Of a DNA stretch of 19,253 nucleotides, positions 1 to 19,253 are shown piece after piece. Made by a program: the position numbers and the translations under genes. The notes beneath the pieces are model-generated. The model saw only the letters and a program-made list of their open reading frames with translations. It was not told the origin of the DNA and searched no databases. Position 1 is the stretch's first letter. The number at the start of each line of letters is the position of its first letter. The stretch is from the NCBI GenBank assembly GCA_013331805.1, contig DUFS01000033.1:1-19253 (forward strand), given 5' to 3'. Origin of the DNA: Candidatus Micrarchaeota archaeon (GTDB lineage: Archaea > Micrarchaeota > Micrarchaeia > Anstonellales > Anstonellaceae).

Positions 1-20
1 TCGGGCAGGTTGCAGGTGCT

Positions 21-1049
21 TTGACAGCTGTCGTTGCGAATGTGGTCAATCCTCTTGGATGGCTGCGGATGCTGGCAGATGCCACCATTCCAAAAGACCT
101 GACAACCATAGGACTTACATTTGGCGGAGCCGCTGTTCTGATTTTGGCAACATGGTCAAAATACAGGATCAAAGTAGCCATAAATAACGTCAGAGAGTTT
201 TCAGACAGTCTTTTCTACCTGGCTAAGGAAGTCGCCCCTGCAAATGAGCTAGCCATGAAATTAAGAAACGAGGCACTAGAATTCGCTTCTGCGCAGGAAA
301 AAATGACAAGATCATATCAACTCCATCACATTGAGGCTGCTTCGTATATTGCCAGCCTGTCACTTGGCAAGGTTTCAGTTGACATATTGGAGGAAGCTAA
401 CAAAAAAACCAAGGAGGAAATCAAATCCGGCAGGCAATTTCTGGAAGATACGCGGAGGAGTTATCATGCCCTTGCCAAGAAACTATCTGAACTTAAGCGC
501 CAATCGAGCCATCTTACCGAGTATGGCAAGACAGATTTTGATATAGCTGCAAAATACCTGAAAGAGATAGCTAAGACGCGCTTTACTCTCAGCAAAGAAC
601 TGACATCAACATCTTTCCGCACTCGAGACATGGATGAACTCATAGAACATCTGAAAAGCTCAGAACAGGTGTCTTATACGGATGAAACGACTAGGGCGTG
701 CTTGAATGCAGTTTTCAAGGGCATCCTGGGTGCTGTTGAGCTGAAAAGGAACATTCTCGCAGGACCTCGGGGCGGTTCAAATGAGACTTTTGTGAAATTG
801 GAGGCTTCCAATATATTTGACGGTTCAGTAGAGAGCTGGTCTAGCATAATAAGATATTATATGCCCATCGCAAAAAAAGATAAGGAAACTGTTGATGAAC
901 TCCTGGTTTATCTTGCGACTTGTTCCGATCTGTATTCGCAGGCTATGGAAACGGGCTCAAGGAACATCCTAAATACGGCAATACTCACGAATCTCAGTTT
1001 GCGATCGAACTACTACTCTGAAGTTTTGGCAATCAGCAGGCAGAACTGA
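21..1049 (+). CDS. Hypothetical protein with N-terminal hydrophobic helix and helical/coiled-coil body; may begin upstream of the window
   Basis: 342-aa ORF whose frame stays open back to position 3. Hydrophobic segment LTTIGLTFGGAAVLILATW is followed by charged helical sequence. Looks more AT-rich than the core genes. No family recognised. Confidence 0.7.
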   Translation: MTAVVANVVNPLGWLRMLADATIPKDLTTIGLTFGGAAVLILATWSKYRIKVAINNVREFSDSLFYLAKEVAPANELAMKLRNEALEFASAQEKMTRSYQLHHIEAASYIASLSLGKVSVDILEEANKKTKEEIKSGRQFLEDTRRSYHALAKKLSELKRQSSHLTEYGKTDFDIAAKYLKEIAKTRFTLSKELTSTSFRTRDMDELIEHLKSSEQVSYTDETTRACLNAVFKGILGAVELKRNILAGPRGGSNETFVKLEASNIFDGSVESWSSIIRYYMPIAKKDKETVDELLVYLATCSDLYSQAMETGSRNILNTAILTNLSLRSNYYSEVLAISRQN

Positions 1050-1150
1050 AAGCTTATTTTCGCCGGAAAAGGCAAAGGTTAAATTAGCAGACGGTCTCAA
1101 AGAAACGGTCAGGCTTTATCTCGGGCACGAGAAAAAAGGAAGTGAATCCC

Positions 1151-1918
1151 ATGGGCAAGGTTGAAGAATACATAAAGGACGGGATCGCGCGCAAGGGCGG
1201 ATTGCTGTTTGCCCTAATCGACCCTGTGGACTACAAGGACCCCAAGGGCGCGATTTCGGCCGGCGTGCAGTCGGCAGAATCCGGCGCGGACATAATCCTC
1301 ATAGGCGGGAGCATGGGCGCGCAGGGCGAGCTTCTGGACAGCGTGACAAAAGGAATTAAGGATAGCGTGAGCGTGCCGATCGTGCTATTTCCCGGCAACA
1401 TCTCCACCCTCACCAAATATGCGGATGCAGTCTACTTCATGTCGCTTCTGAACAGCCGCAACCCCTACTGGGTTTCCCAGGCGCAGATGCTTGCAGCCCC
1501 GGTGGTTCGGCGCATGGGCATAGAGGCGCTTCCAGTGGGCTATATTGTAATCGAGCCGGGCGGCACTGTGGGCTTTGTAGGGGATGCCAAGCTGGTGCCG
1601 CGCGACAGGCCGCAAATCGCAGCAGCGATGGCAATGGCAGCAGAGCTTTCTGGCTTCAGGCTCATTCTCACGGACTCTGGCAGCAATCCTGCAACCGGCC
1701 ACATGCCGCTTGAAATGGTCTCTGCAGTTGCGAAATCCATTTCAGTGCCCTATATTGTGGGCGGCGGGGTGCGCACGCCCAAGGAAGCGGGCGCGGTCAT
1801 CGCGGCAGGCGCGGGCGCTGTCCAAGTGGGCACTGCGCTTGAGTCCGGAGGCGACCTGAAAAAGCGGGTTTCCGAAATGGCCAGGGCAATCCGCGAGGCA
1901 GGCAGGAAAAAGGCATAG
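1151..1918 (+). CDS. Geranylgeranylglyceryl phosphate synthase (group II GGGPS)
   Basis: Motifs LIDP, IGGS, P(I)VLFPG, ADAVYFMSLLNSRNPYW, GYIVIEPG, VGGGVR and VGT. ATG 1151 preferred over GTG 1142. Confidence 0.93.
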   Translation: MGKVEEYIKDGIARKGGLLFALIDPVDYKDPKGAISAGVQSAESGADIILIGGSMGAQGELLDSVTKGIKDSVSVPIVLFPGNISTLTKYADAVYFMSLLNSRNPYWVSQAQMLAAPVVRRMGIEALPVGYIVIEPGGTVGFVGDAKLVPRDRPQIAAAMAMAAELSGFRLILTDSGSNPATGHMPLEMVSAVAKSISVPYIVGGGVRTPKEAGAVIAAGAGAVQVGTALESGGDLKKRVSEMARAIREAGRKKA

Positions 1919-1931
1919 GCTGCAGGTTTTT

Positions 1932-2534
1932 ATGGCGCTCAAACTTTCCCTATCTTCAGACTACGACACTGCCAAGGAGGCTGCCAAGGGAACAGTGCTT
2001 TCAGACGGCATTGTAATCTACCCGACCGATACCCTTTACGGGCTGGGCTGCAATGCGCTTTCAGAAAAGGCTGTTGCAAAGGTGTACGGGGCAAAAAAGC
2101 GGGAAAAGGCAAAGCCCCTCTCGATTATTGTGGCCGATTACAAAATGCTCCTTGACTACTGCGAGGTTTCATCAGCGCAGGAAAGGATTCTGCACTCGCT
2201 CCTTCCAGGCCCCTACACTTTCATACTCAAGCTGCGAAAGAAGCTGCCAGCCTCTAATCAGCTTTCAATAGGCGTGAGGGTGCCTGAGCACATGTTCATG
2301 CGCCTGGTCGCTGCCGAGCTTTCATTGCCCATAGTCTCCACCTCTGCGAACCTGTCCGGCGAGAAAGAGGCTGCACAAGCTTCCGAGGTCGACCCCCTGG
2401 TTGCACGCGAAGCGGACTTATTCGTGGATGGCGGAAAGTGCCAATACGCGAAAGGATCGACCGTAATCGATTTAATCCAGATGAAAGTAGTAAGGCTGGG
2501 CGCGGTCAGGCAAGGAGACCGCTTTGAATTTTAG
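1932..2534 (+). CDS. sua5: L-threonylcarbamoyladenylate synthase (TsaC/YrdC/Sua5 family, single domain)
   Basis: YPTDTLYGLGC, KxR..KPLS, LPGPYT, GVRVP and STSANLSG motifs. At 200 aa it lacks the C-terminal SUA5 domain. Confidence 0.93.
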   Translation: MALKLSLSSDYDTAKEAAKGTVLSDGIVIYPTDTLYGLGCNALSEKAVAKVYGAKKREKAKPLSIIVADYKMLLDYCEVSSAQERILHSLLPGPYTFILKLRKKLPASNQLSIGVRVPEHMFMRLVAAELSLPIVSTSANLSGEKEAAQASEVDPLVAREADLFVDGGKCQYAKGSTVIDLIQMKVVRLGAVRQGDRFEF

Positions 2535-2545
2535 GTGAGGGAAAA

Positions 2546-3148
2546 ATGGCAATCTCGTTCGGCACGCTGCAGATAGAATGCGACGCATCAGTTTACGAGC
2601 CAGCCGAGGATTCCTTCCTGCTTGCGACCTATGCCTCCTCGCTTGAGGGCAGGATACTGGACATAGGGACAGGCACCGGTATTGCTGCGCTTTCCGCAGC
2701 ATACGCAGAGCGGAGGAACGACGTAATCGGAGTGGACACCAATCCAGCGGCAATAGAATGCGCAAAAAAGAATGCCAAGCTGAACAACCTGGGCAATGTG
2801 GAATTTCTTGTTTCAGACCTGTTTGCAGGCGTTTCAGGCAAGTTCGATGCCATTCTCTTCAATCCGCCCTATCTCCCCACCTCGCGGGAGGAGCGGCTGA
2901 AAAACGCCAAGGAGAATGCAGCATACGATGGCGGGCTTAGCGGATTGGAAGTATTCTTCAGGTTTGCTCTCGACGTTGCCCGATTCCTTCCTTCAGGGGG
3001 CAGGGCTGCAGTGATAGCAACCTCCCTCAACAACGGTATCGAGCAGACACTGATACAGCTCAAGGACAGCATGGGCATTGCCTCGGTGGTCGCGCAGGAG
3101 GGCTTCTTTTTCGAGAAAATCGCCCTTGTAGAGGCGATCATGCCATGA
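2546..3148 (+). CDS. HemK2/PrmC-like (Mtq2-type) SAM-dependent glutamine methyltransferase
   Basis: VYEPAEDSFLL, LDIGTGTG, SDLF, FNPPYLP and DGG motifs. SD AGGTGA at 2533-2538. Confidence 0.9.
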   Translation: MAISFGTLQIECDASVYEPAEDSFLLATYASSLEGRILDIGTGTGIAALSAAYAERRNDVIGVDTNPAAIECAKKNAKLNNLGNVEFLVSDLFAGVSGKFDAILFNPPYLPTSREERLKNAKENAAYDGGLSGLEVFFRFALDVARFLPSGGRAAVIATSLNNGIEQTLIQLKDSMGIASVVAQEGFFFEKIALVEAIMP

Positions 3149-3867
3149 CACAAAGCCGCTTCAGGATAATCCTCGTGGAGCCAGAGTACGGGCTCAACAT
3201 AGGCGCAGTGGCGCGAGCAATGAAGAACTTCGGCTTTTCCGACCTTGTGCTCGTGAACCCGAAATGCAACCCGCAGGGCTTTGACGCAGTGAAGTACTCG
3301 AAGCACGCCAGGGATTTGCTCGAGTCCGCCAAAGTCTTCAAAACCCTGCAGCAGGCTGCTTCTGGCTGCAAGCATACCGTAGGCACAACGGGCGTCCTCT
3401 ACAGGCACTGGGACAAGACATTCAGGACCCCGATCCCCCTTAGGGAACTCAAGGCAAAGCTCGATAAGGGCTTCGAAGGCAAAATAGCGCTCGTTTTTGG
3501 CAACGAGGGGTTAGGGCTTTCTGAAAAGGACATATCGGCCAGTGACTTCCTTATCACCATACCCTCAAGCGAAGATTACCCTGTGCTCAACCTCTCGCAC
3601 GCGGTGGCAATTGTGCTTTACGAGCTTTCTGGCCTCGGCAAGGAGTATTACCTCTCAGCAGGAGCAAAGGAAAAGGACGAACTTGTCAAGGCGTTCAACC
3701 TCATGACCGGCCGCTACTCCAAAATAATGCGCAATCCTGCAAAGGCGAAAGTGGCTTTCCGCAGGATGGTTGGGCGGTCAATGCTCTCTGACAAGGAGTG
3801 CGCCACAATTTTGGGCGTGGTCCGCCGCACGCTTTCCGAGCTTGGGAAAAAAGGAGGGAAAAAATGA
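3145..3867 (+). CDS. trmJ: SPOUT tRNA 2'-O-methyltransferase, TrmJ/LasT family
   Basis: ILVEP..NIGAVARAMKNFG, LVFGNEGLGL and YPVLNLSHAVAI motifs. ATGA overlap with the previous gene. Confidence 0.9.
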   Translation: MTQSRFRIILVEPEYGLNIGAVARAMKNFGFSDLVLVNPKCNPQGFDAVKYSKHARDLLESAKVFKTLQQAASGCKHTVGTTGVLYRHWDKTFRTPIPLRELKAKLDKGFEGKIALVFGNEGLGLSEKDISASDFLITIPSSEDYPVLNLSHAVAIVLYELSGLGKEYYLSAGAKEKDELVKAFNLMTGRYSKIMRNPAKAKVAFRRMVGRSMLSDKECATILGVVRRTLSELGKKGGKK

Positions 3868-4216
3868 ACAGCAAGAAATTCTACCTGGTTACACTAGTAC
3901 TCTCTGCCTCCTGCCTTGTGCTTACTGCATTCATGTGGCGTTCGCCTGCCCTTCTGGCGCTTTTCCTGCTGGTCAACGCAGGAGCGCTGGCGGCTGGAAG
4001 AGGAAAAGTTGAAGGAAAAGGGATGCCATTCTCTTCTTCCTCTCGGCAATTTCCGGGGCTGCCGCAGAATTGTTTGTCATCTCAATTGGCGGCGCCTGGT
4101 TCTACCTGCAGCAGCACCTTTTCGGAATACCCATACGGCTCCCGCTTGTCTGGGGCACTGCCGGCGTTTTCCTGCTTCGGCTTTCGGACGCGATAAAGCA
4201 GCTTGTGAAGGAGTAA
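3864..4216 (+). pseudogene. Frameshifted multi-pass membrane protein (DUF2878-like)
   Basis: ATG 3864 overlaps the trmJ stop (ATGA) and gives MNSKKFYLVTLVLSASCLVLTAFMWRSPALLALFLLVNAG. The hydrophobic protein continues in another frame from ~4022: DAILFFLSAISGAAAELFVISIGGAWFYLQQHLFGIPIRLPLVWGTAGVFLLRLSDAIKQLVKE, stop at 4214-4216. Confidence 0.7.
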
Positions 4217-4220
4217 ATCT

Positions 4221-4316
4221 TCATCCGACCTTTCCAAAAAAGAGCACGGACAGGAAGCCCAGCAAAAGCAGTGCTGCGATGAGGAATATCGCAATCTTCC
4301 AGGCAGGGATTGCCAT
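4221..4316 (-). CDS. Small single-pass membrane peptide (31 aa)
   Basis: MAIPAWKIAIFLIAALLLLGFLSVLFFGKVG*. TATA-like TTTTATT on the minus strand (4344-4338) lies 21 nt upstream of the ATG. Below the ORF-track cutoff. Confidence 0.55.
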   Translation of the reverse strand: MAIPAWKIAIFLIAALLLLGFLSVLFFGKVG

Positions 4317-4428
4317 AAGGGATGAACGATGAAGGGCAATAAAACACTTGCCCCCGGCTTCCGCTAATCAAACGAAAAACATCCTTCCAGTCGCCTATCT
4401 GATTGGACTCGCCCTGCTCGTCCAATTC

Positions 4429-4453
4429 TGAAAAATTTCTACGAAATTTTTCA
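4429..4453. repeat. AT-rich inverted repeat (11-bp arms, 3-nt spacer) at the sepF stop; possible terminator or protein-binding site
   Basis: TGAAAAATTTC-TAC-GAAATTTTTCA; the arms are perfect reverse complements. Confidence 0.5.
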
Positions 4454-4816
4454 TTTCTTCCTGCTCTTGACTATCTTTACCTTGCTTGGAGTGAGCAGTA
4501 TCTTGTCGTTGTCAATCCTCGCGATGTCGCCGTTTATCTTCGTGACGTACATCTTGATGTTGTCAATTGTCTGCTTGAGCTTGTTGGGCTGCTTTGACAT
4601 GGGCGAGACATTCAGGAGGATGATGTTCCTGCTCTTCAGCTCCTCCATGATGACTGACACGTCGTTTTCGCTCTCGAGCGCCACGGGCTTGACATAGAAG
4701 TCAGCCGCCTCATGGAGCACGTCGACATTCTCCATTTCGACAGTGTTCATATACTCCTCGAGGTTCATTTCCTTTGAAATGCCTATGCTCTTGGAGATCT
4801 TTTCGAGTATGCCCAT
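4451..4816 (-). CDS. sepF: Archaeal cell division protein SepF
   Basis: N-terminal amphipathic helix MGILEKISKSIG, then EL..RNIILLNV and GDIARI...ILLTP..VKI. SD GAGGTGA upstream. Confidence 0.88.
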   Translation of the reverse strand: MGILEKISKSIGISKEMNLEEYMNTVEMENVDVLHEAADFYVKPVALESENDVSVIMEELKSRNIILLNVSPMSKQPNKLKQTIDNIKMYVTKINGDIARIDNDKILLTPSKVKIVKSRKK

Positions 4817-4930
4817 CTTCTCACCTCAGTAGTTTTCAGTGGTTCTGCGATCGGATATTCGGAGGATATCTTAATAAGGCTTTTTCCTCTCATTCAAAAC
4901 CCGCGCAATTCGGCTTGGGGAAGGGTCACA

Positions 4931-6160
4931 ATGCCAACTTTTTCGGAAATACTAAACAAGCCCTCGGTCTTCCTGGACCGGAACGTGCTCTCCCCCCACT
5001 ACATACCTGAAACGCTGCCCTTCCGCGAAAAGGAGATAGAAAGGATAATGAACGGGCTTTCGCCAGCGCTCCGGAACGAGCGACCCAGGAACATGTTCAT
5101 CTACGGCAAGACAGGCACTGGCAAGACCTGCTCGGTCAAGCACGTCATCGGCAAGCTGGTGGAGCACAAGGACAAGGGAACTGTCGCCTCATGCTACATA
5201 AACTGCAGGATGTACAACTCCCGCTACCGCGTGGTTCAGAAAATCACCAAGGAGATCCTCCCTGCCCTTGACTCCATGGGGTTCGGCTTTGCCATGCTCT
5301 ACGAGAAGATGATGGGCGAGATTCGGGGGGGCGGCAAAAGGCTGATCGTGGTGCTGGACGAGGTGGACATGGTAAAGGACCTGGACGACCTCCTCTACAC
5401 GCTCACGCGCGCAAACGACGAGCTTGAAAGGGGGAGCATCTGCGTGATTGGCATCTCCAACAGGCTTTCCTTCAAGGAGCAGCTGGACCCCCGCTCGCGC
5501 TCCTCGCTTTGCGAAAACGAGATGGTCTTCCCGCCCTATACCGCGACCCAGCTGCAGGCGATAATTTCGCAGCGGGCGAAAATGGGCTTCAAGCCGCACG
5601 TCGTGGAGGATTCGGCAGTGAACCTTGCAGCTGCAATCTGCGCATCAGAGACAGGCGACGCCCGCTACGCGCTCAAGCTGCTCGTGAAGTCAGGCGAAAT
5701 AGCGGATGAGCACTCCCTGAAGAGGATAACCGACAAGGAGGTGGAAGACGCGCGCCGCTCGGTTGACACAGACGTGGCATTCGAGGCCATTTCCACCCTT
5801 CCTGACCACCAGCAGCTGGTGCTCCTCTCAATAGCAGAGCTTGCGCTTGACAAGGGCAAGAACACCAGACTCACCACAGGCACCCCTGAGGAGGACGACT
5901 CCTTCCTAATCTCAGGGGAAGTATATGAGGAATACTGCAAGACAGCGAGGAAGTTCCGAAAGCCGCGAAGAAGCGCGCGCTGGTACCGCGAATATTTGAA
6001 CGACCTTGAGATGCTGGGGCTCATCACCACGGTGGAGTCCGGACAGGGCATGCGGGGCAGGACCAGGCTCATCCGCATAGGCTACCCTGCCACAGACGTC
6101 AAAAAAATAGTGGAAAAGAACTTCTTGATAATCGAGTCTTCAGACCATCGCGGGGCTTGA
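4931..6160 (+). CDS. cdc6: Orc1/Cdc6 replication initiator
   Basis: Y.PETLPFRE, Walker A GKTGTGKT, YINC, Walker B IVVLDEVD, FPPY and GDARYA, plus a winged helix with LEMLGLI and GMRGRTR. Confidence 0.96.
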   Translation: MPTFSEILNKPSVFLDRNVLSPHYIPETLPFREKEIERIMNGLSPALRNERPRNMFIYGKTGTGKTCSVKHVIGKLVEHKDKGTVASCYINCRMYNSRYRVVQKITKEILPALDSMGFGFAMLYEKMMGEIRGGGKRLIVVLDEVDMVKDLDDLLYTLTRANDELERGSICVIGISNRLSFKEQLDPRSRSSLCENEMVFPPYTATQLQAIISQRAKMGFKPHVVEDSAVNLAAAICASETGDARYALKLLVKSGEIADEHSLKRITDKEVEDARRSVDTDVAFEAISTLPDHQQLVLLSIAELALDKGKNTRLTTGTPEEDDSFLISGEVYEEYCKTARKFRKPRRSARWYREYLNDLEMLGLITTVESGQGMRGRTRLIRIGYPATDVKKIVEKNFLIIESSDHRGA

Positions 6161-6330
6161 AGGCACCTGCCCCCTGCTTTCTTGAGGCGCCTCTGTCACG
6201 ATTTCCTTAACTTCGACGTCTCCAAAGCAACCGTTCCATACCTTTATTTTTGTTGCAACGTTGTTTGCCAGATCTCTTTTTCCCGCTGTATGCATAAGCC
6301 CATCCGGGTCTTCCGTGGCAAAACTCCCTC

Positions 6331-6338
6331 TTTAAATA
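6331..6338 (+). promoter_or_regulatory. TATA box of the PLP-enzyme gene (probably leaderless transcript)
   Basis: TTTAAATA ends 23 nt before ATG 6362; no SD. Confidence 0.55.
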
Positions 6339-6361
6339 ACTATCTATACATTTTTTATCAC

Positions 6362-7297
6362 ATGATTGAAGTGAAACAAGCGCCACCAAAGAAAATAGTC
6401 CAGAATAATGCAAATCTTTTCGAAAAATTGCGCATTCCTCCGCTTGTCGAGTATACTGCCGAGCTTGGTTTCCTTCTGCCCAATAAAAATTTGAGGCTCT
6501 TTGTCCAGGATCACCACAAGAACCCTGGCGGAACAATAAAGGACTGGCGCGCTCGCCGCATTCTGGACCAAATAGGCTTTAATCTCAAAATCAACAGGCT
6601 GGTCATAGTGACTGCCGGGAACGCGGGCTACAGCGCCAGAATGTTCTTTCCAGAGAAAGAAGTCGTGTGCGTTGTGGATGAGAAGACGAACGGGAAAATA
6701 ACCAAAAAGTTGGAAAAAGTCCATGCCAAGGTGCTTAAGCTCGATTTATCCACTAAGCTTCATAGCAAAGAGGAAATAGTAAAATTCGTTGCAAAAAAGC
6801 TGGGGGATGAAAATAAAAAAGCCATGGAAATCTCAAGCGGCTTTCACGATGCCTATAAACCATTATTGAAATCCATAACCCGGGAGATCAGGTGGTTCAG
6901 GAGGAAGGAAATCCCGAAACAAACCGCCATCCACGTGGTTTTCCCAATCGGTTCGGGGGAGGTCGCAACTGGGTTCATATCCAGTCTGGATGACGAAAAC
7001 ATGAGGCTGGTCGCTGTAAGTCCTTCAGAAAACCCCAGCATCGCAGACAAGCTCAATGGAAAAAACAGGTTATACGAAAATTATCTCAGTTATTATTTTC
7101 AATTTAAAGGTTCGCCCCTTCAATGGCTTCGGATAGGGGAAAATGAAATATTCAACGCATGCTGGGAAGTTAATGCGCTTAAAACATTGAAATCTGAAGA
7201 ATCCGCAGCAATCGCGTTTGCCGCCCTTCCGAAAATAGAGGCAAAGGAGGGCGACACCATAGTGGTGGTGAACACCGGCTGGGGCATTAGGGCATAA
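6362..7297 (+). CDS. Fold-type-II PLP-dependent enzyme (threonine synthase/cysteine synthase-like), divergent
   Basis: NPGGTIKD (PLP lysine), TAGNAG, PIGSG, EESAAIAFAAL and VVVNTGWG match PALP family motifs. Start moved to ATG 6362 based on TATA spacing. Confidence 0.8.
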   Translation: MIEVKQAPPKKIVQNNANLFEKLRIPPLVEYTAELGFLLPNKNLRLFVQDHHKNPGGTIKDWRARRILDQIGFNLKINRLVIVTAGNAGYSARMFFPEKEVVCVVDEKTNGKITKKLEKVHAKVLKLDLSTKLHSKEEIVKFVAKKLGDENKKAMEISSGFHDAYKPLLKSITREIRWFRRKEIPKQTAIHVVFPIGSGEVATGFISSLDDENMRLVAVSPSENPSIADKLNGKNRLYENYLSYYFQFKGSPLQWLRIGENEIFNACWEVNALKTLKSEESAAIAFAALPKIEAKEGDTIVVVNTGWGIRA

Positions 7298-7328
7298 GGT
7301 TAATTTAGGCTCGTTCCCCACTGATGGC

Positions 7329-7856
7329 ATGCCGGATAAAAAGGCCAGGAAAACGTTTTTTCTGCTTCTCGAATCCCTTTCACTCAAGAATCTTCCCAGG
7401 ACAGGCTGGGTAAATGCAAAGGCGCCTCGCGAGTCAGTGGCAGAGCACACATATGGCGCCTGCCTGATTGCGCTTGTTCTGGCAAGAATGGAAGGAATGG
7501 GCGGAAAGGGGGAATCAGCTCTGCTCAGGAGGGTACTTCTCCATGACCTTCACGAGGCAAGGATTGGCGACCTTACTCCTGGTCAAAAAGCGAAACAAAA
7601 GCCGGACGAAAAGAAAGTGGAAAGGGAAATGCTGGGAAAAACACATCTTGAAAAGGAAATAGCTCTTCTTGCTGACGACAAATTAGCGGTCCTGGCAAAG
7701 GACGCAGACAGGCTGGACATGCTTTTGCGGGCGGTTGAGAATTCGAACGCAGGCAACAGGAACATGCGGCGGTTCATCGGCGCTGCGCTTGGGCAGATAA
7801 AAAGCAAGTCCGGGAAGAAACTGGCAAAAATGGCGCTTGAAAAGCTGGAAAAGTAG
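7329..7856 (+). CDS. HD-domain 5'-deoxynucleotidase (YfbR/HDDC2-like)
   Basis: LK.LPRTGW, ESVAEH, LLHDLHEARIGD and DADRLD motifs. Confidence 0.9.
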   Translation: MPDKKARKTFFLLLESLSLKNLPRTGWVNAKAPRESVAEHTYGACLIALVLARMEGMGGKGESALLRRVLLHDLHEARIGDLTPGQKAKQKPDEKKVEREMLGKTHLEKEIALLADDKLAVLAKDADRLDMLLRAVENSNAGNRNMRRFIGAALGQIKSKSGKKLAKMALEKLEK

Positions 7857-7894
7857 CTACTACTTATTTAAACACTTATCTGCACATTCACTCC

Positions 7895-8626
7895 ATGAAG
7901 ACGGCTATTCTTAGGCATCACATAGACGCCATCGTTGCCAACCCAGAGGCAAAAAAGAACGAATTTCTGAACAGGCTCAAGCCCTTTAACTCAGAAAAAT
8001 ATAATGTCCAACTCAATTATCTGAGGCTTCTTGTAGAAAAGATATTTGGTGCAAAGACTCTGACCAGTGAAATATCGTTTGCAAGATTATGGGGACCAGT
8101 CTATCTAACAATGTCCTGCCTGAAAGACTCAAAACAGAACGACTTTTGGAGCTTAGGTCAGGAAATAGGGGCTCTGCTCAAAGAGATCGGTTATCGTGAA
8201 AATACAGGTACCCGGCAGGAGCATAAACTTATTGGCGGTGATGTATGGGTTGGCTACCACCCCTATAAGCCAATAGGTGTGCTGGATGGAAGCATCACTA
8301 TAGAGGAAGCAAGAAAAGCCAGGAAACTGGAAATTAAGACAAACGCCCTTTCGGTATATTACGGTTTGCAAGATAAAAGCCTTGCTAATAAAGTCGCCAA
8401 AACTGCCTATTTTATTAGCAAGGCTCAAGATAAAGGCACCTTGTTTATCTTGTGTGAGTCTCTTAATGACAATGGGGAAACAATCCGCAACCCCCGCCCG
8501 ATAAATAAAGAAATGTTGGTGAAACTGCTTAGCCAGAACGTGTTGGTGGAAGAAGCGATTGACGCATCCCTGGTTCGGAACTGGACAAAAAGCCGCGATT
8601 TCCCGGAAGACCAGCCGGGAAGGTAG
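7895..8626 (+). CDS. Hypothetical protein (AT-rich ORFan)
   Basis: 243-aa ORF with TTTAAA at 7867-7872, 22 nt upstream. Its stop abuts the convergent yunC stop. Confidence 0.7.
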   Translation: MKTAILRHHIDAIVANPEAKKNEFLNRLKPFNSEKYNVQLNYLRLLVEKIFGAKTLTSEISFARLWGPVYLTMSCLKDSKQNDFWSLGQEIGALLKEIGYRENTGTRQEHKLIGGDVWVGYHPYKPIGVLDGSITIEEARKARKLEIKTNALSVYYGLQDKSLANKVAKTAYFISKAQDKGTLFILCESLNDNGETIRNPRPINKEMLVKLLSQNVLVEEAIDASLVRNWTKSRDFPEDQPGR

Positions 8627-8914
8627 TTACTGGTCCATGAGTTCCAGCGCCTTTTTCACCGACATGCCCTCGCGGATGCCGAGGTCGTCTGCCCAGGTGG
8701 TGAAGGTCTTTATCTTTGCCTTGAAGAAGTCCTCGAATGTCTTGACGCCGGTCACGAATGCCGCGATGTCGCCGAATTTTTCAGCCGCGTCCTTGGAGAC
8801 GTAGCTGCAGGCGACGTAGCCCTTTTTCGCCTTCACTATGAGAAGGGGCACGTTTCCAAGCTGGAAGCTCAATCCCACGTAGGTCCGGTCTTCAAAAGTC
8901 AGGGTCTCCTCCAT
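8627..8914 (-). CDS. YunC/DUF1805 family protein
   Basis: PLLIVKA.KGYVAC.Y, AAFVTGVKTFED and LGIREGMS..KAL motifs. GGAGG SD. Confidence 0.85.
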   Translation of the reverse strand: MEETLTFEDRTYVGLSFQLGNVPLLIVKAKKGYVACSYVSKDAAEKFGDIAAFVTGVKTFEDFFKAKIKTFTTWADDLGIREGMSVKKALELMDQ

Positions 8915-8950
8915 AGCAGCGCCTCCTTACTAAGAATTTGGGCTGTTGCC

Positions 8951-9247
8951 TTACCATCTTCGGCCCGAATTCCAGCTTTCAGATTGGTACCGGTTTGCCG
9001 CTCGCTCAGGCTTTGCTGCCTGGCGGATGGCGCGGTTCTTGAGCTTCTCGAAAATGCGCTTGCTCTTGGCGCAAGAAATGCAATAGTGCTTCTCCACGTG
9101 CGTGCTGGAGCGCACGTCGTCAGCCGTCTTCAGGTCGGTCGAGTAAACATTCATGGTGTTATAGGTGATTATCTTGTCGCGCGGTATGGTCCTTCCGCAC
9201 GAGTCGCAGGTGCCCAGTCTTTCCCTTCCCCTTGTTTTGCTCGGCAT
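8951..9247 (-). CDS. rps26e: Small subunit ribosomal protein eS26
   Basis: RGR...CDSCGRTIPRDK and HYCISCA zinc-finger motifs match eS26 (CxxC...PKDK...YCVSCA). SD GGGTGAG. Confidence 0.85.
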   Translation of the reverse strand: MPSKTRGRERLGTCDSCGRTIPRDKIITYNTMNVYSTDLKTADDVRSSTHVEKHYCISCAKSKRIFEKLKNRAIRQAAKPERAANRYQSESWNSGRRW

Positions 9248-9260
9248 AGGAACTCACCCT

Positions 9261-9449
9261 TCATTTCTGCTGGAGCTTGATCGCATACCTGCCCGGGACC
9301 TTGATCTCAAGCTTTTTGCCGATTTCGGATTTCTCAGGGTCCACCACCACAAGGGTGCCCATGAACTTCTCGGTCAGGGTCTGGGAGTGGCAGTTCGGGC
9401 ATTCGGATGCCTCGTTGACTATCAGTCTGCATTGCGTGCAAGCCTTCAT
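9261..9449 (-). CDS. spt4: Transcription elongation factor Spt4 (RpoE'')
   Basis: KACTQC...CPNC, G.LVVVDPEKSEI and PGRYAIK. ATG 9449 (alternative GTG 9458). Directly follows rpo7. Confidence 0.94.
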   Translation of the reverse strand: MKACTQCRLIVNEASECPNCHSQTLTEKFMGTLVVVDPEKSEIGKKLEIKVPGRYAIKLQQK

Positions 9450-9459
9450 GAAAACCACT

Positions 9460-10071
9460 TCAGGATGCCTTTTCCTCGGATTTCTTCTTCTTGCCCTCCT
9501 TCTTCTTTTCGCCGCCCTCCGCTGCTTCTAATGGCTTCTTTGCCGTGAGCCACTCGTCCTTGCCCAAGCCATCGGGCCTCATGGTGAGCCCGACCTTGGT
9601 CTCGGGTATCGAGCCTTTCATTGAAACAGTTGAAATCTTGGCAAACACATGGTCGCCTTTCTTGAGCGCCTTTTTGCTCTCCCTTCCAGTGAACGAGGCG
9701 GTCTTCTTGTTGTAGGTCAAAAAGTCGTTTGCTATCTGGGAAAGGTGCACCAGGCCCTCCATTGGCCCAAGCTGAAGGAATGCGCCGAACTCCACTATTT
9801 CCGAAACCTCTGTCTCGATGATTTCGTTCACCATCGGATGATACGCGAGCACGTCGAACGCGACTTCGTAATACGCGGCATTGTCCCCGGCAATCACCAC
9901 GCCATCGCCTGCCGGCTTGACGTTCCAGAGAGCAAGCACGATCCCTGCGTCCTTGTCAATGCGCCGCTCGTACTTCTCGCGGAGAATCTGGGAGAGCGAG
10001 TCCTCCAGCTTCATGGAAAAATACTGCGCGGGCAATCTAACCTTGTCTTTGCAGGCCAATACAAAATACAT
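9460..10071 (-). CDS. rpo7: RNA polymerase subunit Rpo7 (RpoE')
   Basis: D.VRLP, GD.AAYY.V.F, S1 domain VEFGAF..LGPMEGLVHLSQI and GLTMR..GLGK.EW. ATG 10071 has AGGTG upstream. Confidence 0.95.
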   Translation of the reverse strand: MYFVLACKDKVRLPAQYFSMKLEDSLSQILREKYERRIDKDAGIVLALWNVKPAGDGVVIAGDNAAYYEVAFDVLAYHPMVNEIIETEVSEIVEFGAFLQLGPMEGLVHLSQIANDFLTYNKKTASFTGRESKKALKKGDHVFAKISTVSMKGSIPETKVGLTMRPDGLGKDEWLTAKKPLEAAEGGEKKKEGKKKKSEEKAS

Positions 10072-10156
10072 GGGTGCACCTATGCAATCAGAGCCCCTAA
10101 CGTAGGGCTGTTTACGCATTATCCCGCCGAAGGTTTAAAAACCCCTGCCAGGCGAT

Positions 10157-10999
10157 TCAGGCCCGGACCTTTTGGAATGCCTTCTGAAGCACAAGCGCAT
10201 CCTTCTCAATCAGGGGCGACTCGCAGATGACAGTCCCTTCCCAGCCCCTTTCCTTCCAGGCTGCAGCAAGCGGGGCAAAGGGCGGCGAATCTGCTGACAC
10301 GGGCAAATGGTTTCTTTCCCCCTTGTCGGAAAACTCTATGCCTGAAAAGTGGCAGTGGAAGGTTTTAGCCGCCTTGCTCCCGAGCCCATCTTCCATTTTT
10401 TCCAATATTCTTGCATAGTCATCTTTTATTTTCAATTTCCCCTCCCTTGCATGGTAATGCGCATAGTCAATGACTGGCATGAGCCTCTCCAACCCAAAGT
10501 GCTGTGCAAGGTCGATTATGTCGTCAAGCGAGCCGTAAGCTGATTTCTTACCAGTAAGCTCGGCTCCCAATACTACCCCCCGAATCCCAAGCGCCCTCAT
10601 CTCTTCCAAGCATTGTTCATATGTTCGGTACACCAATTTCTTGCACTCTTCAGGTGCTCTTCCCATATAGTGGCCTGTGTGGATCACTATGGGGGACGCG
10701 CCCAGCCAAAACGCGGCTTGCGCGGTTGACACTATGTAGCGCACGCTTGCCCGAAGCTTGCCTTCCTCCTTTGCGCAGCAGTTGATGTAATAAGGGGCAT
10801 GGCAGGAAAGTTTGACGTTGTTTTTCCCTGCCGCTTCGCCAGCTGCCCGCGCCTTGCCTTCTTTCATGTTCACTCCGTGCACGAACTCGACTTCCATTGC
10901 GGAAAGGCCGATCTTGCGGCAGTACTCTATGCCTGCGGCTGTGCCTTCCCCAGGCGTTTCGATTGGTATTCCAGCAGGACCGAACCTCACACCCATCAT
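10157..10999 (-). CDS. nfo: Endonuclease IV (AP endonuclease family 2, archaeal type)
   Basis: RFGPAGIP, MEVEFV.GV, SCHAPYYIN, E.TGK, DYAH.HAR, HCHFSGIE, GERNH and ICESP motifs. Confidence 0.9.
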   Translation of the reverse strand: MMGVRFGPAGIPIETPGEGTAAGIEYCRKIGLSAMEVEFVHGVNMKEGKARAAGEAAGKNNVKLSCHAPYYINCCAKEEGKLRASVRYIVSTAQAAFWLGASPIVIHTGHYMGRAPEECKKLVYRTYEQCLEEMRALGIRGVVLGAELTGKKSAYGSLDDIIDLAQHFGLERLMPVIDYAHYHAREGKLKIKDDYARILEKMEDGLGSKAAKTFHCHFSGIEFSDKGERNHLPVSADSPPFAPLAAAWKERGWEGTVICESPLIEKDALVLQKAFQKVRA

Positions 11000-11019
11000 T
11001 CACACCGGCTTTTCTTCTT

Positions 11020-11039
11020 AGTGGAGCTGCTGCTCCACT
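11020..11039. terminator. Stem-loop just downstream of sufU (possible terminator or mRNA 3'-stabiliser)
   Basis: AGTGGAGC-TGCT-GCTCCACT, a perfect 8-bp stem, 11 nt past the sufU stop. No U-tract on the minus strand. Confidence 0.4.
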
Positions 11040-11050
11040 TCTGAAAAACT

Positions 11051-11461
11051 CTAAACGAGTTTTTCATCCTCCTCAGTCATTTTCTTCCCCAGATACTTGT
11101 AAACAGCCAGCTTCATCACTTTCAGCGGAAGAAGCGCGCATTTCAGGCGAGCCGGGCCCGGGTCGATTCCCAATGTTGAAAGGAGCTGCTCTTTTTTGAA
11201 TGCCCTCGCGCGCTCAATGGACTTTCCGGCAATTTCTTCAGTCAGCATCGAAGCGGAAGCAAGGCAGATGGCGCATGCGCTCCCCTCGAATTTTATGTCG
11301 GATACGCGGCCGTTTTCGAATGTCAGCTGGTATGTTATGTCATCGCCGCAAAGCGGGTTGGAGTCATGCGCTTCCGAGTCTGCGTGAGCGATTCTTCCCC
11401 TGTTGCGCGGATGCTTGTAGTGGTCGAGTATATTCTCCTTGTACATGTCTGCAGTTGCCAT
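11051..11461 (-). CDS. sufU: Fe-S assembly U-type protein (SufU/IscU family)
   Basis: Y.ENILDHYKHPRN.G, NPLCGD, G.ACAI.LASAS and PARLKCALL. Follows sufS. Confidence 0.9.
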   Translation of the reverse strand: MATADMYKENILDHYKHPRNRGRIAHADSEAHDSNPLCGDDITYQLTFENGRVSDIKFEGSACAICLASASMLTEEIAGKSIERARAFKKEQLLSTLGIDPGPARLKCALLPLKVMKLAVYKYLGKKMTEEDEKLV

Positions 11462-11469
11462 ATTCCCAC

Positions 11470-12678
11470 TCAGCCCAGGGTTTTCTGAGCGCGCTTCATG
11501 GAGGCAGCCAGCCGGTGCACTTCCTCTTCGCTGTTGTAAATGTAAACGCTCGCCCTGCAGGTGGCAGGTTCGCCCATCAGCTTCATCAGAGGCTGCGCGC
11601 AGTGGTGGCCGGTGCGGATCGCTATCCCGTCCTCATCTGCAAATTGCCCCACGTCGTGTGCGTGCAGCTTGCCTATGTTGTACGAGACTATCCCCGCGCC
11701 TTTTTTCGGGCCGTAAAACTTTATTCCAGGAATGCCAGAGAGTTTTTCCCTGCAGTAGGATGCCAATTCCTGTTCGTGCTTCTCAATTTTTTCCATGCCG
11801 ATTTTTTTCAGGTAATCAACTGCTGCCGAAAGCCCGACCGCGCCTGCAACGTTCGGGGTGCCTGCCTCGAACTTGTAAGGCGGCGAATTCCATGTGGCGC
11901 CCTCGAACGTCACCTCCTTTATCATGTCCCCGCCGACAAGGAAGGGAGGAAGGGTTTCCTGCAGATCCCTTCTCATGTAAAGCACGCCAATCCCTGTTGG
12001 CCCCAGCATCTTGTGGCCTGAAAAGGCAAGGAAGTCGCAGCCAATCTTTCGGACATCGACTTTCATGTGCGGAACGGACTGCGCCGCGTCCACGCAAGCG
12101 AGGGCTCCGGACTCATGCGCAAGCCTGCACAATTTCACTGCATCGTTTATCGTTCCAAGCACATTTGAAACGTGCGTGAAGGAGAAAACTGCTGGGCGAA
12201 TTGCAAGCTCCTGCGGCATGTCCTCCATGCAAAGTGCGCCGTAGCTGCGTATTTTCGCGTATTTTATTCTCAGATTGTGCCTTTTTGCATTCATTTGCCA
12301 TGGAACGATGTTGCTGTGGTGCTCCATCTGGGTAAGAAGGATGCTTGAGCCAGGTGCAGCCTGCTGGCAGACGACAGTTGCAACAAGATTCAGCGACTCG
12401 GTCGCGTTTCGCGTGAAGATTATCTCTTCCTGCCTTGCGCCTATGAACGCGGCGATGTTCTTGCGGGCCGATTCGTATCTTTCGGTTGCGTCCGCGACAA
12501 GCCGGTATGCGCCCCTGTGGGGGTTTGCGTTGAAATTCCGGTAATAATCATCCATTGCCTCCATTACTTGGCAGGGCTTTTGCGTGGTTGCCGCATTGTC
12601 AAGGTAGGCCAGGGCACTGCCTTTGAATTTCCTTTTGAAGATGGGGAAATCCTTGCGGATTTTTTCTGGGTCAAGCAT
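11470..12678 (-). CDS. sufS: Cysteine desulfurase SufS (group II)
   Basis: IRKDFP, YLDNAATTQKP, MEHHSN, FSGHKMLGPTG, FEAGTP and RTGHHCAQP. Start reset to ATG 12678. Confidence 0.95.
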   Translation of the reverse strand: MLDPEKIRKDFPIFKRKFKGSALAYLDNAATTQKPCQVMEAMDDYYRNFNANPHRGAYRLVADATERYESARKNIAAFIGARQEEIIFTRNATESLNLVATVVCQQAAPGSSILLTQMEHHSNIVPWQMNAKRHNLRIKYAKIRSYGALCMEDMPQELAIRPAVFSFTHVSNVLGTINDAVKLCRLAHESGALACVDAAQSVPHMKVDVRKIGCDFLAFSGHKMLGPTGIGVLYMRRDLQETLPPFLVGGDMIKEVTFEGATWNSPPYKFEAGTPNVAGAVGLSAAVDYLKKIGMEKIEKHEQELASYCREKLSGIPGIKFYGPKKGAGIVSYNIGKLHAHDVGQFADEDGIAIRTGHHCAQPLMKLMGEPATCRASVYIYNSEEEVHRLAASMKRAQKTLG

Positions 12679-12679
12679 T

Positions 12680-13663
12680 TTAGTCCCTTGGGAAAATGGA
12701 GTGCGCATCCTTTTCAAGCTCTGCCTCAAGCGTGCCAAGCGCGCCTGCATCCATCTCGCTTCTTGAAATTAGGTCGCGCAGGAAACCCTGCAGCACCAGC
12801 AGCTTGCTTTCGCTCTCGCCTATTCCCCGCGAGCGCAAATAAAACAGCTCCTCGTCCTGGAGCGGCGTCATGGAAGAGCCATGCCCTGCAGCAACATCCG
12901 AATTCCTCACGAAAAGCATGGGTATTACCTTGGAAATGGAATTCTCGGAGAGGAGCAGGCTCTTTGCAAGAAGGTGGGTGTCCGAGCCTGGGGCGGCCTG
13001 TTCTATCGTCACCTTGCCATCCACATTGACCTGCGAATTGCCGGCAGTCGCGTACTTGAAGACCGAGCGGGAGTATGTGTCAGGCGCTGTGTGCAGGTGG
13101 TCGGAGTCCAGGAAGAATTTCTGGCCTTGCCTGGCAAGGCCCGCCTCAAAGTGTTCGCAGCGGCTTGCGCGACGGTCCTGGAGGAACAAGAACGCATCGC
13201 GCTTCTCATTGCCGCCAATGTTGGAATTGAGGAATTTCAGCTGCGAGCATTCGCCAAGCCTGGCCACCAAACCAACAGTAGACAAAGCTTTCTCATTGTC
13301 AGCCTGCAAAAAGCAGCAGTGCGCAACCGCTAATTTGGAAAGGAAAATGCCGCGGCATTCCCTGGTGCTTTCCTGAAGCGCGGTCCTGTAAAACACGGTT
13401 GAATGGGAGTTTTCGCCGAATATGAAAAATGTCCCGAAGGCTCTTCCAGGCGGGCTTTTCCTTTCAACAGTGATTTTTGCCCTGGCATGCGGCTCCACCA
13501 CGATTACCGTTCCTTCTTCCATTCCGGCAAGCGCGCTTCTGTATCCCTCAGGGGCATTTTTCACATCCTCTGCACTGAGGATTTTCCCAAGAGCTGTGTC
13601 CTCGAGCGCTTCATGATAGGTGAGAAGCCGGGCATTTCCCTCAATCGTTGTTTCGGGCTTCAT
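12680..13663 (-). CDS. sufD: Fe-S assembly protein SufD
   Basis: Beta-helix-like body with C-terminal LLLS, P.L....DVAAGHGS and LFYLRSRGI...GF. ATGA overlap with sufB. Confidence 0.88.
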   Translation of the reverse strand: MKPETTIEGNARLLTYHEALEDTALGKILSAEDVKNAPEGYRSALAGMEEGTVIVVEPHARAKITVERKSPPGRAFGTFFIFGENSHSTVFYRTALQESTRECRGIFLSKLAVAHCCFLQADNEKALSTVGLVARLGECSQLKFLNSNIGGNEKRDAFLFLQDRRASRCEHFEAGLARQGQKFFLDSDHLHTAPDTYSRSVFKYATAGNSQVNVDGKVTIEQAAPGSDTHLLAKSLLLSENSISKVIPMLFVRNSDVAAGHGSSMTPLQDEELFYLRSRGIGESESKLLVLQGFLRDLISRSEMDAGALGTLEAELEKDAHSIFPRD

Positions 13664-15087
13664 CCAACCGACCCTTCCATTTCCATTTCAATGAGCCTGT
13701 TCATCTCAACAGCGTACTCAAGGGGCAGCTCCTTTACGATTGGCTCAATGAAGCCTCGCACAACAAGCGAAAGCGCCTCATCCGCATCCATCCCCCTGCT
13801 CATCAGGTAGAAAAGCTGCTCCTCGGAAATTCTTCCTACCGATGCTTCGTGGCCGATTACCGCGTCCTTGCTCCTGATATCCATCACAGGGACGGTCTCT
13901 GCCTTTGACTTCGAATCGGCAATGATGCTGTCGCAGCGCACGTTTGATTTCACGCCAGTGCAATGCGCGCCCACCGAGAGCAGCCCCCGGTAGCGGACCA
14001 CACCGCCCTCCTTGCATATGCTCTTTGAGACTATTTTTGAAGACGTATTCGAGGCCATGTGGAATACCTTCGCCCCGGTGTCCTTGACCTGCCCCTCACC
14101 TGCAAGCGCGATGTTCAAATGCTCTGCGCGCGCGCCCCTGCCAACCAGTATGCTGCATGGGTATAGCATGGTGACTCCTGAGCCAAGCGTGCCGCCCACC
14201 CATTCCATTACCGCATCCTGCTGCACAATTGCCCGCTTGGTATTGAGGTTGTAGACATTCCTGCTCCAGTTCTGTATGGAGGTATAGCGGGCGCGCGCCC
14301 CTTTTTGCACGAATATTTCCACGACCGCGGCGTGCATGGAGTCCTTTGTGTAGTGCGGGGCGGAGCAGCCCTCAATGTACTGCACCTGGCTGCCCTCCTC
14401 TGCAATGATCAGGGTGTGCTCGAACTGGCCGAACCCCGGATAGTTCATCATGAAGTAAATCTGGAGCGGCATGGGCACCTTCACGCCCGCAGGGACGTAA
14501 AGGAAGCTTCCGCCGGACCAGAACGCCCCGTGCAGGGCGGCAAATTTGTTGTCAGTGGCAGGGACGCAGCGGTTCATGAAGTATTTTTTCACAAGTTCCG
14601 GATGCTCGCGCACGGCGCTGTCCATGTCGGTGTAAATCACGCCAAGGTCAGAGATGTTGCTTCGCAGGCTCTTGTAGAGCACTTCCGAGTCATACTGCGC
14701 GCCCACTCCTGCGAGAAACTTTCTTTCTGCTTCGGGTATGCCCAGCTTCTCAAACGTGTTCTTTATTTCAGCCGGCACCTCGTCCCAGCTGTTGGGCTTG
14801 TAACCCTGCCCTTTTGGGCGCACAAATCCGACAATGGCTGAGAAATCGAGATGCGACAGGTCGGGTCCCCAAGTTGGGAGGGGTTTTTTCTCGAATATTT
14901 CAAACGACTTTATCCTGTGCCGCCTCATCCAGTCTGGCTCCTCTTTCACTTCCGATATTTCCTTTACAAGCTCAAGCGTGAGGCCGGCATGCTCCGCCCG
15001 GTAGCCAACGTGAAGCTCGCTGTCACTGCCCGGCGCATCGCGCAGCAGCGCATCCCGCCCGTATTCCTTCAGCACGTTTTCATCCAT
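13660..15087 (-). CDS. sufB: Fe-S scaffold protein SufB
   Basis: KEEPDWM, GVGAQYDSE, WSGGSFLYVP, GQFEHTLI, EGCSAP, RCD, HEASVG and ELPLEYAVEMNRLI..EMEGSVG. Confidence 0.97.
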   Translation of the reverse strand: MDENVLKEYGRDALLRDAPGSDSELHVGYRAEHAGLTLELVKEISEVKEEPDWMRRHRIKSFEIFEKKPLPTWGPDLSHLDFSAIVGFVRPKGQGYKPNSWDEVPAEIKNTFEKLGIPEAERKFLAGVGAQYDSEVLYKSLRSNISDLGVIYTDMDSAVREHPELVKKYFMNRCVPATDNKFAALHGAFWSGGSFLYVPAGVKVPMPLQIYFMMNYPGFGQFEHTLIIAEEGSQVQYIEGCSAPHYTKDSMHAAVVEIFVQKGARARYTSIQNWSRNVYNLNTKRAIVQQDAVMEWVGGTLGSGVTMLYPCSILVGRGARAEHLNIALAGEGQVKDTGAKVFHMASNTSSKIVSKSICKEGGVVRYRGLLSVGAHCTGVKSNVRCDSIIADSKSKAETVPVMDIRSKDAVIGHEASVGRISEEQLFYLMSRGMDADEALSLVVRGFIEPIVKELPLEYAVEMNRLIEMEMEGSVG

Positions 15088-15099
15088 GTCTTCACCAAA

Positions 15100-15846
15100 T
15101 TACAAAGCCGGGGCAGCCGCATTTATCCAGCTGTATCCTTTCTCCTCGAGCTGCAGCGCCAGCCTGCCGTCTCCGGATGCGATTATCTGGCCGTCGCGCA
15201 TGACGTGCACGCGATCAGCCTTCAGGTTCTTAAGTATGCGCGCATAGTGCGTGACTATTATCACCGCAGTGTCTGGCTTGCGAATGGAACTAAGCGTTTC
15301 CGCAATTTTTCCAAGAGCATCCACGTCGAGACCGGAGTCAAGTTCGTCAAGCATCGCCACTTTTGGCTCAAGCACCGCAAGCTGGAGTATCTCGCTTCGC
15401 TTTTTCTCCCCTCCTGAAAAGCCCTCGTTCACGCCCCTTTCAGCAAACGAGCTTTCCATCCCAAGATCCCTCATCTTGCCTTTCAATATTTTCTCAAACT
15501 CCGCAACAGACACTTCCTTTCCGTGGCGCGCCACATAGGCTCTCCTCAAAAAGTTCGACAGCGTGACGCCTGATACTTCGTTTGGATGCTGGAAAGCAAG
15601 GAAAAGCCCTGCGCGAGCCCGCTCGTGCGGCTTCATCGCAAGCAGGTCCTTCCCGTCGAATGCAGCTGCGCCCTCCACCCTGTATTTCGGATGCCCCGCA
15701 AGCGCATTCAAAAGCGTGCTTTTTCCCGAGCCGTTCTGGCCCATAATCACGTGCACTTCGCCTGGGTTTATGGCAAGCGACAAGCCCTTTACGATTTCCT
15801 TGTCCTCGGCAAACGCCCTCAGGTTTTTTATTTCAAGCAAAGCCAT
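15100..15846 (-). CDS. sufC: Fe-S assembly ABC ATPase SufC
   Basis: GQNGSGKST, GLFLAFQHP, NEGFSGGEKKR, LDELDSGLDVD and THY. Start at ATG 15846. Confidence 0.96.
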   Translation of the reverse strand: MALLEIKNLRAFAEDKEIVKGLSLAINPGEVHVIMGQNGSGKSTLLNALAGHPKYRVEGAAAFDGKDLLAMKPHERARAGLFLAFQHPNEVSGVTLSNFLRRAYVARHGKEVSVAEFEKILKGKMRDLGMESSFAERGVNEGFSGGEKKRSEILQLAVLEPKVAMLDELDSGLDVDALGKIAETLSSIRKPDTAVIIVTHYARILKNLKADRVHVMRDGQIIASGDGRLALQLEEKGYSWINAAAPAL

Positions 15847-15860
15847 CCAAACACACCCGT

Positions 15861-16193
15861 CTAATGCGACATGCAAATTGCGCACGGGTCGCCCTTACCC
15901 AATTTTGACCCTTTGGCAATGACGATTATCTTTGCAAGTTCCGAATTGATTCTTTCCCCTTTCACCCTTCCGGATGCGATCTTTTTCGCAAGCAGTCCAC
16001 AGGCTTCCTTTGTCGCAGTGCCCAGCTTTCCTCCCCCCCGCTTCCCGGACAAGTACTGCGAGACTGCCGCGCTGGTAGTTCCCAAAGAAGACGCAATTTT
16101 GTTCTGGGGCACCCCAGCCTTTCCCATCCCAACAGCAATCTCCCTGGAGATGGCTGGAAGCAGTTTCCAGTGCACGTCCGCGCAAGGCAGCAT
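15861..16193 (-). CDS. Archaeal HTH transcriptional regulator (COG2522-like) with Cys ligands
   Basis: MLPC....WKLLPAI.REIA, XRE-type HTH Q..IAS.LGTT.AAVSQYLSGKRG, and C-terminal CAICMSH. SD AGGTGAG supports ATG 16193 (110 aa). Confidence 0.85.
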   Translation of the reverse strand: MLPCADVHWKLLPAISREIAVGMGKAGVPQNKIASSLGTTSAAVSQYLSGKRGGGKLGTATKEACGLLAKKIASGRVKGERINSELAKIIVIAKGSKLGKGDPCAICMSH

Positions 16194-16204
16194 GATCTCA
16201 CCTT

Positions 16205-16218
16205 TTAACAATTGTTAA
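16205..16218. promoter_or_regulatory. Perfect 14-bp palindrome, candidate operator of the SUF operon
   Basis: TTAACAATTGTTAA lies between the minus-strand TATA box (TTAAATA, 16241-16235) and the regulator SD. Confidence 0.6.
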
Positions 16219-16234
16219 TTTCCCGAACAATGAG

Positions 16235-16241
16235 TATTTAA
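16235..16241 (-). promoter_or_regulatory. TATA box of the regulator-SUF operon
   Basis: TTAAATA on the minus strand, ~42-48 nt upstream of ATG 16193, consistent with a short SD-containing leader. Confidence 0.55.
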
Positions 16242-16301
16242 TCCCAACCTACCCGCCAGGGGTTAGCATAGCGTTTTAATCACGCCCATTCACCGTTTGC
16301 C

Positions 16302-16864
16302 ATGGTATTTATGTCGAAATACGGATTCGTGACCAACACAGTCCTAAAAGCATCGAGTAACCTAACAGACAGTTCGGAAGCAAGGAAATCAAACGTTTTT
16401 GCGGTTAAACTCGAAAAATACCTTCTTGCTTCGTATAAAGAAGAAAGAATTTTATCTTCGAAATTTCAGCCCAGGAAAATATTCACAAGATTTCTGCCCA
16501 TGAACGACGATCTGGGAAAAAGCCGTGAAATTACGGGCCAGTTGAAGAAAGAGGCTGCAGATTCCTTCTATGAATTGTCCGAAGAAAGTCGAGAAAAAAT
16601 CGGAAAAGCCCTGGACAACTTTTTTCGAAAAATGCTTATCGGAACAATGCAGCAACATGGGGCGGCATAGTGGCCTGTGCGGTTCTTGGCTTGTCCCTCG
16701 TCGCATCCTACGTCCGGGCTCACTCAGCAACGAAATGGCATTGGCTGGCTTGGGGTATCGGCACGGTGATATTGGCCACAACTGCGTTATGGCATGCTTT
16801 GAAAATCCCAAAATACAATTTTGCTGAGGATAAATTCAGAGAAGCAACGGAAAAGGCTACTTGA
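16302..16864 (+). pseudogene. Hypothetical membrane protein split by a -1 frameshift (or two coupled genes, 16302-16670 and 16670-16864)
   Basis: One extra base in T6 (16620-16625) or A5 (16628-16632) joins ...ALDNFF to NAYRNNAATWGGIVACAVLGLSLV...WHWLAWGIGTVILATTALW (2 TM helices). TTTTAAT at 16274-16280. Confidence 0.5.
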
Positions 16865-17507
16865 ATATTTTTCCCGTCTCCTCGGCCCAGAACAACAAGT
16901 CCAAATGCCCAATCGGAATGCCGAGACTCTCGCAGAATTTTTCCATCCTCTTTTCGATTTGAAGATAGCGCTTTGGAGTCAGGCTTTTCGGAAGCCTTCC
17001 AATCGCTCCGTGGCGCCTGAGATTCTTCAGTATGTGCCTGTCCAGTATGGCTATCGAGCTTCCTCTTCCGACATTTCTCAGGTAATGACTGGCTTCCTTC
17101 CAGCCGATTCCCTTCACGTTTTTCATAAGCTCGCTGCGTGCGTGGTATTCGCTTCCGTCGAATGTGAGCTTTTTAAGCAGTGCAAAGCCGTCTACACCCA
17201 ACTTTTCCCTTGCCTCCACAAGATATGCAGCCTTGTTGTTGTGGAAGCGGGTCTTTTTGGAAAGAATCGCCGCGATTTCTTCCCCCGAGCCCTTGAAAAG
17301 CAGCCCCTTTTTTTTCAACTCCCGAATTGCCTCATCGCAGGAAAACGCCTTGCTCTGGGGAGTCAGTATGCAAAAAGAAAGCTCCTCGAATAGAGCAGTG
17401 CCGCCTTTTTTCCCAGTTAGCTCGAATTGGAGGAGGCGCTCTGTTATCTCGTTTTTTCTTTTCTCGTATTTTTCCAGAACTTCTGCGCTTCCCTTTTGTT
17501 TTTCCAT
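16857..17507 (-). CDS. ogg: 8-oxoguanine DNA glycosylase/AP lyase (archaeal Ogg2 type)
   Basis: FEELSFCILTPQ, RFHNNKA, HhH KGIGWKEASHYLRNVG, ILDRHIL and C-terminal LDL..W..ETG.IFK. Confidence 0.93.
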   Translation of the reverse strand: MEKQKGSAEVLEKYEKRKNEITERLLQFELTGKKGGTALFEELSFCILTPQSKAFSCDEAIRELKKKGLLFKGSGEEIAAILSKKTRFHNNKAAYLVEAREKLGVDGFALLKKLTFDGSEYHARSELMKNVKGIGWKEASHYLRNVGRGSSIAILDRHILKNLRRHGAIGRLPKSLTPKRYLQIEKRMEKFCESLGIPIGHLDLLFWAEETGKIFK

Positions 17508-18046
17508 CACTCTTCCCTCTTTTCAATGTCGCCGTGCCCTGGGCAGAGCAGCTTGTAATTGATTTTCGAAATGAGGCCGAGGCTTTCTTCCATTTCCTTT
17601 TCGTTCCCCCCAAGATCTGTCCTGCCGTATCCTCCGCCTGCAAACGCGGTGTCCCCCGAAAATAGGATGCCGGTTTTCCTGTCCAATATGCAGATGCTGC
17701 CCCGCGTGTGCCCGGGCGTGTGGAAAAACTCAAGCAGATGCGAGCCGAAAATTAGCGGCTTCATGGGATTTGGAGCCGCATTCTTGGGAATTTTCAGGTA
17801 TGGCCCCTTGAATGCAGCCTCCGCAGGATGCAGGAGCACGCAGGGCCAGTTCTCCTCCACTCCCGAAGTATGGTCAAAATGCCCGTGCGTGAGGATGCAG
17901 ATGTCCGGCGCAAATCCGATTTCAGCATCCCCGTCGCCGGAGTCGATAATGAGCCGTTTTCCGCCCTCCTCGATCAGGTAGATGGTGCCGCACACCCTTT
18001 CATCAGTGCGGAGCATGGAGGTGTTTTTCCCGATTTTTTCAAACAT
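17507..18046 (-). CDS. Metallo-beta-lactamase fold hydrolase (glyoxalase II-like)
   Basis: IDSG, THGHFDH, HTPGHTRGS, LFSGD and PGHG motifs. Confidence 0.92.
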   Translation of the reverse strand: MFEKIGKNTSMLRTDERVCGTIYLIEEGGKRLIIDSGDGDAEIGFAPDICILTHGHFDHTSGVEENWPCVLLHPAEAAFKGPYLKIPKNAAPNPMKPLIFGSHLLEFFHTPGHTRGSICILDRKTGILFSGDTAFAGGGYGRTDLGGNEKEMEESLGLISKINYKLLCPGHGDIEKREE

Positions 18047-18052
18047 GGCTTC

Positions 18053-18826
18053 TCACTTCCTTTGCTTGAGCGAGAATTTCCCAGATGGCAATGCAAGGAG
18101 GAGCTCATCTGCGCTGGCTTTCAGGGCTGCTGAGATTTTCTTGGCAGCCTGCCCCTTTTCAATTGCCCCTGGAGAAAGAACGAACGGAAGGCCAGGAGAA
18201 TCCGGGTGCACCGCAGGCAGGCAAACAACAATGCCCTCTTTCAGGCCAATTGCAAGCCCCAGGGGAGTGGAGCGGAACCATTCCCGCTCGCCTGAAATGG
18301 CAAAGCCTCCCGCCCCCACGTATCCGCCTTGGGCATGCTTGGAAAGCTGCCCTTTTTCAACAGCGTAAACATCCACAGAAGCCGCACCCACCTTCCAGGC
18401 GGAGGAGTGGCTTGCGGCAAACTGGGCGGTTTCAATTTTTTCCTGCTGGCTTGCTTCTTTGCCGCCGACGAGTATGGTCGCAGGCGCGCCCTGAATGTCT
18501 GCATGGAAAAAAAGGTCGGATTCGTTCATGCTTTTAGCAACCAGCAAATCGTTTTGCTTGGCATCCCTGCCTGCAACCGCCAATTTTCCGCCCGAAGTGA
18601 AAAACCATCGGAATTTCTCGTACCACTCCCGTTTTCTTCTCATTTCAGGGGCTTTCCGTTCAGCCTCGGTTTTAGTTTTGTCAGCCATGGCAAGCACAAT
18701 CTCTATCTTTGTCTTTTCTATGGCATCCCTTGCTCCTGCTTCCTTGGCTGCTGCATCCTTTGCCGATTGGTATGCCGCCGATGCGTTTTCCTGCGCGCTT
18801 TTCCGCCAGTCCAGCTTGATTTTCAT
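18053..18826 (-). CDS. NFACT RNA-binding (DUF814) protein; C-terminal half of an Rqc2/RqcH homolog
   Basis: LD..KSAQENA..Y..AK coiled coil, WYEKFRWF, GRDAKQND, FHADIQGA, S.AWK and G.FAISGER.W. Confidence 0.88.
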   Translation of the reverse strand: MKIKLDWRKSAQENASAAYQSAKDAAAKEAGARDAIEKTKIEIVLAMADKTKTEAERKAPEMRRKREWYEKFRWFFTSGGKLAVAGRDAKQNDLLVAKSMNESDLFFHADIQGAPATILVGGKEASQQEKIETAQFAASHSSAWKVGAASVDVYAVEKGQLSKHAQGGYVGAGGFAISGEREWFRSTPLGLAIGLKEGIVVCLPAVHPDSPGLPFVLSPGAIEKGQAAKKISAALKASADELLLALPSGKFSLKQRK

Positions 18827-18923
18827 GAATTCAATTCTTCACGGAGGTTTTTTAGCCTTGCATGCTGGCAGATAAGCTCAGGGTTTAAAAAGTCTTATTC
18901 GCCTAATCAGAGTTGGTGCGGCA

Positions 18924-19253
18924 ATGATTGCAAGAAGGGCATTGTACGGAGTCCTTTTCGTAGCGCTACTCGTTTCTCCGGTCTTTGCAACCGGCCCTCT
19001 CAAAGCCGCGCTCTCGCAGTTATGCGGCGAACTGAAAGACCTGGTTCCAGTCGCGGCAATGCTCATGGTACTTCTTGCTGCTGTCATATATGCGTCGGGC
19101 CAGATGATGGGCGCAGAGACGCGGGCGCGCGCCAATGTCTGGGCTACTTCGTGCCTGACTGGGGCGATTATTGGCCTTCTTATCACTGCGATTGCGCCCA
19201 CAATACTTGGCGCAATAGCAAACCCGTCAAACCCGAACCAGCCAATAGACTGC
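18924..19253 (+). CDS. VirB2/TrbC-like pilin precursor (runs off the window end)
   Basis: MIARRALYGVLFVALLVSPVFA (signal peptide), then TGPLKAALSQLCGELKDLVPVAAMLMVLLAAVIYASGQMMGAETRARANVWATSCLTGAIIGLLITAIAPTIL.... Two hydrophobic helices flank a basic loop. TTTAAAA at 18884-18890 and GGTG at 18915-18918. Confidence 0.7.
   Translation, partial: MIARRALYGVLFVALLVSPVFATGPLKAALSQLCGELKDLVPVAAMLMVLLAAVIYASGQMMGAETRARANVWATSCLTGAIIGLLITAIAPTILGAIANPSNPNQPIDC

Follow-up and report, generated by a model that had tools for sequence, protein, structure and literature searches.

We describe an archaeal suf operon whose first gene, encoding a 110-amino-acid helix-turn-helix (HTH) protein (P0001), is preceded by a perfect 14-bp palindrome, TTAACAATTGTTAA. 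Protein and palindrome, conserved together lineage-wide, are a strong candidate for an archaeal regulator of Fe-S cluster supply, and comparison of orthologous loci strongly supports the pairing of this regulator with this predicted operator. The feedback regulators of bacterial Fe-S assembly (IscR, SufR and RirA) are well studied. No characterized archaeal counterpart of them was found in the accessible portions of the literature on archaeal suf, SMS/MIS, COG2522 and XRE-cysteine desulfurase, and the available parts of four articles (PMC12192291, PMC8351635, PMC13066941 and PMC7585200) describe neither a dedicated archaeal regulator of Fe-S assembly nor the P0001 family. Literature searches returned no published characterization of the family.

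The window, by which we mean the whole 19,253-nucleotide stretch of DNA that was analyzed, belongs to a genome (G000) of 1.19 Mb that is 91.5% complete. Translation of the minus strand of positions 15700-16500 revealed an open reading frame of 110 amino acids that runs from an ATG at 16193-16191 to a TAG stop codon at 15863-15861. The regulator gene was placed at 15861-16193 (minus strand; coding 15864-16193) on the basis of this translation, an alignment of 19 orthologs and an AlphaFold2 model. A Shine-Dalgarno-like GGTGA box is found at 16198-16202 (minus strand), 4 nt 5′ of the ATG, and GGTGA or GGAG-like boxes are present at the equivalent position in many orthologous loci. Five suf genes follow on the same strand and were identified by Pfam matches: sufC (15100-15846; ABC_tran, 9.6e-23), which starts 14 nt past the regulator stop codon, sufB (13660-15087; SUFBD_core, 6.1e-77), sufD (12680-13663; SUFBD_core, 1.3e-36), the cysteine desulfurase gene sufS (11470-12750; Aminotran_5, 3.9e-147) and a gene for a SufU-type scaffold or sulfur-transfer protein (11051-11461; NifU_N, 9.1e-30). 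Because the listed start of sufS overlaps sufD, its true start may lie further downstream. The resulting order, regulator-sufCBDSU, with gaps of at most 14 nt or small overlaps between genes, bears out the first-pass annotation of this DNA, which had put a 110-amino-acid HTH protein at the head of a SUF operon. Identity of sufC among orthologs in related loci is 61-87%.

The same annotation had called the operon acquired, and this part of its description is not supported: the GC content of the operon (0.53-0.56) is in the range of the remaining window, which gives recent horizontal acquisition no compositional support, and the arrangement is lineage-wide. Divergent from the regulator gene lies a 122-amino-acid open reading frame (window positions 16302-16670, plus strand), a putative gene for which no Pfam or NCBIfam match was obtained; a 108-bp intergenic region is common to this frame and the regulator gene. 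No Rfam family matched within 15500-16900 at E up to 1. Elsewhere within the window Pfam recognized an Rpb7/RpoE-like gene, which together with the source names of homologs (Parvarchaeota, Anstonellaceae) puts the window in a DPANN archaeon.

The palindrome occupies positions 16205-16218, between the start codon of the regulator and a TATA-like box, ATTAAATA (16235-16242, minus strand; it contains TTAAATA at 16241-16235), located 16 nt upstream of it. The half-sites are TTAAC and GTTAA, with a centre-to-centre spacing of about 9 bp. When the usual archaeal TATA-to-start spacing is applied to the TATA-like box, the predicted transcription start falls near 16210-16215, that is, inside the palindrome. 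None of 18 RNA runs is listed as covering the locus. Both the position of the palindrome downstream of the box and its placement over the expected transcription start had been pointed out in the first-pass annotation; both hold, and this position, 16 nt past the box and over the expected start, fits repression. Matches to the palindrome with no more than two mismatches were counted in the window: one was found against 0.03 expected, and at least one arose in 6 of 200 shuffled sequences. An isolated AACAAT hexamer (ATTGTT on the minus strand), previously read as a partial half-site, is indeed present at 16226-16231. It is absent from that place in the 21 other orthologous loci, was rejected as an auxiliary half-site and is probably without function.

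Sequences upstream of the regulator gene were compared in 22 orthologous loci, the window's own and 21 others, one of the latter coming from a genome classified in another family. Either TTAACAATTGTTAA or a one-base variant of it was found in every locus: 16 have the exact form TTAACAAT[TC]GTTAA, four have TTAACAATTGTTAT and two have TTCACAATTGTTAA. The information content of the core is 1.86 bits per position, compared to 0.26 in the 25-nt flanks, and the operator is kept though the regulator proteins of these loci share just 48-67% identity with the query. The distance from the end of the palindrome to the start codon is 6-33 nt in 21 loci and 155 nt in one (L013), and the best TATA-like octamer ends 13-18 nt before the palindrome in 11 of the 22. 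A second, near-complete site was detected at two loci (L008 and L021). At L013 (G022:C2), an insert of about 140 nt separates the TTCACAATTGTTAA operator from the start codon of the regulator; this insert has several short inverted repeats, is absent from the closely related L014 and may represent either a structured leader or a small inserted element.

A profile of the regulator matched 30 of 61 related genomes; within the genus it matched 20 of the 22 other genomes. Of the 21 loci other than the window's own, 20 have sufC directly after the regulator gene; the contig of the remaining locus ends 87 bases past that gene. Beyond the genus, eight distant homologs that represent further genera and families of the order have palindromes of the ATAAC-N3-GTTAT type abutting the TATA box, and seven of the eight are directly upstream of sufC. 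Of the features that the first-pass annotation had singled out for checking in homologs, a position upstream of sufC and retention of the palindrome (here 22 of 22 loci) are thus observed. One ortholog of the genus type, L002 (E 2.7e-61), lies together with an exact operator on a 1.8-kb contig (G056:C191) of a genome classified in another family of the order. That genome also carries a second, distant copy of the regulator, and L002 could be due to bin contamination or gene transfer.

Copies of the operator were next sought across the genus. Sixteen of the 23 genus genomes have the exact 14-mer, while a reversed-pattern control gave no match in any of them. All 22 distinct exact copies are located at promoters. 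Fifteen precede the regulator (regulator-suf promoters), four precede genes of FTR1 iron permeases at three promoters (G000, G013 and G015), two precede nitroreductase-family genes (G010 and G019) and one precedes a DtxR-family gene (G010). A weight-matrix scan of the window's own 1.19-Mb genome reached 27.3 bits at two sites only, the suf promoter and the FTR1 promoter (contig C55, 8595-8608), the next site scoring 13.5. FTR1 was found in 9 of the 23 genus genomes, and the operator precedes it in three of the eight with a readable upstream region; the link between FTR1 and the operator is not general in the genus. At the FTR1 promoter of G015 (L050, G015:C6; and L095) two operator copies, TTAACAATTGTTAA and TTAACAATCGTTAA, lie 5 bp apart, an arrangement that suggests cooperative binding.

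A wider sample of the phylum was also analyzed. At E up to 1e-6 the profile matched 160 of 301 genomes, a tally in which two genomes marked as unpublished (G228 and G080) were counted; they entered no other analysis. From the listed phylum matches 40 loci, second copies included, were taken to span families. Thirty of them adjoin sufC/sufB(/sufD) or a pair of sufS-like and sufU-like genes, a count which, like all counts across related genomes given here, is not made up of phylogenetically independent cases. At least three cysteines after residue 60, a CxxC among them, are present in all 30 proteins from Fe-S-linked loci compared to 4 of the 10 from unlinked loci. The pattern TAAC-N2-5-GTTA occurs within 110 nt upstream of the regulator in 26 of the 40 sampled loci, and the exact TTAACAAT[TC]GTTAA is found upstream of 8 of these 40 regulators. 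In the 211,838 bases of the sampled loci the pattern has 33 matches, 27 of which are at the regulator's promoter. As a background, it has 15 matches in the 1.19 Mb of G000; 13 of these, other than the two operator sites, look like chance occurrences, mostly away from promoters as judged by eye.

The unlinked loci are of several kinds. Four Cys-poor paralogs (L085, L087, L090 and L091) directly adjoin glutamate dehydrogenase genes and are without a TAAC..GTTA site; they look like a second branch of the family with other target genes. Two further Cys-poor paralogs are near radical-SAM genes. Among the Cys-rich proteins, those of L066 and L068 adjoin DUF2085 and thioredoxin/DsbA-like genes, while L069 (G125:C32) has a TTAACGATTGTTAA site and is divergent from an HMA-domain gene and a P-type ATPase gene, which suggests that this operator type has a metal-efflux target as well. 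The neighbours of Cys-rich L084 are related neither to Fe-S clusters nor to metals. One Thermoplasmata member of the family, P0042, for which a single locus was obtained, is flanked by PhzF-like and NAD(P)HX-repair genes and does not adjoin Fe-S genes, and the Fe-S link is therefore claimed for the sampled phylum only.

Translation gives P0001 the potential ligand residues C4, H8, C65, C104, C107 and H110. In 19 orthologs that are 57-75% identical to P0001, residues C4, H8, C65, C104 and C107 are invariant, as is the D102-P103 dipeptide. All four cysteines are thus where the first-pass annotation placed them, and conserved. Its H110 is present at the C-terminus but varies among the 19 orthologs and, unlike H8, is no conserved ligand candidate. 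The ligand pattern varies by subfamily: C65 and H8 are specific to the P0001 subtype, being shared by a 44%-identical representative (P0024), whereas other subtypes have an N-terminal Cys, a CxxC and further Cys after helix 5, with the pattern CxxC...CxH...CxxC. Elements common to the family are an N-terminal PC(E)xxVW(Y)xLPAIRxELA helix and a recognition region AAVSQYLxxKRG; the C-terminal Cys pattern CxxC...C...CxxC is found in most members. The recognition helix of the XRE-like HTH corresponds approximately to residues 41-49.

Database searches placed P0001 outside described families. At E up to 10, Pfam returned only YdaS_toxin (E 0.12) and NCBIfam only an unrelated model, TIGR03879 (E 0.11), and a sequence search of the PDB gave nothing better than E 0.59. 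P0001 itself had no HTH_3 (PF01381) hit in the Pfam scan; many of its relatives exceed the HTH_3 cut-off of 23, among them P0041 (34.9 bits) and P0036 (31.5 bits). An exhaustive phmmer search yielded 235 cluster representatives at E up to 1e-3, and a profile search yielded at least 1526 clusters at E up to 1e-5. Parvarchaeota and Anstonellaceae are among the source names of homologs. The few named clusters have generic names only ('transcriptional regulator', 'helix-turn-helix domain-containing protein'), with Woesearchaeota and Nanoarchaeota among the sources. Features of SufR or Rrf2 proteins, which the first-pass annotation had already described as lacking, were not seen in the Pfam and NCBIfam scans either. 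By these searches P0001 belongs neither to SufR nor to Rrf2; its family, XRE-like in its HTH, is a distinct and new one and a candidate for a known regulatory role.

A high-confidence AlphaFold2 model built from 133 sequences has six helices (pLDDT 92.1, pTM 0.85), with a long extra N-terminal helix and a Cys-bearing tail and without a separate ligand domain. Foldseek found no match to the model in the PDB at E up to 1e-3. In a wide structural search only residues ~6-57 matched HTH domains (N-domains of DeoR, KorB, ParB and LsrR; Z up to 6.6), and no solved structure covering the whole of P0001 was found by sequence or structure search. The top profile hits are tandem two-HTH forms of 214-237 amino acids (P0027 and P0171-P0185); P0027 has two matched stretches, and these forms are apparently single-chain pseudo-dimers. 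In a 506-amino-acid metagenomic protein, P0164, the family HTH and Cys motif are fused to a class-V aminotransferase (cysteine desulfurase-like) domain.

Taken as a whole, the reading that we favor, and consider on balance probable, is that P0001 is a dimeric autorepressor of regulator-sufCBDSU which is freed from DNA upon loss of a Cys/His-bound cofactor, probably an Fe-S cluster. Two copies of P0001 would bind TTAACAATTGTTAA via their XRE-type HTH motifs, in successive major grooves; a dimer is suggested by the palindrome, by its half-sites ~9 bp apart, by the conserved recognition helix and by the natural tandem two-HTH forms. Binding of P0001 to this operator is, from the comparative evidence, very probable. 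Known archaeal repressors act by occlusion after the TATA box or over the transcription start. Since the operator is 16 nt past the TATA-like box and over the expected start, bound P0001 would block RNA polymerase recruitment, and its own gene and the five suf genes would be repressed. That P0001 acts as a repressor is likely, and, with the operator in front of its own gene, it would be part of an autoregulatory circuit.

The cofactor would most likely be held by C4, H8, C65, C104 and C107, which come from the N-terminus, helix 4 and the C-terminal tail. Among possible cofactors we put first an Fe-S cluster supplied by the SUF machinery, and the cofactor of P0001 is quite possibly such a cluster. 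Holo-P0001 would bind DNA; upon shortage or oxidation of clusters its cofactor site would become empty and P0001 would leave the operator. Fe-S assembly and iron uptake would then be derepressed, with the negative-feedback logic of SufR, IscR and RirA. The Fe-S cluster leads among candidate cofactors because the five invariant Cys/His residues are drawn from three separate segments, because the Cys-rich state tracks Fe-S assembly neighbourhoods, because one family member, P0164, is fused to a cysteine desulfurase, and because the window's own genome has a DtxR-family gene and no Rrf2 or Fur hit. With a DtxR-family gene present and Rrf2 and Fur hits lacking, iron itself may have another sensor.

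Several other explanations were weighed against this one. The palindrome might be the site of another factor, or might have no regulatory role, for instance as a rare palindrome of the restriction type, and it does contain a restriction-like CAATTG. However, it co-occurs with the regulator gene genus-wide, and in its TAAC-Nx-GTTA form it is found phylum-wide at the regulator's promoter, which accounts for 27 of the 33 matches within the 212 kb sampled. Its spacing to the TATA-like box is conserved, the Cys-poor paralogs are without it apart from one N5 variant, and the leader has no Rfam family match; we regard an element unconnected with P0001 as very improbable. If P0001 does bind the palindrome, what it responds to might be oxidation rather than cluster supply. 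In such a thiol or zinc-thiolate redox switch the Cys/His site would carry free thiols or zinc and respond to oxidants or disulfide stress; once oxidised, the repressor would come off its site, and the SUF system, which tolerates oxidation, would be induced. Thiol switches such as SurR and Spx typically have CxxC motifs. The operator copies at nitroreductase genes in two genomes, the DUF2085 and thioredoxin/DsbA-like neighbours of Cys-rich L066 and L068 and the retention of the Cys/His motif by ThiN-fused relatives are all in line with a switch of this kind. The core targets, on the other hand, are Fe-S assembly genes (30 of 40 sampled loci) and iron uptake, and five invariant residues in three segments resemble a cofactor site more than a simple disulfide pair, so that a redox switch appears unlikely.

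A direct metal sensor like Fur and DtxR, in which Cys/His would bind mononuclear Fe(II) or a similar ion as the co-repressor, would account for operators before FTR1 genes in three genomes and before a DtxR-family gene in one, and for Cys-rich L069, which has a TTAACGATTGTTAA site and is divergent from the HMA and P-type ATPase pair. But the FTR1 link is limited to three of eight genomes, the conserved linkage is to cluster assembly genes and not to transporters, and the window's own genome already has a DtxR-family regulator. Fe(II) sensors mostly use His, Asp and Glu ligands, and a site made up of cysteines plus a histidine would be unusual among them. A sensor of the metal itself is in our view quite improbable. 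Still less probable is a regulator that senses nothing, with a structural zinc site, and either buffers the operon by negative autoregulation or answers a partner such as a Suf component. P0001 is very small and without a separate ligand domain. The Cys motifs are retained by ThiN-fused as well as cysteine-desulfurase-fused relatives; the Cys/His motif after the HTH is kept in the ThiN-fused P0285, too, and could be a structural zinc site since such relatives presumably sense a thiamine-related ligand; its presence there speaks most strongly for a structural role. Against this, the Cys-poor paralogs next to glutamate dehydrogenase genes imply that the fold does not need the motif, and the Cys-rich state follows Fe-S or metal neighbourhoods (30 of 30 linked proteins compared to 4 of 10 unlinked). 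A repressor released when its Fe-S cluster is lost therefore stays our preferred reading of P0001.

An extension of this reading to the lineage is put forward tentatively. Archaea of the Micrarchaeota-like DPANN may have a lineage-wide sensor of Fe-S status in which the N-terminus, helix 4 and C-terminal tail of an XRE-type HTH protein are stapled by an Fe-S cluster and which acts, through a deeply conserved TAAC-N3/4-GTTA operator, on SUF-type and cysteine-desulfurase/U-scaffold operons, as an independently evolved counterpart of IscR and SufR. Such a protein would have a fold new among cluster-binding transcription factors, with P0001 as its first example. The system is minimal: a 110-amino-acid protein, a 14-bp site and a target set of two promoters in a 1.2-Mb genome. 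If the Cys/His site does hold a cluster, it would be an independent evolutionary solution to sensing Fe-S supply, and would reveal how iron uptake and cluster assembly are kept in balance in reduced DPANN archaea. With the conserved operator as a guide, target genes can also be predicted for hundreds of uncultured genomes.

Comparison with known regulators reveals both shared and distinct features. P0001 has neither a Fe_dep_repress (PF01325) nor a FUR (PF01475) domain; in its own genome, a separate DtxR-family gene is located at C62 and Fur was not found. XRE/Cro-type repressors (HTH_3; phages 434 and lambda) are small helical proteins with an HTH, too, and as dimers they bind short palindromes, as is predicted for P0001. 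In contrast to them, P0001 is below every Pfam threshold and has the extra N-terminal helix and the Cys-bearing tail. The nearest functionally labelled family, as judged by sequence similarity, is that of ThiN-fused archaeal regulators, which we take to be ThiR-type thiamine regulators and whose N-terminal DNA-binding region is homologous to P0001. P0285, which combines ThiN and HTH, is 36% identical to P0001 over 92 amino acids (E 4e-14) and matches the family profile with E 3.1e-20; it was the one protein returned by a search for longer proteins (a weak search type). HTH_3+ThiN clusters are also among the ESM Atlas structural neighbours of P0001 (TM ~0.8). Unlike these regulators, P0001 ends at residue 110 without a ThiN domain (PF10120) and is linked to suf genes instead of thiamine genes.

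IscR and other Rrf2-family regulators (NsrR, RirA and RisR) are Fe-S-cluster-dependent repressors of Fe-S assembly genes, and RirA additionally controls iron uptake genes. Their fold class differs from that of P0001, in which no Rrf2 domain (PF02082) was detected at E up to 10. No Rrf2 protein was found in the whole of the window's own genome (91.5% complete), while a control search had hits in 14 of 14 reference genomes, 12 of them above the cut-off. The ligand set of IscR consists of three Cys and one His, with which the C...CxH...CxxC pattern of the wider P0001 family may be compared. SufR, as described in the accessible parts of its literature, is a [4Fe-4S] repressor and autoregulator of suf operons in cyanobacteria and actinobacteria. 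P0001 has no sequence relationship to SufR by Pfam and NCBIfam and differs from it in Cys spacing; it is also an XRE-like HTH protein of just 110 amino acids, whereas SufR is larger and of winged-helix architecture. What P0001 has in common with SufR, to the extent that the same sources cover it, is the location of its gene at a suf operon, a palindrome at its own promoter, conserved cysteines and a presumed negative-feedback logic acting on Fe-S supply.
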